Shown one piece after another: positions 1 through 46,251 of a stretch of 46,251 nucleotides of DNA. The notes under the pieces are model-generated. The model was given only the letters and a program-made list of their open reading frames with translations, had not been told where the DNA came from and ran no database searches. The stretch spans positions 1 to 46,251 of the forward strand of contig JAIPGM010000012.1 in the NCBI GenBank assembly GCA_021735655.1, written 5' to 3'. The stretch is from Candidatus Omnitrophota bacterium. Its GTDB lineage: Bacteria; Omnitrophota; Gorgyraeia; Duberdicusellales; 4484-171. A program made the translations under genes and the position numbers. Each line of letters starts with the position of its first letter. The stretch's first letter is position 1.

Positions 1-141
1 GGTATTTGAAGATTTTAGTAATTTTAAATTACAATCTGATAAAAAAGTTTACCATTTATCTCCAGCCTAATGTAGGGCTTGCGATAAATGGCTTGATATT
101 TTGAGAGTAGAATATACTGGACAATTAACATAGGAGGAATT

Positions 142-783
142 ATGTGGAGTTTAATTTCAAAAACTGGTTCTTTGGTCTGGTTGATGGTGCCAATATTTTT
201 GTGTTCTATTTTTTCTTTAGCGATAACATTAGAGCGGTTATTTTTTTATCTGAGCATTAGAATTAATGTTGTAGACATTGTTTCACAAATATTAGAGCTA
301 GTGCGTAAAAATAAAATAACTGAGGCTATAGATATTTGCGAAAAGTCACCTTTTTATGTTACTAATATTTTGAAGTCTGGGCTCACTCATTATGAAGAGG
401 CTAAAGGTGTTATTCGGGAGGCAATGGAGAACGCTTCTCTTTATGAAATACCCAAGTTGGAAAAAGGTTTGAATTTTTTAAGCACAATAGCACACGTTAC
501 ACCATTGTTAGGCCTTTTGGGTACAGTGGTTGGCTTGGTGCAGTGTTTTTATGTAATTGAACAGAAAACTTCTAGCGTTGGTATGGTTAACCCTTCTGAT
601 CTAGCTAACGGAATCTGGATAGCTCTATTAACCACTGTGGCCGGATTATTGGTAGCGATCCCAAGTTATATTATGTATAACTATTTCATTCATAAGGTTA
701 ATTCAGCAACTTTGGAATCCGAGCGGGCCGCTACAGAACTTCTTGAAGTTCTTCCTCAAAGCAGGTATAGCGATGAAGTTTAA
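142..783 (+). CDS. exbB: MotA/TolQ/ExbB family proton-channel protein
   Basis: 213 aa with three predicted TM helices. The conserved C-terminal MotA/ExbB core is present (…TPLLGLLGTVVGL…). AGGAGG SD at 133-138 and ATG at 142. Confidence 0.85.
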   Translation: MWSLISKTGSLVWLMVPIFLCSIFSLAITLERLFFYLSIRINVVDIVSQILELVRKNKITEAIDICEKSPFYVTNILKSGLTHYEEAKGVIREAMENASLYEIPKLEKGLNFLSTIAHVTPLLGLLGTVVGLVQCFYVIEQKTSSVGMVNPSDLANGIWIALLTTVAGLLVAIPSYIMYNYFIHKVNSATLESERAATELLEVLPQSRYSDEV

Positions 784-1171
784 AAAACGCGCCCGTGTAG
801 AGGCGGGGTTACGTCAAATTGATATAGTTCCCTTGATTGATTGTGTTTTTCTTCTGTTGATATTTTTCATGTTAACATCAAATTTTGTTGTGATTCCTGG
901 AGTTAATGTGAACCTTCCTAAGGTTTTAACTTCCGAATCAGTCGACGGTAGAACTCTAACGATTACCATTTCTAGCGAGGATATTATTTATTTAAAAGAT
1001 AAGCCCTATAGTCTTCGTGATGTTGAGGATTTCATTAAGGAGGAGAAAATTAGTTCTATTTTTATTAAAGCCGATCGAGACGCAAGTTTTGGGATATTCA
1101 CAAAGATTTATGATATTTGCAAGAGGCTGAGTATAGTAAAGATTAGCTACGCAACTACCTATGATGACTAG
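773..1171 (+). CDS. exbD: ExbD/TolR family biopolymer transport protein
   Basis: Single N-terminal TM helix (IDIVPLIDCVFLLLIFFML), typical of ExbD/TolR, followed by a periplasmic domain. I prefer the internal ATG at 773 over the track start at 743, which overlaps exbB by 41 nt. Confidence 0.8.
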   Translation: MKFKKRARVEAGLRQIDIVPLIDCVFLLLIFFMLTSNFVVIPGVNVNLPKVLTSESVDGRTLTITISSEDIIYLKDKPYSLRDVEDFIKEEKISSIFIKADRDASFGIFTKIYDICKRLSIVKISYATTYDD

Positions 1172-1227
1172 ATGATGCCTGCTTTACATCCTCGATTTTA
1201 ACCTCACTCGGTTTTAAAATAATTACT

Positions 1228-1815
1228 ATGTCAGTAAAAATTATATCTTTTGGGAAAAGACATTTTGTATCGTTGTTCGTATCTATTTCTCTTTTTTTGC
1301 ATTTTATTTTTGTTTTTTGGTGTTCATTTTATATAGAAACCGCCCCTAGTCCCTCAGTTTATGCCTGGACGAATATTATTGGAAAGAAGGATTTATTTTT
1401 TGAGAAAAAGTTAATTCAATTTCCAGAAAAAGCCTTCTCTTCGGTGGATCCATTGCGTAGAGAGTATTTTTCAGCTTCTTTTTTAAACGAAGATTATTTC
1501 CAACGCAAACATAAAGAACAGATAGATATTTTGCCTTACGTTAGCAAAGTTTCCTTCGATGATGCTATTTTGAGTCAAAAGCGAAAGCAGTATGTCTACC
1601 TTTGGGAGAGGAACGCGGTTTTGTCTTCTTGGGAAGAGGAGGTCATTCCTTATCGAGTTTATGTTTCCAATCATGGACGGGTGATTTTTCTATATCCGGA
1701 AAAATTATCAGTTAATTCTTATGAAAATTTGAATTTTCAGGACTATATTCGGGAATCTACTCAATTTCTAGGGGATAAATTTTTCTGGACAAAATTAGAG
1801 GCAGTAGTAAAATAA
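1228..1815 (+). CDS. hypothetical membrane-anchored protein (candidate TonB/TolA-like partner of ExbBD, but lacking a Pro-rich linker or TonB-C signature)
   Basis: 195 aa with an N-terminal hydrophobic helix (VSLFVSISLFLHFIFVFWCSF) and a soluble C-terminal region with no recognisable motif. Position is immediately downstream of exbB-exbD. Confidence 0.5.
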   Translation: MSVKIISFGKRHFVSLFVSISLFLHFIFVFWCSFYIETAPSPSVYAWTNIIGKKDLFFEKKLIQFPEKAFSSVDPLRREYFSASFLNEDYFQRKHKEQIDILPYVSKVSFDDAILSQKRKQYVYLWERNAVLSSWEEEVIPYRVYVSNHGRVIFLYPEKLSVNSYENLNFQDYIRESTQFLGDKFFWTKLEAVVK

Positions 1816-2037
1816 ATGAGTATTGGACTTGCGTTTTTTGCCGGGATATTACTTAGCGGCTCAGTGGTTGTAGCTTTTCTTTTGGAGTATTTTAACAACC
1901 GCAAGTTTGCTAAAATGCGAAAAAATACTAACCTCAAGCGGCAAAAATGCGAGGTCTGTGCAGAGGTTTATTTTGTTTCAATATTGTCTGAGTTTTGGCG
2001 TTGTCCACGTTGTGATAGTATAAATAAAGAAAAATGA
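1816..2037 (+). CDS. small membrane protein with C-terminal zinc-ribbon (CxxC-x17-CxxC)
   Basis: 73 aa. N-terminal TM helix (LAFFAGILLSGSVVVAFLL), then CEVC…CPRC. Start abuts the stop of the upstream ORF and the gene overlaps the next ORF by 4 nt, suggesting translational coupling. Confidence 0.45.
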   Translation: MSIGLAFFAGILLSGSVVVAFLLEYFNNRKFAKMRKNTNLKRQKCEVCAEVYFVSILSEFWRCPRCDSINKEK

Positions 2038-2258
2038 TTACTGAAATAGGAATTATAGCTGGTGAGATTTGGCATTTTCTAGATAAACATGGAATGGTTA
2101 GTCTTCATAAACTAATCGTTGGTATTGAAAAGCCAAAAGAATTAGTTTTAATGAGCTTGGGCTGGTTGGCCCGCGAAGGCCATGTTTTGGTAGAATTTAA
2201 AGACCCTGACTACGTAATCTCTTTGCGGGAAGAGAATAAATCCAGCAAAGCGGAGTAG
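2034..2258 (+). CDS. small winged-helix (wHTH) DNA-binding-like protein
   Basis: 74 aa. The pattern (…GEIWHFLDKHGMVSLHKL…LVLMSLGWLAREGHV…) resembles small wHTH proteins. No close family is recognised by eye. Confidence 0.4.
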   Translation: MITEIGIIAGEIWHFLDKHGMVSLHKLIVGIEKPKELVLMSLGWLAREGHVLVEFKDPDYVISLREENKSSKAE

Positions 2259-2335
2259 TTTCTAATATTTTAAGTAGTTATCCCGCCATTTTTTACCCAT
2301 TTATTTTTTAAAAGTAGTTTTGGTGCCAAATCGGT

Positions 2336-2408
2336 GGGGCCGTAGTTCAGTTGGGAGAACGCCTCGTTCGCAACGAGGAGGTCGGCGGTTCGACTCCGCT
2401 CGGCTCCA
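2336..2408 (+). tRNA. tRNA-Ala (anticodon CGC)
   Basis: 73-nt cloverleaf: acceptor GGGGCCG/CGGCTCC with G3:U70 Ala identity pair, anticodon loop TTCGCAA, T-loop TTCGACT, discriminator A. CCA is not encoded. Confidence 0.9.
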
Positions 2409-2435
2409 TGGAAATAAACAATAAGTTAGGGAAAT

Positions 2436-3152
2436 ATGTCAAAGATAAGAATGTATATTGAGCCTGGTCAAATTGAAGAGTTTATTCAGTTGAAGAATAG
2501 GGATGCTGTCCATAAGTTAAAAGATGTCCTGAGGCTTAAAGAATCAGATTGTCTTTGTTTTTTTGACGGCCGCGGGAAGGAGTATGTTTATCATATTGAG
2601 GAATTGTCCAAGAAGTCAATCTTGCTGAAACAAGAAAAGTTGTTACGATCGGAGCCTCATCCGACCAAACAAGTAACCTTAGCTTTTCCTCTTGAGCGAG
2701 AGGAAAGGGTAGATTTTATTTTGCAGAAGTGTACTGAGCTGGGAGCCTTAAGGTTTATTCCCTTTGTTTGTCAGCGGAGCATCCAGAGAAAGCCATCAGC
2801 TAATAAACTGGCTAGATGGAAGAAAATAATTAACGAAGCTACTCGGCAGTCACAACGTTTATGGATTCCGAAGATAGAAGAAACTTTAGATTTTTTGGAT
2901 CTAGCTAAAGTCAAGTCGGATTTAAAGCTGGTTGGAAATATTTCCGGTAAAACTATAAGTAGAAAGTTTGATAAAAAGATTAAAGATGTTTTAATAGCTA
3001 TCGGTCCAGTCGGAGATTTTTCAGATCAAGAGTATCAAGAATTTAAGAGTCAAGGTTTTAGTTCGGTTAAACTTTCGGCGAACCTCTTGCGTACCGAAAC
3101 CGCTGCTATGTTTTCGGTAGGGTTATTAAATAATTTTCTAGATGAAGGTTAA
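2436..3152 (+). CDS. rsmE: 16S rRNA (uracil1498-N3)-methyltransferase RsmE family
   Basis: 238 aa with RsmE-like N-terminal PUA-like and C-terminal SPOUT regions (…IAIGPVGDFSDQE…LGLLRTETAA…). Confidence 0.8.
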   Translation: MSKIRMYIEPGQIEEFIQLKNRDAVHKLKDVLRLKESDCLCFFDGRGKEYVYHIEELSKKSILLKQEKLLRSEPHPTKQVTLAFPLEREERVDFILQKCTELGALRFIPFVCQRSIQRKPSANKLARWKKIINEATRQSQRLWIPKIEETLDFLDLAKVKSDLKLVGNISGKTISRKFDKKIKDVLIAIGPVGDFSDQEYQEFKSQGFSSVKLSANLLRTETAAMFSVGLLNNFLDEG

Positions 3153-4392
3153 ATTTTTTACTCTAGGTTGCAAGGTTAATCAGTATGAAACTCAAGGTTT
3201 AAAAGAGAAACTGTTTGAATTTGGATTTAGTGAAACCGACAAAAAAGCGGACCTTTATGTGATTAATACTTGCACGGTTACTCATCGGGCAGATTCAAAA
3301 TCCCGCCAGGCAATTAAACAGGCCAAAAAAGAAAATCCTTTGGCAAAAATAGCGGTTTGCGGTTGTTTGCCGCAACTTAATCGAGCGGTAATAGAAAAAA
3401 TAGGTGCTGATTATATCGTTTCTCAAGGCGATAAGCATCTTTTGCCGGAAATTATTAGCGGAGATTTATCTGGCCAGAAGTTAAAAACAGACAGTAATGA
3501 TATATGGTCATTGAAGATAACTCATTTCAATAATCAACGTGCTTTTGTTAAAATTCAAGATGGTTGTAGTAATTTTTGCAGTTTTTGTAAAATACCTCAT
3601 TTAAGGGGGCCATCGCGCAGCCGAGCGAAAAATCAAGTTATTGCCGAATGTTTAAGGATTTCCAAATTGCACAAGGAAATCGTTCTTTGCGGGGTTAATC
3701 TAAGTCTTTGGGGTCGTGATTTTAATCCAGCCACATCTTTAGCTGATTTGGTTGAAGAAATCTTAACGATTCCATCTTTGGGTAGGCTTCGTTTGAGTTC
3801 GCTTGAGTCGAAGTTTATCGATGAAAAGCTAATTTCACTTTTTAATAATCGAAAACTTTGTTCGCATGTGCATTTACCTTTTCAATACGGGGACGATCGA
3901 ATACTTACTGAAATGAATAAAAAAGAAACCGTGGCCTTATATGAAGATAAAGTTTTTCAGCTAAGAGCGATAAAACCGCAAATTGGCTTAAGTTGCGATA
4001 TTATAGTTGGCTTCCCGGGGGAAGACCAAGAGAGATTTGAAAATACAGTAGCATTTTTAAAGCGTCTTGAGCCGATGCGAATGCATATATTTAGTTTTTC
4101 ACCCCGCGAGGGGACTAAATTTTCTAAACTAAGTTTAACCAATCAGAAAGAGACTAAGCTTCGGTTTGACGCCTTAAGAAAACTTGCTGATCAGTTTTCC
4201 TTTAAATATGCGCAGAAGTTTTTAGGAGAAGAGCTTGAAGTGGTTATCGAAGAAAAGAGTCGAGGTTTTGCTTGCGGATATACTGAAAATTATATTAAGG
4301 TTTATATAAAAGATGAAGTTTCTTTGGGGGATATTATTCGAGTGAGAATAGAGGAAATCAAAAATAATAAGGTTTTTGCCCATGCGTCTTAA
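3142..4392 (+). CDS. mtaB: tRNA threonylcarbamoyladenosine methylthiotransferase (MiaB-like radical SAM MTTase, MtaB type)
   Basis: N-terminal MTTase Cys motif (FTLGCKVNQYET…INTCTV). Radical-SAM CxxxCxxC (CSNFCSFC). C-terminal TRAM-like segment. Confidence 0.75.
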   Translation: MKVKFFTLGCKVNQYETQGLKEKLFEFGFSETDKKADLYVINTCTVTHRADSKSRQAIKQAKKENPLAKIAVCGCLPQLNRAVIEKIGADYIVSQGDKHLLPEIISGDLSGQKLKTDSNDIWSLKITHFNNQRAFVKIQDGCSNFCSFCKIPHLRGPSRSRAKNQVIAECLRISKLHKEIVLCGVNLSLWGRDFNPATSLADLVEEILTIPSLGRLRLSSLESKFIDEKLISLFNNRKLCSHVHLPFQYGDDRILTEMNKKETVALYEDKVFQLRAIKPQIGLSCDIIVGFPGEDQERFENTVAFLKRLEPMRMHIFSFSPREGTKFSKLSLTNQKETKLRFDALRKLADQFSFKYAQKFLGEELEVVIEEKSRGFACGYTENYIKVYIKDEVSLGDIIRVRIEEIKNNKVFAHAS

Positions 4393-5083
4393 TCTTTATA
4401 TTGCTAAATCCGGTATAGCTAGCCGGAGATCTGCCGATCAGTTAGTCTCCTCGGGCAAAGTCACAATAAATGATTGTCGAGTTGATAAACCATTTATTAA
4501 AGTCAGAGACAATGATCAAGTCAGGGTTTCTGGTGAGTTAATAAAATTAAAAGAGTATAGTTATCTTCTATTTAACAAACCTAAAGGTGTAACAACGACG
4601 CTTAGCGATAGGTTTGCTAACAAGACGGTAGTTGATTTTATTCCTAAAAAGTATCACGGGTTGTATCCAGTCGGCAGATTGGACAAGAATTCTCACGGCT
4701 TGCTTATCCTTACCAATGATGGCGATTTTTGCTATAAGCTAACTCATCCGAAATTTTCAGTAGAGAAAGAATATCTTATCAAGTTAAGAGGAGCATTAAA
4801 ATTCCCTGATCGACAAAAAGCAAAGCAGGGTGTTAGAGACGCAGGCGATCTATTAAAAGTTAAGAAAATAATGATGCTAAGTAGAGATAAGGAAAATACT
4901 CTTTGTAAGGTTATAATCTCTGAAGGCAAGAAAAGGCATTTGAGAAGGTTATTTAAACAGTTGGGTTACCGGGTGCTAGATTTAAAGAGAGTAAGAGTGG
5001 GTGGCTTAGTTATCGGTAGTTTAAAGACAGGCAAATATAGAATATTGGCCGAAGCTGAGCTAGAAAAGGCATTGGCTGGGTGA
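4382..5083 (+). CDS. rRNA pseudouridine synthase (RsuA/RluB family, S4 domain + catalytic domain)
   Basis: N-terminal S4 RNA-binding motif (MRLNLYIAKSGIASRR…). Catalytic motif with conserved Asp (VGRLDKNSHGLLILTNDG). Start taken at ATG 4382, in frame with track ORF 4376. Confidence 0.8.
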   Translation: MRLNLYIAKSGIASRRSADQLVSSGKVTINDCRVDKPFIKVRDNDQVRVSGELIKLKEYSYLLFNKPKGVTTTLSDRFANKTVVDFIPKKYHGLYPVGRLDKNSHGLLILTNDGDFCYKLTHPKFSVEKEYLIKLRGALKFPDRQKAKQGVRDAGDLLKVKKIMMLSRDKENTLCKVIISEGKKRHLRRLFKQLGYRVLDLKRVRVGGLVIGSLKTGKYRILAEAELEKALAG

Positions 5084-5127
5084 GAAATAGCTTGAAAATT
5101 AACCTTAAGATGTTAGGATAAGTACCT

Positions 5128-5919
5128 ATGACAGTTCCAATAACAGCAGTAATAATTAGTAAAAATGAGGCTGAGCGAATAAAGGATTGTCTTGAGTCAG
5201 TGGCTAGTTGGGCTCAGGAAATAATTTTAGTTGACGATGAAAGTAGTGACCAAACTCGTCAGATCGCCGCAAACTATACCGATAAGATACTGGTTCGTAA
5301 AATGGAGGTTGAAGGCAAACATCGTAATTGGGCTTATGCTCAGAGCTCAAATGATTGGGTTTTAAGTTTAGATGCTGACGAGCGTTTAACCCCCGAGCTT
5401 AAGGCTGAGATTGAGGTAGTTTTTGATCAGCTTACCGATGAGGTTGCTTTTACTATTCCTAGAAAGAACTTTCTTGGTGATTATTGGTTGCGTTGGGCCG
5501 GTCAGTACCCTTCAGCCCAGCTAAAACTTTTTAAAAAGAGTAAGTTTAAATGGGAGGAGGTTGAAGTCCATCCAAGAGCTTTTTTAAAAGGTAAAACTAC
5601 GCCGCTTAAAGAACCACTTCTGCACTATACTTATCGTGATTTTGGGGATTTTTTAAAAAAATTAAATAACCAAACTACACTTGAGGCAAAAAAATGGTTT
5701 GATGTTTATAAAGCTGACCCTAAGAAAGCAAATTACAAAATGAACTTAACCCATGCTTTGTGGCGTTACAACGATCGTTTTTTTCGTGCTTATTTGAGAA
5801 AAAAGGGTTGGCGAGATGGTTTTAGGGGATTTATGGTTTCTTTTTTTGCAGCCTTGTATCAGATAATTTCTTATGCTAAATATTGGGAAATAAAGAATCG
5901 GTTTAATCAAAATAAATGA
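5128..5919 (+). CDS. family 2 glycosyltransferase (LPS-core WaaE/KdtX-like)
   Basis: 263 aa. N-terminal GT-A fold motifs (VIISKNEAERI…VDDESSDQT…SLDADE). Confidence 0.75.
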   Translation: MTVPITAVIISKNEAERIKDCLESVASWAQEIILVDDESSDQTRQIAANYTDKILVRKMEVEGKHRNWAYAQSSNDWVLSLDADERLTPELKAEIEVVFDQLTDEVAFTIPRKNFLGDYWLRWAGQYPSAQLKLFKKSKFKWEEVEVHPRAFLKGKTTPLKEPLLHYTYRDFGDFLKKLNNQTTLEAKKWFDVYKADPKKANYKMNLTHALWRYNDRFFRAYLRKKGWRDGFRGFMVSFFAALYQIISYAKYWEIKNRFNQNK

Positions 5920-6467
5920 AACCAATAGTCTTTATTGATCGCGATGGCGTAATCAATGAATACCCCGGTCATGGAAATTACGTAACCAGCAAGCAGGAGT
6001 TTAGATTCATTCCCGGAAGCCTTGAAGCGATTCGTAAGTTTAGCGAAGAAGGATTTAAGCTTTACGTGGTTTCTAATCAAGCCGGAGTTGCTAAAGGTTT
6101 GTATGCTCAGAAGGACTTAGATGAAATAAATGCAAAAATACTGCAGTCAGTCGAAAAAATTGGCGGGAATATTTCTGGTATTTATTATTGTACCCATCTT
6201 CCTGGCGATGATTGTGATTGCCGGAAACCTAAAACCGGTCTTTTAAAGAAAGCCCAGGAAGATAGCTTTATGATTTGCGATAAGTCAATATTTATTGGCG
6301 ATTCATTTATGGACATGGAAGCTGCCCGCAATTTTGGAGCAAAATCAGTTTTGGTCCTTTCCGGAAGAGAGAAAATAGCTAATCGTGATAATTGGAAATT
6401 TGAACCGGATTATGTATTTGATAATCTTCTTTTGGCCGCACATTATTTAATTTCTCATTATGCCTAA
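5916..6467 (+). CDS. gmhB: HAD-IIIA phosphatase, D,D-heptose 1,7-bisphosphate phosphatase (GmhB)-like
   Basis: HAD motif I DRDGV at the N-terminus. Cys cluster C-x-H…CDC, typical of GmhB zinc site. Length 183 aa. Confidence 0.7.
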   Translation: MKPIVFIDRDGVINEYPGHGNYVTSKQEFRFIPGSLEAIRKFSEEGFKLYVVSNQAGVAKGLYAQKDLDEINAKILQSVEKIGGNISGIYYCTHLPGDDCDCRKPKTGLLKKAQEDSFMICDKSIFIGDSFMDMEAARNFGAKSVLVLSGREKIANRDNWKFEPDYVFDNLLLAAHYLISHYA

Positions 6468-7527
6468 AACTATAGTTATTTATGCCAGCTTTGGACATGG
6501 CCATAAAATGGCTGCTCAAGCTTTAGGCAAGGTGCTTGATGCTCCGGTTTGCGATTTATTAAGTTTCTGCTCACCTTTTATTGGCAAGATTTATTCCGGA
6601 TTGTATAGTTTTATAAGCCATCATTTCCGCCACCTTTGGCAGGTTACCTTTTTTTTAACTAAAACAAAGTTTATTTCTTATCTGGTTAATTTGCTGCATA
6701 GGGCTTTATTTGCATCTTTATTTAAGTATTTGCATCGTGAGGCACCGGATGTGATCATTACTACGCATTTTTTCCCGGCCGATTTGGCTGCCTATATCAA
6801 GCATGAAATAGAGTTTAAATTGATATCGGTAATTACTGATAGCAGAGTCCATCCGTTATGGGTTAATTCTGATATAGATTATTATTTTGCTACTTTTGAG
6901 ATAACCAAGAGTGACCTAATTTCTTTAGGTGTTGAGGCAGATAAAATTGTTAGCGGTTTTGTGCCACTACGTGAAGGCTTCAGAAGTAATCTTTCGCACC
7001 AGGAGCTTTATAAACAGTTCAATTTAGATCCGCTACCGACGGTTCTTTTTGTTTCGTCTTCAATGGGGGTATTTCCGTTTCTTAAGAAATCGCTAGATAT
7101 TTTATTAAAAGACTTTAATGTTTTCGTAATTTATGGCAGTAATCAAAAACTGCGTCGTTATCTCGAGGGAGCTAACTCTGAACGGTTACGTTTTTTTCCT
7201 TTTTATGAGAAGATATGGGAACTTATATTTTTGAGTTCAGTTATTATCACCAAGCCCGGAGGCATGACTATTTTTGAAAGTGTTCATTGCAGAAAACCCT
7301 TTATTTTTACTCACTATATACCTGGTCAAGAAAAAGAAAATATGGATGTGCTGATTGAAGCTGGGGTCGCTAAGTTTGTTAAGAACCGTCGAGATTTCTT
7401 GAGTGTTGTTTGTTCACTGAGCAAAAAACATGAACAATTTCAAAATAGTTATCCTTTTGAGCTTAAAGATGTCCAGCCAGTATTAAGCGATTTAATTCAA
7501 AATTGCCTCTCTAAAGACAAAATTTAA
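6460..7527 (+). CDS. GT28 family glycosyltransferase (MGDG-synthase / MurG-like)
   Basis: N-terminal GHGH motif (YASFGHGHKMAAQAL) typical of MGDG synthase-like GT-B enzymes. C-terminal GT28 domain. Confidence 0.65.
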   Translation: MPKTIVIYASFGHGHKMAAQALGKVLDAPVCDLLSFCSPFIGKIYSGLYSFISHHFRHLWQVTFFLTKTKFISYLVNLLHRALFASLFKYLHREAPDVIITTHFFPADLAAYIKHEIEFKLISVITDSRVHPLWVNSDIDYYFATFEITKSDLISLGVEADKIVSGFVPLREGFRSNLSHQELYKQFNLDPLPTVLFVSSSMGVFPFLKKSLDILLKDFNVFVIYGSNQKLRRYLEGANSERLRFFPFYEKIWELIFLSSVIITKPGGMTIFESVHCRKPFIFTHYIPGQEKENMDVLIEAGVAKFVKNRRDFLSVVCSLSKKHEQFQNSYPFELKDVQPVLSDLIQNCLSKDKI

Positions 7528-7530
7528 GTA

Positions 7531-9321
7531 ATGAAAAGCATAGCTAAGGTAGCTCTACCGATCTTCTTAGATAAGGAGTTTGACTATTCCTTTTCGTCTA
7601 AGCTTGACCTTAAAAGAGGTGTGCGGGTTTTAGTTGATTTTAGGGGAAGAAAGCGTATAGGCTTAGTTGTCGGGTTAGCTGATGAATCGAGGGTGAAAAA
7701 GTTAAAAGACGTAGTTGACCTTTTTGATCGACGCCCCTTATTGAGAGAAGACCACTTTACTTTTGCTGAAAAATTAAGTCAATTTTATCCTTATCCTTTT
7801 GAGGAATTTTTGTTCATGATGATCCCGGCTTATTTAAAAAAACCACAAAGAACTGATTTAGATTATTTTCAATCAGCAGCGACAAAAGATGACTCGGTTT
7901 CAAAAGTATTTATTAAGTCGGCGAAAATCACAGATCGTTATCAACGTTGGCGAGGTTTGGTGCGGAAGGCATTGGGGCAAGGTTCAGTTATGATTTGTTT
8001 TCCGCAAATGACCTATCTTCTCGAAGCAGAGAAATTAATTGCCAAGGATTTTCCTGGTCAGATTAAAGTTTTACATAGCAAAAAAAGTGAAAAAGACTTT
8101 TTTAATACTTGGCAAAAAAGTCGGCGTAAAAGTTTGATTTTAGGAACTCGGATGGCTCTCTTTTATTATCCGATTGATTTAAAACTTATTGTTATTGAGG
8201 AAGAGGATAGTCGACATTATTTTCAGGAAGAGAAACCTTTTTATGACCTTCGCGAGGCGGCAGATTTACTTTCAGAGAGTTTAGGGGTTAATTTAGTTTT
8301 AGCTGGAAGTTACCCGTCTCTGGCAACTTATAAGTCTATTGTTGATGGGAAAACGAAATTGGGTGAGCTAGAAGAGAACCCTAAAGATATATCTGTGGTA
8401 GATTTGGGTGGTTTTTCTAGAAAGAAAGTGGTTGGTCCGGTTTTGATTGAATTACTTTCTAAGGTAACTAAAGCCAATAAAAGGTCGGTTGTGCTTTGGA
8501 ATAAGAAGGGTTTTGGCCAAATTGTAGCTTGCTCAACTTGTGGATACATATATAAATGTATTCATTGTTCAGGTTTTTTACAGTTTTCTTTATCTACTCA
8601 AGAGGGAAGGTGTCCTTATTGTCATCGTCAAGTAAGTTTACCTAGTCTATGTAGTCATTGCCAGAAAGGATATTTGAAATCTTCAGGTCTAGGGATTGAA
8701 GGTATAGCTTCCTTGCTTAAGCGTGTATTTCCCGAGGTAAAGATAGATAATTGGCAAAAGCACTATCGCGACTCTAAGATTACCCTTTCTACCTCTGAAA
8801 TTTTAAGTTCTCTCTATAGCTCGGAGGTTTTTGACTCAGGGTTTATGCTGGATACGGATTCTTTGTTGAGTCGGCCGGACTATCGGGCAACTTTTGATAC
8901 TTTCCTTTATATTAAGAAGCTCAGTAACTTTTTCTGTAAGTCGATGCATGTCTTTACGCGTAATCGACAATACTATTTATTTGATTATCTTAATTATGAC
9001 TGGAGGCAGTTTTACGATAAAGAGCTAAACTTGCGTAAGAAAATGGGGCTGCCGCCTTTTAAGCTTTTAGCAAAAATTACCCTGCGGGATAAAAATGAGA
9101 ACTTACTTTTAAAACAGGCTGAAGGCTTGTATAATAGATTTCAGAAAAGCTTTCAGGAAGTCTATGGTCCTTCTAAGGCTCAGCCTTTCAAATTACGTGA
9201 TAAATTTCGCTATCAGATTATAGTGCGTACAGAGAGGAATCTGAGGAACCGTTGCTTAGTTAAGGAGATAATAGCTCTGCTACCTAGAACTAAGGTGCAG
9301 TTGGCGGCTGAACTGTATTAG
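7531..9321 (+). CDS. priA: primosomal protein N' (PriA) homolog with degenerate helicase/ATPase motifs
   Basis: Retained: PriA N-terminal 3'-DNA-binding region; four CxxC pairs of the Cys-rich zinc region (CSTCGY…CIHCSG…CPYCHR…CSHCQ); conserved C-terminal LPPF. Degenerate: Walker A position reads KSAKITDRYQRW; DEEH reads EEED; SAT reads SYPS; no QxxGRxGR. Confidence 0.7.
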   Translation: MKSIAKVALPIFLDKEFDYSFSSKLDLKRGVRVLVDFRGRKRIGLVVGLADESRVKKLKDVVDLFDRRPLLREDHFTFAEKLSQFYPYPFEEFLFMMIPAYLKKPQRTDLDYFQSAATKDDSVSKVFIKSAKITDRYQRWRGLVRKALGQGSVMICFPQMTYLLEAEKLIAKDFPGQIKVLHSKKSEKDFFNTWQKSRRKSLILGTRMALFYYPIDLKLIVIEEEDSRHYFQEEKPFYDLREAADLLSESLGVNLVLAGSYPSLATYKSIVDGKTKLGELEENPKDISVVDLGGFSRKKVVGPVLIELLSKVTKANKRSVVLWNKKGFGQIVACSTCGYIYKCIHCSGFLQFSLSTQEGRCPYCHRQVSLPSLCSHCQKGYLKSSGLGIEGIASLLKRVFPEVKIDNWQKHYRDSKITLSTSEILSSLYSSEVFDSGFMLDTDSLLSRPDYRATFDTFLYIKKLSNFFCKSMHVFTRNRQYYLFDYLNYDWRQFYDKELNLRKKMGLPPFKLLAKITLRDKNENLLLKQAEGLYNRFQKSFQEVYGPSKAQPFKLRDKFRYQIIVRTERNLRNRCLVKEIIALLPRTKVQLAAELY

Positions 9322-9346
9322 TTTTTAGTAACAACAGATTTAAACT

Positions 9347-10276
9347 ATGAATTTAATCTATTTTGGGAGTTCGGAATTTTCAAGAGTGGTGTTAGAAGGT
9401 CTTTGCCGGATGGGTTTTGCGCCTTCTTTGGTTGTCACTAAGCCGGACAAGCCTAAGGGTAGAGGGTTACAGCTTACGGCTACTGAGGTAAGCGTTTTAG
9501 CGGAAAGCAAAAAAATTTCGGTAGTTAAACCGAATTCACTAAAAGAGAAAAGTTTTATTGAAAAGCTCAGAGCCGAATCCGTTGATTTTTTTGTTGTGGT
9601 TGATTATGGCAAAATCATTCCTTTAGAAGTACTTTCTTTGCCGAATGAGTTTACTTTAGGATTGCATCCCTCGTTGCTTCCGCGATATCGCGGCCCAGCA
9701 CCGATTGAGTATGCCTTGCTTAACGGTGACCAAACAACTGGGTTAACTATTTTTAAAGTAAACGAAAAGGTTGATTCCGGAGACATTATTTTGCAGAAGC
9801 AAGTCGTAATCGACTCTAATGATGATTACCATTCGCTTAGTCGCAAACTTTCAAACGAAGGTTTTCAATTTATAGTCGAAGGGTTATCTAAAATAAAAGA
9901 TGGTAGCTATAAGTTAGTTAAACAGGCTGAAGCCAGAGCTTCTTTTACTTTTAAATTTAAAAAGATCGATGGTCAGATTAATTGGCAGAAGCGAGCGGTT
10001 GATATAAATAATCTTGTTCGGGCCATCAGCGGCTGGCCTTCGGCTTATACTTACCACAATGGTTTATTGCTTAAAGTCATAAAGTCTGACGTTATTAAGG
10101 TAACGGATGAAATTGGTCCGCCGGGTGGGATTGTAAAAATAGAACCGAAAGGAATTTATGTAACTACTGGTGAAGATATTCTAAGAATTTCTCGCATCCA
10201 GCCTCAAGGTAAAAAAGTTATGGATGCTTGGTCCTTTGTTTGTGGTCATCACCTTAAGGTGGGAATGAGTTTCTAA
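9347..10276 (+). CDS. fmt: methionyl-tRNA formyltransferase
   Basis: 309 aa with the Fmt N-terminal formyltransferase core (…HPSLLPRYRGPAPI…) and a C-terminal tRNA-binding domain. Confidence 0.9.
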   Translation: MNLIYFGSSEFSRVVLEGLCRMGFAPSLVVTKPDKPKGRGLQLTATEVSVLAESKKISVVKPNSLKEKSFIEKLRAESVDFFVVVDYGKIIPLEVLSLPNEFTLGLHPSLLPRYRGPAPIEYALLNGDQTTGLTIFKVNEKVDSGDIILQKQVVIDSNDDYHSLSRKLSNEGFQFIVEGLSKIKDGSYKLVKQAEARASFTFKFKKIDGQINWQKRAVDINNLVRAISGWPSAYTYHNGLLLKVIKSDVIKVTDEIGPPGGIVKIEPKGIYVTTGEDILRISRIQPQGKKVMDAWSFVCGHHLKVGMSF

Positions 10277-10278
10277 GA

Positions 10279-10551
10279 ATGCAAAAGCGCAATCATATAT
10301 TTTTTTCTGGTATGGTCCAGGGCGTTGGCTTTCGTTTCGGGGCTTTAAGTTTAGCTAAAAAGTACAATATCAAAGGTTGGGTTAAAAACCTTAATGACGG
10401 TCGAGTAGAGATAATTGCTGAAGGAAAAAACCGCGATTTAGATTCTTTTGTGAGTGATTTAGGTATTGAGTTTGAAGGAAGAGTCACTAGTTGTGAAATC
10501 GTGGTTGAGGAAATCGCTTGTAGTTTTAAAGATTTTAGGATAATATTTTAG
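10279..10551 (+). CDS. acyP: acylphosphatase
   Basis: 90 aa carrying the acylphosphatase signature (VQGVGFR…GWVKNLNDGRVE). Confidence 0.85.
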   Translation: MQKRNHIFFSGMVQGVGFRFGALSLAKKYNIKGWVKNLNDGRVEIIAEGKNRDLDSFVSDLGIEFEGRVTSCEIVVEEIACSFKDFRIIF

Positions 10552-10585
10552 AGAGTTTTTGTAAAAAACAAAGTGAGGTTTTTTT

Positions 10586-11311
10586 ATGAGGTATGCAATT
10601 TTTGCTGATGTTCATAGCAATATTGAAGCATTCCAGGTAGTCATCGAGGCCTACTATCAAGAGAATGTTGATCGTTATCTTTTTCTCGGTGACATAATAG
10701 GTTACGGAGGAGACCCCCGGGAATGTTTAGATGTCCTTAAAGATTTGAAAGCGATAACTGTTGCCGGAAATCATGATTGGGCGGCAGTTGGTAAATTTCC
10801 GCTCAATAATTTAAATCTTCATGCACGAACGGCGATTAATTGGACAAAAACCAAACTCACTAAAGCCGATGTAAGTTATTTGAGTGGTTTTCATTTGACC
10901 ATTGAAGAGAAAGATTTCGTGTGTGTCCATGGAAGTTTGAGGTCGCCCCATGAGTTTAAATACATTCTAGACATAGACGATGCGGTTACGGTTTTCCAGC
11001 TTTTTAAAAAGAAAGTGTGTTTCTTGGGTCATTCACACCGTCCGGGAATTTATTGTTTGGATAAAGATAATGTGTCGTATATTGAGCCAGGAGAAGTTAC
11101 TTTTAAGCCGGATAATCGCTATATAGTTAATGTTGGTAGTGTAGGTCAACCCCGCGACGGAGATCCTAGAGCTTCATTTTGCGTGTACGATGACGAGGAT
11201 CAAAGAGTAGAAATTTTTCGGGTTGGTTACGATGTAGCTAAGGCAGCCTCTAGCATTGTTAATCAGAATCTCCCATCTAATTTAGCTAATCGACTATATG
11301 ACGGGAGGTAA
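10586..11311 (+). CDS. calcineurin-like metallophosphoesterase family protein
   Basis: Metal-binding motifs DVHSN…GD…GNHD…GHSH. Confidence 0.75.
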   Translation: MRYAIFADVHSNIEAFQVVIEAYYQENVDRYLFLGDIIGYGGDPRECLDVLKDLKAITVAGNHDWAAVGKFPLNNLNLHARTAINWTKTKLTKADVSYLSGFHLTIEEKDFVCVHGSLRSPHEFKYILDIDDAVTVFQLFKKKVCFLGHSHRPGIYCLDKDNVSYIEPGEVTFKPDNRYIVNVGSVGQPRDGDPRASFCVYDDEDQRVEIFRVGYDVAKAASSIVNQNLPSNLANRLYDGR

Positions 11312-11326
11312 TATTAATTATATTGA

Positions 11327-13333
<2,007 letters not shown>

Positions 13334-13400
13334 ATGGGTAACCTTTTTTAGCCAAATTTGGACCCTAAAAACCCACCTGTAAAAAATATCATTTTTTTTC

Positions 13401-13428
13401 TTGACAAAAATTTCGTTTATAGTATCAT
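13401..13428 (+). promoter_or_regulatory. sigma70-like promoter (TTGACA-16-TATCAT) with A/T-rich UP element upstream
   Basis: TTGACA at 13401-13406 and TATCAT at 13423-13428, with a 16-nt spacer. An A/T tract at 13380-13400 precedes it. Position is about 90 nt upstream of tRNA-Thr. Confidence 0.45.
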
Positions 13429-13516
13429 CGTTAGGTCTATATTTTTATATATAATTTAATACTTTAAAAACAGGCTGATTTTAAGGCAGTATTCGCCGGC
13501 TTAATGCAAACATAAC

Positions 13517-13589
13517 GCCCACGTAGCTCAGTCGGTAGAGCACTTCGTTGGTAACGAAGAGGTCACCGGTTCGATTCTGGTCGTGGGCT
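13517..13589 (+). tRNA. tRNA-Thr (anticodon GGT)
   Basis: 73-nt cloverleaf: acceptor GCCCACG/CGTGGGC, anticodon loop TTGGTAA, T-loop TTCGATT. Confidence 0.9.
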
Positions 13590-13829
13590 TAGTTAAACAA
13601 TAAGATGATTCAAAAACCACAAAAGTGGGGCGGGAGGTTTTTAGACTTTTCGCTCCTTTATTATTATAACTATTTATGAGAGAGCTAATTGCGTTATCAT
13701 GTACTGTGTGCAAACGAAAGACTTACTACTTGAGTAAGAACAAACGAAAGCACCCTGAAAAAATGACTCTTAAAAAATATTGTCGTTTCGATCGTAAACA
13801 TACAGAACATAAAGAGGCTAAGCCATGAT

Positions 13830-13903
13830 AGGCGAGTAGCTCAATTGGCTAGAGCACCGGTCTCCAAAACCGGGGGTTGCAGGTTCAACTCCTGCCTCGC
13901 CTG
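13830..13903 (+). tRNA. tRNA-Trp (anticodon CCA)
   Basis: 74-nt cloverleaf: acceptor AGGCGAG/CTCGCCT, anticodon loop CTCCAAA, T-loop TTCAACT. Sits directly upstream of secE, as in many bacteria. Confidence 0.9.
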
Positions 13904-13929
13904 TGTTTAAGATTGTTTGAAGTTAGAAG

Positions 13930-14124
13930 ATGATAAAGAAATTAAAACGGATACCTGTTTTTTTTAAGGAAGTAAAGGAAGAGCTAAAAAAAGTAAACTG
14001 GTCGACTCGCCAGGAGCTAGTTGCAGCTGCTTCAATTGTTGTGGTAGTTGCAATTTTGTTAACCGCTTATATCTTTACTATTGACTTAGGATTGTCACAT
14101 TTAATCCAAATTATATTGAAATGA
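13930..14124 (+). CDS. secE: preprotein translocase subunit SecE
   Basis: 64 aa with a single C-terminal TM helix. Position is between tRNA-Trp and nusG. Confidence 0.9.
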   Translation: MIKKLKRIPVFFKEVKEELKKVNWSTRQELVAAASIVVVVAILLTAYIFTIDLGLSHLIQIILK

Positions 14125-14648
14125 AGCAGTGGTATATTTTACATACACTTAGTGGAGCCGAAGATCAAGCTAAAGCTAACCTTGAAGCGCGGATTAAGGC
14201 CCACAGTTTTAACGAAGCTATTGATCAGGTAATTATTCCGAAGGAACAGATTACTGAAGTTAAGCTTGGTAAGAAACGTGTTCTCGAGCGGAAGTTCTTT
14301 CCAGGGTATATTCTTATTCATATGGATATGAATGATGATTCTTGGTTGTTTGTGCGTAAGACCCCGGGTATTACCGCTTTTATCGGTCCTCGTCGAAAAC
14401 CCTCACCAATATCTCAAGAAGAAGTAGATCGAATTTTTGCAAAGGCTGAAGAAAGTAAGGCTAAACCAGCGCCAAAGGTAACCTTCGAGAAAGGGGAAAG
14501 CGTACGGGTAGTTGAAGGGCCATTTATCAATTTTAATGGTGTAGTCGAAGAGGTGCATCCTGATAAGGGAAAATTAAAGGTTAGTGCTTCAATTTTTGGA
14601 AGAACTACACCGGTTGAACTTGAATTTTGGCAAGTGGAGAAAATTTAA
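14121..14648 (+). CDS. nusG: transcription termination/antitermination factor NusG
   Basis: NGN domain ([11 protein letters not shown]…) plus C-terminal KOW domain. 4-nt overlap with secE. Confidence 0.95.
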
Positions 14649-14649
14649 G

Positions 14650-15120
14650 ATGGCTAAAAAGAAAAAGAAAAAACCAGTTGTCCAGATAAAATTACAAATT
14701 CCTGCTGGAGCAGCTACAGCTATGCCACCAGTTGGACCAGCTCTCGGTCAGCACGGTATAAATCCGGGAAAATTTTGCAAAGAATTTAACGATGCGACCA
14801 AACAAAAAGAAGGGGTGATTCTCCCAGTAATTATTAGTGTCTACGAAGACAAGTCTTATGATTTCATTACTAAGAGCCCACCGGTTTCTTTTTTGTTAAA
14901 GCGGGCGGCAAATCTTGCTAAAGCTAGCCAACAACCGGGGAAAGAAATTATTGGTGAAGTGACCAAAGCGCAAGTTTTGGAAATTGCTAAAGAAAAGATG
15001 GAAGATTTAAATACCGCTGACTTAGAAGCTGCTGCTCGAATTGTCGAAGGCACTGCTCGAAGCTGTGGGATAAAAGTGGTTTCTCAAATAAGTAAAAAGC
15101 CAGTTAACCCTGATAATTAA
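14650..15120 (+). CDS. rplK: 50S ribosomal protein L11
   Basis: Start taken at ATG 14650 ([22 protein letters not shown]…PPVGPALG), which is 1 nt after the nusG stop. The track ORF from 14584 is an upstream extension overlapping nusG. Confidence 0.9.
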
Positions 15121-15121
15121 A

Positions 15122-15832
15122 ATGAAAAGAAGCAAAAAATACTTGGAAGCAAAAAAGTTAGTTGAGGAAGGAAAGGCTTATTCTGTTGATGCAGCCATAG
15201 AGATTTTAAAGTCAATGCCGTCAGTAAAGTTTGATCAGACGGTTGAACTCAGCGGAAAACTTGGTATTGATCCTAAGCAATCTGATCAAATGGTTAGAGG
15301 ATCGGTAGTTTTGCCTCATGGTACTGGTAAAGAGATAAAAGTTTTAGTATTTTGTGAGCCAGAAAAAGAAAAGGATGCTAAAGATGCCGGTGCTGATTTT
15401 ATTGGTTCTGAAGATATGATTGATAAAATTTTAAATGATGGCTGGACTGGATTCGATTGTTGCATATCCACTCCTTCAATGATGCGCTCAGTAAGTAAGT
15501 TAGGAAGATTTCTTGGTCCGCGTGGTCTTATGCCATCTCCGAAAACCGGCACGGTTACTGATAATGTGTCCTATGCGGTTAGCGAAGCAAAAAGAGGGAA
15601 GATTGACTTTCGAGTTGATAAATTAGGTTGTATTCATGTTGGGGTGGGGAAGGTTTCTTTTGACAAGAAGGCCTTGGTGGAGAATATTGATGCTTTTATC
15701 AAAGCTTTAGCTGCTTCTCGGCCGCAAAGCTTGAAGGGTGATTTTATAAAAAGTGTGCATGTTTCTGCAACAATGAGTCCTTCTTTGAGACTTACTATAC
15801 AAGCAAAATTTTTAGGAGTAAGCGATGACTAA
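15122..15832 (+). CDS. rplA: 50S ribosomal protein L1
   Basis: 236 aa L1 fold. Conserved order after rplK. Confidence 0.95.
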   Translation: MKRSKKYLEAKKLVEEGKAYSVDAAIEILKSMPSVKFDQTVELSGKLGIDPKQSDQMVRGSVVLPHGTGKEIKVLVFCEPEKEKDAKDAGADFIGSEDMIDKILNDGWTGFDCCISTPSMMRSVSKLGRFLGPRGLMPSPKTGTVTDNVSYAVSEAKRGKIDFRVDKLGCIHVGVGKVSFDKKALVENIDAFIKALAASRPQSLKGDFIKSVHVSATMSPSLRLTIQAKFLGVSDD

Positions 15833-16379
15833 GGGAGTTAAAAAAGTAGGTCTAATAACTAGAGAAAGAATCGTTGAAGACTTGAAAGAAAAGATTAACG
15901 GATCTTCAGGTTGTTTTTTTATTGGTTTTAACAAGGTCGGAGCTTTTGGTTTTAATAAATTACGTAACGAGTTGGCTAAGGCCGGAGCCAAAATTTTTAT
16001 AACTAAAAATTCATTATTCAAAAGGGCATTTAAGGATTTAGATTGGAAAGATTCTGATGATATCCTAGATAAAGAAACCGGAGCAGTTCTAGTTTATGAT
16101 GACGATGTGGTAAAAACTTGTAAAATTATAGTTGATTTTGCTAAAGAAAGTGAAACCCTTCAAGTTAAGGGAGCCACAATACAAGAAAAGAAGATTGGAC
16201 CGAAGGACGTGCAGGCTATGGCTAAGCTTCCTCCTCGTGAGACGCTTTTGGCTATGGCTGTTTCTGGTTTAGCGGCTCCGATAACCGGTTTTGCTACTTG
16301 TCTAAATCAGGTAATTTTAAAGTTTGTATGGGTTGTTGCTGAGATACGAAAAACAAAAGATCAAGCTGATAAAAAGTAG
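15825..16379 (+). CDS. rplJ: 50S ribosomal protein L10
   Basis: 184 aa. Overlaps rplA by 8 nt, leaving no leader region. Confidence 0.9.
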   Translation: MTKGVKKVGLITRERIVEDLKEKINGSSGCFFIGFNKVGAFGFNKLRNELAKAGAKIFITKNSLFKRAFKDLDWKDSDDILDKETGAVLVYDDDVVKTCKIIVDFAKESETLQVKGATIQEKKIGPKDVQAMAKLPPRETLLAMAVSGLAAPITGFATCLNQVILKFVWVVAEIRKTKDQADKK

Positions 16380-16388
16380 GAGGGCGTT

Positions 16389-16763
16389 ATGGCAAAAGTA
16401 GAAGATATTTTGAAGATGGTTGAAGAGATGACAGTTCTCGAGCTTTCTGAGTTAGTTAAGGCTTGCGAAGATAAGTTCGGGGTTAGCGCTTCAGCTCCGG
16501 CAGTTGCAGTTGCTGCTGGTCCTGGTGCAGCCGCTGAGGAAGAGGAAGAGAAGACTTCTTTCAGCGTAGTTTTAACTTCAGTTGGTGGAAATAAAATTGC
16601 CGTAATTAAAGAAATTCGGGCAATTACTGATTTGGGGTTAAGAGAAGCTAAAGAGCTTGCTGATTCTGCTCCTAAGCCGGTTAAGGAAAACATTTCTAAG
16701 GAAGAGGCTGAGGAAGTTAAGAAAAAATTAGAAGCAGCCGGTGGGACGGTAGAGTTAAAATAA
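16389..16763 (+). CDS. rplL: 50S ribosomal protein L7/L12
   Basis: Ala-rich hinge ([18 protein letters not shown]). C-terminal domain ending GGTVELK. GGAGGG SD upstream. Confidence 0.95.
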
Positions 16764-16765
16764 TT

Positions 16766-16778
16766 AATTCGACTAAAG
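16766..16778 (+). repeat. AATTCGACTAAAG motif copy 1 (upstream of rpoB); second block CTAAGTTTCATTGAGGAGG at 16804-16822
   Basis: Shares 13 of 13 nt with the copy at 42079-42091. Both are followed by AAGTTTCATT immediately 5' of the SD. Confidence 0.5.
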
Positions 16779-16782
16779 ATTC

Positions 16783-16800
16783 TTGAAACCTTAGTTTCGA
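16783..16800 (+). promoter_or_regulatory. hairpin TTGAAAC-CTTA-GTTTCGA in the rplL-rpoB spacer (candidate attenuator or processing site)
   Basis: 7-bp stem, including one G·U pair, with a 4-nt loop. The E. coli rplL-rpoB spacer is known to contain an attenuator and an RNase III site. Confidence 0.35.
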
Positions 16801-16828
16801 AATCTAAGTTTCATTGAGGAGGAATAAA

Positions 16829-19800
16829 TTGAAAAAAGCAAAAAAGCTGTCGTTTGCTAAGATTAAGAAGAGTGCTTCGATGCCGCATTTCCTTGAGCAT
16901 CAGAGGCGTTCTTTTAGTGAGTTCTTGCAATCAGATGTAGTGCTTGAAAAAAGAAAAGCTGTTGGTCTTCAAGAGATTCTTCAGGAAGTCTTTCCAATGG
17001 AAAGTCCGGATAAACAATATCGCCTTGAATATGTTTCTTATTCCTTGAGTCGACCACGATATGGCGTTGAAGAATGTAAACGACGCTCACAAACTTATGC
17101 TGCTTCATTGAGAGTCCGTTTGAGACTTATTGATCCTTCATCTTCAGTGAAAGAGCAGGAGATTTACTTGGGAGATATTCCATTAATGACCGAGACAGCT
17201 TCCTTTATAATTAATGGAGACGAAAGGGCGATCATCAGCCAGTTGCAGCGTTCACCTGGTGTATTTGTTGAGGAGGAGACTCATCCTACTGGAAAACGTA
17301 TCTATTATTCTCGAGTTATTCCTTACCGTGGATATTGGCTCGAGTTCAGAACCGACATAAACGACACTATAACTGCCATAATTGATCGTCGAAAGACTTT
17401 TCCGGCCACTCAAATTTTAAGAATAATGGGGCTATCTTCAAATGATGATATCTATGCTAAATTTTCTGATAAACCTTATCCAGAAATAGTTAATACTGTT
17501 AAAAAAGATACAACCAACAATAAAGAAGAAGCTTATCTCGATTTTTATAAAAAGATGCGTCCTACTGAGCCAATAACTTTAGAAGCGGCCAAGGAAGTAT
17601 TTAGAAGAATGTTTCTTGATGGACGTAGATACGATTTAGGAAAGGTTGGCCGTTACCTAATGAATAAGAAGTTGAAAATGGACATTTCGCTTAGTAAAAG
17701 AACTTTAGATTTGCCGACTATAGTTGAGATCATAAAGTCTTTATTGGCAGTTAAAGCTGGTAAAAGAGAAACTGACGACATTGATCATCTTTCAAATCGT
17801 CGTGTAAAGTTGATTGGCGAACTTCTTCAGCATCAAGTACGTGTGGGCCTCTTGCGTGTTGAGAGAACTTTTATGGAGCGTTATTCGCTGATAGCTTCTA
17901 ATGATTTTTCGATCCAGCACCTTATAAACTCTCGTGCTTTTTCTACTCAAATTCAGGATTTCTTTGCTCGTTCACCGCTATCTCAGTTTATGGATCAGAC
18001 AAATCCCTTAGCAGAAATAACTCACAAAAGGCGTCTTTCGGCAATGGGCCCCGGCGGTCTTTCTCGCGAGCGGGCTGGTTTTGAAGTTCGCGACGTTCAC
18101 CCTACGCATTATGGAAAAATTTGTCCAATCGAAACGCCAGAAGGAGCAAATATTGGATTGCTTTCTTCCTTAACTACCTATTCACGAATTAATCCTTTAG
18201 GGTTTTTGACGACGCCTTATCGAAAAGTTGATGGAGGGGTAGTTAGTGAGAAGATTGATTACCTAATGAGCGATGAAGAAGAAAACAGGGTTATCGCTCA
18301 AGTATCAGCGAACATTGGCGATGATGGAAGAATCAAGGATAAAGAGATTTATTCTCGGTATCAAGGAAAATTCCCTAAGTTAAAACCGAGCAAAATTGAA
18401 TATATGGATATTTCTCCTCAGCAGATTATTTCAGTCTCAGCATCACTGATACCATTCTTAGAACATGATGATGCTAATCGTGCGCTTATGGGTTCTAATA
18501 TGCAGCGTCAAGCTGTGCCGCTCATGTTTCCTCAGGCACCACTAGTTGGTACTGATATCGAAGAAAAAGTAGCTCGTGATACTGGGGTTATGGTCGTAAC
18601 TAAAGAGTCAGGAAAAGTTACAGCTGTTGATGCTGCTTCAGTTACCATAGGCGATTATATTTATAAGTTAAAAAAGTTCACTCGTTCCAATGCCGATACT
18701 TGCATTAACCAACGGCCTTTAGTTAGTAAGGGTGATGAAATACGTAAGGGCAGGATTTTAGCTGATGGTATGGCTACTCAAGGTGGAGAACTAGCTTTAG
18801 GCACCAACTTGTTGGTAGGGTTTTTGCCTTGGCGTGGTTATAACTTTGAGGATGCAATTATTATTAGTGAAAGATTAGTGAAGGATGACATTTTGACTTC
18901 TTTGCATATTGAACGTTTTGAAAGCGAAGCTCGAGAAACTAGGCTTGGCAATGAGGATATTACTCGAGATATACCTAATGTTGGCGAAGAAGCTTTAAGC
19001 AATCTTGATGAATCTGGGGTTGTAAGGATCGGTGCCGAAGTTATACCTGATGATATTTTAGTTGGCCGGGTTACTCCTAAAACTGAAAAAGAGCTTTCTC
19101 CGGAAGAACGTTTGCTTCGAGCTATTTTTGGTGAAAAAGCTGCTGACGTTAAAGACACTTCCTTGCGCGTTCCTCCGGGAATTTATGGGGTAGTTACTGA
19201 TGTTGAGATATTTCAGCGTAAAGACCGGGGTCGAAAATCAAAAAAAGAAAAAACCGAAGAATTAAAACGGATAAAAGAAATTGAAAAATACTACGAAGAG
19301 GAAAAAAACCTTCTTGAACGAGAAAAGAGTCGACGTTTAAGTGCTATTTTAGGAAAAACTGAATCACGAATTGTTGTTTCTGACCTTGAGGATAGCGAGG
19401 AGGCCAGGGCTACTACAAGCATATATGATGAGCGGCTTAATGAGCTGGCTATTGAAAGAGAGTTAGAAATGGCTAAGATTAAAAAAGGTGATGAGCTTCC
19501 AGCCGGAGTTTTAAAGCGAGTAGTTGTTTTTGTGGCTATGAAGCGAAAAATTTCCGCCGGCGATAAGCTTAGCGGACGACACGGTAATAAGGGGGTAATT
19601 TCAAAAATTTTACCTGAAGAAGATATGCCTTTCTTAGAAGATGGAACTCCGCTAGATTTGCTTTTGAATCCTTTAGGGGTGCCTTCAAGAATGAATGTTG
19701 GTCAATTGCTCGAAATGCATTTGGGCTGGGCGGCAAAGAAAATGGGTGTGAGGATAGTTTCTCCGGTTTTTGACGGCGCCAAACAGGAAGAAGTTGAAGA

Positions 19801-20251
19801 GATTCTTAATAAAGCCGGATTGCCAGAGGGAGGTAAGATTACTGTTTATGATGGATATACCGGAAAACCCTTCGGGCAGAAAATTGGCTTAGGTTATATG
19901 TATATTATGAAATTAGTACATATGGTTGATGATAAAATTCATGCTCGAGCTATCGGGCCATATTCTCTTATTACTCAGCAACCTTTAGGTGGAAAAGCTC
20001 AATTTGGTGGTCAGCGTTTTGGAGAAATGGAAGTTTGGGCACTCGAGGCTTACGGAGCAGCCTTTACTCTTCAGGAGATGCTAACTGTAAAAAGTGATGA
20101 CGTTGAAGGAAGAACTAGAATTTATGAAGCAATAGTTAGGGGCGAACAAAAGTTTCAACCTTCAGTACCTGAGTCTTTCAATGTTTTAGTGAAAGAATTG
20201 CAGGGGTTATGCTTAGACGTAAGAGCCGAGAAGGAAAGGGAGAGTAAATAA
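16829..20251 (+). CDS. rpoB: DNA-directed RNA polymerase subunit beta
   Basis: Conserved β motifs throughout. Start placed at TTG 16829, 6 nt after GGAGG at 16818-16822. The track start at 16814 lies inside the SD. A lineage-specific charged insertion sits near residues 800-880. Confidence 0.95.
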
Positions 20252-20252
20252 T

Positions 20253-23200
20253 ATGCTTGAAAACGTTGGTTTTTTCGATCATATAAGTATAAAGTTAGCT
20301 TCGCCTCAAGTAATAAAGAGTTGGTCTTCTGGTGAGATAAAGAAGGCAGAAACTCTAAACTATAGAACTTTAAAGCCTGAAAAGGATGGACTTTTCTGTG
20401 AAAGAATTTTTGGTCCGGCAAAAGATTGGGAATGTCATTGTGGAAAACTTAAAGGTATAAAATTTAAGGGCGCAAAGTGCGATCGTTGCGGAGTCGAGAT
20501 TTTACATTCTTCAGTTCGTCGTCAGCGCATGGGAATTATTGATTTAGCTGCACCTTGTACACACATTTGGTTTTTTAAAGTACTTCCTTCAAGAATTGGT
20601 GCGCTTTTAGATTTGAGTATAAAGCAGCTCGAAAAGGTCATTTATTACGAAGAATATGTGGTTATTGATCCGGGGACAACTAATTTGAAAAAAATGCAAC
20701 TTCTTAGCGAAGCTGACTATCGAAAGGCTCTCGATCAATATGGTAAGGAGTTTAAAGTTTCTATCGGTGGTGACGCTGTGAAGGAACTGCTTAAAGATAT
20801 TGATTTAGCCAAACTTAGCAAAACAATCCGTAAAAGTATTGATAAGGGAAGGGTTGGGATTAATAAAAGGTTACTTAAGCGTCTAAAGATAGTCGAGGAT
20901 TTACGTCGTTCAGGTAATGAACCGCATTGGTTAGTTTTAGATGTGCTGCCGGTTATCCCACCAGACCTACGTCCTTTGGTGCCTTTGGAAGGTGGTCGTT
21001 TTGCTTCTTCAGATCTTAACGATTTATACCGACGGGTAATTAACAGAAATAATCGTCTTAAGAAACTAATGTCTTTAGGCGCTCCTGATATAATTGTTAG
21101 AAATGAAAAACGGATGCTTCAGGAGGCTGTGGATGCGGTCATTGAAAATGGTCGTCATGGCCGTCCAGTTATGGGTCCACAAAATCGACCATTAAAGAGT
21201 CTTTCTGATATGCTTAAGGGGAAACAAGGTCGGTTTCGGCAGAATCTTTTAGGTAAACGAGTTGATTATTCTGGAAGAAGCGTTATCGTTGTTGGTCCGG
21301 AGTTAAAATTACACCAATGCGGTATTCCTAAGCAGATGGCCCTAGAGTTAGTTGAACCATTCATCATAAAAAAGTTACGTGAAAAAGGTTTTGTTCATAC
21401 AATAAAAGGCGCCCGAAGAATGGTTGAGAGAGCTAGGGTTGAGGTTTGGGATATACTTGAAGGCGTTATTACTGGTCATCCGGTTTTGTTAAATCGCGCA
21501 CCGACCTTGCATCGTTTAAGTGTCCAGGCTTTTTATCCGGTTTTAGTCGAAGGCAAGGCTATAAAATTGCATCCTTTAGTTTGTGCGGCTTTTAATGCCG
21601 ACTTTGACGGAGACCAAATGGCAGTTCACTTGCCGCTATCTTTGGAAGCTCAGGCTGAAGCAAAAATTATAATGATTTCGGTTAATAATATTTTTTCTCC
21701 TTCCGATGGTCGTCCGGTTATTGCTCCTAGCCAAGATATGATTATTGGTTGTCGCTACCTAACTATGGACAAACTAAAATCTAAAGGAGAAGGGCTTATT
21801 TTTTCTGATAGTGAAGAAGTACTTACTGCTTATCAAGATGAAGAATTAGATCTTCATGCGAAGATCAAACTACGAATTAACGAAAATGGAGAGCGAAAAC
21901 TTATCGAGACAACTACTGGAAGGGTTATCTTTAATCGAATTTTACCAATTGGATTTCGTTTTGTTAATGAACTGCTTAATAAGTTAAAGGTTTCTGAAAT
22001 TATCAGTGAGTGTTATAAATCTTTTGGCCACAGTTCAGTAATAAAACTTCTTGATGATATAAAAGATTTAGGTTTTAATTATGCAACTTTAGGTGGTATA
22101 AGTATCGCCATCAATGATTTAGTGATACCGGAACAAAAACAGGGGTGTATTGACGAAGCGACGGCAGAGTTGGCAAAGGTAGAAGATCAATATCGAAAAG
22201 GAATTATTACTGAGCGTGAGCGACATAATAAGATTATTGATGTTTGGACTAGGACTACTGACCGAGTGTCTGAATATGTTTTTAAAAACATGGATGCAGA
22301 TAATCCAGTTTTTATGATGGCTGATTCTGGAGCCCGTGGTTCAAAACTTCAGGTAAGGCAACTTGCCGGTATGCGTGGACTAATGGCTAAACCATCAGGT
22401 GAGATTATCGAAATACCAATTACCTCAAATTTTAAAGAAGGCTTAACTGTTCTAGAGTTTTTTATTTCTACTCACGGTGCACGAAAAGGTCTAGCCGATA
22501 CAGCTTTAAAAACTGCTGATGCTGGATATTTAACTAGGCGCCTAGTAGATGTTGCTCAGGAAGTTATTATTATCGAAGAAGATTGTAATACTGTAAATGG
22601 CATTACAGTTGCTGAAATTGTTGAGGGTGAAGACGTGGTGGTTCCTTTGAGGGAACGAATTATCGGAAGAGTAGCTTCAGATAATATTGTCGATATCATT
22701 AGCGATGAGGCTATTGTTAAGGCTAGTGAAGTTATTACTGAGGAAAAAGCGTTAATGATTGAGCGTCTAGGTCTAGAGAAGATTAGAATAAGAAGTGTAT
22801 TGACTTGTGAATCTGAACGCGGAGTGTGTGTTAAGTGCTATGGGTTAAATTTAGCTGCTCGAAAACCAGTAGAGATTGGTGAGGCAGTGGGAATTATTGC
22901 TGCTCAATCGATCGGTGAGCCGGGAACCCAGCTTACGATGAGAACGTTTCATATCGGTGGAACAGCCTCACGAGTTGCTGAACGCGCTTTTATCAAGGCG
23001 CGTGAAACGGGAATAGTAAGATACCATAACCTTAAGGTTGTTGCTAAAGGCAAGTACTTTGCCGTCCTTAACAGGAACGGAATGATCAGTATTAATGATG
23101 ATATGGGTAGAGAGTTGCAACGAAATCCGGTTCCTCAGGGGGCTTCAATTGTTATTGCTGAAAATGGCTCAATAGAGAAAGATAAGATATTCGTGAGATG

Positions 23201-24224
23201 GGATCCATACTCGTCTCCGGTTTTAGCTGAAGTTGGCGGTAAAGTTAAGTATGAGGATGCAATTGATAAAATTACCATACAGGAAGAGTTAAATGCTACG
23301 ACTGGAATAAAAGAGCGGGTAGTTGTAGAATTCAAAGGAGACTATCATCCTCAAATTTTAATCCTTTCTGAAAAGGAAGAAGTATTGGGAATATATCCTT
23401 TATCGACTGGGGCTCACATAATGATTGAGGAAGGTGGCGTAGTTGAGCCTGGAGATGTTATTGCAAAAACTCCACGTTTAGTTGCTAAAACTAGAGATAT
23501 TACTGGTGGTTTGCCTAGGGTAGCTGAACTTTTTGAGGCTCGACGGCCTAAAGATCCAGCGGTTATTAGTGAAATTGATGGTTTTATTGAATTTGCTGAG
23601 ATAGCTGGAGAAAGAAATGTTATTGTTCGCAGCCCTACTGGCATGAAGCGAGAATATGCAATTCCTGCCGGAACGCATCCAATAGTTTATCGTGGGGACC
23701 AAGTAGTTGCTGGACAACAGCTAACTGAAGGTCCGATAGTTTTACAGGATATTTTGCGAGTTTGCGGCGATAAGGTTTTGCAGGAACATTTAGTTAATGA
23801 GATACAAGAAATTTATCGACTTCAGGGGGTACGGATTAATGATAAGCATATTGAGGTAATTACTCGCGAAATGCTAAAGAAAGTAAGAATAATTGATTCC
23901 GGCGATAGTGAATTTTTACCCGGTGAAGCAGTTGACAAATGGGATTTTCGTAAAGAAAATGAGAAGATCATCAAAAAAGATGGTAAGCCGGCTACGGCTG
24001 CACCGCTTCTTTTAGGTATCACTAAAGCATCGTTAAGCACTAAGAGTTTTATCTCGGCAGCTAGCTTTCAAGAGACTACACGTATTTTAGCTGATGCAGC
24101 TACCGCCGGGAAAATTGATCGACTACAGGGATTAAAAGAGAACGTTATAGTGGGCCACCTTATACCGGCTGGAACCGGTTTAAAGAGGTACCGGGAAATT
24201 GGAGTAGAAAAATGCCAACCATAA
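20253..24224 (+). CDS. rpoC: DNA-directed RNA polymerase subunit beta'
   Basis: Zinc-binding CHCGK…CDRCGV motif. Catalytic NADFDGD motif. 1323 aa. Confidence 0.95.
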
Positions 24225-24583
24225 GTCAGTTAATCAGAAAATCAAGAGTTTTAAAACGTAAAAAAGGTAAATCACCGGCTCTACGAGGGTGTCCTCAGCG
24301 ACGAGGGGTTTGCGTTCAGGTGAGAACAATGACGCCGAAGAAACCCAATTCAGCCTTACGTAAAATCGCTAGAGTTCGTTTGACCAATGGTGAGGAAGTG
24401 ACTGCTTATATTCCTGGAGAGGGGCATAATCTGCAGGAGCATTCGATAGCCCTGGTTCGAGGAGGAAGGGTTAAGGATCTTCCCGGGGTGCGCTATCATA
24501 TAGTAAGAGGAACTCTTGACTGTCAGGGTGTACAAAATAGAAAGAGGTCACGTTCAAAGTACGGGGCTAAAAGACCTAAATGA
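24212..24583 (+). CDS. rpsL: 30S ribosomal protein S12
   Basis: [10 protein letters not shown]…[10 protein letters not shown], a highly conserved S12 sequence. Confidence 0.97.
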
Positions 24584-24611
24584 TAATTAGTGGTTCATTA
24601 GGAGGTTAAAG

Positions 24612-25079
24612 TTGAGAAGAAGACGAGCGCCAAAAAGAGACGTAAAAACAGATTCGAAATACAACTCAGAAGTAGTAGGTAGTTTTATAACTATTATTAT
24701 GCGTGATGGTAAAAAGAGCACTGCTCAAAAAATTATCTACAATGCTTTTGATTTCATTGCTGATAAATTAAAGGAAGACCCTTTAAACATATTTTTTGCT
24801 GCCTTAGAAAATGCAAGACCGAGGATGCAAGTTAAACCGCGAAGAGTCGGCGGAGCTACTTATCAAGTTCCTTTAGAGGTACCTAAAGAAAAAGGAACTA
24901 CTATTGCTCTTCGTTGGATGAAAGATTTTGCTCTTAAGAAAAAAGGGAAGCCGATGGAGATTAAATTGGCGGAAGAGATTATCGCTGCTTATAAGCGCGA
25001 GGGGTCAGCGGTAAAAAAGAAGGAAGACACACATAAGATGGCTGAGGCCAATAAAGCTTTCGCTCATTTTAGATATTAA
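24612..25079 (+). CDS. rpsG: 30S ribosomal protein S7
   Basis: 155 aa S7. TTG start after GGAGG SD at 24600-24604. Confidence 0.95.
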   Translation: MRRRRAPKRDVKTDSKYNSEVVGSFITIIMRDGKKSTAQKIIYNAFDFIADKLKEDPLNIFFAALENARPRMQVKPRRVGGATYQVPLEVPKEKGTTIALRWMKDFALKKKGKPMEIKLAEEIIAAYKREGSAVKKKEDTHKMAEANKAFAHFRY

Positions 25080-25152
25080 GCTTTAAAAGATAAGGATTTA
25101 ACTAACTTTGTTAACAACGAGTAAGATTCAAGTGAATAGCACAATAAAACTT

Positions 25153-27219
25153 ATGAAGAAGAAAGGAAATTTGGAAAAAATACGCAATATTGGGTTTATC
25201 GCCCATATTGATGCCGGGAAAACTACTACTACCGAGAGGATACTTTACTATACCGGAAAGACTTATAAGCTGGGTGAGGTTCACGATGGCACAACGGTTA
25301 CCGATTGGATGGACCAGGAACGTGAACGAGGCATTACTATTACTAGTGCGGCTACTTATTGTCAGTGGAAAGACCATCAAATAAATATTATCGATACTCC
25401 TGGGCATATTGATTTTACTGTTGAGGTTGAAAGATCGCTAAAGGTTTTAGACGGAGTTGCTGTTATTTTTTGTGGAGTTGGTGGAGTTGAACCGCAGTCA
25501 GAGACTGTTTGGCATCAGGCTGATCGTTATCATGTGCCGCGAATTGCTTTTATTAATAAAATGGATAGGGTTGGTGTAGATTTTTTCGGCGTACTTGATG
25601 ATATGCGTAATAAGCTTCAGATTGCTATGGCTCCGGTTCAAATACCGATTTATAAAAATGATGATTTTACCGGGGTGGTAGATTTAATTCAGGGCAAGGC
25701 TGTATACAATCAGGGGGAATTGGGCGAAGAGATAGTCTTAGCTGATATTCCTGAAGAATTTAAAGAGTCTTCGATTAAGTACAGAGATAAGCTTATCGAA
25801 AAGCTAGCTGAGCTCGATGATGAATTTATGCATAAAGTAATTAATGGTGAACAAATAGCTCCTGAGTTGATAAAAAGCACTATAAGAAAATATGTAATTA
25901 TTAATAAATTTGTTCCGATTCTTTGTGGTTCGTCGCTAAAGAATAAGGGAGTTCAGCAACTTTTAGATGCGGTTTGTGAATACTTACCTTCACCGATTGA
26001 GGCACCTCAGGTTCGTGGCTTAACTGTTAAGTCTAGCGAGGAGCAAATTATTGAACCAGACAGTTCGGGTCATTTTTGTGGGTTGTGTTTTAAGGTTTTT
26101 ACCGATCCTTTTGTTGGTAAGCTGTTTTATGTCAGGATTTATTCCGGAAAGATAACGGCTTCAAGCATTATTTACAATGCGATTAAAGATGAGAAAGAAA
26201 AAATTTCTAAAATTATTCGGATGCACGCTAATAAACAGGAAGCAATTAATGAGGCTATGGCCGGCGATATCGTTTGTCTAACCGGTTTAAAAAACACTAC
26301 TACCGGAGATACTCTTTGTGAAATTAGACATTCAGTTATTTTAGAGGCAATAAAGTTTCCTGAGCCAGTAGTTTCTTTAGCAATAGAACCTAAGACTAAG
26401 GCTGATCAAGAGAAGCTTTTTTCAGGTTTACAGAAATTGTCAGCCGAAGATCCGTCGTTTAAGGTTAGTTATAACCGAGAAACTGGACAGAATATAATTT
26501 CCGGAATGGGCCAGTTGCACTTAGAGATTATGGTCGATAGGTTAATTCGCGAGTTTAATGTAGTGGCTAAGATCGGTAAACCGCAGGTTGCTTATAAAGA
26601 AACGATTACTCGCAAGGTTGAAGCTGTTGGTAAGTTTATCCAACAGACCGGAGGACGTGGACAATACGGTCATGTAGTTATAATGTTAGAGCCGTTAGAC
26701 AAAGGTAAGGGTATTATTTTCGAAACTAAGATAAAGTCCGGCGTAGTTCCCAAGGAGTATATTCCCTCGGTTAAAAAAGGTATTGAGGAGGCAACTGAGA
26801 GTGGAATATTGGGAGGTTACCCGGTGGTTGATGCAAAAATAACTTTAATTGATGGTTCTTATCATGATGTTGATTCATCAGAATTAGCTTTTAAGGTAGC
26901 TGGCGAGATTGCTCTTAAAGAGGCTTTAAGAAAGGCGCACCCAGTAATTTTAGAACCGGTAATGGATTTAGAGGTGATAGTCTCCGCTGAATATTCTAGC
27001 CAGGTTATTGGAGACTTGAATTCACGTCGGGCGAAGATTTCGGCCATCAAAGAGAAAAAGAATCTAAGAATGATCAGCGCTGATGTGCCGCTCTCAGAAG
27101 TTTTTAATTATGCTGATTCACTTCGCAGCTTGACACAAGGCAGAGCCTCTTATACAATAGAGCCTTCGTATTACGAGAAAGTTCCCGAGGAAGTATTGGT
27201 AAAAATATTAGGAGTATGA
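25153..27219 (+). CDS. fusA: elongation factor G
   Basis: G-domain motifs [18 protein letters not shown]. Start taken at ATG 25153 ([15 protein letters not shown]), matching the usual ~10 residues before RNIG. The track TTG at 25108 is an alternative. Confidence 0.93.
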
Positions 27220-27243
27220 TAGTTATATATAAGGAGGTGCAAT

Positions 27244-28446
27244 ATGGGTAAGGAAAAATTTGTAAGGACCAAGCCCCATCTCAACATTGGTACCATTGGT
27301 CACGTTGATCATGGAAAGACTACTCTCACAGCTGCGATAACTAGGGTTTTGTCAGCTAAGGGAAATGCTAAGGCGCTTAAGTTTGAAGACATTGATAAGG
27401 CGCCGGAAGAGAAAGAGCGCGGTGTAACGATTAACATTGCTCACGTTGAGTATGAAACTGAAAATCGTCACTATGCTCATATCGACTGTCCGGGTCACGC
27501 TGACTATATTAAGAATATGATTACTGGTGCAGCGCAGATGGATGGTGCAATTCTTGTAGTTGCTGCCACTGATGGACCGATGCCTCAAACTAGAGAGCAT
27601 ATACTTTTAGCGCGTCAGGTTAACGTGCCATCGCTAGTTGTGTTTATCAACAAAGTTGACGCTATGGAAGATCAGGAATTAGTTGATTTGGTAGAAGAAG
27701 AAGTAAGAGATTTACTTACTAAATATGAATTTCCTGGTAAAGATATCCCAGTAGTTCGTGGTTCTGCCTTAAAGGCATTGGAATGTGGTTGCGGCAAGGC
27801 CGATTGCACAGCTTGCAAACCAATTGAGGATTTAATGACAGCAGTTGATGCACATATCCCAGCACCAAAGCGCGATATTGATAAACCGTTCCTTATGGCC
27901 GTTGAAGACGTTTTCTCGATTTCCGGTCGAGGAACAGTAGTTACCGGAAGAATTGAGCGTGGAAAGGTTAAAGTTGGTGAAGAAGTTGAAATGGTTGGAA
28001 TCCATGAAGAAATAAAGAAAACAGTAGTTACCGGCGTTGAAATGTTCAGAAAACTTCTTGATGAAGGTCAAGCTGGCGATAACGTAGGTCTACTTCTAAG
28101 AGGAGTTGATAAAGAAGGTGTAGAGCGAGGAATGGTTATGGCTAAAATTGGCTCAATCACTCCACATAAAAAGTTTATGACTAAAGTTTATGCCTTGAAA
28201 AAAGAAGAAGGTGGTAGACATACACCATTTTTCGCAGGTTACAGACCACAGTTCTATTTCCGTACCACTGATGTGACTGGAACTTGTAAATTGCCACAAG
28301 GCGTAGAAATGGTTATGCCTGGTGATAATGTAGAGTTGGAAGTAACTTTGATTCAGCCAGTGGCCGCAGAGAAAGAATTAAGATTTGCTATTCGTGAAGG
28401 TGGAAGAACGGTGGGTGCAGGAGTAATCACCGAAATTGTAGAGTAA
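27244..28446 (+). CDS. tuf: elongation factor Tu
   Basis: [18 protein letters not shown] motifs. AAGGAGG SD at 27230. Carries an unusual CxC-x4-CxxC cluster at aa 181-191 (see findings). Confidence 0.97.
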
Positions 28447-28474
28447 TTGTTGACTATAGGTAGAGGTTAAAACT

Positions 28475-28783
28475 ATGCTTAAATTACGAATAAAGCTAAA
28501 GGCGTTCGATCATCGGATTCTAGATCAATCAGCACAGGACATTACCGAGGTGGCCTTGCGCACCGGAGCAAAGGTTAATGGACCGATACCTATCCCAACA
28601 AAGAAGAAAATTTACACTGTTAATCGTTCGACAAATACTGATAAAAAGTCGCGCGAACAATTTATGCTGGCGATTCATAAAAGGATTATTGACTTAGACA
28701 ATCCAACCGCCAAGACCATAGATGCTCTACGAAAGTTAAACCTGCCTGCAGGGGTAAATGTAGAGATTAAGCAAGAAGTGTAA
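28475..28783 (+). CDS. rpsJ: 30S ribosomal protein S10
   Basis: 102 aa S10 ([19 protein letters not shown]…). Confidence 0.95.
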
Positions 28784-28866
28784 TAGAGGCGCAATTCAGG
28801 AAGTATAGCTTTCCTAAATTGTATGTCTGAATTATACCTTAGAATATTATATCTGAGGTATGTAAT

Positions 28867-29664
28867 TTGGTTAAGTTTATGATTAAAGAAATTTACGGTA
28901 AAAAAATTGGAATGACCCAAACTTTTGATACTGAAGGGAACTTGTCGGCAGTAACTCTTTTGGAAGTGGAGCCAGTTTGTCTTCTTGATGAGATAAACTA
29001 CCCTACAAAAAACAGAGTTCGAATAGGTTGTTTTAAGCTGAATGGCAAGAAAGCATCTAAAGTAAAGAAGCCTGTAGCTGGCTATTTTAATAAAGTTGGA
29101 GCCGAAGCATATAAGTTGATAAGAGAAGTTGCTCCACAGGTTGGTGCTGATTTTTCTTTTCTTTCGGAGAAATCTGAAAATAAACAGCTTAATCAAGAGT
29201 CGGTAGTTAGCGTTGAACCTACTGAGGCTAAGTCAGAAGAATTGCCTAAGGAGTCGGTTGAATCAACAGAATCTAGCGAGCCTCAGGTTCAAGAAGTGTC
29301 TCAAGAAGCACCAAAAGATAAACGTCAGCTTGGGGTTGATTTATTCAAAGAGGGCGATATCGTTGATGTGCAGGCAAAAACTAAAGGAAAGGGGTTTTCC
29401 GGAGGAATGAAGCGCTGGGGATGGCGTGGCCAGCCACGAACTCACGGTTCAACTACGCATAGACGTGTTGGTTCGGTTGGAGCTTCAGCTTACCCTTCGC
29501 GAATAATAAAAGGTATACATATGCCTGGACACTTAGGTAATAAATTTAGGACAACAAAGAACCTAAAGGTTCTTAAAGTAGATAAGGATAAGAATATTAT
29601 TTTTGTTTCTGGTTGTGTCCCTGGGGCTAGAGGCGCAGTAGTTCGTGTAAGGAAAATAGGATAA
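28867..29664 (+). CDS. rplC: 50S ribosomal protein L3 (with ~50-aa acidic insertion)
   Basis: L3 core (KIGMTQTF…WGWRGQPRTHGS…). TTG 28867 sits 7 nt after GAGGT. ATG 28879 is an alternative start. Confidence 0.9.
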   Translation: MVKFMIKEIYGKKIGMTQTFDTEGNLSAVTLLEVEPVCLLDEINYPTKNRVRIGCFKLNGKKASKVKKPVAGYFNKVGAEAYKLIREVAPQVGADFSFLSEKSENKQLNQESVVSVEPTEAKSEELPKESVESTESSEPQVQEVSQEAPKDKRQLGVDLFKEGDIVDVQAKTKGKGFSGGMKRWGWRGQPRTHGSTTHRRVGSVGASAYPSRIIKGIHMPGHLGNKFRTTKNLKVLKVDKDKNIIFVSGCVPGARGAVVRVRKIG

Positions 29665-29668
29665 TTTT

Positions 29669-30385
29669 ATGAGTGCTAAAGCAACTCCTAAACCAAGAAA
29701 GAAGTCATTGAAGTCAGCTAAAAAGACTGTATCTAAGGAGACTAGAGAGTTAAATTTAGCAGTTTTAAATACTCAAGGTAAAAAGGTTGAGGAAGTCGAT
29801 ATTGATGCCACAGTTTTTGACGGCATTATTAATATGTCATTAATGCATCAAGCTGTAGTAATTTACTTGTCTAATCAAAGGAAAGGATTAGCGTGCACAA
29901 AAACTCGGGGCGATGTAAGAGGCGGTGGTAAAAAACCTTGGCGCCAAAAAGGAACTGGCCGGGCAAGGTTCGGTTCAAGTCGTAACCCAGTTTGGCGGGG
30001 CGGTGGAGTAGCCTTCGGACCAAAGCCACATTCGTATTATAAAGATTTACCTAAAAAAATGAAGACTTTAGCTTTTAAAAGTGCGCTCAATGCTAAATTA
30101 AGAGACAAAGAGTTAATATTGTTGGATGAGTTAAAACTCGAATCGCATAAGGCAAAAAAGTTTGCTGGGATAGTTGGTAAGCTTAAGCTAGACAAGGAAA
30201 AGGTATGTTTTGTAGTGAAAAATTTAGAGAATAATTTAAAGCTGGCAACTCGTAATATCGAAAAGGTTGAAATTGCTTCAGCTGCTAGTGTTCATACAAT
30301 AGAAATTCTTGATTGTAGCAAGCTTGTTTTAACTAAGAGCGCCTTACGAACAATTGAAGAGAGGATTAAGAAATGCCTGGCTTAA
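29669..30385 (+). CDS. rplD: 50S ribosomal protein L4 (Lys-rich N-terminal extension)
   Basis: L4 core GGGKKPWRQKGTGRAR, preceded by a Lys-rich N-terminal extension of about 25 aa. Confidence 0.93.
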   Translation: MSAKATPKPRKKSLKSAKKTVSKETRELNLAVLNTQGKKVEEVDIDATVFDGIINMSLMHQAVVIYLSNQRKGLACTKTRGDVRGGGKKPWRQKGTGRARFGSSRNPVWRGGGVAFGPKPHSYYKDLPKKMKTLAFKSALNAKLRDKELILLDELKLESHKAKKFAGIVGKLKLDKEKVCFVVKNLENNLKLATRNIEKVEIASAASVHTIEILDCSKLVLTKSALRTIEERIKKCLA

Positions 30386-30663
30386 AGGGAAGTTACTCAG
30401 TCATTAAGTCGCCGTTAATTACGGAAAAATCAAGCCGTGAGGTAGCCCTTAGGAAATATTGTTTTTGGGTTGATAAGAATGCCAACAAAATAGAGATAAA
30501 AAGAGCGGTAGAGCTAGTTTACAAAGTAAAGGTTGAAAAGGTCACATCAATGATAGTTAAGGGAAAAACGAAGAAGGTTAGGCATAATCAGCCAGGTAAG
30601 ACTTCTTCTTGGAAAAAAGCTATAGTTACCTTGAGCCAAGGTTCGGAAATAAAGTTAACTTAA
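30373..30663 (+). CDS. rplW: 50S ribosomal protein L23
   Basis: 96 aa. Conserved position and L23 fold residues. Confidence 0.9.
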   Translation: MPGLKGSYSVIKSPLITEKSSREVALRKYCFWVDKNANKIEIKRAVELVYKVKVEKVTSMIVKGKTKKVRHNQPGKTSSWKKAIVTLSQGSEIKLT

Positions 30664-30669
30664 ACTGTT

Positions 30670-31518
30670 ATGGGAGTAAAAAAGTTTAGACCAGTAACCC
30701 CTTCTTTAAGATTTAAGGCTATTTCTAATTTTTCAGAAATAACCCGTAGTTCTTCGGAGAAGTCTCTAACTGTCAGTCTTAAAAAGACTGGCGGTCGTAA
30801 CAATCGTGGGAGAATAACCTCTCGGCGGCGCGGTGGTGGCAGTAAGCGGAAATATCGACTGATTGACTATAAGCGTAATAAATTTAATGATTTCGGAGAA
30901 GTGATAAGTATTGAATATGATCCTAACCGTAGTGCCCGCATAGCTTTAATTGAATATTCTGACAAAGAACGTCGTTATATTATTTGGCCGGATAAACTAA
31001 AAGTTGGTGATAAAATTATGAGCTCTTTAGACGCCCAGGTAGACATTAAACCGGGCAATAGCATGAAATTAATTCATATTCCTATGGGGACCTTATTACA
31101 TAATTTAGAGTTAACACCGGGTAAAGGTGGAGTATTAGTAAGAAGTGCCGGTAACTGGGCTCAGCTTATGGCTAAAGAGAAGGGGATGTCGCAGTTACGT
31201 ATGCCTTCAGGAGAAATACGTTTTTTAAAAAGTGAATGTCGGGCTACAGTTGGCCAGGTTGGGTTAATTGAGCATTCTTCTTTCGTCCACGGAAAGGCTG
31301 GAAGAGTGCGCTGGCTGGGTCGACGTCCTAAAGTGCGTGGTGTAGCGATGAACCCAGTAGATCATCCACATGGAGGTGGAGAAGGAAAAGCTGGTCAAGG
31401 AAACCCGCATCCGGTTACTCCTTGGGGTAAACCGACTAAGGGCTATAAAACCAGGAACAAACGTAAATCAAGCAATAAGTATATTGTAAAACGTAGAGTA
31501 AATAAGAGGGTTAAATAA
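30670..31518 (+). CDS. rplB: 50S ribosomal protein L2
   Basis: Conserved C-terminal L2 motif [15 protein letters not shown]. Confidence 0.97.
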
Positions 31519-31805
31519 TGAGTCGTTCATTAAAAAAAGGTCCTTACATTGAGCCAAAATTATTAAAAAAGGCGCATAACGTAAAGAAGTCTGGCGATCG
31601 AAAAGCGATAAAGACTTGGTCGCGCAGCTCAATGATTGTTCCGGAATTTGTCGGACTAACTTTTGCTGTTCATGATGGTCGAAAACATGTTCCGGTTTTC
31701 GTTACCGAGTCAATGGTTGGCCATCGTTTGGGTGAGTTTGCTCCTACCAGGACTTTTCGTTCTCATGGTGGGATAAAGGCTAAGAAGGCAATACAAAAGA
31801 AGTAA
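31518..31805 (+). CDS. rpsS: 30S ribosomal protein S19
   Basis: [18 protein letters not shown]…, the canonical S19 N-terminus. Confidence 0.97.
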
Positions 31806-31807
31806 AA

Positions 31808-32221
31808 ATGATAGCTAGAGCAGAAGCAAAGTATATACGTATTTCACCGACCAAAGTAAGACCGGTTAGCGTTCTTTTTAAAGGGAAGAATGCAAAGCTT
31901 GCTTTAGCCCAGCTTGAGCTGATCAATAAAAAGGCTGCTTTTCATCTAAAGAAAGTTTTGCATTCGGCAGTAGCTAATGCAAAAAATAAAGGTTATGCCG
32001 AAGATCAACTGTTTATATCAAAGGTTATTGCTAACTCTGGTCCGGCCTTAAAGCGTTATCGTGCGGCTTCATTCGGCAGAGCAACTTTAATTCGAAAACG
32101 CACATCGCATATTTTAGTTGAACTTGACAGTTTGGAAAAATTGATTAATAAAGTTGCGACCAAAACCAAAGCTAAGGCTAAGGCGAAGCCAAAAACAAAA
32201 GTAAAGAAAAGGGTAAAATAA
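31808..32221 (+). CDS. rplV: 50S ribosomal protein L22 (KAKAKAK-type C-terminal tail)
   Basis: L22 core plus a C-terminal extension of about 25 aa (ATKTKAKAKAKPKTKVKKRVK). Confidence 0.93.
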   Translation: MIARAEAKYIRISPTKVRPVSVLFKGKNAKLALAQLELINKKAAFHLKKVLHSAVANAKNKGYAEDQLFISKVIANSGPALKRYRAASFGRATLIRKRTSHILVELDSLEKLINKVATKTKAKAKAKPKTKVKKRVK

Positions 32222-32229
32222 GGTAAATT

Positions 32230-32904
32230 ATGGGACAAAAAGTACATCCGTATATTTTAAGAATTGGTTTTGGGAAAGATTGGCTTTCTCGCTGGTTTTC
32301 TTTTAAAAAGAGTGAATATGCTGATTTTCTAGAAGAGGACCTTATAGTCCGTCGGAAAATCAAAGATGCCTATCCAGGCGGTTCAGTCTCTACTATTGTT
32401 ATTGAAAGAGTTTCTCAGAGTGTAATTCGAATCAGGATAAAAACTTCTCGTCCCGGAGTAATTATTGGTCGACGTGGTCAGGATATCGAACGTCTTAAGA
32501 GAGATTTAAATCGACTTACCAAGAGAGAAATCATAATTGACGTTGAAGAGGTTAGAGAACCAGCTACCGAAGCACAGTTAATTGCTGAAGTAATTGGTTT
32601 CCAGCTTTTAAAAAGAGTAAATTTCCGTCGGGCAATGAAACGAGCAATACAGCAGGCAACTTCGCTTGGCGCTGAAGGGATAAAGATTCGTTGCTCAGGA
32701 AGGCTGGGTGGTGTAGAAATTGCGCGTAAAGAATCATATAAATATGGTAAAGTCCCGCTTCAAACTTTCAGGGCCGACATTGACTATGGATTTTATGTTG
32801 CTAGAACTACCTATGGAACAATTGGGATTAAGGTTTGGGTCTATAAGGGTGAGAAAAAACTGGGAAGCTACATGATTAAAGAGCCGGATCAAAGGGAAAA
32901 TTAA
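32230..32904 (+). CDS. rpsC: 30S ribosomal protein S3
   Basis: KH domain and S3-C domain. 224 aa. Confidence 0.95.
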   Translation: MGQKVHPYILRIGFGKDWLSRWFSFKKSEYADFLEEDLIVRRKIKDAYPGGSVSTIVIERVSQSVIRIRIKTSRPGVIIGRRGQDIERLKRDLNRLTKREIIIDVEEVREPATEAQLIAEVIGFQLLKRVNFRRAMKRAIQQATSLGAEGIKIRCSGRLGGVEIARKESYKYGKVPLQTFRADIDYGFYVARTTYGTIGIKVWVYKGEKKLGSYMIKEPDQREN

Positions 32905-32907
32905 GTT

Positions 32908-33318
32908 ATGTTAATTCCAAAAAGAGTTAAATATCGGAAAACCCAGAGGGGAAGACGAAAAGGCATAGCAGTCGCTGGTTCGACAGTTGCTTTTGGCGAG
33001 TATGGAATAAAAACTCTTGAGTCAGTATGGCTTAAGAATACTCAGATAGAGACTGTTAGAATTATTCTTACTAGAAGATTACGTCGCGGCGGTAAGCTGT
33101 GGATAAGAGTATTTCCAGATCGACCGGTGACTAAAAAACCCGCTGAATCACGGCAAGGTAAAGGAAAAGGCGAGGTTGAGGGCTGGGTTGCATCAATACG
33201 TCGGGGGGCAGTAGTTTTTGAGTTAGGCGGTATCCCTGAAGACTACGCTCGGGAATCTTTCAAATTGGTAGCTTACAAGTTACCTTTTAAAACAATGTTT
33301 GTTACAAGGAAAAGATGA
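32908..33318 (+). CDS. rplP: 50S ribosomal protein L16
   Basis: MLIPKRVKYRK…RGRRKG, an L16 signature. Confidence 0.95.
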   Translation: MLIPKRVKYRKTQRGRRKGIAVAGSTVAFGEYGIKTLESVWLKNTQIETVRIILTRRLRRGGKLWIRVFPDRPVTKKPAESRQGKGKGEVEGWVASIRRGAVVFELGGIPEDYARESFKLVAYKLPFKTMFVTRKR

Positions 33319-33503
33319 AGATAAAAGATTTACAGGGCCTATCAAACGAAGAACTTAAGGATAAGTTGAATGACTTAGATAAACAGCTTATGGAGCTACA
33401 GTTTAAACGTCGTAGCGGGGTAGAAAAGCCTCATCAGTTTAAACAGCTTAAAAAAGATATTGCCCGTATCCATACAATTGTTAATCAAAAAGGGAGGAAG
33501 TAG
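33315..33503 (+). CDS. rpmC: 50S ribosomal protein L29
   Basis: 62 aa helical L29. 4-nt overlap with rplP. Confidence 0.9.
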
Positions 33504-33505
33504 CT

Positions 33506-33745
33506 TTGAGTAAAGGTAAGGTTCTAGAGGGAGTGGTTACAGCTGATAAGAGCGATAAGACTATAACCGTAATGGTTAAAATTAAAGTTGCTCATAAAAT
33601 GTATAAACGCGCTAAACTTTCGCGCAAAAAATATAAAGTTCACGACGAAAACAATCAAGCAAAGATTGGAAATCGGGTTAAAATCATTGAATCCCGACCA
33701 GTCTCTAAGCATAAACGATTTCGTCTTTTGGAGATTACTCAATGA
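33506..33745 (+). CDS. rpsQ: 30S ribosomal protein S17
   Basis: TTG start after a GGGAGG SD. OB-fold S17. Confidence 0.9.
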
Positions 33746-34107
33746 TTTACATGCGTAGCAAATTAGATGTGGCTGATAATAGTGGCGCTAAAAAGGTTGC
33801 CTTTATTAGCGTTATTGGTAAGAAAAATAAAGATCATGGCGACATTGGGGATGTAATTACTGCCAGCGTAAAGGAAGCGACCCCTAACGCGGCTATAAAA
33901 AAGGGCGAAGTGGTCCGAGCAGTAATAGTCAGAACGCATTTTCCGATTAAGCGAAAGGATGGTTTGGCTATTAAGTTTGATAAGAATGCTTGCGTAATTA
34001 TTGATAAGCAAATGAATCCCCGAGCAACTAGGGTTTTTGGTCCAGTAGCTCGAGAGTTGAGGGGTAGGTTTAGTAAGATACTATCCTTGGCGCCGGAGGT
34101 AATATAA
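33742..34107 (+). CDS. rplN: 50S ribosomal protein L14
   Basis: [18 protein letters not shown], an L14 signature. Confidence 0.95.
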
Positions 34108-34422
34108 GTGAATTTAAAGATAAAAAAAGGCGATAAAGTAATAGTAATAGCCGGAAAAGATAAGGGTAAAACTGGTAAAGTGTTGAAGACTATCGCCATG
34201 AAGAATCGAGTTGTAGTTGAGGGTGTGAATATAATGAAAAAACACGCTAAGCGTCGATCAGAAAGCGATCAGGGTGGCTTACGCGATATTTCGGTACCGA
34301 TAAATGCTTCGAACGTGTCGCTTGTTTGTTCGAGTTGTAACGTTGGCGTTCGCTTTTCGATGAAGAAATCAGACGACAAGACTAAGGTAAGAATTTGCAA
34401 GAAGTGCCAGAAACCAATTTAG
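34108..34422 (+). CDS. rplX: 50S ribosomal protein L24 (with C-terminal CxxC…CxxC)
   Basis: KOW motif GDKVIVIAGKDKGKTGKV. GTG start directly after the rplN stop. Four Cys in the C-terminal segment. Confidence 0.9.
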   Translation: MNLKIKKGDKVIVIAGKDKGKTGKVLKTIAMKNRVVVEGVNIMKKHAKRRSESDQGGLRDISVPINASNVSLVCSSCNVGVRFSMKKSDDKTKVRICKKCQKPI

Positions 34423-34430
34423 GAAATAAG

Positions 34431-34994
34431 ATGGAAGAAAATAAAGAAAAATACATACCGCGTTTCCTCAATAACTATCGTAATGAGATTATTGACCAAA
34501 TGCGTCAAAAGTATAACTATAAAAATGTTTTAGCCGTACCTCGGTTGATTAAAATTGTAGTTAATATGGGGGTGGGGCAGGCAACTCAGGACGCTAAAAT
34601 TATTGAGAAGTGTGCTGAGGAGCTAGGGGTAATTACCGGCCAGAAGCCTAAAATTTGCCGATCACGTAAGCCAATTTCTAATTTTAAACTGAAAGAGAAT
34701 GTTCCGATTGGTTGCTGTGTAACTTTAAGACGAGCAATGATGTATGAATTTTTAGACCGTTTTATTACTGTAGCATCTCCGCGTATACGTGATTTTAGAG
34801 GATTTTCGGCGAACTCTTTCGACGGAAATGGTAACTACACTTTTGGTCTTACAGAACAGAATATTTTTCCGGAGATTAATCTTGATAAGATATCCAGGAC
34901 TCAAGGCATGAATATCACAATACACACAAGTGCTTTGACTGATGACGAAGCAAGGGATCTGCTTAAATTATTTGGATTTCCTTTTAGGAGGTAA
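34431..34994 (+). CDS. rplE: 50S ribosomal protein L5
   Basis: Start at ATG 34431 ([12 protein letters not shown]…). The track start at 34395 overlaps rplX. L5 core …NMGVGQA…. Confidence 0.92.
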
Positions 34995-34995
34995 T

Positions 34996-35190
34996 GTGGC
35001 TAGTTTATCTAAAATTGAAAAGTGGAAAAGAGAAAGAACAAAAGTAAAGTTTTCTACCCGTAGACATAATCGTTGTCGTCGCTGTGGGAGACCGCGTGGC
35101 TATTTGCGGGATTTTGAACTTTGCCGAATTTGTTTCAGGGAGTTAGCTTGGCAAGGTTTAATCCCAGGAGTAAAGAAGGCAAGTTGGTAA
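34996..35190 (+). CDS. rpsN: 30S ribosomal protein S14 (type Z, zinc-binding, 64 aa)
   Basis: GTG 34996 sits 5 nt after AGGAGG at 34986-34991. CRRCGRP…CRICFRE, the Zn-ribbon S14 type. The track ORF from 34942 is an in-frame upstream extension through rplE. Confidence 0.9.
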
Positions 35191-35212
35191 GTATAAAAAA
35201 CGGAGCGAAGCA

Positions 35213-35608
35213 ATGAGTAGAACCGATGTAATTAGTGATGCTTTTACAATAATTAGGAACGCTTCTCGAGCTAGGATGGAGGAAACTCATATCCCTTATT
35301 CAAATTCTTTAGCTAAGATTTGCGCAATTTTAAAAAATGAAGGCTATTTAGAAAACTTTAAAGAAGTTGACTTAGAAGGTTTTAAAAAGATTAAAGTCTA
35401 TCTTAAATATCAAAATAAAAAAGGGATTATCGACCAGATCAAAAAAGTGTCTAAGCCGGGAAGAAGAATCTATGTGAAACAACAAGATATTCCTAGGGCT
35501 TTGGGCGGTTATGGAGTAACTATAGTTTCAACATCTAGTGGCATGCTTAGTGGTAAAGAGGCAAGAGAAAAAGGCCTTGGCGGAGAAGTTATCGGGATGG
35601 TCTGGTAG
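35213..35608 (+). CDS. rpsH: 30S ribosomal protein S8
   Basis: 131 aa S8 ending GGEVIGMVW. Confidence 0.95.
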   Translation: MSRTDVISDAFTIIRNASRARMEETHIPYSNSLAKICAILKNEGYLENFKEVDLEGFKKIKVYLKYQNKKGIIDQIKKVSKPGRRIYVKQQDIPRALGGYGVTIVSTSSGMLSGKEAREKGLGGEVIGMVW

Positions 35609-35632
35609 AATATTTTTTTGACGGAGTAAATT

Positions 35633-36172
35633 ATGTCGAGAATAGGAAAAAATCCAATAGCAATACCAAAAGAAGTAAAAATTACTGTTAAGGATGGCCG
35701 TTGCTTAGTCGAAGCCGCAAAACATAAGTTAGAATTGAGTATACCTTTTGGGATTACTGTTGAGGTAAATGAAGGTTTTACTACAATTAAGCGAGTTAAC
35801 GATTCAAAGCAGGTTAGGAGTTTGCATGGTACGATTCGAATGCTAGTTAGTAATATGGTTGATGGCGTGACCAAAGGCTTTAAGAAGGAGTTGGATATCG
35901 TCGGTGTTGGCTACAAGGCCCAGATAAAGGGTAAACAACTCGTTTTAAATGTCGGATTTTCTCATTCAGTCGATATGGAGATACCTGAAGGTTTGAAAGT
36001 ATCTTGTGCTGGAAATAATAAGATTATTGTCGAAGGTATCGATAAGCAAAGGGTTGGAGAATTCACGGCTAAGGTGCGTAAGATTTACCCACCGGAACCT
36101 TACAAGGGGAAGGGAATTCGCTATAGCGGTGAAAAAGTAAGAAAGAAGTTAGGAAAAGCATTAGCTAAATAA
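35633..36172 (+). CDS. rplF: 50S ribosomal protein L6
   Basis: MSRIGKNPIAIPKEVKI…, two-domain L6. Confidence 0.95.
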   Translation: MSRIGKNPIAIPKEVKITVKDGRCLVEAAKHKLELSIPFGITVEVNEGFTTIKRVNDSKQVRSLHGTIRMLVSNMVDGVTKGFKKELDIVGVGYKAQIKGKQLVLNVGFSHSVDMEIPEGLKVSCAGNNKIIVEGIDKQRVGEFTAKVRKIYPPEPYKGKGIRYSGEKVRKKLGKALAK

Positions 36173-36176
36173 ACAG

Positions 36177-36530
36177 ATGAAAAAAATAGGTAGAACTCAC
36201 AGACATAAACGGATTACTAAAAAAATTAAAGGGGTTGAAGATAAGCCTCGTTTAGTAGTTTTTCGTAGCAAGAAGCATATCTATGCTCAAATTATTAACG
36301 ATGAACAGCAAAGAGTGATTGCTGGATGTTCTACTTTGAGCAAGGCGTTTAAAGATAAAGGTGCTAAAACTAGTGATAAAGATGCAGCAAAAGAGATCGG
36401 CAAGTTGATAGCGGCTAAGGCTTTAGAGTCAGGGGTTAAAACTGTATCTTATGACCGTGGTGGCTATAAATATCATGGCAGAATAAAAAGCTTAGCTCAG
36501 GGAGCTCGAGAAGGAGGTTTGAAGTTTTGA
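36177..36530 (+). CDS. rplR: 50S ribosomal protein L18
   Basis: 117 aa L18 (…RLVVFRSKKHIYAQII…). Confidence 0.93.
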   Translation: MKKIGRTHRHKRITKKIKGVEDKPRLVVFRSKKHIYAQIINDEQQRVIAGCSTLSKAFKDKGAKTSDKDAAKEIGKLIAAKALESGVKTVSYDRGGYKYHGRIKSLAQGAREGGLKF

Positions 36531-37123
36531 ACCAAAATTCGAATAATAAAGATCGGTCTACACCTGCCAAAAAATTTGGGTCTAGTTATCAGAAAAAGAA
36601 AGAACAACGTCCAAATAGGCAGCAAAAAGATCCTCGGGATACAGAAAATGCTTTTATTGAAAAAGTTCTTTTTATCAACAGGACCACTAAGGTTACTAAG
36701 GGTGGTAAAAACTTAGGATTTGCTGCCTTGGTGGTTGTAGGCGATGGAGTTAACTCGGCTGGTTTTGCCTTAGGTAAGGCTAATGAAGTTGCCGATGCTA
36801 TACGTAAAGGTATTAGTCGAGCAAAAAAACTGGTTAGGCCGATTAAAAAACGGGGAACAACTATACCGCATCAAATTATTGGAAAGTTTGGTTCAATCCG
36901 AATTCTGTTAAAGCCAGCTACTGAAGGAACTGGGGTTATTGCTTCTTCTCCGGTGCGGGCAATTTGTGAATGTGCGGGGATAAAGAACATTTTAACTAAA
37001 AACTTAGGTAATTCAACTAATCAAATAAATGTAGTTAAGGCAACCTTCCAAGGGTTGGAAAGTTTAAAGGGTGAATATGAATCTATCAAATCTGAAACCA
37101 AAGACAAAGAAAAAGAAGCCTAG
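36527..37123 (+). CDS. rpsE: 30S ribosomal protein S5 (basic N-terminal extension)
   Basis: S5 dsRBD and C-terminal domain. N-terminal Lys/Gln-rich extension of about 35 aa. Confidence 0.92.
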   Translation: MNQNSNNKDRSTPAKKFGSSYQKKKEQRPNRQQKDPRDTENAFIEKVLFINRTTKVTKGGKNLGFAALVVVGDGVNSAGFALGKANEVADAIRKGISRAKKLVRPIKKRGTTIPHQIIGKFGSIRILLKPATEGTGVIASSPVRAICECAGIKNILTKNLGNSTNQINVVKATFQGLESLKGEYESIKSETKDKEKEA

Positions 37124-37532
37124 AAGGGTCGGTCGTGGTACCGGTTCAGGTTTAGGGAAAACTTCTGGCCGTGGACATAAGGGTGCCGGACAACGTAAAG
37201 GCAAAAAACTGCCTTACGCCGGTTTTTGTGGAGGTAATCTACCGATAGCACGTACTTTGCCTAAGCGAGGCTTTACTTCGGTCAGACCGAAGATTTATCA
37301 ACTAGTTTCGTTAGGCGATATTCAGAATAAGATTAGTATTAAGGATGAAATTACACCGGAAATCTTTAAAAAATTTAATTTGATTAAGGATAAAGATAAG
37401 CCAGTCAAAGTATTGGCTAATTTAGACGGCGAATTTAAGAAAAAAGTAGTGGTTAAGGCTGATGCTTTCTCAGCTAAAGCTAAAGAAATTATTGAGTCTC
37501 AAGGAGGAACTGCTGAGTGTTTAAGTCGGTAG
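37077..37532 (+). CDS. rplO: 50S ribosomal protein L15
   Basis: MNLSNLKPK…VGRGTGSGLGKTSGRGHKG. Start at ATG 37077 overlaps the rpsE 3' end by 47 nt. No rpmD (L30) lies between S5 and L15. Confidence 0.9.
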   Translation: MNLSNLKPKTKKKKPRRVGRGTGSGLGKTSGRGHKGAGQRKGKKLPYAGFCGGNLPIARTLPKRGFTSVRPKIYQLVSLGDIQNKISIKDEITPEIFKKFNLIKDKDKPVKVLANLDGEFKKKVVVKADAFSAKAKEIIESQGGTAECLSR

Positions 37533-38872
37533 GTAATATATTTAGGATCGAAGAGCTGAGAAAAAAGATTTTTATTACTCTATCTTTGTTAATTGTTTAT
37601 CGGGCCGGTTGTTTTATTCCTACTGCTGGGGTAAATACTGCAGCATTAAGCCAGTTCTTTGAAATGATTGCGAAAACTCAGGGTCAAACAATTCTAGGCA
37701 TGGTCAACCTTTTCACCGGTGGCGCCTTAACTCGTTTGAGCATTTTCGCTTTAGGTATTATGCCTTACATTTCAGCTTCGATTATTATGCAGCTTTTAGT
37801 TAATATTGTTCCGGCTTTAGAGCGATTTGCCAAGGAAGGTAAAGCTGGCTATGAAAAGATAAATCAATACACGCGATATTTAACGTTTGTTCTTTGCGGT
37901 GTTCAAGGTTTGTTTCTGTCACTTTGGTTATCAAATCCAAATAATTTTAAGGGCATTCAAATCGTTCCGCATCCGGGAGTAATGTTTACTTTAACGACAA
38001 TTATTACCCTTACTGCTGGGACAGTTTTTATCATGTGGTTGGGAGAACAAATTCAGGAACGAGGCATTGGCAACGGAATATCAATAATTATTACTGCTAG
38101 CATTATTTCACGTATTCCTTCTTCTTTGCGTCAACTTTGGATTCTTTATTCACCTTTTGATATCGCCAAGCGTCAAATTTCAACCCCAGTTATCATAGCT
38201 TTAATTGTTGTTTGGTTTTTAACAATTGCTGCAGTAGTCCTTTTTACCCAAGCTCAGCGGAGGATTCCGATTCAGTATGGGAAACGAATTGTTGGCCGCA
38301 AGGTCTATGGAGGAACTACACAGTATTTGCCGATCAAGGTAGACATGAGCGGAGTTATTGCTATCATTTTCGCCAGTAGCGTTTTAGCTTTTCCAGCTAC
38401 AGTAAGTATGTTTTTGCCTAAGTCGATAAGATTTTTTGCTATTTTGCAAAGTATTTTTCAGCAGCGTGGTTTTTGGTATAATTTTATTTTTGTCGGTTTA
38501 ATTATGTTTTTTATGTATTTTTATACTGCGATGGTGTTTAATCCTTTAGAGATATCTAACAATTTAAAACGTTACGGTGGCTTTATTCCTGGAATTAGAC
38601 CGGGTACGCCGACTGCGCGGCACATTGACTTTGTAACAACTAGGATTATTTTTATCGGTGCTTTATATATTGCAACTATAGCTATATTTCCTAATATTAT
38701 TATGTATGCCTTTAGGGTGCCGTCTTACGGATTAGCTTCTCTTTTTGGCGGAACTACCCTTTTGATTATGGTCGGAGTAGTGTTGGATACTATGAAACAG
38801 ATAGAAGGTCAGTTGCTTATTCGTCACTATGATGGTTTTATTAAGGGTGGAAGCCTGAAGGGGAGAAAATGA
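37517..38872 (+). CDS. secY: preprotein translocase subunit SecY
   Basis: 10-TM SecY. GTG start 9 nt after an AAGGAGG SD. Confidence 0.95.
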   Translation: MFKSVGNIFRIEELRKKIFITLSLLIVYRAGCFIPTAGVNTAALSQFFEMIAKTQGQTILGMVNLFTGGALTRLSIFALGIMPYISASIIMQLLVNIVPALERFAKEGKAGYEKINQYTRYLTFVLCGVQGLFLSLWLSNPNNFKGIQIVPHPGVMFTLTTIITLTAGTVFIMWLGEQIQERGIGNGISIIITASIISRIPSSLRQLWILYSPFDIAKRQISTPVIIALIVVWFLTIAAVVLFTQAQRRIPIQYGKRIVGRKVYGGTTQYLPIKVDMSGVIAIIFASSVLAFPATVSMFLPKSIRFFAILQSIFQQRGFWYNFIFVGLIMFFMYFYTAMVFNPLEISNNLKRYGGFIPGIRPGTPTARHIDFVTTRIIFIGALYIATIAIFPNIIMYAFRVPSYGLASLFGGTTLLIMVGVVLDTMKQIEGQLLIRHYDGFIKGGSLKGRK

Positions 38873-39498
38873 ATATAATTTTATTTGGTGCCCCTGGGTC
38901 AGGTAAAGGAACTCAAGCGATCGTAATGAGTGAGCAGTTGGGCTTAAGAAGAATATCTCTTGGTGATATTTTACGTAAAGAAGTTAAAGAGGATACGGAT
39001 ATTGGTCAAGAAGTTAAAAGCTATATGAATCAAGGGCAGTTAGTGCCTGATGAGTTGGTAGCCAGGGTTATTGAGAATCATATTGATTCTAAGGGGTTCA
39101 TTCTTGATGGTTACCCGCGCAATGTAGCCCAGGCTAAGAAGTTAGAGGATATTTTAAAGAATCAAGGCTTAGCTATTGACCTTTTTGTTTATATGGACGT
39201 TAGTCGTGAAACTGTGGTTGATCGTCTTACCAAAAGAATAGTTTGCAAATCTTGTGGCGCAAATTATCATTTAAAAAATATGCCACCGAAAAAAGAAGGA
39301 ATTTGTGATTCTTGTTCGAATGAGTTAGTTCAACGTAAGGATGACACTCCTGAAGTTATTTTGAAGCGTTGGGAAGTTTTCTTAAAAGAAAGTTCTAAAT
39401 TAGTTAATTTTTATAAAAGTCGCGGCAATCTTTTTAAGGTTGATGCGAATTTTGATAAAGATTTGGTCTTTGAAAAGATAAAAGCCGAAGTTAAATGA
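38869..39498 (+). CDS. adk: adenylate kinase (Cys4 zinc lid type)
   Basis: P-loop GAPGSGKGTQA. LID with CKSCG…CDSC. Confidence 0.95.
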   Translation: MNIILFGAPGSGKGTQAIVMSEQLGLRRISLGDILRKEVKEDTDIGQEVKSYMNQGQLVPDELVARVIENHIDSKGFILDGYPRNVAQAKKLEDILKNQGLAIDLFVYMDVSRETVVDRLTKRIVCKSCGANYHLKNMPPKKEGICDSCSNELVQRKDDTPEVILKRWEVFLKESSKLVNFYKSRGNLFKVDANFDKDLVFEKIKAEVK

Positions 39499-40241
39499 GT
39501 GAGCTTTTGACTCCTGAAGAGTTTGCCTTAATGCGAAAGGCAGGCAAGGTGGCCTCAAGGGTGCTAAGGCGTTTGAAGCGTTTTATCAAAGATGGGATTA
39601 CAACAAAAAGCATTGAAGAGTTCTTTGAGAAAGAGCTAGATAAGTATCCTGGTATGGAGCCCGCATTTAAGGGGTTTATGGGTTATCCGGCTTCGTTGTG
39701 CGTTTCGGTTAACGAGGAGATAATTCATGGTATCCCTTCGAAACGCCAGATTAAAGATGGTGACCTGGTTAGCGTAGATTTAGGGATAAAGTATCAGGGT
39801 TTGTTCGTTGATACGGCTTATACTTATATGGTTGGCAGAGTTTCACCTCAAGCTAAGAAGCTGGTGAGAGTAACCTTGAAGTCGCTTTACGCTGGAATAG
39901 GTTCGATAAGCTTAAGCGGTCGGCTTGGTGATGTAAGCTCAGCAGTACAGACTGAAGTCGAGCGAAATGGGTTTTCGGTGGTACGTAGATTTGTCGGACA
40001 CGGAATAGGTAAATCTTTACATCTTCCGCCGGAAGTACCAAACTTTGGAAATAGAGGCGATGGGCCAAAATTAGTAGTTGGTTCAGCGATTGCAATCGAG
40101 CCGATGGTTTCAGCCGGATCTTATAAGGCGGACATCTTAGGCGATGGTTGGACTGCCAGAACAAGCGATGGATCAATGTCAGCTCATTTTGAACATACAG
40201 TGGCGATAACTAGTAAAGGACCTAGGGTGATTACCCGGTAA
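39495..40241 (+). CDS. map: type I methionine aminopeptidase
   Basis: 248 aa with the pita-bread fold metal ligands (D…D…H…E…E pattern). Confidence 0.93.
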   Translation: MSELLTPEEFALMRKAGKVASRVLRRLKRFIKDGITTKSIEEFFEKELDKYPGMEPAFKGFMGYPASLCVSVNEEIIHGIPSKRQIKDGDLVSVDLGIKYQGLFVDTAYTYMVGRVSPQAKKLVRVTLKSLYAGIGSISLSGRLGDVSSAVQTEVERNGFSVVRRFVGHGIGKSLHLPPEVPNFGNRGDGPKLVVGSAIAIEPMVSAGSYKADILGDGWTARTSDGSMSAHFEHTVAITSKGPRVITR

Positions 40242-40267
40242 ATATCTGTTAGCAGGCAGAAAATAAT

Positions 40268-40486
40268 ATGGCAAAAGAAGATTTAATTGAGGTTGAGGGA
40301 GAAATAGTCGAAACGTTACCTAACGCTATGTTTAGGGTTAAGATCGATAATGGACATGTTGCGTTGGCTCATGTTTCTGGTAAGATGCGAATGCATTTTA
40401 TCCGAATTCTTCCTGGCGATCGCGTTAAGCTAGAGCTTTCTCCGTACGATTTGTCGCGGGGAAGAATAACTTATCGACATAAGTAG
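40268..40486 (+). CDS. infA: translation initiation factor IF-1
   Basis: 72 aa S1-like OB fold ([24 protein letters not shown]…). Confidence 0.95.
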
Positions 40487-40529
40487 CGGTAAGAATAAGT
40501 ATCGTTTTAATTATTAATTCGGAGAGTAT

Positions 40530-40643
40530 ATGAAAGTACGAGCGTCAGTAAAAAAAATTTGTGATAAGTGTAAGATAATAATGCGGAAAAGGGTGGTAAG
40601 GGTTATTTGTGAAAACCCTAAACACAAGCAAAGACAAGGTTAG
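40530..40643 (+). CDS. rpmJ: 50S ribosomal protein L36 (zinc-ribbon C+ form)
   Basis: Not in the ORF track because it is under 60 aa. My own translation is [37 protein letters not shown], carrying the CxxC…CxxxxH motif. GGAGAG SD upstream. Sits at the canonical position between infA and rpsM. Confidence 0.9.
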
Positions 40644-40651
40644 GAGGAATA

Positions 40652-41023
40652 ATGCCAAGAATTTTCGGTGTCGATATCCCAAAAAATAAAAAAATTAGAG
40701 TTTCTTTGTGCTATGTTTACGGTATTGGTCCGGTAAGAGCTTTAGAAATTCTGAACAATCTAAAAATAGATCCTGAAAGAAAGGCTTTAAGCTTAAGCGA
40801 TGAAGAGATTTCGCAAATAGCTACTCACGTTCAAAATAATTATCGAATCGAGGGTGAACTTCGTCGGGAAATTTCTCAAAATATACGCAGATTAATTGAT
40901 ATTGGTTCTTATCGAGGTTCGCGTCACAAAAAAGGCTTGCCAGTGCGCGGGCAACGAACAAAATGTAATGCCCGTACTCGCAAAGGTCCTAGGCCACGAG
41001 TAGGTGGAATTAAAGGTAAGTGA
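40652..41023 (+). CDS. rpsM: 30S ribosomal protein S13
   Basis: MPRIFGVDIPKNKKI…, the canonical S13 N-terminus. Confidence 0.95.
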   Translation: MPRIFGVDIPKNKKIRVSLCYVYGIGPVRALEILNNLKIDPERKALSLSDEEISQIATHVQNNYRIEGELRREISQNIRRLIDIGSYRGSRHKKGLPVRGQRTKCNARTRKGPRPRVGGIKGK

Positions 41024-41032
41024 GGATAATCT

Positions 41033-41425
41033 ATGGCAAAAAAACGACGTAAAGAAAAGAAAAAACGACAACCGTTAACTTCAAGCATCGGAATAGCTCA
41101 TATCATGGCAACTTTTAATAATACGATAGTTTCAATTACTGACATGAAAGGTAATGTTTTGGCTTGGTGTTCAGCCGGAAAGGTTGGGTTTAAGGGGGCA
41201 AAAAAATCTACACCTTATGCGGCCCAAATGGCTTCGTTGCAGGTTGCTCGTGAGGCAAGAGACATGGGGTTGAGAGAATTGGAAGTTTTAGTAAAGGGTC
41301 CTGGTCCAGGAAGGGAATCGGCCATACGGTCTTTGCAGGCGGCTGGCCTAAGTGTAAAAAGAATAAAGGATATTACTCCGACGCCACATAATGGTTGTCG
41401 GCCAAAGAAAAAACGAAGAGTTTAA
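41033..41425 (+). CDS. rpsK: 30S ribosomal protein S11
   Basis: 130 aa S11 (…[18 protein letters not shown]…). Confidence 0.95.
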
Positions 41426-41440
41426 TAAAGAGAGGGAGAT

Positions 41441-42073
41441 ATGGGAAGATATTTAGAAGCAAAGTGTAAATTGTGCCGCAGGGCAGATATGAAATTATTT
41501 TTAAAGGGGACACGTTGCATTACCGAAAAATGTGCTTTCGCAAAGCGGCCAACGCCTCCGGGAGCTAGTCAAAATAGACGTCGTTCAAAACCTAGCTATT
41601 ATGCTTTGCAGTTACGCGAAAAACAGAAGGTAAAACGGATGTATGGTATGCTTGAGAAGCAGTTTAAACGTTTTTTTTCCATAGCTAATAAATCTCGCGG
41701 AGCTACTGGCCGGGTTTTAATCCAGCTTCTTGAGCGACGGATAGATAATGTGATATACCGTTCGTTGTTTGCTTTTTCTCGTAATCAGGCGCGTCAGATA
41801 GTTAGGCATGGTTTTGTCTTTAGTGGTGGAAAACGAGTGGATATACCTTCTTATATAGTGAAAGAGGGTGAGCAGATAGAGATTAGAGCTAAGGACAGCA
41901 TTAAGCAAGGTCTAGCTGAAAATTATGAACTTAATTCAAAGGATCGCAGTGTTGCTTCATGGATTGAAGTAAATAAAGACAATTATTCTATAAAAATTGT
42001 ACGATTTCCTGAAAAGGAAGATTTGATTCTTTCAGTTGACGAGCAGTTAATCGTAGAGCTTTATTCTAAGTAA
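41441..42073 (+). CDS. rpsD: 30S ribosomal protein S4 (N-terminal Cys4)
   Basis: N-terminal CKLC…C…C Zn-binding-type segment plus an S4 RNA-binding domain. Confidence 0.95.
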   Translation: MGRYLEAKCKLCRRADMKLFLKGTRCITEKCAFAKRPTPPGASQNRRRSKPSYYALQLREKQKVKRMYGMLEKQFKRFFSIANKSRGATGRVLIQLLERRIDNVIYRSLFAFSRNQARQIVRHGFVFSGGKRVDIPSYIVKEGEQIEIRAKDSIKQGLAENYELNSKDRSVASWIEVNKDNYSIKIVRFPEKEDLILSVDEQLIVELYSK

Positions 42074-42078
42074 GATAT

Positions 42079-42092
42079 AATTCGACTAAAAG
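42079..42092 (+). repeat. AATTCGACTAAAAG motif copy 2 (upstream of rpoA); second block AAAGTTTCATTAAAGGGGG at 42105-42123
   Basis: See copy 1. Sits in the rpsD-rpoA spacer. Confidence 0.5.
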
Positions 42093-42130
42093 GCTTTTAA
42101 AATTAAAGTTTCATTAAAGGGGGTAAAAAG

Positions 42131-43120
42131 ATGGGGATAACCTGGCGGGATTTTCAGTTTCCTAAGCGTGTAACAGTTGAACAAGAAGATTATAGCTCGA
42201 ATTATGGAAAGATTATCGCCGAACCTCTTGAAAGAGGCTATGGGGTGACCTTAGGTAATGTTTTACGTAGGGTTCTTCTTTCTTCAATAGAGGGTACTGC
42301 AGTGACTTCAGTAAAAATAGATGGGGTTTCGCATGAATTTTCAGCTGTTGAGGGGGTTCTCGAAGATATTCCGGAGATGATTCTTAATATTAAGAATTTA
42401 GTTTTACGGTCGTATTCCCGAGCACCTAAGAAAATATATATAAAGGCTGAAGGCGAGCAGATAATAACGGCTAAAGATGTGGTAACTAACGAGACTATTG
42501 AGGTTATTAACCCTGATTTACATATTGCTACGCTTACTTCTAAAAAGTCTAAGCTCAATATAGAGATGGAAGTTGGACGCGGCCGTGGTTTTGTTCCGGC
42601 TGAGATCAATAAACGTGAAGGAATGGCTATAGGGGTTATCCCGATTGATTCAATTTTCACCCCGGTTAAACGGGTTGCTTTTAAAGTTGAGAATACCCGT
42701 GTTGGCAAACGAACTGATTACGACAAACTTGTGCTAGAAATTTTTACTAATGCAAGTATTGAGCCTAAGGAAGCTTTGATCTATGCAGCCAAGGTTATGA
42801 GTAAACATCTTGAGTTGTTTTTTACTCTTGGTGAGCTTCCGGAGGATGATTTCGAAGAACTTACTCCTGAGGAATCTGCTCTTTATGAAAAACTTAAGAT
42901 TCCGGTTTCTGAGCTTGAACTGAGCGTCCGTAGCGCCAATTGTCTTCGCGAAGCCAATATAAAGACTTTGTCAGAATTGGTTGAGAAGACAGAGCCAGAG
43001 ATACTTTCTTATCGTAATTTCGGAAAGAAATCGCTTAATGAAGTCGGAGCATTGCTTAAAACAATGGGGATATCTTTTGGGATGAAAATTGATAAAGATA
43101 AATTAAATAATTCAAAATGA
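42131..43120 (+). CDS. rpoA: DNA-directed RNA polymerase subunit alpha
   Basis: NTD dimerisation domain and C-terminal HhH CTD (…LSVRSANCLR…). Confidence 0.95.
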   Translation: MGITWRDFQFPKRVTVEQEDYSSNYGKIIAEPLERGYGVTLGNVLRRVLLSSIEGTAVTSVKIDGVSHEFSAVEGVLEDIPEMILNIKNLVLRSYSRAPKKIYIKAEGEQIITAKDVVTNETIEVINPDLHIATLTSKKSKLNIEMEVGRGRGFVPAEINKREGMAIGVIPIDSIFTPVKRVAFKVENTRVGKRTDYDKLVLEIFTNASIEPKEALIYAAKVMSKHLELFFTLGELPEDDFEELTPEESALYEKLKIPVSELELSVRSANCLREANIKTLSELVEKTEPEILSYRNFGKKSLNEVGALLKTMGISFGMKIDKDKLNNSK

Positions 43121-43632
43121 GGCATAGAAAGAAAAGCGAAAAACTATCTCGTTCTCGGGCTCAGAAAAAAGCTTTAGTCAAATCTCTTGTGAGGGCTGTG
43201 CTTATTGACGAAAGGATCAAGACGACTACTTCCCGAGCAAAATATTTACGTGGTGAAGTCGATAGGCTAATTACTAAAGGCAAAAACGACACCTTGTCTT
43301 CGCGGCGTTTAGTTTATCGAAAGCTTGGCGACCATAAATTAGTTAAGCGGCTTTTTGAAGTCATAGCTCCACGTTTTAAATCAATTAATGGAGGATACAC
43401 TCGAACCGCCCATCTCATTTCGCGCAAAGGTGATGGGGCTAGCATGTCATTGTTGGAGTTGACCAAGCGCGAGGTTAAAAAGAAAGTTTTGAAAGGAAAG
43501 AAAGCTAAAGATAATGCTATTGACGTTGATAATCAAGAAGAGGCCTTAGCTTTAAAAAAACCGGAGAAGAAAAAAGGTATTATTTCCGGAGTGAAAAAGA
43601 TTTTTAAAAAAGAGCGCGATCTATTAAAATAA
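43117..43632 (+). CDS. rplQ: 50S ribosomal protein L17 (Lys-rich C-terminal extension)
   Basis: MRHRKKSEKLSRSRAQKKAL…, an L17 core, plus a charged C-terminal tail of about 50 aa. Confidence 0.92.
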   Translation: MRHRKKSEKLSRSRAQKKALVKSLVRAVLIDERIKTTTSRAKYLRGEVDRLITKGKNDTLSSRRLVYRKLGDHKLVKRLFEVIAPRFKSINGGYTRTAHLISRKGDGASMSLLELTKREVKKKVLKGKKAKDNAIDVDNQEEALALKKPEKKKGIISGVKKIFKKERDLLK

Positions 43633-43654
43633 TCTTGCGGAGTCATTATTTAAT

Positions 43655-44809
43655 ATGATTAATCCTCATGTAACCGCATTAAATAAATCAGCCACCCTAA
43701 AAATAACCGCTTTAACTAAGAAACTGATCCGAGAAGGCAAAGATGTTGTGAATTTTGCCGCCGGAGAACCTGATTTTGACACTCCCGAATTCATTAAGGC
43801 CGCCGCCAAAAAAGCAATTGATGAAGGTTTTACCAAATATACTCCTTCTTGTGGTTTGCCGGCGCTCCGTGAAGCAATTGCAACTAAGTTATCGCAAGAG
43901 AACCAGATACCCACTAAGGCCGAGAATGTTATTGTAACTTCAGGCGCTAAGTATGCGCTGTATGTGGCCTTGACTACTCTTTTAACTAAGGATGACGAAG
44001 TCATTATCCCTTCACCGCATTGGGTTAGTTATCCGGAGATGGTTGAGCTTGCTGGAGCAACGACTAAATATTTACTTACTAATGAGGCCGATAATTTTAA
44101 AATCAATCCCGTTGATTTAGCCCGAAGCATTGGACCAAAAACAAAAGTTTTAATTCTTAACTACCCTAGTAATCCGACTGGTGCTACTTATACTCAAGGG
44201 GAACTGGAAGAAATTTATAAGGTTATTGAGGGTAATAACATTTTTGTCATTAGCGATGAGATATATGAGGTTTTGACCTATGATTCCCAAAAGCATAGTA
44301 GCTTTGCAGCTTGCTCTTCAGCTGCTAGTCGGACGATAACCGTTAATGGGTTTTCAAAGACTTTTTCAATGACTGGATGGCGTTTGGGTTATTTGGCCGG
44401 TCCAGTTGAAATAATTAATCAAGCTTCAAAAATAATTGATCACACCACTTCTTGTGCTTGCGCTATATCACAGAGGGCAGCCTTGGCAGCCCTCGGGAAT
44501 AAAGAATGGCTGAAAGAGGTTAAGAAAATATTTCAGGAACGTAGGGATATTTTCTTGCATGGTCTTGAGCAGTTGCCTAAACTTAAACCAATTAAACCCG
44601 AGGGAACTTTTTATCTTTTTTGTGATATCCGTCCATCAGGTTTAGATTCCTTTGATTTTGCAACTCAACTTCTTGAGAAACATTTAGTTTCTTGCATTCC
44701 AGCCGATCCTTTTGGCAAACCCGGATTTTTGCGAATGAGCTTTGCAACTAGCAAAGAACAGATTAATAAGGGTCTTGAAAGAATTAAGAAGTTTTTATCA
44801 GAAATTTAG
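43655..44809 (+). CDS. PLP-dependent class I/II aminotransferase (aspartate aminotransferase family)
   Basis: PLP-lysine motif SKTFSMTGWRLGY and fold-type I features. 384 aa. Confidence 0.8.
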   Translation: MINPHVTALNKSATLKITALTKKLIREGKDVVNFAAGEPDFDTPEFIKAAAKKAIDEGFTKYTPSCGLPALREAIATKLSQENQIPTKAENVIVTSGAKYALYVALTTLLTKDDEVIIPSPHWVSYPEMVELAGATTKYLLTNEADNFKINPVDLARSIGPKTKVLILNYPSNPTGATYTQGELEEIYKVIEGNNIFVISDEIYEVLTYDSQKHSSFAACSSAASRTITVNGFSKTFSMTGWRLGYLAGPVEIINQASKIIDHTTSCACAISQRAALAALGNKEWLKEVKKIFQERRDIFLHGLEQLPKLKPIKPEGTFYLFCDIRPSGLDSFDFATQLLEKHLVSCIPADPFGKPGFLRMSFATSKEQINKGLERIKKFLSEI

Positions 44810-44818
44810 AAATTAATC

Positions 44819-46069
44819 ATGACTAAGACAATAATTGAGAAAATTCTTTCTCAACATGCTGGGAAAAGCCTTCAGGCTCAAGATGTGGCTATTTGCAAGG
44901 TTGATTTTTGCTTTTCTCAGGACGGAACAACTTCCTTGGTCGTCGACAGCCTTAAAGCTTCTAAAGGAAAACTTTGCAATTCTAAAAAATATGCAATGTT
45001 TATTGATCACTCGAGTCCATCTCCTAGCTTAGGTGTGTCTCGAGTACATTCAGGTATGCGTAATTTTAGCAGACAAAATAACAATTTATTTTTTGATGTT
45101 GGTTGTGGAATTTCACATCAGCTAGTTATTGAAAAGGGGTTTGCTTATCCAGGAGCACTCATCCTAGGGGCTGATTCTCATACCTCAACTGCTGGAGCAT
45201 TGGGTGCGGCTGCTTTTGGAGTTGGTTCTACTGATTTGGCAGTTGCCCTGACAACCGGGAAAAATTGGTTTAAAGTTCCTGAAACGATAAAGATAATTAT
45301 TAAAGGAAAAATTCCCCAAGGAGTCTATGCTAAAGATATTATTCTGCATATTATTCATAAGCTAGGCGCTAATGGAGCAACTTATAAAGCTATTGAGTTT
45401 TCCGGTGAAGTTATCGATAAACTTTCAGTGGATGCGCGTTGTACAATCACCAATATGACTATTGAGTTCGGGGCAAAGTGTGGAATTATCGCTCCCGATA
45501 AAAAAACTAGTAAATATCTTGATGGCTTAGGTGTAAAAAAATATCCGGAAATTTATGCCGACAAAAAATGTCGGTATCAGAAAATAATTGAGTTTGATGT
45601 TTCAAAATTGTCTCCCTGTCTTGCGAAGCCGCATAGTGTTGATAATGGTGTGAGGGTGGAAGAATTAGAAGGTTTGAAGATTAACCAGGCTTTTCTGGGG
45701 ACTTGTACTAATGGTCGATTGGAGGATTTAGAAATTGCTGCAGCGATTATTAAAGGCCACAAGGTCCACCGTGATCTAAAGTTTCTTGTAGCTCCAGCGT
45801 CACAAAAAGTATTTCTAAAGGCTTTAAAAAAGGGTATACTGAGAGTATTCATTGAGGCGGGAGCGATTATACTGCCTGTGGGGTGTGGCCCTTGCGTTGG
45901 TACACATCAGGGTGTTCCGGCTGACAATGAAGTTGTTGTTTCAACGGCTAATCGTAATTTTAAAGGACGAATGGGCAACCCAAAGAGTTTTATCTATTTA
46001 GCTTCTCCGGCGACAGTTGTTGCTTCGGCAATTTTGGGAAAAATTGCCGACCCAAGAAAATTTTTATAG
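44819..46069 (+). CDS. leuC: aconitase-family dehydratase large subunit (3-isopropylmalate dehydratase/homoaconitase LeuC, short type 2)
   Basis: 416 aa. Aconitase motifs, including the Fe-S ligand region (…GTCTNGR… …VGCGPCVG…). Confidence 0.75.
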   Translation: MTKTIIEKILSQHAGKSLQAQDVAICKVDFCFSQDGTTSLVVDSLKASKGKLCNSKKYAMFIDHSSPSPSLGVSRVHSGMRNFSRQNNNLFFDVGCGISHQLVIEKGFAYPGALILGADSHTSTAGALGAAAFGVGSTDLAVALTTGKNWFKVPETIKIIIKGKIPQGVYAKDIILHIIHKLGANGATYKAIEFSGEVIDKLSVDARCTITNMTIEFGAKCGIIAPDKKTSKYLDGLGVKKYPEIYADKKCRYQKIIEFDVSKLSPCLAKPHSVDNGVRVEELEGLKINQAFLGTCTNGRLEDLEIAAAIIKGHKVHRDLKFLVAPASQKVFLKALKKGILRVFIEAGAIILPVGCGPCVGTHQGVPADNEVVVSTANRNFKGRMGNPKSFIYLASPATVVASAILGKIADPRKFL

Positions 46070-46251
46070 TTTGAGTAAGCCCAGGTATTTTAGGTATCAG
46101 GGTAGTGTTATCAAAGGAGATGATACGATAATTGTTCAATGATAGTTGGTGAAAACTCTGGATTATCAGTAGAATAAATAGATAGTCACAGAGTAGATAG
46201 GTTATAGGTTGTATTGTTTTTCTGGGGCTTAATTGACCCCGTAAAGGAGAT

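What the first reader, a model, noticed from the sequence alone, without database searches (positions are those of the whole stretch)
7531..9321. PriA homolog with all helicase/ATPase catalytic motifs degenerate but DNA-binding and zinc modules intact
The 596-aa protein aligns by eye along the whole of PriA. Retained modules are the N-terminal 3'-DNA-binding domain, the winged-helix region, the four-CxxC cysteine-rich region and the C-terminal LPPF segment. The catalytic motifs are not retained. Where Walker A (GxTGSGKTEVY) should be, it reads KSAKITDRYQRW. Walker B DEEH reads EEED. Motif III SAT reads SYP. No QxxGRxGR arginine-finger motif is present. It is also about 130 aa shorter than canonical PriA. 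This predicts a replication-restart scaffold that recognises forks and loads partners but cannot hydrolyse ATP or unwind. That would be a different restart mechanism from the E. coli paradigm.
Basis: partly seen in the sequence, partly recalled or inferred. Interest (0 to 1): 0.6.

Follow-up and report, generated by a model that had tools for sequence, protein, structure and literature searches.

The report
Helicase-dead PriA conserved in Omnitrophota
This gene is the bacterium's own copy of the replication-restart protein PriA; it has lost every ATP-using helicase motif yet stays strongly conserved across a large branch of the phylum Omnitrophota, which makes it a second natural 'pseudohelicase' PriA lineage after the one known in Deinococcus.

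Summary
The ORF (7531..9321, +, 596 aa) is real and is a full-length PriA homolog. Its 3'-end-binding domain, two RecA-like lobes, four-CxxC zinc region and C-terminal domain are all present. MAFFT, HHalign and phmmer-to-PDB alignments agree that Walker A, the DExH histidine and motifs III, V and VI are gone.

The protein is not a one-off. All 79 full-length close relatives lack the motifs and carry new invariant residues instead, such as R136-Y137 in place of GK-T. About 100 more distant 50%-identity clusters, also labelled Omnitrophota, are motif-less too. Other Omnitrophota keep an intact short PriA.

All three forms sit at the same locus (HAD phosphatase, MGDG-synthase-like glycosyltransferase, priA, fmt), so they are positional orthologs. 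An intact paralog is therefore unlikely, but no whole genome could be scanned.

The best reading is an ATPase-dead scaffold that recognises forks and recruits the replicative helicase. Precedents exist: the D. radiodurans PriA pseudohelicase and E. coli priA300. It is a new, apparently undescribed member of a known kind, not a new mechanism. Interest is moderate.

The parts
7531..9321 (+). priA ortholog encoding a 596-aa motif-less PriA ('pseudohelicase'); the stop codon is 9319-9321
   Evidence: ORF. Pfam PriA_3primeBD plus PriA_C only. TIGR00595 scores 207.4 bits, below the 230.35 cutoff. PDB PriA matches at E 2e-43. AF2 model has pLDDT 89.1 and pTM 0.88. Best Foldseek hit is E. coli PriA 8fak_H, E 9e-46, TMq 0.89.
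7531..7830 (+). 3'-DNA-binding domain (residues 1-100). The pocket residues D18, Y19 and K59 are invariant in the clade.
   Evidence: Pfam PF17764 at residues 6-99. D18, Y19 and K59 are 79/79 in the clade. They align to E. coli D17, Y18 and K61, the 3'-end pocket residues named in PMC5778457.
7831..7899 (+). Short variable linker (residues 101-123) in the place where E. coli PriA has its winged-helix domain; no WH domain is present.
   Evidence: Alignment gap against K. pneumoniae PriA residues 124-248. Gap in the MAFFT alignment. pLDDT of about 60 and no helix-turn-helix elements. Lowest conservation of any segment, 0.37.
7900..8385 (+). RecA-like lobe 1 (residues 124-285), catalytically dead but the most constrained region of the protein.
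   Evidence: 33 positions are >=95% conserved in 79 relatives. The fold is confirmed.
7918..7941 (+). Walker A remnant S130-A-K-I-T-D-R136-Y137, opposite G-x-T-G-S-G-K-T.
   Evidence: F133 is 77/79, and R136 and Y137 are 79/79, in the clade. Canonical sequences have G, K and T in 22/22.
8197..8208 (+). Walker B / DExH remnant E223-E224-E225-D226 (clade consensus E-E-E-N).
   Evidence: E223 77/79, E224 70/79, E225 78/79, N226 72/79. Canonical D-E-E-H is 22/22 at D and H. Confirmed by HHalign.
8215..8244 (+). Loop after Walker B (residues 229-238; Y230-F-Q-E-E-K-P236), the counterpart of the E. coli aromatic-rich loop that wedges into the fork junction.
   Evidence: Y230, E234, K235 and P236 are 79/79; F231, Q232 and E233 are >=73/79. 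The role of the E. coli loop is described in PMC5778457 and PMC10175261.
8305..8316 (+). Motif III remnant G259-S260-Y261-P262, opposite S-A-T-P.
   Evidence: The clade consensus is x-D-Y-P; canonical S-A-T-P is 22/22.
8386..8520 (+). RecA-like lobe 2, first part (residues 286-330).
8521..8670 (+). Cysteine-rich region (residues 331-380) with four CxxC pairs: C334/337, C343/346, C361/364, C374/377.
   Evidence: All eight cysteines are invariant in 102 aligned PriAs, both dead and intact. The weak Pfam zinc-finger hits fall here.
8671..8985 (+). RecA-like lobe 2, second part (residues 381-485). It is shortened by about 16 columns before motif V. The motif V remnant is S420-T-S-E-I-L and the motif VI remnant is K463-L-S-N-F-F, with no arginine.
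8986..9318 (+). C-terminal domain (residues 486-596), including L507-P-P-F510.
   Evidence: Pfam PF18074 at residues 509-587. P508 and P509 are (near-)invariant in all PriAs.
5916..7527 (+). Upstream syntenic anchors: a HAD-IIIA (GmhB-like) phosphatase at 5916..6467 and an MGDG-synthase-like glycosyltransferase at 6460..7527.
   Evidence: The same pair sits upstream of priA in the tier-1, tier-2 and intact-PriA Omnitrophota loci.
9347..10276 (+). Downstream syntenic anchor: fmt (methionyl-tRNA formyltransferase).
   Evidence: TIGR00460 E 8e-76, above cutoff. fmt follows priA in every locus examined.

Best explanation
This is the organism's orthologous priA gene, and its product has become a pseudohelicase. 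It keeps the complete PriA architecture except the winged-helix domain. It has lost the P-loop, the DExH histidine, motif III, motif V and the motif VI arginines, so it should neither bind nor hydrolyse ATP nor unwind DNA.

I infer that it still does the ATP-independent part of PriA's job:
1. It recognises an abandoned fork or D-loop, using the 3'-end pocket of the 3'BD, the lobe-1 loop at the junction, and the surface formed by the CRR, lobe 2 and the CTD that holds lagging-strand ssDNA.
2. [quoted passage not shown]

Because it cannot clear a duplex lagging arm, it would act only on forks whose lagging-strand template is already single-stranded, unless another helicase does the clearing.

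Shown here: homology, fold, motif loss, clade-wide conservation and positional orthology. Inferred: no ATPase, fork binding, helicase recruitment and the role in restart.
For: Homology and fold:
- Pfam finds the 3'BD and PriA_C.
- PDB PriA matches at E 2e-43 over residues 3-106 and 140-584.
- The AF2 model has pLDDT 89.1.
- Foldseek's top nine hits are all PriA, the best being 8fak_H at TMq 0.89.

Motif loss is placed consistently by four methods:
- MAFFT with 23 canonical PriAs.
- MAFFT with 133 representatives.
- phmmer against the PDB.
- HHalign against a profile of 102 intact Omnitrophota PriAs (probability 100, E 1.3e-84, 594 columns).

Census:
- Walker A is present in 0/79 close relatives, and 75/79 have none of the four motifs.
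- 101/115 of the more distant 'tier 2' proteins have none.
- 113/118 intact-type proteins have all four.

Constraint:
- All five folded domains score 0.59-0.67 in mean conservation; only the short 101-123 linker is lower, at 0.37.
- 90 positions are >=95% conserved, 33 of them in dead lobe 1.
- The replacements are themselves invariant: R136-Y137 is 79/79.
- dN against the 61%-identical ortholog is 0.285, within the range of neighbouring housekeeping genes (fmt 0.253, ligA 0.217, rsmE 0.478).
- The DNA-contact elements are kept: D18/Y19/K59, motif Ib, the junction loop and the eight cysteines.

Orthology:
- The same HAD, MGDG_synth, priA, fmt locus holds tier-1, tier-2 and intact PriA in different Omnitrophota.
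- Only one PriA-like gene is found in each sequence held here.

Precedent:
- E. coli K230R abolishes ATPase activity, yet restart through PriA-PriB works.
- D. radiodurans PriA has K-to-R in Walker A, no ATPase or unwinding activity, and binds forks and DnaB.
Against: - No biochemical data exist for this protein or for any Omnitrophota PriA.
- No complete genome could be searched for a second, intact priA, or for dnaB, a loader, ssb, rep/uvrD or recG.
- The winged-helix domain contacts parental duplex in E. coli and is missing here, so fork specificity may differ. The intact Omnitrophota PriAs lack it too.
- Retention of E224 and E225 and an invariant arginine at the Walker lysine position leaves a small formal possibility of some nucleotide interaction.
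- The conserved surfaces could serve a function other than restart.
Confidence: 0.75

Rival explanations
1. It is a diverged paralog. The genome also carries an intact PriA elsewhere that performs restart, and this copy has been freed to decay or take on a side function.
For: Intact short PriAs (about 665 aa, all motifs present) do exist in genomes labelled Candidatus Omnitrophota. No whole genome with the motif-less form could be scanned.
Against: - The motif-less genes sit at exactly the locus (HAD, MGDG_synth, priA, fmt) where other Omnitrophota carry the intact gene. That is the pattern of orthologous replacement, not duplication.
- No longest-contig length is shared between the lists of motif-less and intact proteins, including the 1.52, 1.82 and 1.23 Mb contigs. 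This is a weak test, because only the top 120 rows are shown.
- Omnitrophota genomes are reduced, at 0.86-3.2 Mb (PMC10066038).
- K04066 and TIGR00595 each have a count of 1 in the four genomes visible in a truncated supplementary table.
Confidence: 0.06
2. It is still an ATPase or helicase that uses non-canonical residues, with R136 acting in place of the Walker lysine and E223-E225 acting as Walker B.
For: The acidic Walker B residues are retained, and an invariant basic residue sits at the lysine position.
Against: - All P-loop glycines and the Ser/Thr are gone.
- Motif III, the motif V GTQ and both motif VI arginines are absent.
- Pfam DEAD and Helicase_C give no hit.
- K230R alone kills E. 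coli PriA ATPase activity, and the K-to-R D. radiodurans PriA has no measurable ATPase activity.
Confidence: 0.04
3. It is a PriA-derived DNA-structure-binding protein that has been repurposed for something other than replisome reloading, for example protecting or marking 3' ends or gaps, or acting in recombination or repair.
For: - This lineage evolves faster than other PriAs. Its mean distance to intact Omnitrophota PriA is 1.99, against 1.37 for tier 2.
- New invariant residues appear that have no counterpart in canonical PriA.
- The Q-motif helix and part of lobe 2 are deleted.
Against: It is the only PriA-like gene at the conserved priA locus. The elements used for fork recognition in E. 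coli are exactly the ones retained. Restart is PriA's only known role, and natural and engineered ATPase-dead PriAs still perform it or retain its partner contacts.
Confidence: 0.12
4. It is a decaying pseudogene or an assembly artefact.
For: NCBI's pipeline names it and its close relatives 'hypothetical protein'.
Against: - The ORF is intact and full length in 79 clusters at 41-61% identity, from many independent assemblies. These include two closed genomes.
- The AF2 model is of high confidence.
- dN is comparable to that of neighbouring essential genes.
- The 'hypothetical' label follows simply from TIGR00595 scoring 207 against a cutoff of 230.
Confidence: 0.01

Closest known systems
Deinococcus radiodurans PriA pseudohelicase (Lopper et al. 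2015, PMC4504706) and the Deinococcus-Thermus PriAs in general
   Same: It is a natural PriA ortholog with non-consensus Walker A and B, including arginine at the Walker A lysine position. It is retained as the lineage's PriA in a phylum without obvious PriB or DnaT. The experimentally shown properties of the D. radiodurans protein are the ones inferred here: no ATPase, no unwinding, normal ssDNA and fork binding, and binding to DnaB.
   Different: - The origin is independent. The Omnitrophota motif-less clade groups with Omnitrophota PriAs and shares their locus, and the phylum belongs to the PVC group.
- Decay is more complete here. Every P-loop glycine is lost, as are motifs III, V and VI, and lobe 2 and the Q-motif region are shortened. 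The 2015 paper describes poor matches in motifs I and II.
- No biochemistry exists for the Omnitrophota proteins.
E. coli PriA K230R (priA300) and the K230A/D variants
   Same: These are ATPase-, helicase- and translocase-dead PriAs that still assemble primosomes in vitro and behave almost like wild type in vivo (PMC5778457). They are proof of principle that PriA's restart function can be ATP-independent.
   Different: They are engineered point mutants in an otherwise intact helicase that works with PriB and DnaT, and they are defective in the PriA-PriC pathway. The Omnitrophota protein is a natural, long-evolved form, and its partners are unknown.
Intact short PriA of other Omnitrophota (for example P0500, 668 aa, GCA_028715645.1; P0502)
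   Same: Same genomic locus, same domain order, no winged-helix domain, the same eight cysteines and the same CTD. HHalign gives probability 100 over 594 columns.
   Different: The intact proteins keep GITGSGKT, DEEH, GSATP, GTQM and GRAGR (113/118 have all four censused motifs). They are only 25-26% identical to the window protein. They also carry the Q-motif helix and about 16 more residues in lobe 2.
E. coli PriA winged-helix deletion protein (PDB 6DCR)
   Same: It is a WH-less PriA and the second-best structural match to the model (E 1.9e-40, TMq 0.78).
   Different: It is an engineered deletion of an otherwise active helicase.

Membership tests
PriA (primosomal protein N') family | N-terminal 3'-DNA-binding domain with the 3'-end pocket residues | tested here: met
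   PF17764 at residues 6-99, E 3.7e-20. D18, Y19 and K59 are invariant.
PriA (primosomal protein N') family | Two RecA-like lobes, with the cysteine-rich region inserted in lobe 2 and an S10-like C-terminal domain (overall fold) | tested here: met
   AF2 pLDDT 89.1 and pTM 0.88. The top nine Foldseek PDB hits are all PriA, with TMq up to 0.89.
PriA (primosomal protein N') family | CxxC-Xn-CxxC-Xn-CxxC-Xn-CxxC zinc-binding region | tested here: met
   C334/337/343/346/361/364/374/377 are invariant across 102 PriAs.
PriA (primosomal protein N') family | SF2 helicase motifs I, II (DExH), III, V and VI | tested here: not met
   No Pfam DEAD or Helicase_C hit.
PriA (primosomal protein N') family | Score above the curated cutoff of the equivalog model TIGR00595 | tested here: not met
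   207.4 bits against a cutoff of 230.35. It is homologous, but the curated model does not name it as the equivalent enzyme.
PriA (primosomal protein N') family | Winged-helix domain between the 3'BD and the helicase core (present in E. coli and K. pneumoniae PriA; not universal) | tested here: not met
   It is also absent from the intact Omnitrophota PriAs.
PriA (primosomal protein N') family | Orthology: occupies the lineage's priA locus | tested here: met
   The HAD, MGDG_synth, priA, fmt locus is shared with intact-PriA Omnitrophota.
PriA pseudohelicase (as defined for D. radiodurans PriA) | PriA homolog with non-consensus Walker A and B, including loss of the catalytic lysine | tested here: met
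   K becomes R136 (79/79). The P-loop glycines are lost, and DEEH becomes EEE(N/D).
PriA pseudohelicase (as defined for D. radiodurans PriA) | No ATP hydrolysis and no duplex unwinding in vitro | not testable with these tools
   Requires purified protein. The sequence strongly predicts this outcome.
PriA pseudohelicase (as defined for D. radiodurans PriA) | Retained ssDNA and fork binding, and interaction with the replicative helicase | not testable with these tools
   Only indirect evidence: the DNA-contact elements are conserved.
PriA pseudohelicase (as defined for D. radiodurans PriA) | Common descent with the Deinococcus-Thermus pseudohelicase clade | tested here: not met
   Its nearest relatives and its shared locus are Omnitrophota PriAs. 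Loss was therefore independent. No Deinococcus sequence was aligned directly.

The most novel reading that the evidence does not exclude
A large, old branch of the Omnitrophota has dispensed with PriA's motor altogether. The graded series found at one locus (intact, then 'tier 2' of about 615 aa, then 'tier 1' of about 596 aa) would record a stepwise conversion of a helicase into a pure fork-recognition and helicase-loading adaptor.

If true, restart in these ultra-small, reduced-genome bacteria is a minimal PriA-only pathway that is independent of PriA's ATPase. It may involve a new partner or a new contact surface built from the newly invariant residues: R136-Y137, Y212-Y213-P214 and Y230-FQEEKP. 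The intact sister lineages would then give a natural experiment on why nearly all other bacteria keep PriA's helicase activity.
Probability: 0.35. Interest if true: 0.55.

Novelty: new member of a known kind. Interest (0 to 1): 0.4.

Why it matters
[quoted passage not shown] It also lists as open whether PriA acts alone in bacteria that have no PriB, DnaT or PriC.

This finding adds a second, independent and much larger natural loss. About 100 clusters at 50% identity are affected, all labelled Omnitrophota. Intact orthologs sit at the same locus in sister lineages.

That gives a comparative handle on which parts of PriA are indispensable: the 3'-end pocket, the junction loop, motif Ib, the zinc region and the CTD all survive, while every ATP-site residue is expendable.

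There is also a practical consequence. NCBI's pipeline labels the most derived form 'hypothetical protein', so gene-content surveys would score these genomes as lacking priA.

I found no paper mentioning PriA in Omnitrophota.

Tried and rejected
1. Search for a second intact priA in the same genomes.
It returned 80 canonical PriAs from unrelated phyla and none from Omnitrophota, so it was uninformative.
   - I compared 'longest_contig' values across the three protein lists. No value was shared, but only the top 113-120 rows are visible, so this test is weak.
2. The idea that the dead form is locked in the fork-bound 'CRR-UP' pore conformation. The model matches 8fak_H better than apo PriA. A control model of an intact Omnitrophota PriA does the same (8fak_H TMq 0.87). 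I rejected the idea as not specific to the dead form.
3. Taxonomy of the first canonical hits through cluster names: almost no names were returned.
4. Looking up the window's own protein in the contig index: not on record.
5. The high-scoring 'designer pentatricopeptide' PDB rows have zero significant stretches. They are compositional artefacts and I ignored them.
6. The weak Pfam hits zf-Di19, zf-CHY and PRORP are just the zinc ribbons of the CRR, or noise.
7. dN/dS: dS is saturated (>1.2) against the nearest available ortholog, so I used only dN relative to neighbouring genes.
8. SSB-tail pocket residues: I found no residue list in the readable papers, so conservation of that site was not assessed.
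9. The NJ tree has a long-branch caveat. Motif-less monophyly has 79/100 bootstrap support, which is suggestive only.
Full report
**Observation.**
The ORF at 7531..9321 (+) is real. It is ATG-started, 596 aa long, and begins 3 nt after the upstream gene. Pfam finds only the two PriA-specific end domains: PriA_3primeBD at residues 6-99 (E 3.7e-20) and PriA_C at 509-587 (E 5.7e-10). There is no DEAD or Helicase_C hit even at E<=1. NCBIfam's equivalog model TIGR00595 scores 207.4 bits, below its 230.35 cutoff. phmmer against PDB sequences hits K. pneumoniae and E. coli PriA at E 2e-43 in two stretches: query 3-106 with Kp 18-123, and query 140-584 with Kp 249-727. Kp residues ~124-248 hold the winged-helix domain and the start of lobe 1. 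They have only about 33 counterparts in the query, so the winged-helix domain is absent.

**Motif positions.**
Four independent alignments agree:
- MAFFT with 79 close relatives and 23 canonical PriAs.
- MAFFT with 133 library representatives.
- The phmmer alignment to the PDB.
- HHalign of a 79-sequence profile of the clade against a 102-sequence profile of intact Omnitrophota PriAs (probability 100, E 1.3e-84, 594 aligned columns).

The motif-by-motif result is:

| Motif | Canonical | Window protein | Clade notes |
|---|---|---|---|
| I (Walker A) | G-x-T-G-S-G-K-T | S130-A-K-I-T-D-R136-Y137 | consensus A-D-S-F-x-x-R-Y; R136 and Y137 79/79 |
| Ia | PEIxLT | P158-Q-M-T-Y-L | |
| Ib | GTRSAxF | G205-T-R-M-A-L-F211 | retained |
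| II (Walker B) | D-E-E-H | E223-E-E-D226 | consensus E-E-E-N |
| loop after motif II | | Y230-F-Q-E-E-K-P236 | essentially invariant |
| III | S-A-T-P | G259-S-Y-P262 | |
| V | GTQM.AKGHD | (S)T-S-E-I-L-S-S-L-Y | |
| VI | Q..GR.GR | K463-L-S-N-F-F | no arginine |

Compared with the intact Omnitrophota PriAs, the protein also lacks the Q-motif helix before strand 1 (about 27 columns) and about 16 columns of lobe 2. The eight CRR cysteines are invariant across all 102 dead and intact PriAs, and LPPF lies at 507-510. Two refinements apply: the Walker B glutamates survive, and the 'SYP' assignment is one column off.

**Fold.**
An AlphaFold2 model built on the 102-sequence alignment is confident (mean pLDDT 89.1, pTM 0.88). 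The only dips are at the 101-123 linker and in loops of the CRR. The top nine Foldseek PDB hits are all PriA. The best is E. coli PriA in the PriA/PriB/fork complex (8fak_H, E 9e-46, TMq 0.89). Next are the E. coli WH-deletion protein 6dcr and the K. pneumoniae structures.

**It is a clade, not an accident.**
The word-indexed search returned 90 clusters at 41-61% identity. Nearly all are 590-620 aa, and Pfam finds only the 3'BD and PriA_C in them. Every cluster that carries a name is 'Candidatus Omnitrophota/Omnitrophica'. I call this group tier 1. There is then a gap to canonical PriAs at E 1e-35.

The exhaustive phmmer search of 1.84 billion representatives showed more. After tier 1 come roughly 100 further 50%-identity clusters of 600-660 aa, at 26-32% identity, each aligned end to end. 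These also lack the motifs. I call this group tier 2. A profile search with 40 tier-2 sequences listed 120 best hits. Those that carry names are again Omnitrophota, including Candidatus Aceula meridiana.

Tier 2 is less derived than tier 1. It keeps canonical GTRSAVFAP and 'DEE(D/N/E)..YKQ', but it has no conserved Walker A, SAT or GRxGR.

The motif census is:

| Group | Result |
|---|---|
| Tier 1 | Walker A in 0/79; none of the four motifs in 75/79 |
| Tier 2 | none of the four motifs in 101/115 |
| Closest intact PriAs | all four motifs in 113/118 |

The closest intact PriAs are short (median 668 aa), WH-less proteins. Many are themselves labelled Omnitrophota (P0432, P0439, P0443, P0463, P0467, P0478, P0493, P0500).

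A neighbour-joining tree of 136 sequences over 609 columns gives these results:
- Tier 1 is monophyletic (100/100 bootstraps).
- Tier 1 and tier 2 group together (69 of 70 sequences, 79/100).
- Partly decayed proteins (P0213, P0246, P0224) branch next.

Long-branch attraction cannot be excluded.

**Ortholog or paralog?**
The gene neighbourhoods are:

| PriA form | Locus | Gene order |
|---|---|---|
| Tier 1 | window | GT2, HAD/GmhB-like phosphatase, MGDG-synthase-like GT, priA*, fmt, acylphosphatase, metallophosphoesterase, ligA, secE-nusG-... |
| Tier 1, 61% identical | L088 | same order; collinear from exbB to rpoB |
| Tier 1, closed genome | CP070797.1 | priA*, fmt, acylphosphatase, metallophosphoesterase, ligA, rpmG, secE (upstream genes differ) |
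| Tier 1, closed genome | CP070807.1 | GT28-like, priA*, fmt, acylphosphatase, metallophosphoesterase |
| Tier 2 | L004 (P0322) | GT2, HAD, MGDG_synth, priA*, fmt, GalT, GalT, GAPDH |
| Intact | L005 (P0500) | GT2, HAD, MGDG_synth, UDG, priA, def, fmt ... GalT, GalT, GAPDH |
| Intact | L006 (P0502) | HAD, MGDG_synth, UDG, PilZ, priA, fmt ... GAPDH |

The three forms are therefore positional orthologs at one ancestral locus. That is what replacement-by-decay predicts and what duplication does not. tblastn finds a single PriA-like gene in each sequence held.

I could not scan a complete genome. I put the paralog rival at about 6%.

**Constraint.**
Within tier 1, the five folded domains are about equally conserved (0.59-0.67), while the short 101-123 linker scores only 0.37. 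Ninety positions are >=95% conserved, and 33 of them lie in the catalytically dead lobe 1. The invariant positions include:
- The 3'-end pocket residues D18, Y19 and K59. These align to E. coli D17, Y18 and K61, as named in PMC5778457.
- Motif Ib.
- The loop after Walker B.
- The CRR cysteines.
- R502/P508/P509 of the CTD.
- Lineage-specific novelties: F133, R136, Y137 and Y212-Y213-P214.

Against the L088 ortholog, dN is 0.285. That lies within the range of the neighbouring genes (GT2 0.133, ligA 0.217, fmt 0.253, rsmE 0.478). dS is saturated. This is a maintained protein, not a decaying one.

**How it most likely works (inference).**
In E. coli, several elements together give fork specificity (PMC10175261):
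- The 3'BD pocket captures the nascent leading-strand 3' end.
- A lobe-1 loop wedges into the junction.
- The CRR, lobe 2 and the CTD form a pore around 8-9 nt of lagging-strand ssDNA.
- The WH domain adds a contact on parental duplex 10-20 bp away.

ATP hydrolysis is needed only to clear a duplex lagging arm. On a duplex arm the CRR does not move and PriB is not recruited (PMC13594977 abstract). priA300 (K230R) is ATPase-dead, yet it is nearly wild type in vivo and active in restart assays. It fails only in the PriA-PriC pathway (PMC5778457). D. radiodurans PriA carries K-to-R, has no ATPase or unwinding activity, binds ssDNA and forks with near-normal affinity, and binds DnaB (PMC4504706).

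The Omnitrophota protein keeps every fork-recognition element except the WH domain and loses every ATP-site element. The economical model is therefore a passive, structure-specific fork or D-loop sensor. It would work on forks whose lagging-strand template is already single-stranded, and it would nucleate reloading of DnaB, directly or through SSB and the lineage's loader. Any duplex clearing would fall to another helicase, or such forks would not be restarted by this route.

The model's resemblance to the fork-bound conformation of E. coli PriA is not specific to the dead form. A control model of intact P0500 (pLDDT 88.2) behaves the same way.

**Comparison with what is known, and novelty.**
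- In function it matches the D. radiodurans pseudohelicase and the engineered priA300.
- By descent it is a separate loss within a PVC-group phylum.
- Decay is more complete here (motifs I, III, V and VI, plus deletions) than the motif I/II departures described for Deinococcus-Thermus.
- As a family member it is a PriA homolog and positional ortholog. It fails the helicase-motif criterion and the curated TIGR00595 cutoff, which is why PGAP calls tier 1 'hypothetical protein'.
- Full-text searches found no paper linking Omnitrophota with PriA. The two main Omnitrophota genomics papers do not mention PriA, primosome or helicase.
- The field's review still lists Deinococcus as the sole exception.

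I therefore rate it a new, undescribed member of a known kind (a natural PriA pseudohelicase), of moderate interest. Its value lies in the scale of the clade and in the intact, tier-2 and tier-1 series at a single locus. It does not represent a new mechanism.

Noticed in passing
L005 7326-7997; L006 6891-7610 (compare window 6460-7531): In Omnitrophota loci with an intact priA, a UDG-family (uracil-DNA glycosylase) gene lies directly upstream of priA. It is absent at that position in every motif-less locus examined (window, L001, L004, L087, L088). def lies between priA and fmt only in L005.
   Followed up: partly
L002 10001-11899 (protein P0099): This is another short (632 aa), WH-less PriA with partly decayed motifs ('SGEREIRS' for Walker A, 'DEEE', 'GTILPT', 'GTQLILTSRE', no GRxGR). 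It lies on a Logan contig of unknown taxon, in an unrelated gene context (fatty-acid synthesis, ETF, glycosyltransferases). It may be an independent loss of PriA helicase function.
   Followed up: partly
proteins P0216, P0243, P0260, P0270, P0248, P0252: These library representatives of 660-700 aa show partial motif decay. Examples are GVGGSGKT combined with DDEQ and no SAT or GRxGR, GKPGSGKM, GVRGSGKS, and DEEF. They may be intermediate states between intact and dead PriA. Their taxonomy was not determined.
   Followed up: no
window 7531-9321 and its tier-1 relatives: NCBI's annotation pipeline names tier-1 proteins 'hypothetical protein', because TIGR00595 scores 207 bits against a cutoff of 230. 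Tier-2 proteins are named 'primosomal protein N''. Gene-content surveys would therefore score tier-1 genomes as lacking priA.
   Followed up: yes
L001 1-6136 and 6726-7447: Upstream of the priA locus in closed genome CP070797.1 lies the 3' part of a giant ORF. Its product is 6905 aa, with Radical_SAM, B12-binding and Amidohydro_2 hits. It is followed by a HEPN / nucleotidyltransferase pair. Giant ORFs are a known Omnitrophota trait (PMC10066038).
   Followed up: no
window 1-46251: Every plausible gene in the 46-kb window is on the + strand. GC skew is positive (+0.13 to +0.27) in every 2-kb bin. The window is one co-oriented housekeeping block: exbBD, rsmE, mtaB, priA*, fmt, ligA, secE-nusG, rplKAJL, rpoBC, the S10/spc/alpha ribosomal operons, secY, adk and map.
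   Followed up: partly
window 1228-1815: This 195-aa ORF has no Pfam hit, but it is conserved in position and length in the related locus L088 (1090-1680, 196 aa), downstream of exbB-exbD.
   Followed up: no
window 2335-2409, 13517-13589, 13829-13904: Three tRNA genes are present: Ala-CGC, Thr-GGT and Trp-CCA. The last two lie between ligA and secE. No other Rfam family reached its gathering score in the window.
   Followed up: yes
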